A stretch of DNA of 64,000 nucleotides from TPA_inf: Saccharomyces (taxonomy: Eukaryota): contig BK006941.2 in assembly GCA_000146045.2 (NCBI GenBank), forward strand, positions 672,001 through 736,000, written 5' to 3'. The notes beneath the pieces were generated by a model. That model saw only the letters and a program-made list of their open reading frames with translations, made no database searches and was not told where the DNA came from. A program made the translations under genes and the position numbers. Each line of letters opens with the position of its first letter. Position 1 is the stretch's first letter. Below, piece by piece: positions 1-64,000 of this stretch.

Positions 1-185
1 AGAGACCTAGCAACTCAGAGGTGATGAATTAAAAGAAAAACCGGGTAAAGTTCTTCGAGAGACCGCGCTGAAAAAATTTTTTTAGAAGAGTCACCCATAC
101 AGCCTACTGGTGTTCTCTGTGTGTGCTACCACTGGCTGTCATCGTTGTTGTATGTCCTTCAGATTTATGGAATTACTTAGATGGT

Positions 186-3100
186 ATGAATAAGTGGTTA
201 AACACATTATCTAAGACATTCACTTTTCGGCTTTTGAACTGTCATTATAGGCGATCATTACCACTTTGTCAAAACTTTTCTCTGAAGAAGTCGTTAACTC
301 ATAATCAAGTCAGGTTCTTTAAAATGAGCGATCTTGATAATTTGCCTCCAGTTGACCCAAAGACTGGTGAGGTCATCATTAATCCGTTAAAGGAAGATGG
401 CTCTCCAAAGACTCCTAAGGAAATTGAAAAAGAGAAGAAAAAGGCTGAAAAACTGTTAAAGTTCGCTGCCAAACAAGCTAAAAAAAATGCTGCTGCCACC
501 ACAGGTGCATCTCAAAAGAAACCTAAGAAAAAGAAGGAAGTTGAGCCAATCCCTGAATTTATTGACAAAACTGTTCCAGGTGAGAAAAAAATCTTAGTAT
601 CCTTGGATGATCCGGCTTTAAAAGCTTATAACCCTGCTAACGTTGAAAGTTCTTGGTATGACTGGTGGATCAAGACTGGTGTTTTTGAACCTGAGTTTAC
701 CGCTGATGGTAAGGTTAAACCAGAAGGTGTATTTTGCATTCCAGCACCTCCACCAAACGTCACTGGTGCCTTACATATTGGTCATGCTTTGACTATTGCT
801 ATCCAAGATTCTTTGATCAGATATAACAGAATGAAAGGTAAAACTGTCTTATTCTTGCCAGGTTTCGACCATGCTGGTATTGCTACTCAGTCCGTTGTGG
901 AGAAGCAAATCTGGGCTAAGGACAGAAAGACTAGACATGACTATGGAAGAGAAGCTTTTGTTGGTAAGGTCTGGGAATGGAAAGAGGAATACCATAGCAG
1001 AATTAAGAACCAAATTCAAAAATTGGGGGCTTCTTATGATTGGAGCCGCGAAGCTTTCACTTTGAGTCCAGAATTGACCAAGTCTGTTGAAGAAGCTTTT
1101 GTTAGACTACATGATGAAGGTGTTATTTATCGTGCGTCCAGATTAGTTAATTGGTCTGTTAAATTGAATACCGCTATCTCTAATTTGGAAGTCGAAAATA
1201 AGGACGTTAAAAGTAGAACGCTTTTATCAGTCCCAGGCTATGATGAAAAGGTTGAATTTGGTGTTTTAACATCATTTGCTTATCCAGTTATCGGTAGCGA
1301 TGAAAAACTGATCATTGCTACAACTAGACCTGAAACTATATTTGGTGATACTGCCGTTGCAGTTCATCCTGATGATGACCGTTACAAACACTTGCATGGT
1401 AAGTTCATCCAACATCCTTTCTTACCAAGAAAAATTCCAATTATCACCGACAAGGAAGCTGTTGACATGGAATTCGGTACTGGTGCCGTTAAGATCACTC
1501 CAGCCCATGACCAAAACGATTACAATACCGGTAAGCGTCACAATTTGGAATTCATCAATATTTTGACTGACGATGGTTTATTAAACGAGGAGTGTGGTCC
1601 AGAGTGGCAAGGCATGAAGAGGTTTGATGCCAGAAAGAAGGTCATTGAGCAGCTGAAGGAAAAGAACCTATACGTTGGCCAAGAAGATAATGAAATGACC
1701 ATTCCAACTTGTTCCAGATCTGGTGACATTATTGAACCTTTATTGAAACCTCAATGGTGGGTTTCTCAAAGTGAAATGGCCAAAGATGCTATTAAGGTTG
1801 TTAGGGATGGTCAAATTACCATCACCCCCAAATCTTCTGAGGCTGAATATTTCCATTGGTTGGGTAACATCCAAGATTGGTGTATTTCCAGACAATTATG
1901 GTGGGGTCATCGTTGTCCAGTTTACTTTATTAATATCGAAGGCGAAGAACACGATAGAATTGATGGTGACTATTGGGTTGCTGGTAGGAGCATGGAGGAA
2001 GCTGAAAAGAAGGCTGCTGCCAAATACCCTAATTCCAAATTTACTCTGGAACAAGATGAAGATGTTTTAGACACCTGGTTCTCGTCCGGTTTGTGGCCTT
2101 TCTCCACTTTGGGTTGGCCAGAGAAGACTAAAGACATGGAAACTTTTTACCCCTTTTCTATGTTGGAAACTGGTTGGGATATTCTTTTCTTCTGGGTTAC
2201 TAGAATGATTCTATTGGGCTTAAAATTGACCGGTTCAGTTCCATTCAAGGAAGTTTTCTGCCACTCTTTAGTCCGTGACGCTCAAGGTCGTAAGATGTCT
2301 AAATCTTTAGGTAATGTTATTGACCCACTAGACGTTATTACTGGTATTAAGTTGGATGATTTGCATGCAAAATTATTACAAGGTAACTTAGATCCAAGAG
2401 AAGTTGAAAAAGCTAAGATCGGTCAAAAGGAATCCTACCCTAACGGTATTCCTCAATGTGGTACCGATGCTATGAGGTTTGCATTATGTGCTTATACCAC
2501 TGGTGGTCGTGATATTAACTTAGATATCTTACGTGTCGAAGGTTACAGAAAGTTCTGTAACAAAATCTACCAAGCTACCAAGTTTGCATTGATGAGACTC
2601 GGTGACGATTATCAACCACCTGCCACTGAAGGTCTATCAGGTAACGAATCCTTGGTTGAAAAATGGATCTTGCACAAGCTGACTGAAACCTCGAAAATTG
2701 TCAATGAAGCTCTAGATAAACGTGACTTCTTGACGTCCACTAGCAGTATTTACGAATTCTGGTATTTGATTTGTGATGTTTACATCGAGAACTCTAAATA
2801 CTTGATTCAAGAAGGCTCTGCTATTGAAAAGAAGTCCGCAAAGGATACATTGTATATCTTGCTGGACAACGCTTTGAAATTAATCCATCCATTCATGCCA
2901 TTCATTTCTGAAGAAATGTGGCAAAGACTTCCAAAGCGTTCCACTGAGAAGGCTGCCTCAATTGTAAAAGCTTCTTATCCAGTTTACGTATCTGAGTACG
3001 ATGATGTCAAATCGGCCAATGCTTACGACTTGGTCTTGAACATTACCAAAGAAGCTCGTTCCTTGTTATCTGAGTACAATATTTTGAAGAATGGTAAGGT

Positions 3101-3500
3101 TTTCGTTGAATCTAACCACGAGGAATACTTCAAAACTGCTGAAGATCAGAAAGATTCTATTGTCTCGTTGATCAAGGCCATCGACGAAGTCACTGTTGTT
3201 CGTGATGCTTCCGAAATTCCAGAAGGTTGCGTATTGCAATCTGTTAACCCAGAAGTCAATGTACATCTTCTCGTCAAGGGACACGTTGATATTGATGCTG
3301 AAATTGCGAAAGTTCAAAAGAAACTTGAAAAGGCTAAAAAATCCAAGAACGGTATTGAACAAACCATTAACAGTAAGGATTACGAAACAAAGGCTAATAC
3401 ACAGGCCAAGGAAGCCAATAAAAGCAAGCTGGATAACACTGTTGCCGAAATCGAAGGTTTGGAAGCTACTATTGAAAACTTGAAGCGTTTGAAATTGTAG
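186..3500 (+). CDS. VAS1: Valyl-tRNA synthetase, mitochondrial and cytoplasmic forms from one gene
   Basis: The 1104-aa ORF has the class I aaRS HIGH motif (PNVTGALHIGH), a KMSKS motif and a C-terminal coiled-coil. The track ORF starts at 123. The first ATG consistent with the known 1104-aa protein is at 186 (MNKWLNTL...). A second in-frame ATG at 324 (MSDLDNLPP) corresponds to the cytosolic isoform. Confidence 0.93.
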   Translation: MNKWLNTLSKTFTFRLLNCHYRRSLPLCQNFSLKKSLTHNQVRFFKMSDLDNLPPVDPKTGEVIINPLKEDGSPKTPKEIEKEKKKAEKLLKFAAKQAKKNAAATTGASQKKPKKKKEVEPIPEFIDKTVPGEKKILVSLDDPALKAYNPANVESSWYDWWIKTGVFEPEFTADGKVKPEGVFCIPAPPPNVTGALHIGHALTIAIQDSLIRYNRMKGKTVLFLPGFDHAGIATQSVVEKQIWAKDRKTRHDYGREAFVGKVWEWKEEYHSRIKNQIQKLGASYDWSREAFTLSPELTKSVEEAFVRLHDEGVIYRASRLVNWSVKLNTAISNLEVENKDVKSRTLLSVPGYDEKVEFGVLTSFAYPVIGSDEKLIIATTRPETIFGDTAVAVHPDDDRYKHLHGKFIQHPFLPRKIPIITDKEAVDMEFGTGAVKITPAHDQNDYNTGKRHNLEFINILTDDGLLNEECGPEWQGMKRFDARKKVIEQLKEKNLYVGQEDNEMTIPTCSRSGDIIEPLLKPQWWVSQSEMAKDAIKVVRDGQITITPKSSEAEYFHWLGNIQDWCISRQLWWGHRCPVYFINIEGEEHDRIDGDYWVAGRSMEEAEKKAAAKYPNSKFTLEQDEDVLDTWFSSGLWPFSTLGWPEKTKDMETFYPFSMLETGWDILFFWVTRMILLGLKLTGSVPFKEVFCHSLVRDAQGRKMSKSLGNVIDPLDVITGIKLDDLHAKLLQGNLDPREVEKAKIGQKESYPNGIPQCGTDAMRFALCAYTTGGRDINLDILRVEGYRKFCNKIYQATKFALMRLGDDYQPPATEGLSGNESLVEKWILHKLTETSKIVNEALDKRDFLTSTSSIYEFWYLICDVYIENSKYLIQEGSAIEKKSAKDTLYILLDNALKLIHPFMPFISEEMWQRLPKRSTEKAASIVKASYPVYVSEYDDVKSANAYDLVLNITKEARSLLSEYNILKNGKVFVESNHEEYFKTAEDQKDSIVSLIKAIDEVTVVRDASEIPEGCVLQSVNPEVNVHLLVKGHVDIDAEIAKVQKKLEKAKKSKNGIEQTINSKDYETKANTQAKEANKSKLDNTVAEIEGLEATIENLKRLKL

Positions 3501-3670
3501 ATTGAAGGTAGATAAAAATTAATGTAATATATATATATATATATGCTATGTATATGTAACAACGAAAATGTTAAGAATTTTAGAACATTGAATAATAACT
3601 ATTTCCAAATATAAGAGGTAGTCTCCGGCATACGACATAGCATGTTGTGGTATATTATAATCTATAATGG

Positions 3671-4342
3671 CTATACAACTAGACGAGGTGATATATTGTC
3701 CTGTATTATTCTTCTTATATTTGTGACAAGTTCTTGACACTTTTGCTCACCCAGCTCCAGTAAACTGAACAATTGATCTTCATTAAAATCACCATTGCTG
3801 TCTAACAATAAAACGTTTTTCACGACTTTACCGCCATTGACGAACTCCAGAGCTAAAGTGTGGACAGAGAGCGAAATCTTCAATTGCTCGGCAGTGGGAT
3901 CGACAATGATATCACTAGTGTCTTTGATTATTGCAATAGGGATGCTTGCGCACATACTATTTAAGGCAATTCCTGCATCAACTAAAGCCAAAAATGCCGC
4001 ATTTATACAACAACTTAGCTCTCTCAGGGAGAATTCGGCTTCATCTTCACCAGATTCCAGAATTTGACAAGTTATCTGGCAGAGCTGTCTTGGGTAACAA
4101 TGACGAGTGATGAGTGGGGTCAGAACTGCCCGTAATTTATCTTCGAGTACCTTCTCTCTTGTTGTGGCCACCCCTTTCGCGGGACGTACAATAATTTCTA
4201 ATGCTAATTGTGTAGGCAGTTCTTGTCTTGCTTTTGGTTCAATAGGGCCTGTTACAGAACAAATAACCTTGGTGTCTTGTGATACGAATTCAGATGAACC
4301 ATCTACATGATCTAATATCCCTATTTCTGCTTGGACGCTCAT
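3671..4342 (-). CDS. RRP46: Exosome non-catalytic core subunit (RNase PH-like)
   Basis: Minus-strand ORF. When trimmed to the internal Met (MSVQAEIGILDHVDGSSEF...) it gives 223 aa, the expected RRP46 length. The track ORF is extended upstream to 4441. Confidence 0.85.
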   Translation of the reverse strand: MSVQAEIGILDHVDGSSEFVSQDTKVICSVTGPIEPKARQELPTQLALEIIVRPAKGVATTREKVLEDKLRAVLTPLITRHCYPRQLCQITCQILESGEDEAEFSLRELSCCINAAFLALVDAGIALNSMCASIPIAIIKDTSDIIVDPTAEQLKISLSVHTLALEFVNGGKVVKNVLLLDSNGDFNEDQLFSLLELGEQKCQELVTNIRRIIQDNISPRLVV

Positions 4343-4620
4343 TTTTTTTTTTTTTTCAGCAGAATCTAATCTATTCTTGGTATTGGGCTCCTTGTTATTA
4401 CCATATATGCAGAGATATTTTATGCATCTTAACTGGTTCATCTAACAAATTTTCCACTCTTTTTTCCACAATCCGATGCGCTTAAAAGGAAAAAAAAAGT
4501 AGTAAAAAGAAAAAGAGAGGTACATAATAGTCTTTATGAAGAAAAGGCGCTATTTTGTCACCTTTAACTTGGCATAGTCTGGAGCTTTATATAAACCATT
4601 CAAAGTACATAAATGTTGAT

Positions 4621-5565
4621 ATGTTCAAAGAGGAGGACTCGTTAAGAAAAGGGCAAAATGTGGCCGCGTGGAAAACTTTGTTGGCTGGCGCCGTATCCGG
4701 GCTGCTTGCCCGTAGCATAACTGCTCCCATGGATACCATTAAGATCAGATTGCAATTGACCCCTGCAAATGGGCTGAAGCCCTTCGGAAGTCAGGTCATG
4801 GAGGTGGCCAGAAGCATGATAAAGAACGAAGGCATCCGGTCCTTTTGGAAGGGTAACATACCCGGTTCTTTGCTGTACGTTACCTATGGCTCAGCGCAGT
4901 TTAGTTCATACTCCCTTTTTAATAGATATTTAACTCCATTTGGACTAGAGGCGCGCTTACATAGTCTTGTTGTCGGAGCCTTTGCTGGCATAACCAGTTC
5001 CATCGTTTCCTACCCGTTCGATGTTTTACGGACCCGACTAGTTGCCAACAACCAGATGCACTCAATGAGCATCACGAGAGAAGTGCGTGATATCTGGAAA
5101 CTAGAAGGTCTCCCCGGATTTTTCAAGGGCTCCATCGCGTCAATGACAACCATAACTCTAACCGCATCTATAATGTTCGGAACATACGAAACAATCAGGA
5201 TATACTGTGACGAAAACGAAAAAACGACCGCCGCGCATAAAAAATGGGAACTGGCTACTTTAAATCACAGCGCTGGTACCATTGGCGGCGTCATTGCTAA
5301 GATCATTACTTTCCCCCTCGAAACGATCCGTAGGCGAATGCAGTTCATGAATTCGAAGCATCTGGAAAAGTTCTCCCGTCATTCGTCTGTATACGGTTCT
5401 TATAAAGGGTACGGATTCGCAAGAATCGGTTTACAGATTTTGAAACAAGAAGGTGTGAGTTCGCTTTACAGAGGTATTCTGGTGGCCCTTTCCAAGACAA
5501 TACCCACCACTTTTGTGAGTTTCTGGGGGTATGAAACTGCCATCCATTATTTGCGGATGTACTAA
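4621..5565 (+). CDS. TPC1: Mitochondrial thiamine pyrophosphate carrier (mitochondrial carrier family)
   Basis: The protein has three mitochondrial-carrier repeats (PMDTIKIRLQ, PFDVLRTRL, PLETIRRRMQ). Trimming to the Met at 4621 (MFKEEDSLRKGQ) gives 314 aa. Confidence 0.85.
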   Translation: MFKEEDSLRKGQNVAAWKTLLAGAVSGLLARSITAPMDTIKIRLQLTPANGLKPFGSQVMEVARSMIKNEGIRSFWKGNIPGSLLYVTYGSAQFSSYSLFNRYLTPFGLEARLHSLVVGAFAGITSSIVSYPFDVLRTRLVANNQMHSMSITREVRDIWKLEGLPGFFKGSIASMTTITLTASIMFGTYETIRIYCDENEKTTAAHKKWELATLNHSAGTIGGVIAKIITFPLETIRRRMQFMNSKHLEKFSRHSSVYGSYKGYGFARIGLQILKQEGVSSLYRGILVALSKTIPTTFVSFWGYETAIHYLRMY

Positions 5566-6694
5566 AGTTTCCAATCTTTTTTGTCACATGTACACACTCA
5601 TATACATATACGAAATCATCATATCTTATATTCTTCACTGACAAAGATCGGTAGCCGCCCGGTTTTCCATTCCGATTACGGCCTGACTCAGTCGCGCCGT
5701 CTTCCTCTAATAACAAAAAATCGAAAAAAAAAGAGGAATCTCGTTGCTAGCGATCTGACGCCAACCCTTTTTCCGGTTTTTCTTAGTTGCCTGCTGCCCC
5801 GCACCGGTTTTTCTTCTTTTTTTTATCTTTTTTTCCGCTCAGTCAGCGGGGAAGGGAGAGAAGGAAACAATGAATCGGATCTTCCGATGGAACCAGCGTC
5901 AGGGACCACTACATCTGCTTGTTGTTTCAACACAACTTACATCTGCGCAAGCACACGGACTAGGAGTAACAAGAAGTAGTAAAATTGAAGAAAGCAAGGA
6001 CTGCTGCAATCTCTGCACCCTTGTGGTAGCCACCCTTCTTAGATGTGGCATACTTACACTTTTTTTTTTCTTTTTTTTTTTTTTTTTTCGCCTTTTCTCA
6101 TTTCTTGGCTCCTTAATAGCCAAGAAATGAGAAACGTGGGAGATGTTCAACCTCGCCTGATCCTACCAAAAAAAAAAATCGCAAAAATAAGCGGGAAAAA
6201 ATGTCAGATTCTAAGTTTCAAACCTCCGGAGATGATTCATCATCACCATCACCGCCGATTTGTTGGATTGCGTGTTTACGATCCATCATTTTTCTTGTAA
6301 GCGTTTAGCTTTCTGTCATCTCTTTATCTTTTTTCCTATTTTTTTTTTTCACTAGTTTTTGCACTGAATAACACCTCCCCTTACTCATAAATGTGCTAGC
6401 TGAATCCATATTTCCTAGTCTTGCATTCCCTTTCCCTTCAAACAGCGCTGCCCTTCTTCATCTTCATTGTCGAAAATAACCATTCTTCTCCTATCTTGAA
6501 ATCTAAAAATAACGCTACTACAGAAAGCTTTTTTCACAGGAACTAGGGCGAAGCGTACAAGAATAAGGAAAGACAGCGTAGTTACAAACTAAACTATCTA
6601 TACTATAACGACCGAAAATTTCTGTTTTTTAACACCTCTTCTACCAAACACAACGAGAGTGCATTAGAAATAGGACAAAACTGGGCTCAAACTA

Positions 6695-9600
6695 ATGTCT
6701 GATTACTTTAGTTCCAGACCTTCGCAAACGCTCACGCCGATGGGCAATAAGCCATCTGGCGGTGGTGGCGGCGATGACGCCTCCTCCATCCACTCGAAGA
6801 GCTCGCAGTACTTGATGGACATCTTACCTGATTCGATGACCTTGAACGAAAGTGTTTCCTCCATAGTGGCAAACAATCAGGCAAAGGAGTTTATTTTGCC
6901 TGAAACAGATGAGAGATCTCCCTACTTCATAAACGTCCCTATACCAAAGGCTCAGCCAACCTCTACTACGGAAACGAAGAAGCCCCTTGCAGGTGATGAA
7001 GCTATCGATGGGCAGTTTGTTAAGGAGTATCCCACCGACATCCTTGTAGACAGGTTTTATAAATGGAAAAAAATTCTGAAAGGGTTAGTGATTTACTTGA
7101 GGGAAGTCGCGTATGCGCAAGAACAGTTCGCACGGATCAATTACCAACTGAAAGGATCTGTGAAATTTCCATTTTTGACTGATATTGATGAAACCACAAA
7201 TACCATTACGGATCCATTCACAACGGCTCCTAGAGGCCCTAAGAAAGCGCAGCCTGCGCAGAAGAAAGTTGGCCTGACTGACAGCGAACAATTTCAGATG
7301 CAAATGCAACAGGAACAGCAGGAAAATGCAGTGCAGGCTCCCACAGATGAAAGTAAAATGAGTTTGGCGCCTCATGAATACAAGCCTGTCCAGACCACAG
7401 AGTCGGACAATACATCTGCCGCATCCGGTTTTGTTAAGTTCGGTTCAGGCTCGATTCAAGACATCCAGGTCATTTTGAAGAAGTACCATCTTTCGTTGGC
7501 TAACCAGCAATTTAAGATCTCTAAAGAGATTACGTCCACCGTCATTCCTAAATTGGAGGAATTGAGAAAAGATTTAAGATATAAAATTACGGAAATTAAG
7601 GACCTTCATGGTGATTTCAAAACAAACATCGGAGCACATATTCAGCTAACAAGTCAACTATTGAAAAAATACATCGCAGCTGTAAAATTCATGAACGCGC
7701 ATGGTATTGGCAACGATAGAGCATCTCCTACTAATAAGAAGCCACATAAATTGGATCCAAAACATGATCCATATCTTTTGAAACTGCAACTAGACTTACA
7801 ACTCAAACGTCAAGTTGCCGAAGAAACTTACTTGCAAGAAGCGTTCATCAATTTACAGAGTTCAGGTTTGCAATTAGAAAAAATTATATACACCAAAATC
7901 CAGCATGCTTTGTTGCGTTATTCTGCTTTAATTGACTCCGAAGCTCGTCTAATGATCAAAAATATGTGCCAAGAACTACAACATGGTATAATATCAAAGC
8001 CTCCTGCATTTGAATGGGATAATTTTGTCACACAGCATCCGTCCTGTCTACTCAATTGGAAATCCAACGATCCTATACCACCACCAAGAAAAGTTTCCGA
8101 CGTTATTTATCCCCACATGAAATCCCCACTGGCCAAGTGTATTAAGGCAGGTTATTTTTTGAAGAAATCGGAATTGTTGCCCACTTACCACCAAGGATAT
8201 TTTGTTCTAACATCAAACTATATTCATGAATTCCAGAGTAGCGATTTTTATAACCTATCTTCTTCTACCCCTAACTCCACGAAGTCTTCAGCTTATTCTT
8301 CTTCCGTTTCCATTGCAGACACTTATGCCAATGCTAATAATGCCAAAGCTAACAATCATCATCGCCAGGCTAGTGATGTACATAACAGCAGTACGACAAC
8401 TGGTGGTACAGCTGGTGCAAATGGTATTCGCGGTATTCGCAAAAAGAGCTATTTGGCACCGATTATGAGTATTCCGCTAAATGATTGTACCTTAAAGGAT
8501 GCATCTTCCACCAAATTTGTTCTTGTAGGTAAACCCACTCTTAATGAAAACGCTGATGTTAGAAAATCTAGCTCTAGCACTTATTTATCTGGCTCTTCAC
8601 AAGCGTCTTTACCAAAATATGGCCACGAGACTGCAAAAATATTTTCAAAAGCCCCATTCCACAAGTTTTTGAAGGGAAGTAAGCCCAAAAATAAGAATAC
8701 GAAATCAAGTGAACTGGACCAATTTTACGCTGCAGCTCAAAAGGAATCGAACAATTATGTGACTTGGACCTTTAAAATAGTATCTCCAGAGCCTTCTGAA
8801 GAGGAATTGAAACATTTTAAACGTTGGGTCCAAGATTTGAAAAATTTAACGAGCTTCAATGACACTAAAGATAGAATTAAGTTTATCGAAGACCGTGTGA
8901 TGAAATCACACCGATTCAAGGCGGGACATATGTCAAGAAACAGCGTGAACATAGGTTCCCATACACCTTGTTTAACAGATAGCACATTCACATTACAAGA
9001 CGGTACTACGACGTCCGTCAACCTAAAGGGCAGGGCGGAGAAACCTCAGTATATTCATATTCAGAACAATTCACTAGCAGATTTTGATGGAAATGGTTTT
9101 AGATCCAAGGTTAATACACCTGCTATTGACGATTATGGCAATTTGATTACGGTGGAAAGAAGACCTGCACAATCTCCGCACCAATACTCTGACTACATGG
9201 CCACTTCAGGTAACACAACTCCTTCTTATTCATCGGGCTCAAGACCTCAAAGCATGTATAATGGGTATAACCCGGCTGTATCAATAACGAGTAATGGGAT
9301 GATGCTCCAACAATCAACAGCAAATAATAATACTAATCCAACAACTAATTTGCGCCACCAAAGAAATATTTCACAAACAAGTTCCCTACCTGGATTTTCA
9401 TACACATCCCTATCCCTACCAGTGAATTCTCCAGGTAGCTCTAATTCAGAATCCAGCTCAGGCGGTTATTTTGCCATTCCGCTTCATGGGAACAACAACA
9501 ATAATAATTACACCCAGAGAAACTCTGAAGGCTCTAGCCCATGTTATAATGACGACCAAATACGACAACAACAGCAACCTTTACAAATGCAACCTTTATC

Positions 9601-10135
9601 AAGAACTTCAAGTTCAAGTGTTAATGTCACAGCGATGAGAAGTACATCTGCAGGTAATTCAATTACAGCGAACGCTCCCGTTGTACCTAAGGTGATGGTC
9701 AATAACCAAAATGTTAAAACTGTTGCTGCCGATCAGTCTGCTACAGCACCTTCTTCACCTACCATGAATTCGTCCGTCACAACGATCAACCGCGAATCAC
9801 CATACCAAACCTTAAAGAAAACGAACAGCACAGGCAATGTTCCTTGTTTGACTGCTGAAAAGACTCATGCGCACCCTGCTTTCTATAAACGGGGCAATAA
9901 TAGCGCCCAAAATTTGACTACCTCTAGTTCAACAGCTTCTAGGGTGCATCCTATCCGAAAGCACAAGAAAAACGTATCATTTAGTTCTTTGAATAGTTTA
10001 ATGTTTTCAAAAAAGGGTGCAAATCACGGTGGTAATCTAATGACTAACCAATTTATGAGTGGTGGAATTCAAGAAGATGATGGTGATTCAACTAATAATG
10101 ATACTATAAAGCTAAACCAGTCGATTTATTCTTAA
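6695..10135 (+). CDS. ASK10: Stress/glycerol-channel regulator paralog (RGC1 paralog), Asn/Ser/Gln-rich low-complexity C-terminal half
   Basis: The ORF is 1146 aa. Its position after TPC1 and its length match YGR097W. It has long N/Q/S-rich tracts. Confidence 0.8.
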   Translation: MSDYFSSRPSQTLTPMGNKPSGGGGGDDASSIHSKSSQYLMDILPDSMTLNESVSSIVANNQAKEFILPETDERSPYFINVPIPKAQPTSTTETKKPLAGDEAIDGQFVKEYPTDILVDRFYKWKKILKGLVIYLREVAYAQEQFARINYQLKGSVKFPFLTDIDETTNTITDPFTTAPRGPKKAQPAQKKVGLTDSEQFQMQMQQEQQENAVQAPTDESKMSLAPHEYKPVQTTESDNTSAASGFVKFGSGSIQDIQVILKKYHLSLANQQFKISKEITSTVIPKLEELRKDLRYKITEIKDLHGDFKTNIGAHIQLTSQLLKKYIAAVKFMNAHGIGNDRASPTNKKPHKLDPKHDPYLLKLQLDLQLKRQVAEETYLQEAFINLQSSGLQLEKIIYTKIQHALLRYSALIDSEARLMIKNMCQELQHGIISKPPAFEWDNFVTQHPSCLLNWKSNDPIPPPRKVSDVIYPHMKSPLAKCIKAGYFLKKSELLPTYHQGYFVLTSNYIHEFQSSDFYNLSSSTPNSTKSSAYSSSVSIADTYANANNAKANNHHRQASDVHNSSTTTGGTAGANGIRGIRKKSYLAPIMSIPLNDCTLKDASSTKFVLVGKPTLNENADVRKSSSSTYLSGSSQASLPKYGHETAKIFSKAPFHKFLKGSKPKNKNTKSSELDQFYAAAQKESNNYVTWTFKIVSPEPSEEELKHFKRWVQDLKNLTSFNDTKDRIKFIEDRVMKSHRFKAGHMSRNSVNIGSHTPCLTDSTFTLQDGTTTSVNLKGRAEKPQYIHIQNNSLADFDGNGFRSKVNTPAIDDYGNLITVERRPAQSPHQYSDYMATSGNTTPSYSSGSRPQSMYNGYNPAVSITSNGMMLQQSTANNNTNPTTNLRHQRNISQTSSLPGFSYTSLSLPVNSPGSSNSESSSGGYFAIPLHGNNNNNNYTQRNSEGSSPCYNDDQIRQQQQPLQMQPLSRTSSSSVNVTAMRSTSAGNSITANAPVVPKVMVNNQNVKTVAADQSATAPSSPTMNSSVTTINRESPYQTLKKTNSTGNVPCLTAEKTHAHPAFYKRGNNSAQNLTTSSSTASRVHPIRKHKKNVSFSSLNSLMFSKKGANHGGNLMTNQFMSGGIQEDDGDSTNNDTIKLNQSIYS

Positions 10136-10565
10136 TTGTTACGCCTTAACTTTTGTTCTCTTTTGAGAAACAGCCTGTATGGTTCGCCGTTTATTTTCTA
10201 AGCACCGTTTTTTATTCATATTTTTATAATGCAACTCCTATAGAATATAGATGTTTCGTGTTTTTAATTCCTGCTATGACTTTGTGTCAATGGTATGTGA
10301 ACTAACAACTGTGTGGTAGTTTGGGATGGTACGTAAAGGTGTTCGTGATTATATAAGCAATCTTAAAATATTTGTATCGCACCATGAGGTGCCCAATAAT
10401 GAAATGAAAATTACTATTATGAACTATACTAAAAAGATGAAACTTTTTTATCAATCCCAGGTTCTTTTACTTATTATTTTTGGATATAAGAACAAAATCG
10501 GATTTCCCATGCTTTTTCTCAATGCCTATATGAAATCTTTTCGAAACAGCCAGTACATGTAACAA

Positions 10566-13500
10566 TTATGATACGAACTTGATCGGTAACCCATAAATAA
10601 CAGGAGCTGCGCCGTTCAAGTAACGTAGATGGCATACACCTCTAGATTTAGAGACGGCATATGAAACAGATAGGCTATTACCATTCAAATCGTCAGTATT
10701 ACAGCGAAATCCCATCTTTTCAAAAAGTTCCTCGCTAAATTTATCAATATCTTTGTCAGTTACATCCCACAGATTACCTAGTACCATAGGGCATCCTCCC
10801 AGCAAATAAGTATAGATTGTTCCAGTAGGTTCTAACTTGCCGTAATATTTCATCGCTGCTGAAGAGCAGCCCAGTAAAAAGCTGGGGGCAATTTTGGTGC
10901 ATTTCTTAATCTCCTTACTCCTTACATATTGTTCACCTCCGCCATGCCCTATATAAACGAATAAGTTAGAATTTTGCAGCATTTTCAAAAGTGTTTCCTC
11001 TTCCGGCTTCTCGTTCATCACTAATTGAGAGGAAGGTTTTGCATCGATTATTTTTTGGAACATACCCTTGAATTTAGATTCAGTCCTGGACAAATCTCCG
11101 TTCGGATTTAATATCATACTAATGTTGTCCTCAATAGTTACTTGAAGGGGTAGTTGGTAATGGAAACGCGATAAAAGTTTATTCAGACAAACATAGGACG
11201 GAACACGTGTGATAGACAAATCTTTCAAAAATGAAAGACACTCCCAAGGGAATAAATGGCATGAACTGCTAACGACTAAAAATGTATGAAATATACTATT
11301 AGTTGTCATAGTTGCCCTATATTTCTTTATTTGCTCTTCTAACTGCACGTGAAGCATGCTGAAATCAATTTCGTCGTAAGCATTTTCTTCACCATGGAAG
11401 AGAAGAATATCAAGAACAAAGTATATCAGGTCTTCCATCTTCGAAAGAAAATCGATTTCTTGCGGATTAAGTTTCAAGAACAATTCGATTACCCAATCTT
11501 CAACTTTTATAAACATTGCCGGATTGCCATAGAGTTTTCTGGAAGGAAGATTTTGATGCAGAATTTCGTAAAATTTATCTTTAAATTTTTCAAATAACGA
11601 GTTGTCGACTACTTCAGGGCTAAAAAACCCTTGAACGCCATTGAACCAACTATTTTCAATGTTATTCAACAATTGTTGCATTCTTTTATCCAAATCATAT
11701 CTTGTGGTCCACCAAGATTTTCTTTCTTCTCTTGTTTTAATCTTGTTGGTAACTTCCACTGACGTCGTTTGGTTGCTTTCATTGATAATAGAAAGTAGTT
11801 TTTTTGTAGCCTCCGGAAATGAGAGATGAACTTCGTCGAGGTCTCTTGAATTAGATCGTATTAGCGGTAGCCTTAAATGCGTCCTTCTCTTACGTCGCGG
11901 TTCTAATTTGGATAGAAGTAAATTTCCAGTTATGGGACAGAAGTCAATAGTTATAACATTAATATTAAGGTTGCTCTCCATTAAGTCCTTCTGGGCGGCA
12001 GATACTCTAATACTCTCTGTAATTGTGGATATATTGTTCGGAGCTATTAGTGATGAAACGCGAAATTCTCGGTAATTTTTATTATCAATATTATTCAATA
12101 CCTTATCGAATAACAAAGGCATATGCCTTGGCAAGTCAGTTAGCGAAAAATTAGTTATCAAACTACTCTCAGCATTATGGATACTAGTTATGTTTGAAAG
12201 GATAGTCAGAGTTAATGAAGAAAGGGAGGAAATTTTGGACAGTTCGTGATTATCTAATGTGTCTAGTTTCAAACTCTCCAAAAGTTCTTTCATCTGTTTT
12301 AATTTACTAATAGCAGCAATTCTATCAAATTTCTGTCTTATATTCTTACCTCTAGGCGTCATGCTCGACGATCTTGGTGAATCGCAAAGCTTCAATCCTG
12401 TACTATGCTTGGAAGGAGTTTTTAAAATGTTGTTGGGCATCGTGCTAGGAATAACAGGCAGAGAAGAGGGAATCCCAAGGGTAGATTCAAACATACCTTT
12501 GAAGAAAGGATCTTCCTCCAATTGGCTCATTACTTTTTGCCACATATTGTGTACTCTATTGATTACATTTTTGGGCATATATTCGGACAGACAAATGCTG
12601 TCGTCAATATCCTTACCCAAGTGAAGCTTCCACAAATTAGGTAGGAATGTTTTTTCTAGCTGGTCACCGAAATATAGGACCAACGACTGCTCTAACTTTA
12701 CAAATTCCTTATTATCATACAGAAACATTGTCAAACTTGTAATGTCTGCCTCAGCATCAAGATAATCAAATGCCTTATTGGCTTTTCCCAAAGTTATATT
12801 TTGAAGACAGGTTTGCTCTGTAATCATATAGTATCTGTGAAGAAAATGCAGACATCTGTAGACGATAATAGGTTCCTCTAAGTCAGAAATAATTCTAGAC
12901 AGTTCTTTACTGTAGAACTCACAGTCTCTGGCAGAACCAATGCGTATATGTATTTTAATGAGTTGGAAAAAACTAAACGATAGACTTTTTAGTAATGCTA
13001 GCCTGGATCCTTGTGACAATTTGTTCTTCTTTTTGAGCAACGATAATGCTAAATTTTGTGCTTTTCTACAATCAATTACTGCGGATATAACATTACCAGC
13101 TTTAATATTTAATTTCGCGCTTTCATTAAAAATTTTTATGTTCAAAAGTATGACTTTGATGTAAAGTGACATGGGTAGGTTGTGGTCGTTATTGATATCA
13201 AATAATTCAGGCTTCATAGCAGGCAGTGTTTTTCCAAAATATATTTGAAACGCTGTCAAGTCAGAGTCCCACAAGTGGACATTTATTAAAGAACTTGCAT
13301 GTAATAACGCCTGCTCTATTTTCGCCGTTGATAAATTCATTGTTTTTTGTAGTTGATTCTTCATCATGAGGGCATCATCAATCATATATAAGCTCAGATA
13401 AGCCTCTAGCAAATAATTGTCGGCATAAGGCACAATACTGGAGTAATACTTTTCTTTTGATTTAATACAGAGTGAAAGTTCAATGGATAACTTATCAAAA

Positions 13501-15458
13501 TTATTAAAGTTCAAGTAGCACAATAGCATTTTAACGAAGTCCATTTCAAATGACGATATTCTCTCGGCCTTTTCATCTGATTTTTGTAGCCATTTGTTTA
13601 TGTACAGCTTAGTTATTTTCGATAGATTCGTTGTCAGGTGTTTACTCATGTCCAGGTTCAATAGGTACACTATTCGTATTAATAGCTCATATTTGTTGAG
13701 CAAGTGTAATTTATCAAACGTATTATTTAGCTCTAAAGGATCCAAATCAAAGATACCCCTCAGTGAGCAAAATATCATTCTGCTTAGTTGTGACCAATTT
13801 TCGGAAGGAATGTTTTCGATAGATGAATTTCCATACAGTACTGAAAGCATAATTTCTGAACTGTTTGAAAACTCGATGAATTTTGTGATTTTTAGGCGTG
13901 TAAAGCAATGAATGAATGCATTTTGGCAAAAGTCAAAAACAAATGATAGCGTATCATTTCGTAGCATGCAATATACATTGAACAAACAGGAAAAGATTTC
14001 AATTTTTTTCTGGGCACTCTGAGCACTAGATATAAATTTTTCAAATTTCAGTATAGTACGATGAGATGTTTTTGAATCATTACTGATTAAAACATTTGAG
14101 ATTTCCAAATTAGCAGTCTTTAACAAAAACGAATGACTCTTAAATAAAACAGAAGCATTGAAAAGGACACTGATAATATTTGACAGTCGTTTAGGCTCTT
14201 TATAATCGATACAAATTTCTGATAAAACTCCCAGAAGTTCGGATAATAATGCCGCCGCAGATTCGTCATTAATGGATTTAATATTTGAGTTGATATAAAT
14301 AACAGTACAATCAAACTGCCTCAATATATCCTTATTTTTAGGTAATCCCTCTAGGCGAATAGTAGACCAAAGACAGACTAAACATTTTAATGTTGCGGAT
14401 ATATGTTTCCCTTTATTTTGTAGAAAATTCGTTGCATTTTCGAGTATTACGTTCAAATCATCGACAGATATACAGGACCAGAGAAGACGGTTTTCACTCA
14501 TGTTGCAGTATTCATTGAATTCTTTTTTACTTTTTATCGCTCTTTGTACCTCAGTAGTTTCTTCGTAACTTAAAATGTCTAGAAGCATTATTTTATCCAA
14601 TCCATCGTACAGCATGGAATAGGATAAGTAAAATGAATTTAAATATATTTTATTAGGTCCCATCTCCAAATAATTTTTATGAAGAAGGTTTTTGCTAAAA
14701 CACTCGACGGTAATGTTGCTAATGAACTTTTTAAAAGGTAATTTGAACTGTTTGATATATTGTAGAAATTTTAGCCCGAATAGAACTTTGCAACTCGTCG
14801 TGACAGAAAAAAAGCTCAGCACGATTTTTGTGAGAGCGTGAGCTTTGAGGTTAGGGTCTTTCAAAAGATATCTTTTATCATGGGAAAATAGTTCTAATAT
14901 ATGCGGTAAGTATTCGTCTACTAGCTTTCTTTTCAGTATAATCTGCAGCGCTAATATTTTCAGATTTGAAAGATAGTAGTCGTTCCACGTACTGAAGTCT
15001 GCTAGAAGAATGTTTTTCAGACTATGAGCTTGAAATAAATTCGTTTCATTGAAAAGAAAAATAATTTCAGAGGAGGCCAATCCTAATGCGTTATTATTTA
15101 TTAGTTTAACAATTATCATCAAATGTTGTTTAACAGTGGAGTTTATATGGCCCCACATGTGATGGCTCTTCAATAGGCTATATATTGAATTTAATGAATG
15201 GTCAACAGTGGTAATATCCTCAATGGCTAAGTCTATGTTATTGCTTGCAATTTTTGTAAAGTCACGTATTATGTTATTATGCATTGCTAGTATGCCAATA
15301 GAATTGGATGAGGCGTCTCCAGACAACACCGAGGTCAGTGGTCTAGTTTGGCCACTATGATGTACTTTCGAAAGCGTGTCGTTTAAAAGGTAGGACTTGC
15401 TAGTCATCGGAGTATTCGGACTAATCTCATTCAGCGGTTCCTCCTGTTTTACCATCAT
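10566..15458 (-). CDS. ESP1: Separase (separin cysteine protease)
   Basis: The minus-strand ORF is 1630 aa, the exact ESP1 length. The C-terminal region has the caspase-like catalytic Cys/His context (…GHGGGEQY… / …LLGCSSAAM…). Confidence 0.9.
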   Translation of the reverse strand: MMVKQEEPLNEISPNTPMTSKSYLLNDTLSKVHHSGQTRPLTSVLSGDASSNSIGILAMHNNIIRDFTKIASNNIDLAIEDITTVDHSLNSIYSLLKSHHMWGHINSTVKQHLMIIVKLINNNALGLASSEIIFLFNETNLFQAHSLKNILLADFSTWNDYYLSNLKILALQIILKRKLVDEYLPHILELFSHDKRYLLKDPNLKAHALTKIVLSFFSVTTSCKVLFGLKFLQYIKQFKLPFKKFISNITVECFSKNLLHKNYLEMGPNKIYLNSFYLSYSMLYDGLDKIMLLDILSYEETTEVQRAIKSKKEFNEYCNMSENRLLWSCISVDDLNVILENATNFLQNKGKHISATLKCLVCLWSTIRLEGLPKNKDILRQFDCTVIYINSNIKSINDESAAALLSELLGVLSEICIDYKEPKRLSNIISVLFNASVLFKSHSFLLKTANLEISNVLISNDSKTSHRTILKFEKFISSAQSAQKKIEIFSCLFNVYCMLRNDTLSFVFDFCQNAFIHCFTRLKITKFIEFSNSSEIMLSVLYGNSSIENIPSENWSQLSRMIFCSLRGIFDLDPLELNNTFDKLHLLNKYELLIRIVYLLNLDMSKHLTTNLSKITKLYINKWLQKSDEKAERISSFEMDFVKMLLCYLNFNNFDKLSIELSLCIKSKEKYYSSIVPYADNYLLEAYLSLYMIDDALMMKNQLQKTMNLSTAKIEQALLHASSLINVHLWDSDLTAFQIYFGKTLPAMKPELFDINNDHNLPMSLYIKVILLNIKIFNESAKLNIKAGNVISAVIDCRKAQNLALSLLKKKNKLSQGSRLALLKSLSFSFFQLIKIHIRIGSARDCEFYSKELSRIISDLEEPIIVYRCLHFLHRYYMITEQTCLQNITLGKANKAFDYLDAEADITSLTMFLYDNKEFVKLEQSLVLYFGDQLEKTFLPNLWKLHLGKDIDDSICLSEYMPKNVINRVHNMWQKVMSQLEEDPFFKGMFESTLGIPSSLPVIPSTMPNNILKTPSKHSTGLKLCDSPRSSSMTPRGKNIRQKFDRIAAISKLKQMKELLESLKLDTLDNHELSKISSLSSLTLTILSNITSIHNAESSLITNFSLTDLPRHMPLLFDKVLNNIDNKNYREFRVSSLIAPNNISTITESIRVSAAQKDLMESNLNINVITIDFCPITGNLLLSKLEPRRKRRTHLRLPLIRSNSRDLDEVHLSFPEATKKLLSIINESNQTTSVEVTNKIKTREERKSWWTTRYDLDKRMQQLLNNIENSWFNGVQGFFSPEVVDNSLFEKFKDKFYEILHQNLPSRKLYGNPAMFIKVEDWVIELFLKLNPQEIDFLSKMEDLIYFVLDILLFHGEENAYDEIDFSMLHVQLEEQIKKYRATMTTNSIFHTFLVVSSSCHLFPWECLSFLKDLSITRVPSYVCLNKLLSRFHYQLPLQVTIEDNISMILNPNGDLSRTESKFKGMFQKIIDAKPSSQLVMNEKPEEETLLKMLQNSNLFVYIGHGGGEQYVRSKEIKKCTKIAPSFLLGCSSAAMKYYGKLEPTGTIYTYLLGGCPMVLGNLWDVTDKDIDKFSEELFEKMGFRCNTDDLNGNSLSVSYAVSKSRGVCHLRYLNGAAPVIYGLPIKFVS

Positions 15459-15898
15459 TCCTTAATTTATAAGCACTTCGTGCCTAGGTTAAATTATTAC
15501 TAGGTTAGCCTCAAAAATGTTGGGTTTAGGTCAACTTTTTACTATGCTCGCAGTTAGAAGGAAAAGAAAAATATGCTATAGCCAGATGCTCCTGTGAAAC
15601 GTGTCCTAACTAAAATAATTCGGATGTTTCTGATGATAGAGTGTCTATATTCCTCCAAAAGGAATTTAACTAATTGTGGTAAGCTTCTCGCTTCAAATGC
15701 GCAATGTTACGTGGATGGGCTTTGTATCCATGTTCTTGTTTTTGTTTGTTTACCTCTTTTCTGTAAAGACCCGTGAAGTTTGAAAAGAAAGAAAATAAAA
15801 ACAAACACCAAGAAATGCAGACAATAAGTACTTGTGGACAGGTTGCCGCTAATAGAACGTGAATCGAGCTACTTTATACGCATTTAATTCCTCATGAA

Positions 15899-17965
15899 AT
15901 GGTTTTAGAAACGCTGAAACAAGGGCTTGACAGCAGTCAAATACATGAAGCTTTAATACAACTAGATTCCTATCCTCGCGAACCGGTGGATCTAGATGCC
16001 TCGATGGTTCTCATAAAATTCGTAATTCCAGTTTATCCATCACTACCAGAAAGATCGAAGGTGATATTGAGACGGCTAGCTTCTAAATCGTTTACATTTT
16101 TATGCCAAATTGTCACCTTCTCAAGGACAATAAGTGGCCGCGATGGACTGCAAGAGATACGCATATACCAAGAAATTTTAGAAGACATCATCAGTTTTGA
16201 ACCGGGATGTTTGACTTTTTATTTAAAGGCAAGCACTACTAGCAAAGCAGACCGTGATAGCATTAAGGCCCTTTTCTTTGGGAGCAAGTTATTTAATGTG
16301 TTGGCCAACCGAATTGATATGGCGAAATATTTGGGATACCTTCGGCTTCAGTGGAAATTTCTACTTGAGAGTAATGAAACAGATCCACCTGGGTTTTTAG
16401 GGGAATGGTTAGTTTCATCATTTTTGCTTAACCCAGTGCTAGCGGCAGATATGTTATTAGGCGAATTATTTTTATTGAAAGAGTCGTATTTCTTTTCTTT
16501 TCAGAAAATCATATCTGCTAGTAGTCTGATAGATCAAAAGAGGCTGATTGCTAAGTTTTTATTACCATATATTCAAGTTATCGTGACTTTAGAAAATTTG
16601 AACGATGTTAGGAAAATTCTGCGGCGGTTTGATCTCGATAAAATCATAAGTCTGTCCGTATTATTTGAAATACAGTCGCTGCCATTGAAGGAAGTGATAG
16701 TACGTCTGATGAGCAACCACTCTTCCACGAAGTTTGTTAGCGCTTTGGTAAGTAAATTTGCTGATTTTACAGATGAGGAAGTAGACACAAAGACATGTGA
16801 ATTGCTTGTACTCTTTGCAGTGCACAATCTCAATCATTCCCAGAGAGAGGAAATAGCACACGATGAGCGGTTTTTGAATGGCGTGACCAAACATTTAGGT
16901 AGCAATGAACGTGAGGCAAGGGAGCGTGCGATGTTTATTGCCAAGCTTTTATCAGGCGGTCATCTGAAGTACGAAAGTGATTTTAAAATCAATATACCGA
17001 ATGTCAAATTCGAAAGCAATAGCGATGATAAAATCATTGATTTCCAATCTTTAAAAAATCCATCCATATGCAATACCCAAACTGATGTGGGTAAGGATAA
17101 GATTACTGAGGTCTCGGGTCATGTTCAAAGCCTTACATTGGACTGCAGTGATAGCGATGATGAAGATGAGAACGATGAGCGGGAGATTGTTAAACGAATT
17201 GTATTTTTAAAAGATTTAATGAAAGAATACGAAAAAACTGGGGAATCTCGAAAAGCTCCATTGATACCACTTCTGAAGCAAACAGTGAAATTGATACGGC
17301 AAAAGGCGGATTTTCAGTTAGAGGTTGGCTATTATGCACAAGGTATTCTGTCAAGCATTGTGTGCTTGAATAATGAATTTGATGAACCGCTTTTCGAGCA
17401 GTGGAGAATAAACGCTCTAACAAGCATACTGGTCGTCCTTCCAGAGAAGGTGAATGGCGCTATAAATATTCTATTCAATTCAGAACTGTCGTTACAGCAA
17501 AGGATGTCACTATTGTCGGCTCTGGGTCTTTCTGCAAGAGAGTTGAGAGGGCTTGATGATCCTACTATTGTCAAGCCCAAGTTTGATTTTCCAACAAATC
17601 GTTTACCGTGGGATGATCAAAGCCATCATAATAGTAGGCTTGTTGAAGTTCAAGAGTCAACAAGTATGATAAAGAAGACGAAAACAGTATGGAAATCTAG
17701 AAAACTAGGCAAGGATCGAGAAAAAGGAACGCAAAACCGCTTTAGAAAATATGCTGGTCTATTCTTCTATCCGCTAGCACACGGTTGGCTTAATGGAATT
17801 GACGTAGGCACATACAATCAGCTTTTTAAGTCGCATTATTTAACAACACTGCGTATCATATACTCTTGCGCTAACCCGGTCCACGATTTTGAATCCATGA
17901 CGGAGTTGATGAATCATATAATTAGTTCAGCCATAGAGGAAGGAATTTCTCTCAATAAAGGTTAG
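15899..17965 (+). CDS. TEL2: TTT-complex subunit, telomere length regulation protein
   Basis: The ORF is 688 aa, the TEL2 length. It is an alpha-helical repeat protein with an acidic DCSDSDDEDENDE stretch. Its position next to ESP1 and MDR1 fits. Confidence 0.8.
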   Translation: MVLETLKQGLDSSQIHEALIQLDSYPREPVDLDASMVLIKFVIPVYPSLPERSKVILRRLASKSFTFLCQIVTFSRTISGRDGLQEIRIYQEILEDIISFEPGCLTFYLKASTTSKADRDSIKALFFGSKLFNVLANRIDMAKYLGYLRLQWKFLLESNETDPPGFLGEWLVSSFLLNPVLAADMLLGELFLLKESYFFSFQKIISASSLIDQKRLIAKFLLPYIQVIVTLENLNDVRKILRRFDLDKIISLSVLFEIQSLPLKEVIVRLMSNHSSTKFVSALVSKFADFTDEEVDTKTCELLVLFAVHNLNHSQREEIAHDERFLNGVTKHLGSNEREARERAMFIAKLLSGGHLKYESDFKINIPNVKFESNSDDKIIDFQSLKNPSICNTQTDVGKDKITEVSGHVQSLTLDCSDSDDEDENDEREIVKRIVFLKDLMKEYEKTGESRKAPLIPLLKQTVKLIRQKADFQLEVGYYAQGILSSIVCLNNEFDEPLFEQWRINALTSILVVLPEKVNGAINILFNSELSLQQRMSLLSALGLSARELRGLDDPTIVKPKFDFPTNRLPWDDQSHHNSRLVEVQESTSMIKKTKTVWKSRKLGKDREKGTQNRFRKYAGLFFYPLAHGWLNGIDVGTYNQLFKSHYLTTLRIIYSCANPVHDFESMTELMNHIISSAIEEGISLNKG

Positions 17966-18244
17966 TAGCATAGTTATTTGTACCAATCTTATGATACATA
18001 TTTGAATAAATTTAGTGCGTTCTCTGTCAGCGTCGTTAGTATTTAATGCACAGCATATTATTTCAGAAGGTCGGCCGACTCCTGCAACTGGGAAAAAGAA
18101 CTTCAATAAGAAAAGGCCTGAACAAATCTGCTTGGTAAGGGCCCAACAACATTTAAGAAATTGTACATTTTGAAAGCACTGATCCATCAATTAAAGCACC
18201 GAACAACCTCAGAGTTGATACAATTATTAGTTAAAGGATAGGAT

Positions 18245-21097
18245 ATGTCATTTTTTGATTCTTTACGTCAAAAGGCACCCTTTTTGGATAAACTGGCAGA
18301 CAGTTTCACTCCAACATTAACCAGAGATGAGAAATTCAGATTAAAATATAAACTTCCAGCTAATGAAAACATTTTGGAAGATACGAATGCAGAAGTTTCA
18401 TTTGCAACTTCCATTAAAGATGGAAAAGGGCATTCTGATAGAGTGAACAATAAAGGGAGAAAAACTGCTTATGTGTATTCCGGGAGATTGTTTTTAACAC
18501 CTCATTTTCTGGTATTTCGAGATGCATTTGATCATTCATCGTGCGTACTAATACTGAATATTTCTACCATTAAACGTGTAGAGAGGTCGCCATCCGAATC
18601 ATATGAATTTGCTCTTCTAGTAACTTTGTACACAGGAGCAAAGGTTCTGATTCAATTTATCGGTATACGTTATAGATCGGAGCAGTTTTGTGACAAATTG
18701 AAACTAAATTTGAAAGAAAATATTCCTAATGCCAAAACTTTACCTGCTTTTCTAGAAACCTCATATTCGGAGTTCTTAATTGCTAAAAATATTCTAGGTA
18801 AAAAGGACATAACTGTACCCAGGGCAGGTCTAGGACAACATTTCAAGTATCCCGGTAATCCTACTATGGTAAAAGAAAAGGCTAAATTGAGGCTATGGTT
18901 CGATTATTTCAGAGAGAATGGAAGGAATTTGGCAGTTGTGCAAACTCCTATGTTCCGAAAGTTAATCAGAATCGGTGTTCCAAATCGAATGAGAGGTGAA
19001 ATTTGGGAACTATGTTCAGGTGCAATGTATATGCGTTATGCAAATTCTGGGGAGTACGAAAGGATATTAAACGAGAATGCTGGTAAAACATCGCAAGCTA
19101 TCGACGAAATTGAGAAGGATTTGAAGAGATCGCTGCCCGAATACTCAGCATACCAGACTGAAGAAGGTATTCAAAGGTTGAGAAATGTTCTGACAGCTTA
19201 TTCGTGGAAGAACCCTGATGTTGGATATTGCCAGGCCATGAATATAGTTGTTGCAGGATTTTTAATCTTTATGTCTGAAGAGCAGGCTTTTTGGTGCTTG
19301 TGTAATCTATGTGACATCTATGTTCCAGGTTATTACTCAAAGACGATGTACGGTACATTGTTAGACCAACGAGTGTTCGAGTCTTTTGTAGAGGACAGAA
19401 TGCCGGTTCTTTGGGAATACATTTTACAGCATGATATTCAACTATCTGTGGTGTCTTTACCTTGGTTTTTGTCTTTGTTTTTCACTTCAATGCCTCTAGA
19501 ATATGCTGTTAGAATAATGGATATTTTTTTTATGAACGGTTCTATTACTCTATTTCAGGTGGCATTAGCAGTTCTGAAGATAAATGCAGATGATATCTTA
19601 CAAGCCGATGATGATGGAATGTTCATTGCCATAATTAAGCACTATTTCCAAACTCTGGGACAAAGTGCTCACCCAGATTCAAGCGATATAAAATATAGAC
19701 AAATCACGAAATTTCAAGAGCTGTTAGTTACGGCTTTCAAAGAGTTTAGTGTCATCAGCGAGGAAATGGCAATGCATGCAAGACACAAATATGAGAAAGG
19801 TATTTTTCAAAACATTGAGACTTTCATGAAAAGAACGCAACTGCGCCATATGCCAAAAACTTTCAACCTGTCCAGTGATGACTTGTCCAATATCTATGAC
19901 ATGTTTTACCAAAGTATAGAAACCTACAAAATTAGTATGGGAACGGGATCATCTAATATGGGTTTCGAAGTATTCATTCAGTTCTTGAGTAAATTCTGTG
20001 ACTCCTGTAGACCGTGTGAAAAGGACAAAGATCCAGCTTTCCGGAAACAAAAAAGGAATTTTCTGCAAAGGTTATTTGATAACTGGGATTCTGCTCATAT
20101 CGGCGAGTTGACATTGAACGATGTGGTAACAGGCTTGGATAAACTGGTAACTGTTGATCTTTTACAAGCTATAAACTATTTTTTCTCTTTATATGATACA
20201 GATGGCGATGGTGAATTGCATAGAGAAGAAGTGCTACAGTTGTCGGAAGGGCTGCTACTGCTAACGGAACCTTGGAAGAGCGGTAGATATGTAGATCTGT
20301 TAACTAAAAAGCGCATTGAAGATGATATTGCTGAAAACATCATCAAGGAAAGCGGTGGAGAGATAGCCACTATGAACCAAATCGAGTTACCAACTGGGGT
20401 TACTATTGATGAGGAAAAATATAAAGTTGAACAAGCAGAAAGATACCTAAAAGCTGCAAGCAATTTCCTACAAAGATCTTTTGAATATGCTAAAGCAGTT
20501 GATCTCGCGGAGGAGGTAAACTTGATTGACTTGTCTGATGATGAAGGCGAAGAAAAGCGAACGGTAAAACAAAAACAACTGGAAAGCATAAAGGCAAATG
20601 CAGCCCTAGATCCCACCCATCCAAAAGTAATAGATTTGCCAACATTTAGAATGATCATCCTCGCAGATGAAACTTACGAGCTTTTCTTTTCTAATACTTT
20701 ACGATCATCTGTTCACGTCGACGAACATGTCAACATTGATAACAAAAATAAAGTCCTCAGAAGTATGTTTGACGGTATATTGGCAGACGGCAAAAGAGTT
20801 GCTGAGCAAGTTCGTCGTCGTGTCGATTCGGTGGCAACTAGGAGCAGCATTGCTTCTGTAGAGAGTACGCCAACAGCCGCTGCAAGTTCAATAACTACCA
20901 AAGAAGAAAAGTACGATGATCTAGATGATTTCACGTCAGAGCATCAACCCGAGAATGAAGAGTTATTACAAAGTTCCTGGTTTGAGATCGACGATGCCAA
21001 TGAAACTAGCACTAAAGCCATACAAGAAAGGTCTTTTGAGCCTTTGTCGGCAAATTCCTCGGAAGAGAAGTCCAACCTTATTGAATTTGAAGCATGA
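18245..21097 (+). CDS. MDR1: TBC-domain Rab GTPase-activating protein with EF-hand-like segment
   Basis: The ORF is 950 aa. The TBC/RabGAP domain is recognisable from the arginine-finger motif (…[12 protein letters not shown]…) and the glutamine-finger motif (…[10 protein letters not shown]…). [15 protein letters not shown]-hand-like loop is present. Confidence 0.85.
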
Positions 21098-21362
21098 AAT
21101 CGTGCTTATCAATTTTATGTCACCCTAAAACATCTGTACGTGTTTATATAGATATTTAAAGCAATATTTGCCAGGATTTGGTGAAGATCCCTCATATAAC
21201 TCTCATAAATGCGGATTTTCGGAGCGAAAAAAGCCTAAATTCTTGTCTGGAAGTATAATTGGCGGTGAAATAGAAAAGGTGGCAATCACGACTGAAAAGG
21301 GTACAGCTTTCGCAACTGACATATACAGACAGTGAAAAGTAATAAATTGCCCAAGTGTGAAC

Positions 21363-22403
21363 ATGTCAGGTGTAAGCTCTGTTATGCTCGGTCTTCGACC
21401 TGCTACAAGAATTTTTTTCCGCAGTAATATTTCGGTTTCACCTTCGAGGACTTTTGTATCATATATTGGAAGATCCCAGAGCACGTCGATACTCAAAAAT
21501 GCTCCCAACTTAGAGGACAATGTCACAAATCTTCAGAAAATTATACCGAAACGGTTCTTTTCTCAAACATCAATTTTGAAATCAAGGTGGAAGCCTATAT
21601 TCAATGAAGAAACTACTAATCGATACGTACGTTTGAACAGGTTTCAGCAGTACCAGCAGCAGAGAAGCGGCGGCAATCCTCTGGGCTCTATGACTATTTT
21701 GGGGCTCTCTTTAATGGCAGGAATATATTTTGGCTCCCCTTATTTGTTCGAGCACGTTCCACCCTTTACGTATTTTAAGACGCATCCAAAGAATCTGGTA
21801 TACGCGTTATTAGGCATCAATGTTGCCGTATTTGGACTATGGCAGCTACCCAAATGCTGGAGGTTTCTACAGAAGTACATGTTGCTGCAAAAGGATTACG
21901 TAACTAGCAAAATTTCGATAATCGGAAGTGCGTTTTCACATCAAGAATTCTGGCACTTAGGTATGAACATGCTAGCGTTGTGGTCCTTTGGTACTTCACT
22001 CGCAACAATGTTGGGAGCATCCAATTTTTTCTCCTTATATATGAATAGTGCCATTGCAGGTTCTTTGTTTTCGTTATGGTATCCAAAACTGGCACGCCTA
22101 GCCATTGTCGGACCTAGCTTGGGTGCCAGTGGAGCGCTATTTGGGGTTTTAGGATGTTTTTCATATCTATTCCCACACGCTAAAATTTTGCTGTTTGTTT
22201 TCCCAGTCCCAGGTGGGGCTTGGGTAGCATTCTTGGCTTCAGTGGCATGGAATGCAGCTGGTTGTGCTTTAAGATGGGGGTCATTTGATTACGCTGCGCA
22301 TTTAGGTGGCTCTATGATGGGGGTCTTGTACGGATGGTATATAAGTAAAGCTGTAGAGAAACAAAGGCAGCGTCGCCTTCAGGCTGCTGGTAGGTGGTTT
22401 TAA
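21363..22403 (+). CDS. PCP1: Mitochondrial rhomboid intramembrane serine protease
   Basis: Starting at the third Met of the track ORF (MSGVSSVMLGL) gives 346 aa. The rhomboid GASGALFG serine motif and the catalytic His (AHLGG) are present, along with multiple TM segments. Confidence 0.88.
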   Translation: MSGVSSVMLGLRPATRIFFRSNISVSPSRTFVSYIGRSQSTSILKNAPNLEDNVTNLQKIIPKRFFSQTSILKSRWKPIFNEETTNRYVRLNRFQQYQQQRSGGNPLGSMTILGLSLMAGIYFGSPYLFEHVPPFTYFKTHPKNLVYALLGINVAVFGLWQLPKCWRFLQKYMLLQKDYVTSKISIIGSAFSHQEFWHLGMNMLALWSFGTSLATMLGASNFFSLYMNSAIAGSLFSLWYPKLARLAIVGPSLGASGALFGVLGCFSYLFPHAKILLFVFPVPGGAWVAFLASVAWNAAGCALRWGSFDYAAHLGGSMMGVLYGWYISKAVEKQRQRRLQAAGRWF

Positions 22404-22583
22404 TCACTTAAAAAAAGACACATTCTCATTCGAAATATTGTAAATACTGCTATGTCTTCTATGTACTTAATCTTATTTATGCATTTGAAAAATATTTCAG
22501 CCTTATCGTGGTGGTACATGTACAAGAAAATTCATAGGCAAAAGAATATATAGAATAGAGCGTATGTGTTACTTTTCTAAGTC

Positions 22584-23135
22584 TTACTTCCTGTTTTTGA
22601 GTAGTCCCTCTTTGACAACAAAATATGCATTTTTGGATTCCGCGGCAAGTCCAGTTGCTTTCCAAGATCCGCTAACTTCTCCTAGCTCAGCATCCTGCTT
22701 TTGGTGGCTGATGCCTTCAAGTAGCTTTGTGTAGTTCAGCTGTTTCGTATTTCTTTGCACCAACCGAGCATCATATTCCTTGGTGTGCTTTTCACCTTCG
22801 ACAGGTATGTTATGGAGTTTGTTGATGAATGATAATTGCTTGGCAAGTCGCATTTGAATTTCTTTAATATCTGCTCCTTCCAAGGGAAGACCTGATAACC
22901 GCAACAATTTTTTTACAGCTTCAGCAGACGGTGGCTCTAGTTTTTCCTCTTTAGTGTTTATGCCTAAATATTCGTGGACGGACCATACAGGTCTTGATAA
23001 ATAATCCCTTATTTGATTCATATTTTCAAATTTTTTACCAATCTTTGCCCCTCCCGTAGATACGAACCGATGACTTCCATCATGGCATAACCCACCCACT
23101 GTATGTGTTCTGCATAGACGCCATGTTTTGTACAT
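22584..23135 (-). CDS. GTF1: Mitochondrial Glu-tRNA(Gln) amidotransferase subunit F
   Basis: The minus-strand ORF is 183 aa. Its length and position between PCP1 and NOP7 match YGR102C. Confidence 0.7.
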   Translation of the reverse strand: MYKTWRLCRTHTVGGLCHDGSHRFVSTGGAKIGKKFENMNQIRDYLSRPVWSVHEYLGINTKEEKLEPPSAEAVKKLLRLSGLPLEGADIKEIQMRLAKQLSFINKLHNIPVEGEKHTKEYDARLVQRNTKQLNYTKLLEGISHQKQDAELGEVSGSWKATGLAAESKNAYFVVKEGLLKNRK

Positions 23136-23269
23136 CGTTCTAGCACTATGGGTAAGTGCAAATAGTTCGATCTAAAAGCCTAAATGCTAGTCACTATTAC
23201 CTCCTTGATGTTATATTTACAGAATAATGTCATGTCGTCTGTGGTGACTATTATTATTGCCTGAAAAAA

Positions 23270-23320
23270 TTAAAGAAAATTTTTTGCGATGAGATGAGAT
23301 GAGAAAAAATGAAAAATTTT
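23270..23320 (+). promoter_or_regulatory. Ribosome-biogenesis promoter motifs upstream of NOP7
   Basis: A GCGATGAG (PAC) motif lies at 23286-23293 and an AAAAATTTT (RRPE) motif at 23312-23320. A second RRPE-like GAAAATTTTTT lies at about 23272-23284. All are 100-150 bp upstream of the NOP7 ATG. Confidence 0.7.
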
Positions 23321-23416
23321 GGAAGGTTAATTAGAGATGTGTAGTAAATCCTGCTGGTGGAATACATTTTATTCCTGTAGAAAATAGTATAGTAACAGCG
23401 GTATCCTACTTATACA

Positions 23417-25234
23417 ATGAGAATCAAGAAGAAAAACACCAGAGGTAACGCAAGAAACTTTATTACCAGATCTCAAGCTGTGAGAAAATTACAGGTTTCT
23501 CTTGCTGATTTCAGAAGATTATGTATATTCAAAGGTATCTATCCTAGAGAGCCAAGAAATAAAAAGAAGGCAAACAAGGGCTCTACTGCACCAACTACTT
23601 TTTACTATGCTAAGGATATTCAATATCTAATGCATGAGCCCGTTTTGGCTAAATTTAGAGAACACAAGACTTTTGCTAGGAAACTAACAAGGGCTTTGGG
23701 TAGGGGAGAAGTCTCTTCTGCTAAAAGGTTAGAGGAAAACAGAGATAGTTATACTTTAGACCATATTATCAAGGAGCGTTATCCAAGTTTCCCAGATGCT
23801 ATAAGGGATATTGATGATGCTTTGAATATGTTATTTCTTTTCTCTAATTTGCCCTCTACCAACCAGGTTTCCTCGAAAATTATCAATGATGCTCAGAAAA
23901 TCTGTAATCAATGGTTAGCCTATGTTGCCAAGGAACGCTTGGTTCGTAAAGTGTTTGTATCCATTAAAGGTGTTTATTATCAAGCCAATATTAAGGGTGA
24001 AGAAGTTAGATGGTTAGTTCCATTCAAGTTTCCAGAAAACATCCCCAGTGACGTTGATTTCAGAATTATGTTGACCTTCTTAGAATTCTACTCGACTCTA
24101 TTGCATTTCGTCCTATATAAGTTATACACCGATAGTGGGTTGATTTATCCGCCAAAATTGGATCTTAAAAAGGATAAAATCATAAGTGGTTTGTCATCAT
24201 ATATTCTAGAATCCAGACAAGAAGACAGCCTACTAAAACTTGACCCAACTGAGATTGAGGAAGACGTAAAAGTTGAAAGTTTGGACGCATCGACATTAAA
24301 GTCTGCCTTGAATGCCGATGAGGCAAATACTGATGAAACAGAAAAGGAGGAAGAACAAGAAAAGAAACAAGAAAAGGAACAAGAAAAGGAACAAAATGAG
24401 GAAACGGAACTAGATACTTTCGAGGATAACAATAAGAACAAGGGTGACATCTTAATACAGCCAAGTAAGTACGATTCTCCTGTTGCTTCTTTGTTTTCTG
24501 CATTTGTTTTTTACGTTAGCAGAGAAGTTCCGATCGATATTCTTGAGTTCTTGATCTTATCTTGTGGTGGTAATGTCATCAGTGAAGCTGCTATGGACCA
24601 AATTGAAAATAAGAAGGATATTGACATGTCCAAGGTCACTCATCAAATTGTTGACAGGCCAGTTTTGAAAAACAAGGTAGCTGGCAGAACGTATATTCAG
24701 CCACAGTGGATATTTGATTGTATCAATAAAGGCGAATTGGTACCTGCCAACAAATATCTTCCAGGGGAGGCTCTTCCACCTCACTTAAGCCCATGGGGTG
24801 ATGCTATTGGTTACGATCCAACTGCTCCTGTCGAAGAAGGCGAAGAAGAAGAAAGTGAAAGTGAAAGTGAAAGTGAAGATCAAGTTGAGGAGGAAGATCA
24901 AGAAGTTGTTGCTGGAGAAGAAGATGATGACGATGACGAAGAGCTACAAGCTCAAAAAGAGCTTGAATTGGAAGCACAAGGTATCAAATATTCTGAAACT
25001 TCAGAAGCTGATAAGGATGTCAATAAGTCAAAGAACAAAAAGAGAAAGGTGGATGAAGAAGAAGAAGAAAAGAAATTGAAAATGATAATGATGAGTAACA
25101 AACAAAAGAAACTTTACAAAAAAATGAAGTATTCTAATGCTAAAAAGGAGGAACAAGCTGAGAACTTAAAAAAGAAAAAGAAGCAAATTGCCAAACAAAA
25201 AGCTAAACTGAATAAACTAGATTCCAAGAAATAG
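23417..25234 (+). CDS. NOP7: Pescadillo homologue, 60S ribosome biogenesis (BRCT domain)
   Basis: The ORF is 605 aa with a pescadillo N-domain, a BRCT region and an acidic/Lys-rich tail ([15 protein letters not shown]… [12 protein letters not shown]). Confidence 0.9.
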
Positions 25235-25444
25235 TTTTCTCTTCTTTTCCAATAGCCTCTCAAAAATTTTGTCTTTTAATTTAACATCTTTATTACTTTA
25301 TAATTCCTCGGTATAGCAACATTAGATATATAACTACACATTTTTGTTTGTAGATATAGAAATACCTGTACATTAAAAGTGGTTACTGTTGTTCTGTATA
25401 ACTATATGAGTGAATTTTGTAAAAATATGCCCAGGTGCCAATGA

Positions 25445-26368
25445 TTATATTAGAATATTTCCATGTGCTACCCTCGAGTCCATTGACTGTCTATCGGGTA
25501 CACTTAACTCTATATAGCCTTGTAGTTCCTTTTTTAAGTTCATCAAGGCAGTCTCTGTATAGTTTATACGATCGATATCGGTCCCCCTACTAACATTGAT
25601 GTATGCTTTTAAAAGGAACCCTCCGCTTGTTATTTGTGAATTGCCTGCTTCTTCTATTTGCCAAATTTTTTGTAACTCAAGTATTAAACCATGCTTCATA
25701 AAAAATTTCACACCAATTGTAAGATACTGAAATTCGAATACATAACCCAATCCGTTCATGAGCGAGGATACTGAAGAGTTTTTGCCAGCTGAAGATAATA
25801 TGATAGTCTCAGCTATCGTTTGCATTGAAACACTTCTATTGTTTCCTGCAGCAGGAATATCTGAAATTTGCAATGACCAAGGGGAACATGACTCGTTTGA
25901 AGGGGCGGGACTTGCATCCATGTCGACATCTATGATGTCATCGCTGTTTCGACTTTCATTTACAGTATCTTCTGTATGCTTACTGTTGTTTTGATCTTCG
26001 TTTGTGCTGTTGAAGTTGGTGACTTGCGGAACTGTGTTGTGCAAGATATTCCGTGTCATAGCATAGTTAAGCGGGATTTTATCGTTTGTAAAAGATTTCA
26101 AGATTCTAAAGTTTAATGGCTTATCCATCATTGTTTCATCGATCAGGTAAGAAAATGGCACCTCTTTGGAAAGTTTTATTCTATTTGGTTCAACCAATTG
26201 GTTTCTAGAGTTCACGTTCTCGACGTCGTAAGATGGATTTGGTTTCCAGACAGTGCATAAACTGTTATACAGTAGCGGAGGATTACCTGATATTGTGGTC
26301 AAAGTTGAAATTAGTAAATCGTAGCCGTCATCACCAATAGATCCAAAAAGGCTTAGTTGCTGAACCAT
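25445..26368 (-). CDS. SRB5: Mediator head subunit Med18
   Basis: The minus-strand ORF is 307 aa, the SRB5 length. The locus order fits. Confidence 0.8.
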   Translation of the reverse strand: MVQQLSLFGSIGDDGYDLLISTLTTISGNPPLLYNSLCTVWKPNPSYDVENVNSRNQLVEPNRIKLSKEVPFSYLIDETMMDKPLNFRILKSFTNDKIPLNYAMTRNILHNTVPQVTNFNSTNEDQNNSKHTEDTVNESRNSDDIIDVDMDASPAPSNESCSPWSLQISDIPAAGNNRSVSMQTIAETIILSSAGKNSSVSSLMNGLGYVFEFQYLTIGVKFFMKHGLILELQKIWQIEEAGNSQITSGGFLLKAYINVSRGTDIDRINYTETALMNLKKELQGYIELSVPDRQSMDSRVAHGNILI

Positions 26369-26598
26369 CTTTTCTTCTTAATATGGAATACCTTGGCTGG
26401 AAAATTCAATTTTCTACCTTTTTTTTTATTTTGGTTGTTTGTCTTCGATATTTGATAATTTTCTAGGTTATTTTATTTTTTTCAAATAAAAGAAAGGCAA
26501 AAGAGCTCTCACTATATATTACTAACCTGCAAGCTAAAATGAACGCAATACTGGAAAGCAATAGTAGAAACTAACCAAGACTTCAAAAGAATCAAATA

Positions 26599-26832
26599 AT
26601 GGCTGTAGATGTTCCTCGTGCGGTGATTAATAAACTTATGCTGTTTACTGCAGCGATGGTGGTACTGCCCGTACTCACTTTTTTCATTATTCAGCAATTT
26701 ACGCCAAATACCTTAATTAGTGGAGGTTTAGCTGCTGCAATGGCCAATGTTGTTCTAATCGTTTACATTGTTGTAGCGTTCCGCGAGGATACTGAAGATC
26801 ACAAAGTTGATGGTAATAAAAAGGAAGACTGA
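26599..26832 (+). CDS. VMA21: V-ATPase V0 assembly factor, ER membrane
   Basis: The 77-aa ORF has two TM helices and a C-terminal KKED di-lysine ER-retrieval signal. Confidence 0.9.
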
Positions 26833-26988
26833 TTGAGTAGTATATGTTGCTAGAAGAGAATATACAAGAAAAATAGTAGAGGCTAAATAAAAAAAAAGTA
26901 GCATTAAATGTTATGGATGATTGGGATATATATGCAAATAACCCAATCTTACATATGTTTCTTTCAAATATATGAGTATATATAACGA

Positions 26989-27786
26989 TTAATTGTTTTT
27001 TTTTATTGGGTTTGTTGATTTTTCCAACGCACCATATGTGATATCCAAATTAGATATCCAAGAAAGTGCAACAATCAAAATGAACAATAGCAACGCAGAA
27101 ACTATTAAACACATTAGTAGTCCTTCAGTCCAGATGGAGCTTAAAATATCATCGTCGCCTTCTTTACCCTTGTTGTTATCATGATGGCTCAAAGTCTCTT
27201 CTGTTGCATATTCATCGTCACCATCTTCATCTTCAAAAGCCCAACCAAGAGAGTTAATAACCACAGTCAAATTGTCGCCAGATTTATCTTCCAAAAACGA
27301 TAAGCAAGAATCAATAAATTCATCTAATTTTTTCAAATCGTAGGCATCCGAGGTAAACTTGAACAAAACGATGCTTTTATCATCTAAGGAGTATTCATAT
27401 AGTAAGTCAGAGGCACTTTCAGGTAATTCATCCACAGTAAATTGTTCCATAATGGGAGATAATGATTGAGAGATGTTCAAAGGCGAATCGTCATGAACAG
27501 TTAAACTGACATCATTGGCAAAGAATCTATTGAAGAATGGGTATTCTTCGTCAATCATCAAGTTGTCCAATAATGAGAAATTGTCAAATTCAAAAACAGC
27601 GATAGCACTGTCAACGGATGATATAACATCTGCCGTTGAAGATATAGTGCTGATGGTATCCCAGTTACTCTCTTTGTCGAACGAAATAAAGGAAGAGCTT
27701 TCCTTGGATGAATCTGCTTGCACAGTTTTGGAAATACAACATGATAACGTGAAGATGAAAAGGGCATACAGCTGACCGAACACCAT
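26989..27786 (-). CDS. VOA1: V0 assembly protein, ER type I membrane protein
   Basis: The ORF is 265 aa with an N-terminal signal peptide, a C-terminal TM segment and a KKNN di-lysine tail. Confidence 0.8.
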   Translation of the reverse strand: MVFGQLYALFIFTLSCCISKTVQADSSKESSSFISFDKESNWDTISTISSTADVISSVDSAIAVFEFDNFSLLDNLMIDEEYPFFNRFFANDVSLTVHDDSPLNISQSLSPIMEQFTVDELPESASDLLYEYSLDDKSIVLFKFTSDAYDLKKLDEFIDSCLSFLEDKSGDNLTVVINSLGWAFEDEDGDDEYATEETLSHHDNNKGKEGDDDILSSIWTEGLLMCLIVSALLLFILIVALSWISNLDITYGALEKSTNPIKKNN

Positions 27787-28674
27787 TGCTTTAACTTTAC
27801 AGTTCGATTCTTATTATATATAGTCACAGCAGTGGTTATTATCAATGACTTTTTACCCTTTTTATTCTTGCTATAAACTTATCAACAGTTTGCTCTTATA
27901 AGAAATAGCGTTCTTTCTTTCTTTCGTGTAATGTGACACAATTTTGCTATTGCGGAAACTGCAGCATAGTCAGTGTAATAATCGTACTGTTGCTTTTTCA
28001 TTTTTTTTTTTTTTTTTTTTTTTCTCATATAGAAAAACTGTTATTGAATGTTTTGACTAGTCTCATGAAATAAACATTAATAGTTACTAAAGGGTTCACA
28101 GCAACTATGAGAGGAACAAAGGTCACACAAATGATATCCCTTGTGTTCAATTGCTGCTAATTATCCGTGGCGGTTTCACTTGTATTATAACAACGAAGCG
28201 TATCTCAGACAGAAGTTATCGTACTGTTCTCATAATAATGATGAGGTGCGTTCTTTCTGACGCTCCGTACAAAGTGGTAATGTTGCACCAATTGTTCAAA
28301 CGTTTCTTTCGTTTATAAAAAGAATTTCTTAACAATTCAGAGATAATTGAAATAGCGACATGAAGTTATGAGCTTCCTTCAATCTCATTTTTCGTGTTTT
28401 ATTCCTTTCAAGAGATGGTTCGGACACACCTCATTTATCAATAGAGATGCCTCAGATATGAAAATACTTGTGGATTTTGTAAAGATTCAACCTGTATGGT
28501 CTGCGTGGATTGCCACTTATAGGGCTTTTCAAATTAGTATTTTAAAGGAGTTAGATCGGTTTCAAAAGGTCATGCTCCGGAGTAATTGACTTGATTTTGC
28601 AAAGCTTCACTTAAATGGCGTATCTTCCTTTTATAAATTGCGTTTGCTTTATTCCCTTACCCAACAGATGAATT

Positions 28675-28756
28675 GGTACTCTGGCCGAGTGGTCTAAGGC
28701 GTCAGGTCGAGGTCCTGATCTCTTCGGAGGCGCGGGTTCAAACCCCGCGGGTATCA
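28675..28756 (+). tRNA. tL(GAG)G: tRNA-Leu (anticodon GAG), type II with long variable arm
   Basis: GGTACTCTGGCCGAGTGGTCTAAGGCG… folds into a cloverleaf. The acceptor stem is GGTACTC/GGGTATC, the T-arm is GCGGG-TTCAAAC-CCCGC, and the variable stem-loop is CTCTTCGGAG. The anticodon loop TCGAGGT gives anticodon GAG. Confidence 0.8.
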
Positions 28757-28952
28757 ATATTTTTTTGAATCTACGCACTTCAATAAGAATTAGGCTGTTA
28801 GGATAGCATTTTTTTTCTATGTACCAAAAGTATTCATACGTGGCTCCTTGTTACCCCACAAAACTTTTTTAGACTTGAGTGAGCTGAAAGACACCTAAAA
28901 GGAAGGACATTCCATTGATGGCTATTGTAGCCAAAAAATTAAAAAAGAAGAA

Positions 28953-29048
28953 CTCCTCATAGGGGGCTCGAACCCCTGACATTTCGGTATCCTTGCTTAA
29001 GCAAATACGCTTAAAAGCCGAACGCTCTACCAACTGAGCTAACAAGGA
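28953..29048 (-). tRNA. tK(UUU): tRNA-Lys (anticodon UUU) with 23-nt intron
   Basis: The reverse complement reads TCCTTGTTAGCTCAGTTGGTAGAGCGTTCGGCTTTTAA, then an intron of about 23 nt, then CCGAAATGTCAGGGGTTCGAGCCCCCTATGAGGAG. The A/B boxes are intact. The T-run on the coding-strand 3' side (AAAAAA at 28935-28950 on the + strand) acts as the terminator. Confidence 0.88.
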
Positions 29049-29136
29049 TGAGTTCTTCATTTTTTCTGTAGTACTCTCTTGTACTTGCTATCTAGTAAAA
29101 GATAAAGATTGAGAAACAGTCACTAAATTTAATAGA

Positions 29137-29345
29137 AGCTAAGATGCAAGGATTGATACTGTATTAGGATAATGTAATATATAAAACGGAAGGAGAAATA
29201 ATCGCAATATTATTATGTAGAAATACTGATTCCATTTTGAGAATTCCTATATCCTGGAGGAGAACTTCTAGTATATTATGTATATACCTAGTATAATAGC
29301 GTTTACCAATACTGGAATCTCAATGATTATCAGATTACTCACGAA
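29137..29345 (+). repeat. 5'-truncated Ty1/Ty2 delta LTR fragment
   Basis: The fragment matches the delta core …GCAAGGATTGATA…TGTAATAGGATAATG…GATTCCATTTTGAGAATTCCTATATCCTGGAGGAGAACTTCTAGTATAT…CTGGAATCTCAATGATTA…. The first roughly 120 bp of a canonical delta are missing. Confidence 0.75.
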
Positions 29346-29419
29346 TTTCTTTAATAGAATAATGAATGATACCATACAAAATGGAAAAATAAAAATTATA
29401 AAATTTTCATGTACAATTA

Positions 29420-29530
29420 CAGATTCCTTTTTGGGGATTTCTATATTCTCGAGGAGGAATTTTAATGCATTCCGTATGCCCATTAATATGGCATTTGATA
29501 ACAATGAATCCCAAAAACTGTTCCAAGATT
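29420..29530 (+). repeat. Second, more degenerate delta-like LTR fragment
   Basis: …CAGATTCCTTTTTGGGGATTTCTATATTCTCGAGGAGGAATTTT…AATGAATCCCAAAAACTG… resembles the same delta segment with many substitutions. Confidence 0.45.
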
Positions 29531-30618
29531 CATATATTTCTCGCACCCGTTCCCCTAAACTTTATCCCATCTTAGCGGGTTGAATCCACGTTAACGTTCC
29601 ACTAGTAGATTTTCCACTTCTGTTACACTTACTGCGCAAGTGGCTCGTTTATCGTTTATTTACTTTGAAACAGTGCGACGGCACTACAAAGGAGCGCGTA
29701 ACAAACGTTACTATCCCGTTTCATTGTTTCAGATTATCACCATAGTTACATATGTAGGGAATGGCAACCAACCTGTTCCAACATTCTATTCAGACCGAGA
29801 AAATCCAGTAGGACTTAACGGTGGTTCCGAAATTCTATTTATATCATTGCTATTAGCTTTATGTATATTGGCAATTGAAGCGGTTCTTCTTCATGACATA
29901 ATAGTCCATCAACTGTTCGTGCAATTGATACAAATTAATTTTGAAGGCAATATTTAAGTTTGGTTTTCTTACGCAGAATACTTTTTAAAGTATCAACTTT
30001 CGTGCATCAGCTTCTGTCAGGTTCAATGATTGTTTAATTCTGGTCTTCAGGTCATATAATTTCACACCATTTTTTATCATCGCTTCTTGAAAATTCGATG
30101 TAAGGTAAATAATAGCTTCAGTTTGTTGCATGAGTAATATGCGGAAGATAACTGATTGTTATTTTAGCAGAAATCAATCAAGATGAAAATATCCACTACT
30201 TCGAAAATACGTAGCAAGCCAAGTTCAATCGGTAATCTATAGGTTCGGCAAGAGACTTTGCAATGCTAATGTTTACATTTCCTTGCCACAGTTCTCGTTG
30301 GAAACAAGCCTAATGTTAACGTATTTTCACCCGCATTAAACTACAATTGTTTTGGACGTAAGAATTTACAGCGCAATTGTTCTTTTCTATTTTATCATTA
30401 CGATTGTTCCAAGAGCTTCTTGCGTTATTTACCATATATTCTTGATCTATGAATGATAATAAACAAGAGTAAATGAATGTTTTATATGTTCATAATGACA
30501 ACAACTGGGGGGGAAATGAAAATATTTATCTTCTATTCATAGTAAAAATAATCTTAAAATTGAAACTAACGCTGAAAACTGCAACAGTTACGGCATTTTT
30601 TATTGATGCGTAAAAGCA

Positions 30619-31116
30619 TTGTCTTTGTCAATTTTTGAACTATCGAATTGCTCCATAATATCATTCATGGTGTTATCCAATTATTTAGTAAGCTTCGCTT
30701 GTACTCAGTCATTTTTTTTTTTTGCATCCAATTTTATTGAAAGTCCGCCCGCTCTGTTAAAAAAGGCGTTTCTTCCAAATTTGAATAGGACACGATCGAG
30801 ATTCCCTCCGATTAATTATGTGCTACTGGCTCCTCTTTCGTCGTATTGCAAGTGGACTTTTCAACGAGGCTATGCATGCCCAGTGTCATTCTTGAAGCAG
30901 GCACACACAGACGCGCTTCAATTAGTTTTCTTTACTAGATGCATCATTTGGGCGGTTTTTCACTACCGTTTTCGAGTAGGGGCTCTCACAAAACGGGCAC
31001 GACCTTTTGTTTACAACCGCCCAAAGAGGAAAAACATCAACAATCAAGAAGCGGACACAAAATATAGAAGCACCATAAAACTCACGTCAACGGTAACTTT
31101 AAATTTGTTGTATTAA
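30619..31116 (+). other. Questionable 165-aa ORF in the CLB1 upstream region (likely dubious YGR107W-type ORF)
   Basis: There is an ORF, but it has low complexity, contains a T13 run and shows no recognisable domain. It lies inside the long promoter region of CLB1. Confidence 0.15.
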
Positions 31117-31635
31117 TTAATCATTTTCAACTTGCATTTTTACAGCATCATTTATGGGTATCCTGCAAGTTAGGTGCGGAACGTACATAACATATTACTT
31201 CAATTTGCGTTCCGCATACGGTCTGCCCAATTTGTTTTGTTTGTGATTTCCTCATTCGTCTTCCTCTGCAGAAACGGGTTTGATCCTTCTTTTATGAATA
31301 CGGCGTGTAGTTATATATATTAAGTAATAGAAGTTATTGCACTTCTGTGTAAGAAGAAGATACTAGGGTGATCTATTCTAGGCAATTTTGGTTGTATTGT
31401 GTTTTTTACATTCGGCCAAACTTGAGCAGGCTGCAATTTTAGTGTCTTCGGTTTTTCCAGCGACAGTTTTACTTGTGGCTCTTGGTATAGTTTCTTAAAA
31501 CTATTAAAGTTGCTAACTGGTGCAGCTGTTTAGATCACAAAAGCGTAATTAAGAATAAGATCTACCAACAAGAACAGAGCCAAAATATTTTCGTCCGTTA
31601 TATCAACCATCAAAGGAAGCTTTAATCTTCTCATA

Positions 31636-33051
31636 ATGTCACGATCCCTTTTGGTAGAGAATAGTAGAACCATTAATAGTAATGAAGAGAAGGGGGTAAA
31701 CGAAAGTCAATATATCTTACAAAAGAGAAACGTCCCAAGGACCATTCTCGGTAATGTCACAAATAATGCAAATATCCTGCAAGAGATTTCTATGAACAGA
31801 AAAATTGGGATGAAGAACTTCTCAAAATTGAACAACTTCTTTCCTTTAAAGGATGATGTTTCGAGAGCCGATGACTTCACCTCCTCTTTTAATGACAGTA
31901 GACAGGGGGTGAAACAAGAAGTACTAAACAATAAGGAAAATATTCCTGAATATGGATATTCCGAGCAAGAAAAGCAGCAGTGCTCAAATGATGACTCTTT
32001 TCATACGAATTCGACTGCCTTGAGCTGTAATCGGTTGATATACTCTGAGAACAAGTCTATTTCCACTCAAATGGAATGGCAGAAAAAAATAATGAGAGAA
32101 GATTCCAAAAAAAAAAGGCCAATATCAACTCTTGTAGAGCAGGATGACCAGAAAAAGTTCAAACTCCATGAATTGACTACAGAAGAAGAGGTTCTGGAGG
32201 AGTACGAATGGGATGACCTAGATGAAGAAGATTGTGATGATCCCTTAATGGTGAGCGAAGAGGTTAATGATATCTTCGATTATTTGCATCACTTGGAAAT
32301 AATCACATTGCCAAATAAGGCGAATCTCTATAAGCATAAAAATATTAAGCAAAACAGAGACATTTTGGTGAACTGGATAATCAAGATTCATAATAAGTTT
32401 GGCCTTCTGCCGGAAACTCTATATTTGGCCATAAACATAATGGATAGATTTCTTTGTGAAGAGGTGGTTCAGTTAAATAGATTGCAACTGGTTGGTACAT
32501 CATGCCTGTTCATCGCATCTAAGTATGAGGAAATATACTCCCCTAGCATAAAACATTTTGCGTACGAGACAGACGGTGCATGCTCTGTGGAAGATATTAA
32601 AGAGGGTGAAAGATTTATATTGGAAAAACTCGATTTTCAAATTAGTTTCGCTAACCCAATGAATTTCTTAAGGAGAATATCAAAAGCGGATGACTATGAT
32701 ATCCAGTCTAGGACGTTAGCGAAGTTCCTAATGGAAATATCTATAGTGGACTTCAAGTTCATCGGGATATTACCGTCATTATGTGCCTCAGCGGCAATGT
32801 TCCTTTCGAGAAAAATGCTGGGCAAGGGCACCTGGGATGGCAACTTAATCCATTATAGTGGTGGTTACACAAAGGCAAAACTATATCCCGTTTGCCAATT
32901 ACTGATGGATTATCTTGTTGGATCTACTATTCACGACGAGTTCTTGAAAAAATATCAATCGAGAAGATTTTTAAAGGCTTCCATAATTTCTATCGAATGG
33001 GCATTGAAGGTAAGGAAAAATGGATATGATATTATGACATTGCATGAGTGA
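31636..33051 (+). CDS. CLB1: B-type mitotic cyclin
   Basis: The ORF is 471 aa. It has a destruction box (RTILGNVTN) and cyclin boxes (…MRxILVDWIIKIH…FLASKYEEIYSP…). Confidence 0.9.
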   Translation: MSRSLLVENSRTINSNEEKGVNESQYILQKRNVPRTILGNVTNNANILQEISMNRKIGMKNFSKLNNFFPLKDDVSRADDFTSSFNDSRQGVKQEVLNNKENIPEYGYSEQEKQQCSNDDSFHTNSTALSCNRLIYSENKSISTQMEWQKKIMREDSKKKRPISTLVEQDDQKKFKLHELTTEEEVLEEYEWDDLDEEDCDDPLMVSEEVNDIFDYLHHLEIITLPNKANLYKHKNIKQNRDILVNWIIKIHNKFGLLPETLYLAINIMDRFLCEEVVQLNRLQLVGTSCLFIASKYEEIYSPSIKHFAYETDGACSVEDIKEGERFILEKLDFQISFANPMNFLRRISKADDYDIQSRTLAKFLMEISIVDFKFIGILPSLCASAAMFLSRKMLGKGTWDGNLIHYSGGYTKAKLYPVCQLLMDYLVGSTIHDEFLKKYQSRRFLKASIISIEWALKVRKNGYDIMTLHE

Positions 33052-33358
33052 AGGTGCTAGCCTACACAGAAAACCAAAATCTCACTTCCTTACTTTATCA
33101 TCTATTTTATAGAAAAATCAGGCATTCATTATTCATATAACGGTTATCTCATATATATTATCACACGGTATCAGTTTTGTAGGCTGTAATAATTAATTCA
33201 TTTATAAATTTTTTCTCCCATAATTGGAAAATTATCTTTAAAGTGAGGAATAATGCATTTTCTTTCTTTTTTTGAATACATAAAAGAAATAAAGAAGTAT
33301 GTCTATCGATGATATTTAAGATGCAGGGGGTTAGCTGGCTATAATTTTGATCTATGTT

Positions 33359-34501
33359 TCAACGTTTTTGTTTACACCAGTCAAAAACCTTGAAATAAAC
33401 CATGCCATGTTTAGGCTTTTTGTATTTAAGTCTCAAGGAATCTAGATTCGTATCAGGTACAGCAATATCTTCAACTAGTTCACTGATAAAATCCTTAAAC
33501 GCTGGATCTGATTCAATATCAATGCCGCCACTATAATGAATAAAAGTTTCATCCCATTTGGAATTTTCATTTTTAATTTTTCTGGCGATATACATGGACA
33601 TTGCAGCTAAATATGATGGCTTCAGGTGGATGAATTTATTACAACAAATCGAATATTCCATGATGAATTTGGCCATGTTCCTTGTTTCAATGCAGTAATT
33701 GTCAGCTTTTGAAATTCTCCTAATGAAATTTAGGGGGTTTGGTAGAGATATGTTATAACCTAAAGAACTTAGAACGAATAGCTCAGCCTTCCTAATTCCT
33801 TCGACAGTGGCAGCACCGTCAGTCACGTACGCAAAATTTGTTATTTTTGGTAATTTAACTTCTTCAAATTTACAGGCAATGAACAGGCAAGTGATGCATA
33901 GTAGTTGTAATTTATTCAATTTAACAACATTTTGTGATAAAAATCGATCTAGCAGGTTGATCGCTAAAAATAATGTTTCAGGTAAGCAGTGAAATTTCTC
34001 ATGAACTTCAACCAACCAGTCAATTAACAGCGCCCTCATGGAGCTTTTCAAATGATAGGGAGATTGCGTGTCCATTAAATAGTTATGTGTCGGTAGCATT
34101 TGGATTTCCTTCTCGTAAAGATGAGAAAATATAGAATCTGTATATTCTGCTACCATGAATGGATCATCCATCTCTATCGAATCCAAATTTTTCCATTGAT
34201 GACATTTTATTTTTTTCACAGTTTTTGGCTCTATAGGATCGGTTGAATCATTTGATAATTGTCTCTTTCTTGTTTTTTCCAAATGGGTGGAATCTCTTTG
34301 CAATTTACCTCGAGGGAGTTGTAAAGAATCGATTTTGTTACTGTTTACCTCGGATAGAACTTTTTTTTCATTCGTAGAGTGAGGTGTCAAGTTAATTGAA
34401 CTTTCTCTTGGAATGGTATGGAAAGCATTTTCCTTGCCTATACAATCTTCATTATTAATTTGGATTTTCCTTTCACTAATTGGACTAGGGATACAATTCA
34501 T
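33359..34501 (-). CDS. CLB6: B-type S-phase cyclin
   Basis: The minus-strand ORF is 380 aa with a cyclin box (MRALLIDWLVEVHEKF… FIACKFEEVKLP). It lies tail-to-tail with CLB1. Confidence 0.88.
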   Translation of the reverse strand: MNCIPSPISERKIQINNEDCIGKENAFHTIPRESSINLTPHSTNEKKVLSEVNSNKIDSLQLPRGKLQRDSTHLEKTRKRQLSNDSTDPIEPKTVKKIKCHQWKNLDSIEMDDPFMVAEYTDSIFSHLYEKEIQMLPTHNYLMDTQSPYHLKSSMRALLIDWLVEVHEKFHCLPETLFLAINLLDRFLSQNVVKLNKLQLLCITCLFIACKFEEVKLPKITNFAYVTDGAATVEGIRKAELFVLSSLGYNISLPNPLNFIRRISKADNYCIETRNMAKFIMEYSICCNKFIHLKPSYLAAMSMYIARKIKNENSKWDETFIHYSGGIDIESDPAFKDFISELVEDIAVPDTNLDSLRLKYKKPKHGMVYFKVFDWCKQKR

Positions 34502-34861
34502 TTTAAAAATTTAAAAGGAGGGAGAGAATATCAGAGAATAATAATTTTCAACACACTGATTTGTATGTTGTATGAACGCTAGATTAGTGAAGCTTGTTAT
34601 TATTTAATAAAAGATAAAAGTCACTTGTATGAAATGAAGCAGTTATATATATGTTAATAAGAAAAAGGCAAAAACTTAACCCTAGCAAAAAAGGTAATCA
34701 ATGTGCTAAAACGGTAAATATTTAAACGCAGGTTGCGAATTGCCAATTGCCAATTGTAGGATACACAGGGAGAGTAGAAACAACCAAGTCCTGTGTCCTG
34801 TGGTAGACCCACTTGTTTTACCGCAGAGGGCCCTTTTTTTGTTTACCGTCGCAAAAAAAAA

Positions 34862-34938
34862 ACGCGAAGAATACGCGTTGGTCGTTAAATTTTGTGGTAC
34901 GCGTAAAACTGCTATTTGGTATCCTCTTTAGGGACGCG
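34862..34938. promoter_or_regulatory. Cluster of MluI cell-cycle box (MCB, ACGCGT/ACGCGN) elements in the CLB6 promoter
   Basis: ACGCGA lies at 34862-34867. ACGCGT lies at 34873-34878 and again at 34899-34904. GACGCGCC lies at about 34933-34938. All are 360-440 bp upstream of the CLB6 ATG. Confidence 0.7.
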
Positions 34939-35107
34939 CCCATTGTCTATACGGTAATATAGGGCTTTCTTCATTACCTGCTTGCGTCAATTAGCTTTAC
35001 TCATGTAACACATAATAACCTCTTACATTGTAATGAGGCCCAAAAAAAAAAAAAGAACATCTTCAAAAAAAAAAAACTTTCATGGAAGGACCACCTAGTT
35101 AATAAAA

Positions 35108-35179
35108 AGCTCGCACTCAGGATCGAACTAAGGACCAACAGATTTGCAATCTGCTGCGCTACCACTGCGCCATACGAGC
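35108..35179 (-). tRNA. tC(GCA)G: tRNA-Cys (anticodon GCA)
   Basis: The reverse complement is GCTCGTATGGCGCAGTGGTAGCGCAGCAGATTGCAAATCTGTTGGTCCTTAGTTCGATCCTGAGTGCGAGCT, with anticodon GCA in the loop …GATTGCAAATC…. Confidence 0.88.
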
Positions 35180-35194
35180 TTGATTTTCTGAAAG

Positions 35195-35534
35195 TGTTGT
35201 ATCTCAAAATGAGATATGTCAGTATGACAATACGTCACCCTGAACGTTCATAAAACACATATGAAACAACCTTATAACAAAACGAACAACATGAGACAAA
35301 ACCCGACCTTCCCTAGCTGAACTACCCAAAGTATAAATGCCTGAACAATTAGTTTAGATCCGAGATTCCGCGCTTCCACCACTTAGTATGATTCATATTT
35401 TATATAATATATAAGATAAGTAACATTCCGTGAATTAATCTGATAAACTGTTTTGACAACTGGTTACTTCCCTAAGACTGTTTATATTAGGATTGTCAAG
35501 ACACTCCGGTATTACTCGAGCCCGTAATACAACA
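35195..35534 (+). repeat. Ty3 5' sigma LTR
   Basis: See the Ty3 element entry. Ends are TGTTGT…ACAACA. Confidence 0.95.
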
Positions 35535-35609
35535 CCTGGTAGCGTTAAAGGTTACTAATTGTTCAAACGAACCATCGAAAAGCCGAACCTAGCTACACCA
35601 CACCCCAGT

Positions 35610-36482
35610 ATGAGCTTTATGGATCAAATCCCAGGAGGAGGAAATTATCCAAAACTCCCAGTAGAATGCCTTCCTAACTTCCCGATCCAACCATCTTTGA
35701 CCTTCAGAGGTAGAAATGACTCGCATAAACTGAAAAACTTTATCTCCGAAATAATGTTAAACATGTCTATGATATCTTGGCCGAATGATGCCAGTCGTAT
35801 TGTGTACTGCAGAAGACATTTATTAAACCCCGCTGCTCAGTGGGCTAATGACTTTGTACAAGAACAAGGTATACTTGAAATAACATTCGACACATTCATA
35901 CAAGGATTATATCAGCATTTCTATAAGCCACCAGATATCAATAAAATCTTTAATGCAATCACGCAACTTTCCGAAGCTAAACTTGGTATTGAGCGTCTCA
36001 ACCAACGATTCAGAAAGATTTGGGACAGAATGCCACCAGACTTCATGACCGAAAAAGCTGCCATAATGACATATACTAGGCTATTGACAAAGGAAACCTA
36101 TAATATTGTCAGAATGCACAAACCAGAGACATTAAAAGACGCCATGGAAGAGGCTTACCAGACAACTGCACTAACTGAAAGATTCTTCCCAGGATTCGAA
36201 CTTGATGCTGATGGAGACACTATCATCGGTGCCACAACCCACTTACAAGAAGAATACGACTCTGACTATGATTCAGAAGATAATCTGACCCAGAATGGAT
36301 ACGTCCATACCGTAAGGACAAGAAGATCTTACAATAAACCAATGTCAAATCATCGAAACAGGAGAAATAACAACCCATCTAGAGAAGAATGTATAAAAAA
36401 TCGGCTATGCTTCTATTGTAAGAAAGAGGGACATCGCCTGAACGAATGTAGAGCACGTAAGGCGAGTTCTAACCGATCTTGA
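35610..36482 (+). CDS. GAG3: Ty3 Gag (capsid-nucleocapsid) with CCHC zinc knuckle
   Basis: The 290-aa protein starts at MSFMDQIPGG. The zinc knuckle is CFYCKKEGHRLNEC. The track ORF starts at an upstream in-frame Met at 35559. Confidence 0.9.
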   Translation: MSFMDQIPGGGNYPKLPVECLPNFPIQPSLTFRGRNDSHKLKNFISEIMLNMSMISWPNDASRIVYCRRHLLNPAAQWANDFVQEQGILEITFDTFIQGLYQHFYKPPDINKIFNAITQLSEAKLGIERLNQRFRKIWDRMPPDFMTEKAAIMTYTRLLTKETYNIVRMHKPETLKDAMEEAYQTTALTERFFPGFELDADGDTIIGATTHLQEEYDSDYDSEDNLTQNGYVHTVRTRRSYNKPMSNHRNRRNNNPSREECIKNRLCFYCKKEGHRLNECRARKASSNRS

Positions 36483-39400
36483 ACTCGAATCAAAAGACCA
36501 ACAAACTCCTTTTATCAAAACCTTACCAATTGTACACTATATCGCCATCCCCGAGATGGACAATACCGCCGAAAAAACCATAAAAATACAAAACACGAAA
36601 GTAAAAACCCTGTTTGACAGTGGATCACCCACGTCATTTATCCGAAGAGATATTGTAGAACTTCTCAAATACGAAATCTACGAGACCCCTCCACTCCGTT
36701 TTAGAGGATTCGTAGCCACCAAATCCGCCGTTACATCCGAAGCAGTCACCATTGACCTCAAAATCAATGACCTGCATATAACTTTAGCCGCGTACATACT
36801 GGATAACATGGACTACCAATTGTTAATTGGAAATCCAATCTTACGCCGCTACCCGAAAATCCTGCACACAGTACTGAATACCAGAGAGAGCCCCGACTCC
36901 TTAAAGCCCAAGACTTATCGCTCCGAAACCGTTAATAACGTTAGAACCTACTCCGCTGGTAATCGTGGTAACCCCAGAAACATAAAACTGTCTTTTGCCC
37001 CCACCATTCTCGAAGCAACTGACCCGAAATCCGCTGGTAATCGTGGTGACTCCAGAACCAAAACCCTGTCTCTTGCAACCACTACTCCTGCAGCAATTGA
37101 CCCGCTTACGACCCTTGATAACCCAGGTAGTACTCAAAGTACATTTGCGCAATTCCCGATACCTGAAGAAGCGAGCATCCTAGAAGAGGATGGAAAATAC
37201 TCCAACGTTGTCTCAACCATTCAGAGTGTAGAACCTAATGCTACTGATCACAGCAATAAGGACACCTTTTGCACTTTGCCAGTTTGGTTACAACAGAAGT
37301 ATAGAGAGATCATACGTAATGATCTCCCACCAAGACCTGCCGACATTAATAACATCCCCGTAAAACATGATATTGAAATTAAACCTGGCGCAAGACTACC
37401 TCGACTACAGCCATACCATGTTACAGAAAAGAACGAACAAGAAATCAACAAAATAGTTCAAAAACTGCTCGATAACAAGTTCATTGTTCCCTCAAAGTCG
37501 CCTTGCAGCTCCCCTGTAGTCCTCGTCCCGAAGAAAGACGGTACCTTCCGACTCTGCGTCGATTACCGCACCCTGAACAAAGCTACCATCTCCGACCCAT
37601 TCCCATTACCCAGAATCGACAACCTATTGAGCCGTATTGGAAATGCCCAGATATTTACCACGCTAGATTTGCATAGTGGTTACCACCAGATCCCGATGGA
37701 ACCCAAAGACCGCTACAAAACCGCCTTTGTCACACCATCCGGTAAGTATGAATATACCGTCATGCCATTTGGCTTAGTCAATGCACCTAGTACATTCGCA
37801 AGATACATGGCTGATACATTTAGAGACCTGAGATTCGTCAATGTTTACCTTGATGATATATTAATATTCTCCGAATCTCCAGAAGAACATTGGAAACATT
37901 TAGACACGGTACTAGAAAGATTAAAGAACGAGAACCTCATTGTTAAGAAGAAAAAATGTAAATTTGCATCTGAAGAAACTGAGTTTTTAGGCTATAGTAT
38001 TGGAATCCAGAAAATAGCTCCACTACAGCACAAATGTGCAGCAATCCGAGACTTTCCGACGCCTAAAACAGTAAAACAAGCACAGAGATTTTTAGGAATG
38101 ATTAATTACTACAGACGATTCATTCCAAATTGCTCCAAGATTGCACAGCCAATCCAACTGTTTATTTGTGACAAAAGTCAATGGACAGAAAAACAAGACA
38201 AGGCAATTGATAAACTAAAAGACGCCTTGTGTAACTCCCCCGTCCTAGTACCATTCAACAACAAAGCAAACTACCGACTTACAACAGACGCCTCAAAAGA
38301 CGGCATTGGTGCTGTTCTAGAAGAAGTCGACAACAAGAACAAACTTGTTGGTGTCGTCGGTTACTTCTCTAAATCCTTAGAGAGTGCCCAGAAAAACTAT
38401 CCTGCTGGCGAATTAGAACTACTTGGAATTATCAAAGCACTCCACCACTTCCGATATATGCTTCACGGAAAGCATTTCACGTTAAGAACAGACCACATTA
38501 GTTTGTTATCATTACAAAACAAGAACGAACCCGCACGACGCGTGCAACGCTGGTTAGATGACCTAGCCACATATGACTTCACCTTAGAATACCTAGCTGG
38601 ACCCAAGAACGTTGTCGCAGATGCCATATCCCGTGCCGTATATACTATAACCCCCGAAACATCCCGACCTATCGACACAGAAAGCTGGAAATCTTACTAC
38701 AAATCAGACCCATTATGTAGTGCTGTCTTAATTCATATGAAAGAATTGACACAACACAACGTCACACCTGAAGATATGTCAGCCTTCCGTAGTTACCAGA
38801 AGAAACTCGAACTATCAGAGACCTTCCGAAAGAATTATTCCCTAGAAGACGAAATGATCTATTACCAAGACCGACTAGTAGTACCAATAAAACAACAGAA
38901 CGCAGTTATGAGACTATATCATGACCATACCTTATTTGGAGGACATTTTGGTGTAACAGTGACCCTTGCGAAAATCAGCCCAATTTACTATTGGCCAAAA
39001 TTACAACATTCGATCATACAATACATCAGGACCTGCGTACAATGTCAACTAATAAAATCACACCGACCACGCTTACATGGACTATTACAACCACTCCCTA
39101 TAGCAGAAGGAAGATGGCTTGATATATCAATGGATTTTGTGACAGGATTACCCCCGACATCAAATAACTTGAATATGATCCTCGTCGTAGTTGATCGTTT
39201 TTCGAAACGCGCTCACTTCATAGCTACAAGGAAAACCTTAGACGCAACACAACTAATAGATCTACTCTTTCGATACATTTTTTCATATCATGGTTTTCCC
39301 AGGACAATAACCAGTGATAGAGATGTCCGTATGACCGCCGACAAATATCAAGAACTCACGAAAAGACTAGGAATAAAATCGACAATGTCTTCCGCGAACC

Positions 39401-40254
39401 ACCCCCAAACAGATGGACAATCCGAACGAACGATACAGACATTAAACAGGTTACTAAGAGCCTATGCTTCAACCAATATTCAGAATTGGCATGTATATTT
39501 ACCACAAATCGAATTTGTTTACAATTCTACACCTACTAGAACACTTGGAAAATCACCATTTGAAATTGATTTAGGATATTTACCGAATACCCCTGCTATT
39601 AAGTCAGATGACGAAGTCAACGCAAGAAGTTTTACTGCCGTAGAACTTGCCAAACACCTCAAAGCCCTTACCATCCAAACGAAGGAACAGCTAGAACACG
39701 CTCAAATCGAAATGGAAACTAATAACAATCAAAGACGTAAACCCTTATTGTTAAACATAGGAGATCACGTATTAGTGCATAGAGATGCATACTTCAAGAA
39801 AGGTGCTTATATGAAAGTACAACAAATATACGTCGGACCATTTCGAGTTGTCAAGAAAATAAACGATAACGCCTACGAACTAGATTTAAACTCTCACAAG
39901 AAAAAGCACAGAGTTATTAATGTACAATTCCTGAAAAAGTTTGTATACCGTCCAGACGCGTACCCAAAGAATAAACCAATCAGCTCCACTGAAAGAATTA
40001 AGAGAGCACACGAAGTTACTGCACTCATAGGAATAGATACTACACACAAAACTTACTTATGTCACATGCAAGATGTAGACCCAACACTTTCAGTAGAATA
40101 CTCAGAAGCTGAATTTTGCCAAATTCCCGAAAGAACACGAAGATCAATATTAGCCAACTTTAGACAACTCTACGAAACACAAGACAACCCTGAGAGAGAG
40201 GAAGATGTTGTATCTCAAAATGAGATATGTCAGTATGACAATACGTCACCCTGA
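36462..40254 (+). CDS. POL3: Ty3 Pol (protease, reverse transcriptase, RNase H, integrase), expressed as a Gag-Pol fusion by +1 ribosomal frameshift
   Basis: The +1-frame ORF overlaps the GAG3 end. The frameshift heptamer GCGAGTT lies at 36462-36468. The protease DSGS motif is at LFDSGSPTS. RT motifs are at …FTTLDLHSGYHQIPM… and YLDDILIF. The integrase has an HHCC finger (HDHTLFGGH…CVQCQ) and DD35E residues. The start coordinate given is the frameshift site, not an ATG. Confidence 0.88.
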
Positions 40255-40545
40255 ACGTTCATAAAACACATATGAAACAACCTTATAACAAAACGAACAA
40301 CATGAGACAAAACCCGACCTTCCCTAGCTGAACTACCCAAAGTATAAATGCCTGAACAATTAGTTTAGATCCGAGATTCCGCGCTTCCACCACTTAGTAT
40401 GATTCATATTTTATATAATATATAAGATAAGTAACATTCCGTGAATTAATCTGATAAACTGTTTTGACAACTGGTTACTTCCCTAAGACTGTTTATATTA
40501 GGATTGTCAAGACACTCCGGTATTACTCGAGCCCGTAATACAACA
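40206..40545 (+). repeat. Ty3 3' sigma LTR
   Basis: Same sequence as the 5' LTR. Confidence 0.95.
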
Positions 40546-41708
40546 GAAAGTTCCATTTTGGATGCTCTATTTATGGGAATATGACTATACGAATGTCACC
40601 CACGATGGCCGGAGTAGCTGTGATGAGCATCTTTTTGTCCTGGGCGGCTTAAAACGTGAGCAAAATTGTACTGTAAATTACTTACGTTATCAATGGAAGT
40701 GTGTGAATTTCGTGATAAAATTATTGTCAGAATAGTGACTTCATTATTCTTTATAACTAACCATTAGGATCATATAAGTAATCAGATGCAGTTCGTCATT
40801 AATATGTCAGGATGGATAACCATAGGTAAGCACGTGATTATGGAAGGACAGTAAAGTTACCGATCTACTTTTTTGAATGATCAACTTGGTGTTTTCATCT
40901 ATAAGGATATGGGTCGTTACATTGAAACTATAGTAAAAGATCTCGTTATTGGTATATCGGTCATAATGAAGATGAAATAGTCGGTATGTATTTTTATACC
41001 CCCCCCTATATGGTAAAAAGGTTAAGATTCATATTTAAATCTTCATTAATACCACCTCTAATTTCTAATTACCAACATTTTTAACTCCACTTTTATTATA
41101 TGCTATATACAACATTATGTAAAAGGAGTATACCAAAAATTCTCCTTCATAATATAGGAATTCACAAAATGGAACCGATATCTCCGCATAATGCTATTAT
41201 CATTTCTTACTCGTTTTATACATTGTCATTCATTATCTTATTGCATTTGCAATCCTTGTTTTCCGGCTTCTGTGAAATTTGACGACTGATTCTCAATTTT
41301 ATGTCATCTTTTTACACTTATATATGACAATATACTAGTAGTATGAAGACTAATCAACGGAGGTTATTTGATTTCTATTCTAACTTATTTGAACATATAT
41401 AATTTGTAAATTTTATGCAGATTAGACTTGGGAGTTATCACAACATTTTGTCAGTGTTTAGCCTCTTTCACCTTTGCCTTTTTCAGCCTTTTTTGTGTAA
41501 ATTGATGGTGTAGTTTGTTTCTGAAAGGGCTCTTTTTATTTTTTTCGCTTCCGCCGTTCGTTATTGGATAATCCCCGAAATATGCTAGAGTGGCTGATAC
41601 ATTATAGAACATAAAAGTGAGCTGCAATGAGCACTCAAGCACGTTATTGACAAGGATAACGGAAAGGTACACTAATACTTATACTGATTAATAAGGGTTA
41701 GCCTTTTA

Positions 41709-43046
41709 ATGTTCAAGTCAACTTTAAACTCCATAATAAGAAGACCCTTGAAAGGTTTTCAACTTCTTAGAGGGGCTGACTCATCGAATACACGGCCACA
41801 GTCCCCTAGAGCCTCCGCAAGAGATGTTACAGAGAAACAGATATTAAGAACTCCGTCAGCACCAACTGCAATACCATTAAGGGAGATTATCTATAGAGTC
41901 CCAAGCTTGTTTCCTCGCCCTTTAGAAGATTCTGTTAAGGACTTCCGAGATTTTATCAAGAACGAGGATGCATTCCAGACTGAACTTTTGAAAACGCTGC
42001 CATTCTACCCCACTCCTTCGGAATCAAAAACAGCAAGACTTATAAGAACTGTTGTTGATGATGAGGGCAATTACATCAATGAATTTTGCATACGCCCTCG
42101 AAAAACCTCAGTGCCTGAGGCTGACTTAAAACATCTGGTTTTCATTCATGGGTATGGCGCCGGATTGGGTTTTTTCATCAAGAATTTTGAGGATATTCCA
42201 CTATTGGATAACGAGTGGTGCATACATGCCATCGATTTGCCTGGGTATGGTTTTTCTTCAAGACCTAAGTTTCCGTTCGAGTATCCGAGAGATAATATTC
42301 ACAGCGTTCAAGATTGGTTTCACGAAAGAATACACACATGGTTTAGTAAAAGAAATCTTTTGAACCGACCTGAGAAAAACATTGTTATGGCACATTCTTT
42401 AGGGTCTTACTTGATGGCTTTATATTTGCAAAAATATAAGGAATCTCCATCTTTTAAAAAGCTGATCCTTTGTTCCCCAGCAGGCGTGTCTTATAGAGAT
42501 TTCAACAATACTGCTTCAGAGGTTGAAAAATGGAAACCGCCTCCTTGGTGGTATGTCAAGCTTTGGGACAGAAATATCTCGCCTTTTACACTAGTAAGAA
42601 ATTTTCGCCAGTTAGGTTCGAAGATTACAAGTGGATGGTCATATCGGCGCTTTAAGCACATTTTGAATGGTGATCCAGAACAGTCAAAACGGTTTGAAGC
42701 CTTGCATAGATACGCATATGCTATTTTCAATAAACGTGGTTCAGGTGAATACTTATTAAGCTTTGCTTTGAAATGTGGTGGTGAACCAAGACTATCATTG
42801 GAGCAGCAGCTATTCGATGGCAAAAAGTCTGATATTTTAAAGAATAGTAATTGTGACTGGCTTTGGCTTTATGGCGATGACGATTGGATGGATGTGAATG
42901 GTGGACTTAGAGTATCAAGATTCTTGAAAGAGAAGTTGAAACAAAAAAGTAACGTCATCATTGTTCCTCATTCAGGGCATCACTTGTACCTGGATAACTA
43001 TAAGTTTTTCAATAATATTCTTACGAAAGAAATGCAAAAAATATAA
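41709..43046 (+). CDS. CLD1: Mitochondrial cardiolipin-specific deacylase (alpha/beta hydrolase)
   Basis: The ORF is 445 aa with a GxSxG lipase motif (AHSLGSY) and an HGYGAG oxyanion region. Confidence 0.85.
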
Positions 43047-43827
43047 TGAAGAAATCTTGTGCATCTACATTATATAACGAAATTTTTACATACATTTTCG
43101 CCGCTATTTTTCTTCTTATCTCAAAATGAAATTACCGTTTGCAATCAACACCGGTCGCTGTTTTATTTTGTTCATAATAATAATTTAGATACAGCATGAA
43201 CTGTATATTAAAGTCAACGATTTCAACAATTCATTTCTGTGTAACTATTTTTCCAATAGAACCACTGTCTTTATGGAGTAGTTGGGCTCTATAAAAATTA
43301 TTTAGTTCCAAAGTTTGTTTATATTTTGTTTCTATAATAATGTATTGAAGATATAAACAAACATAATTTTACTGTTAACATTTAGGCGCAACAAAAGGAC
43401 GATCTTTTTTTATTTATCACAAGTTAAAGATTTTCGATACAAATAATATTGTGGTTTAAGGTACGTCCAACTCTACTTAAATCACTGAATCCTTCAGATA
43501 ACGAAATTACGAATAATATCTACTCTGTTTCTCCTTGTCTTTGTTCTTTCTTGCAGCCAGCCAAGCCCATTCGGGATCAGAGATTCAAATATCCCTGACG
43601 GCTGGTTCTGGATTAAGTTGATTTTGTGGAACTTCTGTCTTCACAATTATATTGTTACCCACTTAATGCTTCTCGGGGGTTAGAAACACTAGCACTTGAA
43701 AGAACATGAAAAATTGAAAAAAAAAAAAAACAATGCACAATAAATTCCAGGGGTTAGCGACTTTATACTTCTTCTGTTAGCTACTGTAGTGTTCTGTACA
43801 CATATTCACTTGTAGAAGTTGATTAGA

Positions 43828-45030
43828 ATGACAGCCTCATCAAATGACGATGACCTAATATTCGAATGTTATAGCGATCCTGAGTTAAAAAGATGGACAC
43901 ACCTTGCTAATGCAAAAGCTTGGAAAGGTATTCTGACCGTGCAGCAGTACGCTGATAGGGAACAATTGCTAGGGTCTTCAGAGATTTCTCAAAAGAATAA
44001 ATCAAATGAAATGATGACAAAATACCCAAAAAGTTACCAGTGGCTTGGGCAGAAGTACTTTGTTTTAAAGGATCGATCTTTGCCAGATAATGGAAAATTT
44101 AGTCAAGTTGTTTCCAGTTGCGAAACTTTAAACAGGATTGGATATTGTATTCATCCGGGTTCTAATGGAAAAATCGAGCCAGCTTTGATTGTATGCATTG
44201 GGGGCGTCTTTACCTTTGAAAACCATCGCGGCAAGGGCTACGCCAAGAAGATGATTATCAAACTGAATGAATTTTATGACAAGATTCGTGATGACGCTAA
44301 CACCGTACTAGAATTGAAAAATTTGGTGATTAACCTTTACAGCGAAGTCGGAGAATATTATTCCGCATTAGGATACGAGAGTATGCATGTTCCCTTGCAC
44401 CGCATTTCTAAATTAGATGAACTTACTGAGAGATACTGTGGAGAAGATGATGACCATGATGGTAAGTACTTGGGATTTGATGATTACAGGGGTTTAGTAG
44501 GACTACATGAGACACAGTTCAAAGAAAGCTTATTAAGTTTACACAAAGAAAACCCAGAGAAGTTTGTTTTTACCGTTGCGCCAGACTTTGACATTTTCAC
44601 ATGGTTTCAGTATCGTGATCTTTTTATCATGAATAAATCAGGAAGAAAAGCCCAGCAAAATCTGTTTTTTGGATACGCGTTGAGTGATAACAGCCACATC
44701 ATATGGCATCACAATTGGAACGGTGATTCTCTGATTATTGTCAAAATCCATATACCTGAAGAAACATTTCAAAGGAAAGAATTGAAGCTCAAAAAATTAC
44801 TAAGGAAGGCCATAGAAGAGACAAAGCTTCATGGATTGCAAGAATTAGAATTTTGGGACGAAGAAATTCCCATCAAAAAGTACCCACAATTGTTTCAGTT
44901 ATTAACAGAGCTTGAAAATGAATCTAAAGTTTTCTCAGAAAACGGTTCCATCAGTGCTGTTCGTCCCCCCAAAGGATATACAGCCGAGCAGGTAATTTGG
45001 GATAACAATACCAAATTCTGTTGGTTTTAA
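43828..45030 (+). CDS. Uncharacterised protein (YGR111W)
   Basis: The ORF is 400 aa from MTASSNDDD. No domain is recognisable by eye. The track ORF starts 3 codons upstream. Confidence 0.7.
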   Translation: MTASSNDDDLIFECYSDPELKRWTHLANAKAWKGILTVQQYADREQLLGSSEISQKNKSNEMMTKYPKSYQWLGQKYFVLKDRSLPDNGKFSQVVSSCETLNRIGYCIHPGSNGKIEPALIVCIGGVFTFENHRGKGYAKKMIIKLNEFYDKIRDDANTVLELKNLVINLYSEVGEYYSALGYESMHVPLHRISKLDELTERYCGEDDDHDGKYLGFDDYRGLVGLHETQFKESLLSLHKENPEKFVFTVAPDFDIFTWFQYRDLFIMNKSGRKAQQNLFFGYALSDNSHIIWHHNWNGDSLIIVKIHIPEETFQRKELKLKKLLRKAIEETKLHGLQELEFWDEEIPIKKYPQLFQLLTELENESKVFSENGSISAVRPPKGYTAEQVIWDNNTKFCWF

Positions 45031-45357
45031 GTCAAATATTGTGTTGCTTATACAGGAAAAGTCAAGGTTTCAAACTACATATCATTATTTACTGTTAAAA
45101 TTCACATATACTAATACATACGGTAATAGATTGAACCTCTTCTGTGCTCTTCTCTAAAAGTACTTCTGAACGTATGTGTCATTTTTCCTTTCAGTTTTCT
45201 TTGTAGCTCGCATTGATGTAGCCGAGTATATTTAAGGGATTCTTATGCAATGATGAAATATTTTTCACCTATAACGCCGACTACTGAAAACAGAGGGCCA
45301 TCTTAACCGTTTTGCATTCAGTAACCCATACTCAGGATTTAATAAAAGAGGAAAGCA

Positions 45358-46527
45358 ATGTCTCTACTAGGCGCCAGGTCCACTTACCGTTGGTTTTCAA
45401 TCGCTGCATCAATTCCGACTAAGAATGCTATTGGCAAATCCACGTACCTCTTAGCTTCAAGAAATCAACAGTACCGAGGCATCATAACGTCAACTGTAGA
45501 CTGGAAACCAATCAAGACAGGTAAGAGCCCAAATGATGATTCTCGAAGAGAAAGATCCTTTGGCAAGAAAATTGTTCTGGGTCTGATGTTCGCGATGCCA
45601 ATAATATCCTTCTATTTGGGAACTTGGCAAGTAAGGAGATTGAAGTGGAAAACCAAGCTGATTGCGGCATGCGAAACTAAACTTACTTATGAACCAATAC
45701 CACTTCCTAAGTCATTTACACCTGACATGTGCGAGGATTGGGAATACCGTAAAGTTATACTTACCGGACACTTCCTTCACAATGAAGAGATGTTTGTTGG
45801 TCCAAGAAAGAAAAATGGAGAAAAGGGTTATTTTCTGTTTACACCGTTCATTAGAGATGACACCGGTGAGAAAGTTCTGATAGAAAGAGGGTGGATAAGT
45901 GAAGAAAAAGTTGCTCCTGACTCAAGAAATTTACACCATTTGTCGTTGCCTCAAGAAGAACACTTGAAAGTGGTTTGCTTAGTAAGACCTCCAAAGAAAA
46001 GAGGCTCGCTACAATGGGCGAAAAAGGATCCAAATTCTAGATTGTGGCAGGTGCCAGACATATATGACATGGCAAGATCATCAGGGTGCACGCCCATTCA
46101 ATTTCAAGCCTTGTATGACATGAAGGACCATCCAATAATCGAGGAACACACAAGAAACGAGGCTTCACAAAACAATTCCACCTCTAGCCTGTGGAAGTTC
46201 TGGAAACGAGAACCTACGACTGCTGTAAACGGAACGCAAGCTGTTGATAATAATACATCGAAGCCTCGTTCTAGGCAGGAAATGCCGACAGACCAAACAA
46301 TTGAATTCGATGAACGACAGTTTATCAAAGCAGGTGTTCCCATAGGCCGGAAGCCCACTATTGATTTAAAGAATAACCATCTACAATATTTGGTAACGTG
46401 GTATGGCCTTTCGTTTTTGAGCACAATCTTCCTCATTGTGGCTCTTAGGAAGGCGAAAAGAGGGGGCGTTGTGTCCCAAGACCAACTAATGAAAGAGAAA
46501 CTGAAGCATTCAAGGAAATATATGTAA
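45358..46527 (+). CDS. SHY1: SURF1-family cytochrome c oxidase assembly factor
   Basis: The ORF is 389 aa with two TM segments flanking a large intermembrane-space domain. The signature …YLGTWQVRRLKWK… is present. Confidence 0.85.
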   Translation: MSLLGARSTYRWFSIAASIPTKNAIGKSTYLLASRNQQYRGIITSTVDWKPIKTGKSPNDDSRRERSFGKKIVLGLMFAMPIISFYLGTWQVRRLKWKTKLIAACETKLTYEPIPLPKSFTPDMCEDWEYRKVILTGHFLHNEEMFVGPRKKNGEKGYFLFTPFIRDDTGEKVLIERGWISEEKVAPDSRNLHHLSLPQEEHLKVVCLVRPPKKRGSLQWAKKDPNSRLWQVPDIYDMARSSGCTPIQFQALYDMKDHPIIEEHTRNEASQNNSTSSLWKFWKREPTTAVNGTQAVDNNTSKPRSRQEMPTDQTIEFDERQFIKAGVPIGRKPTIDLKNNHLQYLVTWYGLSFLSTIFLIVALRKAKRGGVVSQDQLMKEKLKHSRKYM

Positions 46528-46892
46528 ACGGCAAACTCCTCTGCCCATACTATCGAACTCTATCCAAGAAGCGCGTAATTTCACGAGCACTGCCTAAACG
46601 GTTTTCCACATTAGTTTTGCAACTACAATGATTCGGATATGGCACATTTACATAATTTAAACTTGTACATAACTAACACCTTTTTATCCATATACCTTAT
46701 GTGCCGCTCAAGATATGAACATTGCGCGTTGCCCGGACAATATCGATAAATAATAGCCAAAACAAACATGTTTTATCGACGCATGAATCCTTTGGCGTTA
46801 AACTTGTCCAATTGCACTGAAACTTGGAGCGTATAAGCTCAGCAATTGCACCAAAACAATATCAGAAAAGGCTTGTATTGCCACTTTCACCT

Positions 46893-47924
46893 ATGAGCGA
46901 AGATAAAGCTAAATTAGGGACCACAAGGTCTGCCACGGAATATCGTTTATCCATTGGTAGCGCTCCGACTTCAAGAAGGTCGTCTATGGGTGAATCCTCA
47001 TCCCTGATGAAATTTGCTGATCAAGAGGGATTAACGAGTTCCGTTGGCGAATATAACGAGAATACCATACAACAGCTTCTGTTGCCTAAAATAAGAGAAC
47101 TGAGCGATTCAATCATTACTTTAGATTCCAATTTCACGCGCTTAAATTTTATCCACGAGAGTTTAGCTGATCTTAATGAATCCCTAGGTTCGTTGTTGTA
47201 CGGTATTATGAGCAATTCATGGTGCGTAGAATTCTCACAGGCGCCTCATGATATTCAAGACGATTTGATCGCTATTAAACAATTGAAATCGTTGGAAGAT
47301 GAGAAAAATAACTTAGTAATGGAACTCTCCAATATGGAACGCGGGATTAAAAGAAAAAAAGACGAACAAGGTGAAAATGATTTGGCCAAGGCATCTCAGA
47401 ACAAACAGTTTAACCAGCCGCTATTTCCCTCCTCACAAGTAAGAAAATACAGGTCATATGACAACAGAGACAAGAGGAAGCCCTCCAAGATAGGCAACAA
47501 CTTACAAGTAGAGAATGAGGAGGACTATGAAGACGATACTAGTAGTGAAGCTTCTTTTGTTCTAAATCCAACAAATATCGGTATGTCCAAATCATCTCAA
47601 GGTCACGTGACTAAAACCACGCGTTTGAATAATAATACCAACAGTAAACTGAGAAGAAAGTCCATCTTACATACAATCAGAAATAGCATTGCTTCCGGCG
47701 CTGATTTACCCATCGAAAACGACAATGTTGTTAATTTGGGAGATCTGCATCCAAATAATCGAATATCACTCGGAAGTGGTGCTGCAAGAGTGGTCAATGG
47801 GCCCGTTACGAAGAACAGAAATTCAATGTTCTCAGGACGTGCTGAAAGGAAACCCACAGAAAGCAGACATTCTGTTGCAAAGAAAACTGAAAAAAAAATA
47901 AATACAAGGCCCCCCTTCAGATGA
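46893..47924 (+). CDS. DAM1: DASH/Dam1 outer-kinetochore complex subunit
   Basis: Trimming to MSEDKAKLG gives 343 aa with a coiled-coil N-terminus and a basic Ser-rich tail. The track ORF starts 23 codons upstream. Confidence 0.85.
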   Translation: MSEDKAKLGTTRSATEYRLSIGSAPTSRRSSMGESSSLMKFADQEGLTSSVGEYNENTIQQLLLPKIRELSDSIITLDSNFTRLNFIHESLADLNESLGSLLYGIMSNSWCVEFSQAPHDIQDDLIAIKQLKSLEDEKNNLVMELSNMERGIKRKKDEQGENDLAKASQNKQFNQPLFPSSQVRKYRSYDNRDKRKPSKIGNNLQVENEEDYEDDTSSEASFVLNPTNIGMSKSSQGHVTKTTRLNNNTNSKLRRKSILHTIRNSIASGADLPIENDNVVNLGDLHPNNRISLGSGAARVVNGPVTKNRNSMFSGRAERKPTESRHSVAKKTEKKINTRPPFR

Positions 47925-48408
47925 CTACGCCCAACCCAACCAAAGAATTATCCTCCTCACAAAATATATCGCTAGCATGCGTGAGTTATGGATAAGAAGA
48001 ATATTTGATGAGCTGACTGATTCTTTATAGCAATAGGGAGGAAGGCAGTACACATATCAGCAGTGCATGGGCACAACCCGCATTACAACGAAACATGATA
48101 TATCTATATAAAAGAAGATACGGACAGGCGGTCGAGGCTATTACTGTGCCACTATGCGAGTCATGAATGATTTTTAAATTAGTTAGTACCCCTTTATATA
48201 ACGTCTTCAATAAAAGTGCGGGAAAATTCGGGTAATATTTTCTATAACTGTCATTTTTTTTTCGTTATGTATGGCAAACCAAATTGACAAGAAACTGGAC
48301 AACGGTTAAAGCAAAAGGAGGAAGAAAGATATTGATTTGTGCTTTGAAGAATAACCCAAGCGAACAGGTCATTAATTGCCTAGAATCTTTACATAGAATT
48401 TGCCTTTT

Positions 48409-51400
48409 ATGGAAGAGACGGGAGATTCGAAGCTGGTCCCTAGGGACGAGGAAGAAATAGTAAATGACAACGATGAAACTAAAGCGCCTAGTGAGGAAGA
48501 AGAAGGAGAAGATGTCTTTGACTCCTCTGAGGAAGACGAAGATATTGATGAAGACGAAGATGAGGCAAGAAAAGTGCAAGAAGGCTTCATTGTCAACGAT
48601 GATGATGAAAATGAAGACCCAGGAACAAGTATTTCCAAAAAAAGAAGAAAACATAAAAGAAGAGAAAGAGAAGAAGATGATCGACTATCCGAAGATGATT
48701 TGGATTTGTTAATGGAGAATGCTGGTGTTGAACGTACCAAAGCGAGCTCCTCTTCAGGAAAATTTAAAAGATTAAAGAGAGTAGGAGATGAAGGAAACGC
48801 TGCAGAATCAGAAAGTGACAACGTCGCTGCATCAAGGCAAGATTCTACGTCTAAATTGGAAGATTTCTTTTCTGAAGATGAAGAAGAAGAAGAATCTGGT
48901 TTACGCAACGGTAGGAACAATGAATATGGGCGTGATGAAGAAGACCATGAAAATAGGAACAGAACAGCTGACAAAGGTGGAATCTTGGACGAATTGGATG
49001 ATTTCATTGAAGATGATGAATTTTCTGATGAGGACGACGAAACCAGACAAAGGAGGATCCAAGAAAAGAAGCTTTTAAGAGAACAATCCATCAAACAACC
49101 TACACAGATTACTGGTCTATCGTCGGATAAGATTGACGAGATGTATGACATTTTTGGTGATGGTCATGACTACGATTGGGCTTTAGAAATTGAAAATGAA
49201 GAACTAGAAAATGGTAACGACAACAATGAAGCTGAAGAAGAAGAGATCGATGAAGAAACTGGTGCTATAAAAAGCACCAAGAAAAAGATATCTCTACAAG
49301 ACATTTATGATTTAGAGGATTTGAAAAAAAACTTGATGACTGAAGGAGACATGAAAATTAGAAAGACAGATATTCCAGAAAGATATCAAGAATTAAGAGC
49401 AGGTATTACTGACTACGGAAATATGTCATCGGAGGATCAAGAATTAGAAAGAAACTGGATAGCAGAAAAAATTTCTGTGGATAAGAACTTCGATGCCAAT
49501 TATGATCTCACTGAATTTAAAGAAGCAATTGGGAACGCAATCAAATTTATCACCAAAGAAAACTTGGAAGTCCCTTTTATATATGCTTACCGTCGTAACT
49601 ATATTTCCTCAAGAGAAAAAGATGGGTTTCTTTTGACTGAAGATGACCTTTGGGATATAGTTAGCCTTGACATCGAATTTCACAGTCTTGTGAACAAAAA
49701 GGATTATGTCCAGAGATTTTATGCAGAATTACATATCGATGATCCTATTGTCACTGAATACTTCAAAAATCAGAATACTGCATCTATTGCGGAACTGAAT
49801 TCTCTACAGGATATTTATGACTACCTAGAATTCAAATATGCCAACGAAATCAATGAAATGTTTATAAACCACACTGGAAAGACTGGTAAGAAACATTTGA
49901 AAAATTCCAGTTATGAAAAATTTAAAGCTAGTCCTCTTTATCAAGCGGTTAGTGATATTGGTATATCAGCTGAGGATGTTGGTGAAAATATCAGTTCCCA
50001 GCATCAAATCCACCCTCCCGTAGATCATCCAAGTTCCAAACCAGTAGAAGTGATAGAATCTATATTGAATGCAAACAGCGGTGATTTGCAAGTCTTTACG
50101 TCCAATACTAAGCTGGCAATTGATACGGTCCAAAAATACTACTCTTTGGAATTGTCTAAAAATACAAAAATAAGGGAAAAAGTTAGATCCGATTTTTCCA
50201 AATATTATCTGGCTGACGTTGTGTTAACTGCTAAAGGTAAAAAAGAAATTCAAAAGGGATCTCTGTATGAGGACATAAAATATGCCATCAATAGAACTCC
50301 AATGCACTTCCGTAGGGATCCAGACGTTTTTTTGAAAATGGTCGAGGCTGAGTCTTTGAACCTGCTCAGTGTTAAGTTACACATGTCGTCACAAGCCCAA
50401 TATATAGAGCATTTATTCCAAATTGCACTTGAAACTACCAATACCTCGGACATCGCAATAGAATGGAATAACTTCCGTAAACTGGCATTCAACCAAGCGA
50501 TGGACAAGATTTTCCAGGATATATCTCAAGAAGTCAAAGACAATTTAACAAAAAATTGTCAAAAATTGGTAGCCAAGACTGTTCGCCATAAGTTTATGAC
50601 AAAATTAGACCAGGCTCCATTCATTCCTAATGTCAGGGATCCAAAAATTCCAAAAATCTTATCTTTAACCTGTGGACAGGGTAGATTCGGAGCCGACGCT
50701 ATAATTGCTGTCTACGTCAACAGAAAGGGTGATTTTATAAGAGATTACAAGATTGTCGACAATCCATTTGATAAGACGAATCCTGAAAAATTTGAAGACA
50801 CCTTGGATAATATCATTCAAAGCTGTCAACCGAATGCCATCGGAATCAATGGCCCTAACCCAAAGACTCAAAAATTTTACAAAAGATTACAAGAAGTTCT
50901 ACATAAGAAGCAAATCGTCGACAGTAGAGGACATACTATTCCAATCATTTACGTTGAGGACGAAGTCGCTATCCGTTATCAGAATTCCGAAAGAGCTGCT
51001 CAAGAATTCCCTAATAAACCTCCTCTAGTTAAATACTGTATCGCCTTGGCGCGCTATATGCATTCCCCATTGTTGGAATATGCTAATTTAACAAGTGAAG
51101 AAGTGAGATCATTGTCAATTCATCCACACCAAAATCTGTTATCCTCAGAACAATTGAGTTGGGCTCTTGAAACCGCTTTCGTTGATATTGTCAACCTGGT
51201 AAGTGTTGAAGTTAACAAAGCCACAGATAATAATTACTACGCTAGTGCGCTGAAATACATCTCTGGCTTTGGAAAACGTAAAGCTATTGATTTCTTACAG
51301 TCCCTTCAAAGGCTAAATGAACCATTACTGGCTCGTCAACAATTAATTACTCATAACATTCTTCACAAGACTATTTTTATGAATTCCGCGGGATTCCTCT

Positions 51401-52764
51401 ATATCTCATGGAATGAAAAAAGACAAAAATACGAAGATTTGGAACATGATCAACTAGATAGCACTAGAATTCATCCAGAAGACTACCATTTGGCCACCAA
51501 GGTTGCCGCTGATGCTTTAGAATACGATCCTGATACTATTGCCGAAAAAGAAGAACAGGGGACTATGAGTGAATTCATTGAACTGTTGAGAGAAGATCCT
51601 GACCGTAGAGCTAAACTAGAATCACTAAATCTAGAATCATACGCAGAAGAACTTGAGAAGAATACCGGATTAAGAAAACTTAATAATCTAAATACAATTG
51701 TCCTTGAATTGTTGGATGGATTTGAAGAATTGAGAAATGACTTTCATCCTTTGCAAGGTGATGAAATTTTCCAAAGTTTGACTGGTGAGTCTGAAAAGAC
51801 GTTTTTCAAGGGTAGTATTATTCCAGTCAGAGTAGAAAGATTCTGGCACAACGATATAATTTGCACTACAAACTCTGAAGTTGAATGTGTAGTAAATGCT
51901 CAACGTCACGCAGGTGCACAATTAAGAAGACCTGCAAATGAAATATACGAAATTGGTAAAACATATCCAGCAAAGGTGATATATATTGACTATGCTAATA
52001 TTACTGCAGAAGTTTCCTTATTAGATCATGATGTCAAACAGCAATATGTTCCAATAAGCTACAGTAAAGATCCTTCCATTTGGGACTTGAAACAAGAACT
52101 GGAAGATGCCGAAGAGGAGAGGAAATTGATGATGGCAGAAGCCCGTGCAAAGAGAACACATCGTGTTATCAATCATCCTTACTATTTCCCTTTCAACGGC
52201 AGACAGGCTGAGGATTACTTAAGGAGTAAAGAACGTGGTGAATTCGTGATCAGACAGTCTAGCCGAGGTGATGACCACTTGGTTATCACCTGGAAATTGG
52301 ATAAGGATTTGTTTCAACATATTGATATCCAAGAATTAGAAAAAGAAAATCCTTTGGCTTTAGGTAAAGTCTTGATTGTCGACAATCAGAAATACAATGA
52401 TTTAGACCAGATCATTGTAGAATATCTTCAAAACAAGGTAAGGCTCTTGAATGAAATGACATCTAGTGAAAAATTCAAAAGCGGTACTAAGAAAGATGTG
52501 GTCAAGTTTATTGAAGACTACTCTAGAGTGAATCCAAATAAGTCTGTGTACTATTTCAGTTTGAACCACGATAACCCTGGTTGGTTTTACTTGATGTTCA
52601 AGATTAACGCAAATAGCAAATTATACACATGGAATGTGAAATTAACGAACACTGGTTATTTCCTGGTAAACTACAATTATCCAAGTGTTATCCAGCTTTG
52701 TAATGGTTTTAAGACGCTTCTAAAATCTAACAGTAGTAAGAATAGAATGAACAACTACCGTTAG
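48409..52764 (+). CDS. SPT6: Transcription elongation factor / histone chaperone Spt6
   Basis: The ORF is 1451 aa from MEETGDSKL. It has an acidic N-terminus, YqgF/HhH/S1 regions and C-terminal tandem SH2. Confidence 0.92.
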
Positions 52765-53048
52765 ATGCGTATGTAGTGTCCATTGTTATTATTAATTTTA
52801 TTATTACTTTGACCATTGTTTAGGTAAGGTATGTAAACTAGAACGCTTCAACTGTATTTTTTACGTAATTATTTGCTGCATGTTTAGTTTCGCAAAGTTT
52901 GTACCGTGACGAACATAGCACGAACACAACATTTAATAGAAATAGCTTGGGAACCAAAATTTTAGAAATTTTTTTCACTAATGAGAAGGAAAGCGTTGCA
53001 AAGTGGCGACTATTTTGGTTCTTCAAATATTTGCAGGAAATAAATAAT

Positions 53049-54479
53049 TTACTGTGCATTTCTGATTACATTTAGGATGTAAATTGACTTAGTAGACGTT
53101 CCAGCGACCATTCTCATTTGGTCCTTACTGATATCCATACACTTTATCCTGTCGTGCAAGGAGTTTGCCTCACCAGGAATATTTAAAATTCTCGAATCAC
53201 CAGTCATCAAATCAACACTGTAAATACCTTCATCATTTCCTACCAATACACCATTAGAAGATTCTAATTTGCCGAGAATTGGTAATGAGAAATCATCTTG
53301 ATATATTTCTGTCGCAAAATTTCGTAAGATTTTATCGTAGTAAGTCTGAACTTTATCCAATTTCATTGCCTTTGGATGGCCTGTATTCATAGGTATTTCT
53401 ACTAAAATCAATCTCATGTATGGTTTATGTGACGTGGCTACAACTAGCATGGTACTGGGTGATAATCCTATCGTATCCTTAGTATTGGAATGAACATAAT
53501 CTACTGCCATTACGTCTCGAATGTTGAAAGCGTACGTGCTAAATTCCGCATTGTTTAAGGCAATATTGTATGAATGGACAAGATTTTTGGCATCTATAAT
53601 TGAGTAACATGCTATATGAGTGTATTCTGCTCTGGTAAGAAACACAGAGAAACTATTCTGACCATTGCCGTCACCGTTGGCGATTACATTCAACGACGTA
53701 CAATTGGAAGCCAACTTTATTTCGGAGAGTTTTGTGAGGAAAGTGTTCCCGTTTTTTATCTCCAACAAACTCAATCGCAGGAAGTTATCCATTCCACTAG
53801 TAATAACAAACCAAGATGATTCCGTAACATTGCAGATCTTTATATGCGTAATCATTCTGGCATGAATTTTCCATACTGCGTTGTTCACCAGTTCAAAATC
53901 GTTATTTAGCAAGTAAAAACTTCCGTTCATTGGACATACATATTGGTAACCGGAGCTACCAATGGGTCCGTACAGCTTGACGATGCTCTTGACTTTTTCA
54001 TTAATTTTAAATGACTTCGACGTCGCTTTCTCAATGTCGTAGATTACTAGGTATCCAGTAGCTGACGAAAGTAATATATATTTGCTATCTTCTGTAAAAG
54101 TTGCGCTAATGAACAAGGTATCTTTGGGTAAGGATTTGTTCAATTTTACATCAATACTAAATTTCAAACTATGGTTCCAAGGTTGAATTCCATACTTAGC
54201 ATTGTCAATTGGGGCTAAATCATCGTTTATTGAAAGAGTTTTAAACCTATCTTTGAAAGACCGTCTTTTGTAGTAAATCCTATCTTCAACGACACTCTGC
54301 AAGTCTTCTAGCGGTATCTCACCGACATTACTATTTGAACTATCGGACTTTTCTAAGGCAGAAAGAGGTAACGCTGTCTCCCTTATGAATGCAGCTAATG
54401 TATCTTCCAGACCGTTATGTTTGAGATAATTAGCTATCAATAGATTAGTATAAAATCTGGAAGTAGAATTGTCAGCCAT
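53049..54479 (-). CDS. Uncharacterised protein (YGR117C)
   Basis: The 476-aa minus-strand ORF has no obvious motif. It is divergent from RPS23A. Confidence 0.7.
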   Translation of the reverse strand: MADNSTSRFYTNLLIANYLKHNGLEDTLAAFIRETALPLSALEKSDSSNSNVGEIPLEDLQSVVEDRIYYKRRSFKDRFKTLSINDDLAPIDNAKYGIQPWNHSLKFSIDVKLNKSLPKDTLFISATFTEDSKYILLSSATGYLVIYDIEKATSKSFKINEKVKSIVKLYGPIGSSGYQYVCPMNGSFYLLNNDFELVNNAVWKIHARMITHIKICNVTESSWFVITSGMDNFLRLSLLEIKNGNTFLTKLSEIKLASNCTSLNVIANGDGNGQNSFSVFLTRAEYTHIACYSIIDAKNLVHSYNIALNNAEFSTYAFNIRDVMAVDYVHSNTKDTIGLSPSTMLVVATSHKPYMRLILVEIPMNTGHPKAMKLDKVQTYYDKILRNFATEIYQDDFSLPILGKLESSNGVLVGNDEGIYSVDLMTGDSRILNIPGEANSLHDRIKCMDISKDQMRMVAGTSTKSIYILNVIRNAQ

Positions 54480-54586
54480 GTCGGTCGCACTAGACTTTTC
54501 TTCTCACTGTCACTTACCTGTTTGAAATCATGTCCTTTTTTTTTTTGCCATTCTTATACATTTTCTTTCCTTCTGAAATTAACTGT

Positions 54587-54616
54587 ACACCCATACCCTA
54601 TATACACCCATACCCT
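54587..54616 (+). promoter_or_regulatory. Two tandem Rap1-binding sites (ACACCCATACCC) in the RPS23A promoter
   Basis: ACACCCATACCCT lies at 54587-54599 and again at 54604-54616. Both are about 360-390 bp upstream of the RPS23A ATG, the classic ribosomal-protein promoter architecture. Confidence 0.75.
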
Positions 54617-54973
54617 ATTTTTAAATATAAAAAGTAAACTTCATTTTGAAAGACCACTCTGCATCAGCACGCGGGCTCTGGAAGGAAGAAATGACGTTTC
54701 GGCGGAATACCCTTTCAGAAGGTCTGCTCTTGTGGCTGGTTCATGGGAGACACCCAGCGGAGCTCCTCCCGAGAAAGGCCCCTTCATCTCTGCCGATTGC
54801 TGACGGAAAGCAGTAGCGGAGGTTTGAGTTCTCTACGCCGAGAGTACACTGCCGTAATATCACAATGTTTCGACTAACGGTTACAGTACGTTAAATTAGA
54901 TACTGCCTATGAATTGACATATTAGATAATGTCAAATTTTACAAAAACCTAAGACAACAGGAAATAAACAAAG

Positions 54974-55730
54974 ATGGGTAAAGGTAAGCCAAGAGGTTTG
55001 AACTCTGCTAGAAAGCTACGTGTCCACAGAAGAAACAAGTATGTTGACTATTTCAAAATTAAAAAAAACTATCAACCCCCTATTGTGATATCGTTTTAGG
55101 TGAAGGAAATGTTGTGAGCTCTGGAGTGATAAATTTATCAGTAACATATCCTGGCGCAAATCAGTTTGGAGAGGCTTAAAATGACACGTCACAGTGATAA
55201 AAAGTAATGAATAGTGAACGGTCAGCTTCGGCCATTCTTCCCAATCTATAGTGTGGAAAATAAACCTTTTCTTCCCAAAATAACTCAGAAAGTCACAGGA
55301 GGCCGTTTTTTACAACGGAATCATTTTTTTACTAACAGTTTTTTTTTATTATTATAGCCGTTGGGCCGAAAACAACTACAAGAAGAGATTGTTGGGTACT
55401 GCCTTCAAGTCTTCTCCATTCGGTGGTTCTTCTCATGCCAAGGGTATCGTCTTGGAAAAATTGGGTATCGAATCCAAGCAACCTAACTCTGCTATCAGAA
55501 AGTGTGTTAGAGTTCAATTAATCAAGAACGGTAAGAAGGTCACTGCTTTCGTTCCAAACGATGGTTGTTTGAACTTTGTCGACGAAAATGATGAAGTCTT
55601 GCTAGCAGGTTTCGGTAGAAAGGGTAAAGCTAAGGGTGATATTCCAGGTGTTAGATTCAAGGTCGTTAAGGTCTCTGGTGTCTCCTTGTTGGCTTTGTGG
55701 AAAGAAAAGAAGGAAAAGCCAAGATCATAA
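54974..55730 (+). CDS. RPS23A: Ribosomal protein S23 (uS12), two exons: 54974-55038 and 55358-55730; intron 55039-55357
   Basis: Exon 1 encodes [21 protein letters not shown] plus a split N codon. The 5' splice site is GTATGT at 55039. The branchpoint TACTAAC is at 55330-55336. The 3' splice site is …TATAG|CC at 55357/55358. Exon 2 is the 55389..55730 ORF extended to the splice site. The spliced product is 145 aa. Confidence 0.92.
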
Positions 55731-56045
55731 GCACGAAAGTTATCCTCTCGAGGACTACATTGTTTTTGTACCTTAATGTATCTCTTTATTCTTCCAGAAA
55801 GTTCCTTCTAATTTCTTATTAGGAATGGGAGAGAATCACATCAATATTTTCTCTTTAATAGAATGTATAATTCAATAGAAAAAAACAACATAATTTGCAC
55901 TTTATTTTGATGCTGAGAAAAGTTTTATAGTGAATGTCTGCTTCCCTTGGGTTGAAGTTCTGTTCATATACTAAGTTGGTTAATAATGCTATATATGTAA
56001 TAGATCGATCTTTATACAATTCAGTCATTGATTTAAGTAACCTGA

Positions 56046-57671
56046 TTACGTTTTATTTTTATATTTTTTTACAATTGCAGCATCTTTCTCTAAAACCTCA
56101 TTTAAATATGTTATACCGCGTTGTTGATTCGTCAGAATTTCCACTATCTTATTAATACGATCATTAGATTCTTCACCGGTGCCTTTGGACATGCTGTCTT
56201 GGTTTTTTGTATCGTCGTTGAAAACCATTAATTTACTATCTAATTGACTAGAAATGTTTTTAGCACGTTCTTTTAAGATAGCCAAACGTGCCCAAAGTTC
56301 GTTAGTCTTACCTAAACCTGCAGGATCTTCGCTCCGCTGTAGTAAAGTTTGGAATTGCGACCACATTTTCTCTTCTGCAATACCCAATGGCAGTCCTCTA
56401 TTTTTCAGGGTTGCCAATTGTGTGCCCAATTTTAAGATTCTTTTTTCAATTTCAACATTCCTTGATTGTGCCTTCAAAATTCTGGACGCAGTGTCCAATT
56501 CATGCTTTTGTTGCAATTGTGTGGATTTCTCTAAAATATGGTTCAAAATTATTCTAGCTTGGGCTACATTTTCAGTCTGTACTTGATTACGTTGATTCAA
56601 ACCCTCAAATCCATATATTTGAATGGGAATTGTCTGAGGGGAAGGTTTCTTTTCCATTGCCTGATCCCACTCTTCTTGAAGTACATGTCCTGGTTTTGTA
56701 TATAAAATGGCTTCCGTTTCGTTCACTTTATTGTACACGAAAGCCCTGAGTTTTGTTTTCGTTGTGTTTGGATCCCACGATTCTTTACATTTCAACACCT
56801 GTTCTTGAATTTGCTGCGGATAATTAGACAGCTGCTGTTGTTGAGCAATTGCTTGCGTTTGTTGCAACGGTACTTGAATTTGCTGCTGCTGCTGCTGCTG
56901 TAAATTAGATCCAGTTGAAGGCTTAGACCAAGCAAATGATGGTTGTGTGGATACCGTGTTTCCAAGTCCGGGCGCAGTGTTTGTTTGAGGCTGCTGGGAT
57001 TGGCCAAAAAGGCCACCTCCCCCAAGGGTATTGTTATTCTGGGTGCCGCTTCCAAACAGGCCACCATTAGTTGTTGATCCTTGTGGCTTACTGCCAAATA
57101 GGCCTCCCGTAGTCGCTGTAGTATTCTGAGGCTTTGCACCAAAAAGTCCGCCTGCATTCATGTTAGATGTGTTTTGAGTGCTATTGCCGCCCATCAGTGA
57201 GCCAGTGGATCCTACTTTATTACCAAATAAACCCCCACTTGTGGTACTATTGTTTTGTGCACTGTTGCCGAAAAGACCTCCCGTTGTGGTAGTTGGCTTG
57301 TTTCCAAATAACCCACCTCCAATGGTGGATTGTTGAGGTTGTGCTGTTTGTTGCCCAAATAAACCTGTTCCAGTAGCTGTAGTTCCTGAAGCGGTAGTGC
57401 TTGAACTTCCTAGGCTGCCAAGAGCAGGCTTATTACCGAAAAGGCCTCCACCTGTACTACTTTGTTGGTTACTTCCAAAAGTATTTGTGGCCTGATTTGC
57501 ACCAAACCCTCCGGTAGTAGCCGTCCCAGAATTTGGCTGGCTGCCCCCAAAACCAAATCCTGAAGCCGAAGGTTGAGTATTTGTATTGTTATTGTTTTGT
57601 CCAAATGAAAAACCGGTCGAACCAGCTGGTTTATTTCCGAACCCGTTATTACTACCGCTGAAACCAAACAT
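56046..57671 (-). CDS. NUP57: FG-nucleoporin (GLFG repeats + C-terminal coiled coil)
   Basis: The ORF is 541 aa with many GLFG/GGLFG repeats in the N-terminal half and a poly-Q run. Confidence 0.9.
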   Translation of the reverse strand: MFGFSGSNNGFGNKPAGSTGFSFGQNNNNTNTQPSASGFGFGGSQPNSGTATTGGFGANQATNTFGSNQQSSTGGGLFGNKPALGSLGSSSTTASGTTATGTGLFGQQTAQPQQSTIGGGLFGNKPTTTTGGLFGNSAQNNSTTSGGLFGNKVGSTGSLMGGNSTQNTSNMNAGGLFGAKPQNTTATTGGLFGSKPQGSTTNGGLFGSGTQNNNTLGGGGLFGQSQQPQTNTAPGLGNTVSTQPSFAWSKPSTGSNLQQQQQQQIQVPLQQTQAIAQQQQLSNYPQQIQEQVLKCKESWDPNTTKTKLRAFVYNKVNETEAILYTKPGHVLQEEWDQAMEKKPSPQTIPIQIYGFEGLNQRNQVQTENVAQARIILNHILEKSTQLQQKHELDTASRILKAQSRNVEIEKRILKLGTQLATLKNRGLPLGIAEEKMWSQFQTLLQRSEDPAGLGKTNELWARLAILKERAKNISSQLDSKLMVFNDDTKNQDSMSKGTGEESNDRINKIVEILTNQQRGITYLNEVLEKDAAIVKKYKNKT

Positions 57672-58032
57672 GTGATCAATTGGTCAACAAGGTATGTCTT
57701 TTGTTACTAACGAGCGTTTCTGGAATAGTTTGAACGGGATAATCCTCGATTTAGTCTTTCAGTCCCTTTGGCAAAAAGTTGTTTACATCGACTTGGAGAG
57801 TTGGACTTTTGCTTTTACTCATTTCAAGAAACAAAATTTTTGAAAATAATCCATTTCGCGTACGTTCAAAATGATATAATTACACATTGGCAACAATTAT
57901 TTAGATTATATCACGTAGCTATTGTACTATTTTCCTATGAGAGAACTGCTGTAGCCATGTGGGATGATCATGCGGGCAAAACTAAAATACTTATATCAGT
58001 CCACAATTGAAGTATGGAAAGTTTTCTCCCAA

Positions 58033-58821
58033 CTATGCCGTTTTTATAATGGAGACTAATGTCAAAGATAGGTTTTGCAGGCTTGATGGGTTTTCAAGAC
58101 ACTTTTCGGTCAAGATTTTCAGTGAGATTTGAAATTCTTGCAGAAGGTCTTGATAGTCATTGCGCAGATGATGAATATATGGTGAATTGGAATCAGCACA
58201 AGACTCCAATATTCGACGAGATGCCGTAATCAACTTATACAACTGCTCAATCAGGCCAGAGCAAATTTCTTCTTCTAATGGTTCTATACCGCACATTTCA
58301 TGGAGAGATTTACTCAATCTCTTTCCAAGTGAGAGCGCTTCTGTCAATTGTGAATGGTTACGCAGAGAGCCGTAAATCTCATCTAACTTCTTTAGGTATT
58401 CCAGGACATCCTTTATAATTTCTTGTGTATTGCTGATGTCATCCTTTATCAAATGATCTAATTGAGTCATAAATTTTTGAAGATCACTTTGTGTTTTCTC
58501 TAAATTTATTAGAGTTTCATTTTCTTCATCTGTATAGGTATTGGAAAAAGTCAGATAGTCGTCGTAGTTACTTCTTATTTGTTCTAATAATGTTTGTACC
58601 ATTTTTTGTGAAAGTCCAGACAAATCTCTAATAAGGGAATCGAGAGGAAGGTAATGGAAATTTTTCTGCACTAGGAATCTGTCGACATCAAAGTTATCAA
58701 CATCGGTCCCATTAGTCTCGGATTCACGATACTTCTCTATTTCTGTTGCGAATAACTCTTTCGATATTTCTGCGGTTACCGGTAAATCTAAGTCTAGTTC
58801 ATCATCATTCAAAAAGTCCAT
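58033..58821 (-). CDS. COG2: Conserved oligomeric Golgi complex subunit 2
   Basis: Trimming to MDFLNDDELDL gives 262 aa. The track ORF starts 13 codons upstream. Confidence 0.8.
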   Translation of the reverse strand: MDFLNDDELDLDLPVTAEISKELFATEIEKYRESETNGTDVDNFDVDRFLVQKNFHYLPLDSLIRDLSGLSQKMVQTLLEQIRSNYDDYLTFSNTYTDEENETLINLEKTQSDLQKFMTQLDHLIKDDISNTQEIIKDVLEYLKKLDEIYGSLRNHSQLTEALSLGKRLSKSLHEMCGIEPLEEEICSGLIEQLYKLITASRRILESCADSNSPYIHHLRNDYQDLLQEFQISLKILTEKCLENPSSLQNLSLTLVSIIKTA

Positions 58822-59136
58822 TTCGCCCTGAGAGAAATTGCGACTATGACTGTTGACCATTCCCTTTTCATATTATTTATTATTCTATATTTTTTCTAAG
58901 CTTCATTTTCTTGTCCTGTTGAAAATTCCATGAAATCGAGGTAAAGGCCCGAGCAATAATAATTTTAATTTAAATAAGGCACCCTCATAAAAACGGTCTT
59001 ACATCCCATTATACCTAAATACGTATTTTTTGGATCTAGAGTGTTAACTATTTCACGATTACCGGTTGGTGTACTCAAATAATTAAAATGTTGAGGACTA
59101 AGAGAGCCTATATTTTCTCGAGAACATAGTCAAAAA

Positions 59137-59210
59137 GACTCCATGGCCAAGTTGGTTAAGGCGTGCGACTGTTAATCGCAAGATCGTGAGTTCAACCCTC
59201 ACTGGGGTCG
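59137..59210 (+). tRNA. tN(GUU)G: tRNA-Asn (anticodon GUU)
   Basis: GACTCCATGGCCAAGTTGGTTAAGGCGTGCGACTGTTAATCGCAAGATCGTGAGTTCAACCCTCACTGGGGTCG. A T6 terminator follows immediately. Confidence 0.9.
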
Positions 59211-59448
59211 TTTTTTGCTTGAAATGAGCAACATTGGAGGAAGATTTGTGAAATCCTCCAGTTTTCTTTTTTTCCTCTAGGTTTTAACGAATGTGATAAA
59301 AGATAACTAAATAGGAGGGTCATTAAAATGCTAGGTAACGTATAAACAATGCACATCTATACATATATGAAGGTTTGAATAAGGAATAAATAACACGTGC
59401 TCATAAAAAATCAAGAGAGCCAAGCTGGAAACAAAATCAATAAACCGT

Positions 59449-60927
59449 TTACCTATTGGCAGGATCTTCTTGATGAATTGGTAGGATCTTTTCGGATTGA
59501 ATCATTTCTCCATTCCCATCCGAGGAACTATTAGTACCGCTACTGCTACGTTCAGCGGCCAAATGAGCGTTGTTCACCCGGTGATTTACATCAGAGCGTT
59601 GTGAATCTTCGTCTACACCCCATAGATAGTAATCTCTTCTCACTTCCACATAATCGTACGCAAATTCGCCAATTTGATCTTCGTCCATACCCGCCTCCTC
59701 TGCCTCTTCTGATATTCTTAGCCTCATACCGGGTATGTAGCCGAGCACAAAGCAGATTATTGCAGTTACAGCAGCAGTGTACCCAATGGATGCGGCAATG
59801 TAAGCGATCTGCTTATACATTTGCTTGTAATTGTGAGTTACCCAGCCGCCCTCGTGCTCTGTAGTGCCATCCATACCAATGACCCAGTCTGCTCCAAAAA
59901 GGGCATTGAAAATTAGTCCTATTACGCCTGCAACCCCGTGCTCAGCTAGAATGTCCATGGCATCATCTACTTTAGCGTAGTATTTCAACTTCGTCGCAAA
60001 GTTACACACTACCCCCGCCACAATGCCTTGAATAAGTGAACCGTAAAGGGTTATACAGCCTGAGCTTGGCGTTGCAGCCACCAGCCCAGAAATGATACCG
60101 GAGCACAGACCAACTGTCGACCATTTCTTCTCCGATCTGTAATCCAGAAGACACCACGTCATCCCACCAGTAATGGCACTGAGACATGTATTCATGAATG
60201 CATAAACTGACCTCAAATTTGGGGATAATGAGGATGCAGAATTAAATAGCAGCCAGCCAAACCACAGTATGGATGTGCCTAGAGTGACCAATGAAACATT
60301 ATGAGGCCTGAAATTTATCAGTAACTTTTCATTTCTTTTGCCCAAAAACCAAGAGTAAACAAACCCGGAAACAGCGCTTAATATTTCAATGTTGCCGCCG
60401 CCTGCCCAATCGAGGACTCCCCATTGGTATGCCCAACCACCTGGTGACCAAATCCAATACGTCACTGGACAATATCCAATGGTAGCTAGAATAAAGAGAA
60501 AAACCATGTGCGGTAGCAGCCTGCCTCTTTCGGCAGTGGCGCCAGCGATAATACTTAAGTTGACGCACGAAAACATCATTTGGAAGGTTGCATACGCGAG
60601 CTCAGGGTAGGCATCTTCATCGAATTTTTTTCCGTACACGTTTCTAAAGCCAAACGAATCTAGATTCCCAATGAATTTATTATTCGGAGCGGACTTTGAA
60701 AAAGCTAGAGAGTAACCCCAGAAATACCATTGCAGTATACCGACCAAAGTCGCCATTAATACAACCCAGATTAGTGCTAGTGCAGACTTCCTTCTTGCCA
60801 ATCCGGAGTACAAGAATCCCAATCCGGGCACCATAAAAAATACTAGGGCGGCACCTAATATCATGAAGGCCACAGTGGGGCCATCGTAGGTTTCAGTCGT
60901 TAAAGGCCCTGTAGTTCGACTCTCCAT
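59449..60927 (-). CDS. MEP1: Ammonium transporter (Amt/Mep family)
   Basis: The ORF is 492 aa with 11 TM helices and Amt signature regions. Confidence 0.9.
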   Translation of the reverse strand: MESRTTGPLTTETYDGPTVAFMILGAALVFFMVPGLGFLYSGLARRKSALALIWVVLMATLVGILQWYFWGYSLAFSKSAPNNKFIGNLDSFGFRNVYGKKFDEDAYPELAYATFQMMFSCVNLSIIAGATAERGRLLPHMVFLFILATIGYCPVTYWIWSPGGWAYQWGVLDWAGGGNIEILSAVSGFVYSWFLGKRNEKLLINFRPHNVSLVTLGTSILWFGWLLFNSASSLSPNLRSVYAFMNTCLSAITGGMTWCLLDYRSEKKWSTVGLCSGIISGLVAATPSSGCITLYGSLIQGIVAGVVCNFATKLKYYAKVDDAMDILAEHGVAGVIGLIFNALFGADWVIGMDGTTEHEGGWVTHNYKQMYKQIAYIAASIGYTAAVTAIICFVLGYIPGMRLRISEEAEEAGMDEDQIGEFAYDYVEVRRDYYLWGVDEDSQRSDVNHRVNNAHLAAERSSSGTNSSSDGNGEMIQSEKILPIHQEDPANR

Positions 60928-61234
60928 AGTTTCTACAGTATAAGAATCCGTACTGCAGTTATGTTTACTAAAATAATTCTCTGATCATAAGCCTAAACAA
61001 GTTACAAGAGCGCCTATATAAATAAACTACCTTTTAAGTATCTTATTCTGGAACTGCATTATCGACTGGTAAGCAGAAGGTGCTATAGAAGCCTACACCA
61101 CTTTTCCGATTTTTTTTTTTTTTTTTTTTCAGGAAAAACATCTTCCATCAATACTTTGTCATTTCTTTCTTCTTCTCTTCTGTGCTTACATAGCCATAAG
61201 ATGTCACACAAGGGTGTCTGTAGCAATTGTGAAT

Positions 61235-61290
61235 CTTATCGTTATCGCAATCTCTGAGATGTCTCATCCAATAAGAGGGGCGCGTGTCCG
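61235..61290. promoter_or_regulatory. GATA-factor (Gln3/Gat1) sites in the MEP1 upstream region
   Basis: CTTATCGTTATC (two GATAA on the MEP1-sense strand) lies at 61235-61246 and GATAAG at 61285-61290. These are about 310-360 bp upstream of the MEP1 ATG. Confidence 0.6.
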
Positions 61291-61934
61291 CAGAGATAAG
61301 CAACCAGGGCCTTTTCTTTTGCACTCAGCCTGACAAAGGGAGGGGAGGCGCAAAACAAAGTTCGTGGCAAAGGACAACCGTAGAAGAGCATCGCCATGTT
61401 GATTTTGAAGAATGTCAAGACACAAGTACAAGTTATGGATGTGCATCGCAAAGGGAAAAAGGGGAGTGGGGGAAAGAAATACGTTTGTCCCTAAGTGCTC
61501 TTATGCTCCCTTTTGTGCTTCAGAGGTTCTTGATCAATTATTAAGAGGGGATAACTCTATCGTATATAACTTTTATCTTAAAAATGGTTCAGGTAGTGTT
61601 TATATAGGCTCAGTCTTTCTTATCTGAAAAAAAACAGTACGGGATTTTTTGTGCGCTCGAATAGTGCCGAACTCAATTACGGGCTGTGGTAACACTTGAG
61701 ATCTTGTCTTCCCTTACAAATAGCTCTAGGGGTGTTGCATGTAGCCGCAGTAACATCTTGAAGAAGTGTACACTTTTGAGGGGACGCCATTGTGTTACGT
61801 TCTATGTATTGAATAGTATAGTTTTCAATTTTCCTGCGCTGACGTAAACCGGCTGTAAGAAAAAACGTATAATCGAGAACTGGTTATTCAAAGGTTGAAC
61901 TTTAAAGTGAAAAGTAGCTCTAACAAAATAAATC

Positions 61935-63143
61935 ATGCGTGAGAATGCAATGTCTACAAAGAAACTTCCCTATAAATTATCTGGCAGCAGCAAAATAACA
62001 ACTTCCATACCTAATGATTTAATCATACTGCGAAATAATTGCATAAATTCACTGAACAGTTCCTCGTCCAAAGCTGACAGCATTACATGTATAGATACGT
62101 GGCTAAAATACACAGAGGGTTTGTTAACCCACAGGTACGAAGCTAATAATGACGCCGCTCTCATTGAAGAGGAGATAGCGATTGCGTTAATCAATGTTGC
62201 CGTATTTTATCAAGACATCGGTATTGAAACATTGTACAGAGCTTATGAATCTTCACAAGCGTCAAATAACTTATGGACAACAAGCGGGACCTATCTAAAG
62301 AGAGGTCTAGGCTTAATCTGCTTTCTTGGAAAGAATTTTCAAATAAACACAGCTAATGATTGCCAAAAGATGCAGGTTCTCAACGTCCTTAATCAGCTAT
62401 CATTAGAGTTTCAATTGCTGCAACAACTAGGGATTGTCGTTTTAGCACTGTCTAAACTAAGATCAAAAATCAGCAAGGATGCTGTTGCGGACCTTGAGCC
62501 TCAAGAATTGGAAGAGCTAGGCAAGTCCAGTGTCTTTTACGCTAAGCTTTGTATTGGATCTTATAGCACTGCTTCGCAATGCCAAGGAGGCCGTATAGTG
62601 GACGCATTATTTATGAATTATTTACAGAGTTTGACCTATCTCTTCCTATCAATCAACCAATACAACAATGATGAGTGCGGAATTGCCATTGGGATGCTCC
62701 AAGAATCGATCAAAAAACTGTTAAATATAGTACCCAATTCGCAACTAAAAGAGTTGGACATTTTATCCTCAACCGATATTACAAAGAAGAGGGATCTTAT
62801 AAAGATGTCGTTTAAAAGGAAAATACATGGGTCTACTTTAAAAAACCAACGGATATTTGAGAAGAAGGTGCCATTTTCATCCAAAGCGTACATGATGCCG
62901 TTATTGAAATCTTCATTAGACGATTTTGTTATCCCACTAACGATACTGTTAAGGTACAGATACCAGACAACCAATGAGAATTATTCCTTCAAAACGGTTG
63001 AAACCGACGTTTCTAAATTGAAGGAGCTTTTCCCCAGGGGAAAATCGTCAGATATTGAAGGCACTGTATGGAGTTTCCAAGATGGACATCTTACATTTGC
63101 AGACTCAAATAATGCAACCCACAATTGCGGTAATTATTTTTGA
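61935..63143 (+). CDS. Protein of poorly defined function (YGR122W)
   Basis: The ORF is 402 aa. No motif is recognisable by eye. Confidence 0.7.
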   Translation: MRENAMSTKKLPYKLSGSSKITTSIPNDLIILRNNCINSLNSSSSKADSITCIDTWLKYTEGLLTHRYEANNDAALIEEEIAIALINVAVFYQDIGIETLYRAYESSQASNNLWTTSGTYLKRGLGLICFLGKNFQINTANDCQKMQVLNVLNQLSLEFQLLQQLGIVVLALSKLRSKISKDAVADLEPQELEELGKSSVFYAKLCIGSYSTASQCQGGRIVDALFMNYLQSLTYLFLSINQYNNDECGIAIGMLQESIKKLLNIVPNSQLKELDILSSTDITKKRDLIKMSFKRKIHGSTLKNQRIFEKKVPFSSKAYMMPLLKSSLDDFVIPLTILLRYRYQTTNENYSFKTVETDVSKLKELFPRGKSSDIEGTVWSFQDGHLTFADSNNATHNCGNYF

Positions 63144-63540
63144 ATTGAATCAAACGCCGTTCGAACGTAGAGGTCAATAGTCTATATGAATAATATTTTT
63201 AAGGTCTACTCTACTATGAATTTTGCATAAAAATATACACATGTTAGAATAAGGAAACCACTATCTACTAATCACGGCTAACCACTGCAAACAATGGCAT
63301 TATTTACTAATATAATTATGTGTGTTGGAGTGAGAATCAATTATAGTCTACCGATCTGGTGCTCTTGTCAGCAGTATATTATTTTTGAGAAGAACTTTCC
63401 TTTTTTTTTTATGTATACGTAATGATCAGAATTTTTTAATAAAGATGTACTTCAAAAGCTTTTTTTAATATTCATAGTAGAATTTAGTGAATAATTTGAT
63501 AATTGTTGGGCTTCCATTGTTGGTAAAGGCTATTATATTA

Positions 63541-63885
63541 GTTTTGGAATAAAAATTCAACTATCGTCTATCAACTAGTAGTCATACTACCAGTATATTA
63601 TCATATACGGTGTTAGATGGTGACATAGGTTATGAGAAGCTGTCATCGAAGTTAGAGGAAGCTGAAGTGCAAGGATTGATAATGTAATAGGATAATGAAA
63701 CATATAAAACCGAATGAGAAATAATCGTAATTGTATTACATAGGGACACCAATTCCATTTTGAGGATTCCTATATCCTCGAGGAGAACTTTTAGTATATT
63801 TTCTGTACTAATATTATAGCTTTTACCGATAATTGAATCCTAACAGTAATCTCAAAATTCACCAATTTCCCACAACTATCGCAAA
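63541..63885 (+). repeat. Diverged solo delta (Ty1/Ty2 LTR)
   Basis: It begins …TTGGAATAAAAATTCAACTATCGTCTATCAACTAGTAG… and includes …GAAGCTGAAGTGCAAGGATTGATAATGTAATAGG… and …CCATTTTGAGGATTCCTATATCCTCGAGGAGAACTTTTAGTATAT…. It runs for about 340 bp. Both end coordinates are approximate. Confidence 0.7.
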
Positions 63886-63980
63886 ATTCACCCATATTCC
63901 AATCTTGTGCGCTTCATGGCGATTATTTCATTATGTTTGGTTAATAAAATAAACATAATCTTGCATTAGAGATAGTTAAG

Positions 63981-64000
63981 TTGTTGTATCTCAAAATGAG
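63981..64000 (+). repeat. First 20 nt of a sigma (Ty3 LTR) running off the window edge
   Basis: TGTTGTATCTCAAAATGAG is identical to the first 19-20 nt of the sigma LTRs at 35195 and 40206. Confidence 0.6.

Follow-up and report, generated by a model that had tools for sequence, protein, structure and literature searches.

The locus considered here raises a twofold question: is the Ty3-like element that lies beside a tRNA-Cys gene in a 64,000-nucleotide stretch of Saccharomyces DNA (the window, whose numbering is used throughout) an intact, young and potentially transposition-competent retrotransposon, as a first-pass annotation had proposed, and which element is it? The second part can be answered with near certainty: the element is YGRWTy3-1 (YGR109W-A plus YGR109W-B), the Ty3 LTR retrotransposon of S288C-type Saccharomyces cerevisiae chromosome VII that is both full-length and active. 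It is therefore an already known, named and long-studied reference element and no discovery.

Boundaries and cis-acting sites

The anatomy of the element can be read directly from the window, where two sigma LTRs are flanked by a duplicated target site and enclose the priming sites for reverse transcription:

35190..35194 and 40546..40550, no strand assigned: 5-bp target-site duplication GAAAG, from sequence reading
35195..35534, plus strand: 5′ sigma LTR, 340 bp
35537..35544, plus strand: primer-binding site, 5′ part, TGGTAGCG, 2 nt after the 5′ LTR, from a motif search
40192..40205, plus strand: polypurine tract GAGAGAGAGGAAGA, directly adjoining the 3′ LTR, from a motif search
40206..40545, plus strand: 3′ sigma LTR, 340 bp

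The two LTRs, which the first-pass annotation had judged identical by eye, agree at 340 of 340 positions with 0 mismatches when aligned, as seen by direct comparison, repeat detection and blastn alike, and their identity ends exactly at the LTR edges, with 0 nt of extension on either side. At their ends the LTRs carry an 8-bp inverted repeat (TGTTGTAT...ATACAACA) of the kind expected of Ty3, and both copies of the GAAAG duplication noted earlier are intact. Taken together, the mismatch-free 340-nt repeat with its sharp edges, the identical 5-bp flanks and the empty sites present in other strains (see below) exclude a chance pattern. Within the 5′ LTR, TGAAACA occurs at 35262 and TATA-like runs occur at 35332 and 35401-35414. 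Initiator tRNA-Met can pair through its 3′ end with the 5′ part of the primer-binding site. The Ty3 primer-binding site is described as bipartite, the frameshift site is published as 1046-GCGAGUU-1052, and the polypurine tract, given the coordinate 4776, has the same sequence as that found here (PMC11381356). Back-calculation from these coordinates places the +1 of the genomic RNA near 35417; as 1046 and 4776 both lead to this very base, no net length change separates the window from the SGD reference element between the frameshift site and the polypurine tract.

Coding capacity

Two overlapping frames occupy the interior of the element:

35610..36482, plus strand: GAG3 (YGR109W-A), open frame of 290 aa
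36462..36468, plus strand: +1 frameshift heptamer GCG AGT T, in GAG3 phase 0
36442..40254, plus strand: POL3 reading frame (part of YGR109W-B), with PR, J region, RT, RNase H and IN

Gag3 comprises a capsid domain and a CCHC zinc knuckle (residues 267-280), and matches Pfam Ty3_capsid (8e-79) as well as PDB entries 6R22 and 7Q5B. POL3 lies in the +1 frame relative to GAG3, overlaps it by 41 nt and terminates 49 nt inside the 3′ LTR (stop codon 40252-40254). Both frames had been called open end to end, and neither contains an internal stop; joined at GCGAGTT, which is in phase, they yield 1547 aa followed by a single terminal stop. The Ty3 domain set is complete in Pfam, with Peptidase_A2B, RVT_1, RT_RNaseH, Integrase_H2C2, rve and SH3 succeeding one another in Pol3 in the PR-RT-RNase H-IN order of gypsy elements. 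Translation, the check suggested at first, also shows intact catalytic residues, numbered here along the 1547-aa fusion: the protease DSG (D336), D686, D748 and D749 of RT (YLDD), D893, E934, D961 and D1004 of RNase H (D-E-D-D), and, in the integrase, the HHCC residues H1104, H1112, C1142 and C1145 and the D,D,35E residues D1175, D1236 and E1272. Two tandem 78-nt (26-aa) repeats, 80% alike, are located in the PR-RT intervening region (36952..37104, plus strand).

Identity of the element

The Ty3 identity proposed at first rests on more than domain architecture. In a cluster look-up, UniProt Q99315 and PDB 7Q5B ("Transposon Ty3-G Gag-Pol polyprotein") both agree with the 1547-aa Gag3-Pol3 fusion exactly and over its full length; Gag3 and S288C NP_058162.3 are likewise identical. 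Alignment with 7Q5B_A is residue-for-residue identical over blocks extending to approximately residue 1238, and Pol3 is identical to a third structure, 4OL8, except for an engineered D-to-N change in the crystal. The neighbouring ORFs are exactly Clb6 and Cld1 of S288C, and the element lies between CLB6/tRNA-Cys and CLD1, where the gene order of chromosome VII places YGRWTy3-1. In comparison with YGRWTy3-1 of S288C (also called Ty3-1 or Ty3-G), no difference was seen in any of the features compared: the proteins are exactly the same, the neighbours (CLB1, CLB6, tRNA-Cys and CLD1) are shared, and the frameshift site and polypurine tract stand at the published spacing. No evidence against the identification emerged from the analysis.

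The second full-length Ty3 of S288C, YILWTy3-1 ("Ty3-I"), belongs to the same family, and Gag residues 1-285 score nearly equally against PDB 6R22 ("Ty3-I") and against Ty3-G. YILWTy3-1 nevertheless differs in occupying another chromosomal site, outside the window, and in not being the active copy, by elimination from PMC11381356.

Insertion at the tRNA-Cys gene

The position of the element relative to its target was read directly from the following features:

33359..34501, minus strand: CLB6 ORF, 380 aa, exact S288C Clb6
35108..35179, minus strand: tRNA-Cys(GCA) gene (Rfam RF00005, 62.7 bits; ARAGORN, anticodon GCA)

ARAGORN gives the tRNA gene a span of 35107-35180; the minus strand has a T5 terminator immediately beyond its 3′ end (35102-35106), and an Rfam scan of 34000-42000 returned nothing besides this gene. 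The mature tRNA 5′ end is separated from the LTR by 15 nt (35180-35194), the distance given in the first-pass annotation, and GAAAG occupies -11 to -15 relative to that end. In tRNA sense the upstream sequence reads CTTTC, then AGAAAATCAA, then G(+1). In the duplication, the C closest to the tRNA gene is followed by A, which fits the ttCAan start motif described together with the criteria for integration at Pol III start sites (PMC6673722). With the transcription start site deduced from this motif, the assignment of the insertion to the Pol III start site of tRNA-Cys is supported and appears to conform to those criteria, in line with the Pol III-targeted position proposed at the outset.

On the far side of the tRNA gene, 693 bp separate the CLB6 ATG from the LTR, and ACGCGT boxes are found at 34873 and 34899, between that ATG and the tRNA-Cys gene; the earlier placement of the element about 700 bp upstream of CLB6 and beyond its MCB boxes was thus accurate. 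An influence of the insertion on tRNA-Cys expression, or on that of CLB6 at a distance of 693 bp, would be a host effect not yet described, and we consider it distinctly unlikely. Either pheromone-induced LTR transcription or substitution of the TFIIIB-binding DNA that originally preceded tRNA-Cys could produce such an effect; the tRNA-Cys gene intervenes between Ty3 and the MCB boxes of CLB6 and might just as well serve as a barrier.

Activity and proposed life cycle

S288C/BY4741 contains two full-length Ty3 copies, YGRWTy3-1 being the transpositionally active one (PMC11381356). The transposition competence of the copy in the window is taken from this literature, in the light of which the initial wording, "potentially transposition-competent", understated the case. 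Ty3-1 has already been put through marked-element transposition assays. It might be objected that the copy is structurally intact yet dead, owing to a missense change or a cis-acting defect that would not appear as a stop or frameshift, since open frames and motifs are no proof of activity and only one of the two full-length S288C copies is reported to be active. This is hardly credible: YGRWTy3-1 is precisely the copy named as active (PMC11381356), its protein equals the Ty3-G polyprotein residue for residue, an integrase deposited under the same 1547-aa sequence (PDB 7Q5B) formed an active intasome in vitro and carried out TFIIIB-dependent integration (PMC8632968), and the primer-binding site, polypurine tract and frameshift site are as in the published sequences.

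For an active YGRWTy3-1, the following cycle would be expected from the literature, including work on Ty3 targeting (PMC8632968, PMC6673722). First, Pol II would produce an RNA of ~5.05 kb extending from the 5′ LTR to the 3′ LTR. Gag3 would be translated directly and Gag3-Pol3 by way of a +1 frameshift at GCG-AGU-U, and the polyproteins would be cut by the protease within virus-like particles. Reverse transcription, primed by initiator tRNA-Met at the primer-binding site and by the polypurine tract, would then regenerate two identical LTRs. Next, an integrase tetramer would dock on TFIIIB (Brf1 and TBP) upstream of a Pol III gene and perform strand transfers with a 5-bp stagger at the transcription start site. 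At this locus such an event would account for an element that lies 15 nt away on the upstream side of tRNA-Cys and points away from it, the tRNA gene and its internal promoter being intact.

Insertion polymorphism and age

The assemblies compared constitute a sample rather than a survey (24 of the 740 index blocks with CLB6, 10 places being listed). A clean empty site is present on chromosome VII in twelve further S. cerevisiae assemblies (L001-L010, L015 and L016), which represent no fewer than two accession series (GCA_00097x and GCA_9473xx): the junctions are continuous and free of Ns, contain exactly one GAAAG and have perfect flanks on both sides. In one of them, L010, no more than 7 substitutions over ~21 kb set the sequence apart from the window. 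The filled site with the same duplication is present in two assemblies, of which L011 shows a 1-nt difference, located inside Ty3, and identical LTRs, while L012 (CM029095.1) is 100% identical to the window over 16.9 kb. These alleles support a recent insertion, seen among the sampled assemblies only on the S288C-type haplotype. Zero LTR differences bound the age only loosely, the LTRs being 340 bp long; the twelve empty sites, one of them on a near-identical haplotype, back the earlier claim of youth independently of LTR identity.

That the insertion is old and its LTRs were homogenised by gene conversion has very little in its favour. Conversion between LTRs is known in LTR elements generally and would be compatible with LTR identity taken alone, but an old insertion should be shared across diverged haplotypes or have left solo LTRs, and no sigma sequence was detected in any of L001-L010. 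The one-GAAAG empty sites, above all that of the closely similar L010, and the confinement of the insertion to S288C-type carriers differing by 0-1 nt are equally at odds with it.

Exact-sequence look-ups for Gag3 and for the 1232-aa POL3 ORF in the indexed assemblies matched the chromosome VII site alone and no other site; there is therefore no sign of daughter copies in these assemblies. Ty3 copies of the same family and organisation occur in L013-L016, with ~99.0-99.4% nucleotide identity to the window and ~39-70 substitutions per element over the internal blast pieces; identity falls to 97.7% over one GAG3-side block in L016. These copies carry the 26-aa PR-RT repeat in 1 or 3 copies as opposed to 2 in the window, and wherever the tRNA-Cys site can be read none of them occupies it. 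In the scaffolded assemblies L013, L015 and L016, runs of 100 Ns flank the Ty3 contig on both sides. For the wild strains YJM1248, YJM1439 and YJM271, consecutive protein accessions had suggested a Ty3 between CLB6 and CLD1. These three strains were not accepted as evidence for a shared or independent insertion at the tRNA-Cys site, because the Ty3 contig is N-bracketed, with both ends inside LTRs, and so is not anchored in place, and because the site is cleanly empty in L015 and L016. The N-bracketed contigs do show that Ty elements are troublesome in these assemblies, but the idea that the empty sites are artefacts of collapsed or dropped Ty sequence, and the polymorphism unreal, is scarcely tenable, since a dropped repeat would give a gap or a solo LTR rather than the precise, N-free pre-integration site with one GAAAG and perfect flanks on which all twelve assemblies agree.

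Relation to other retroelements and significance

Ty3 shares with the Metaviridae (Ty3/gypsy) and retroviruses the LTR-PBS-gag-pol-PPT-LTR layout, the PR-RT-RNase H-IN order and the 5-bp duplication, and its enzymes are homologous to RT and IN of foamy virus, MLV and HIV. Despite this relatedness, Ty3 differs from these groups generally in that it lacks env, employs a +1 rather than a -1 frameshift, and integrates at Pol III start sites by way of a TFIIIB tether (PMC8632968).

For sequence annotation, the value of the locus is that of a positive control, in that a reading of raw sequence was right about the limits of the element, about its duplication and frames, and about its target position and relative age. 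YGRWTy3-1 is the reference copy of a retrotransposon that ranks among the best studied, and Ty3 serves as the model in work on integration targeted to Pol III genes, on +1 frameshifting, and on the structure of capsid and intasome. If the unlikely host effect were true, S288C-type strains would differ from many empty-site strains. The empty allele on a near-identical haplotype, in turn, marks the insertion as one that arose recently in the S288C lineage and is segregating there.

Structure and identity of the element

The two sigma LTRs of the Ty3 element, at 35195-35534 and 40206-40545, are 340 nt each and were aligned by script without a mismatch (340/340), the identity extending 0 nt past either edge, left or right. 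An 8-bp inverted repeat (TGTTGTAT...ATACAACA) is found at the LTR termini, and both LTRs are bordered directly on the outside by GAAAG (35190-35194 and 40546-40550). The same LTR pair was recovered by a repeat search of the window and by a blastn search of the whole window with the LTR as query. Identical LTRs and an intact 5-bp duplication, as described in the first-pass annotation, are thereby established.

Features of the element and its flanks (window coordinates)
33359-34501, minus strand: Clb6 ORF, exact S288C match
35108-35179, minus strand: tRNA-Cys(GCA) gene, Rfam
35610-36482: GAG3, 290 aa
36442-40254: POL3 open frame, +1 frame relative to GAG3, 41-nt overlap
36462: frameshift heptamer GCGAGTT, GAG3 phase 0
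41709-43046: Cld1 ORF, exact S288C match

Fusion of the GAG3 and POL3 frames at the heptamer yields a 1547-aa product whose sole stop is the terminal one; both frames are thus open end to end, as had been claimed. Gag3 harbors the Pfam domain Ty3_capsid and a CCHC knuckle, while Pol3 comprises, in order, Peptidase_A2B (the Ty3 protease), RVT_1, RT_RNaseH, Integrase_H2C2, rve and a Tf2-type SH3 domain. Translation revealed all catalytic motifs of the protease (DSG), reverse transcriptase (LDL and YLDD), RNase H (all four carboxylates) and integrase (HHCC and D,D,35E). The cis elements are in place as well: TGGTAGCG lies 2 nt past the 5′ LTR and GAGAGAGAGGAAGA adjoins the 3′ LTR. A structural study of Ty3 RNA assigns the numbers 1046-1052 to the frameshift site and 4776-4789 to the polypurine tract (PMC11381356); back-calculation from either landmark places RNA +1 at window base 35417, which indicates that the element carries no net length change between them relative to the SGD reference on which that study relied. 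A 78-nt (26-aa, SAGNRG...) tandem repeat between protease and reverse transcriptase is present in two copies in the window (36952-37104), in three in the Ty3 copy L014 from another strain (1496-1729; Pol3 ORF 1258 aa) and in one in the copy L016 (9343-9420); the protease-reverse transcriptase junction region varies in repeat copy number between assemblies.

In the blocks compared, to about residue 1238, no residue of Pol3 differs from PDB 7Q5B chain A ("Transposon Ty3-G Gag-Pol polyprotein", 1547 aa), and Pol3 equals the Ty3 RT/RNase H crystal construct 4OL8 except for the construct's Asp-to-Asn change in RNase H. Gag3 matches 7Q5B and 6R22. By exact-sequence look-up, the fusion is UniProt Q99315/7Q5B and Gag3 is identical to the S. 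cerevisiae S288C entry NP_058162.3. Since these proteins and the flanking Clb6 and Cld1 all match exactly, the element is YGRWTy3-1 (YGR109W-A plus YGR109W-B), an already known, experimentally characterised reference copy. The S288c genome contains 45 Ty3 insertions, of which two are full-length and belong to a young, low-diversity clade (Carr et al., PMC3511429).

Target site

The tRNA-Cys gene, divergently oriented to Ty3, was placed by Rfam at the coordinate already annotated; the ARAGORN call is one base longer at each end. Counted to the Rfam gene end with the duplication included, 15 nt separate the LTR from the mature tRNA 5′ end, exactly the distance first proposed. In tRNA sense, the order is LTR, CTTTC, AGAAAATCAA and G(+1), the duplication occupying -11 to -15 with the C of TTTCAGA as its tRNA-proximal base at -11 and an A at -10. 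Genome-wide mapping has located the proximal end of Ty3 duplications no more than 20 bp from the mature tRNA end and near the C of a ttCAan start motif (PMC6673722), a pattern that the present position fits, the tRNA-Cys start site being predicted from the motif. Upstream of Pol III genes, Ty3 integrase binds TFIIIB (Brf1 and TBP), and because its C-terminal chromodomain acts as a ruler, integration is confined to a few base pairs at the start site, and the target gene stays intact (PMC8632968). By analogy with this established Ty3 biology, TFIIIB-bound integrase would have directed start-site integration at tRNA-Cys.

The LTR lies 693 bp from the CLB6 ATG (34501). The stretch from this ATG to the tRNA gene contains two ACGCGT boxes (34873, 34899) plus two more ACGCG cores, in agreement with an element about 700 bp upstream of CLB6 and beyond its MCB boxes. 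Nothing in the analysis pointed to an influence of Ty3 on CLB6. In the CLB1-CLB6 intergenic region, window position 33215 differs from nine of the ten other strains in the comparison, L010 with its nearly identical sequence among them, and may be private to the S288C lineage.

Other Ty sequences in the region

The window end cuts another sigma LTR, of which the initial 19 nt (TGTTGTATCTCAAAATGAG) occupy 63982-64000; a further Ty3 LTR lies just beyond, presumably with a Pol III gene. Degenerate delta-like (Ty1/Ty2 LTR) fragments at 41129-41383, 63538-63869 and 29102-29275 (71-73% alike by blastn), one about 580 bp right of Ty3 and one near tRNA-Leu, are unremarkable remnants of old LTRs upstream of tRNA genes. 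A solo delta LTR with an ATAAC duplication is present in L013 (5948-6280), another strain's locus; its window counterpart is 28187-28191, upstream of tRNA-Leu (28674-28757). Present in at least one other strain and absent from the window, it makes the region polymorphic for a second Ty insertion; L015 bears delta-like sequence at the same place (294-487), beside an N run. The Ty3 contigs of L013 (7574-12983), L015 (7625-12893) and L016 (7561-12900) end inside LTRs on both sides and are bracketed by 100-N runs, so that their annotated position near CLB6/CLD1 is not fixed by sequence and may reflect reference-guided scaffolding.

Empty and filled sites

Ten chromosome-scale S. cerevisiae assemblies were retrieved through contigs encoding exactly this Clb6. 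Their CLB6-CLD1 intervals all fall short of the window's by about 5356 bp, and neither sigma nor internal Ty3 sequence was found in the 21-kb locus of any of them. In every case, a single GAAAG, exactly 5 bp, is shared by the left and right flanks. Across the junction, the six loci that matched an exact 20-mer probe have the sequence ...TTGATTTTCT GAAAG TTCCATTTTGG..., and the blastn coordinates of the flanks show the same arrangement in the remaining four. L010, whose site is likewise empty, is separated from the window by just 7 substitutions and 8 indel columns across about 21 kb. A clean empty site is also present in L015 and L016.

Two other loci, L011 and L012, also have the insertion, placed as in the window and flanked by the same duplication. 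Over 16.9 kb, no difference separates L012 from the window. In L011, a single C-to-T change lies within Ty3, at 37324, and the LTRs are identical; this locus otherwise matches the window fully from 31158 onward, and its divergence to the left of that point is suggestive of a mosaic strain that shares the S288C-type segment. Among the indexed assemblies, the exact 1232-aa POL3 ORF occurs at no other site than this one.

Precise excision is not known for LTR retrotransposons, in which recombination between the two LTRs leaves one solo copy behind; the ancestral state is thus the empty site. This evidence backs the recent insertion proposed in the first-pass annotation without relying on LTR identity. 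The original observation is thus confirmed in full and its interpretation supported: Ty3 entered this site recently, on the S288C-type haplotype.
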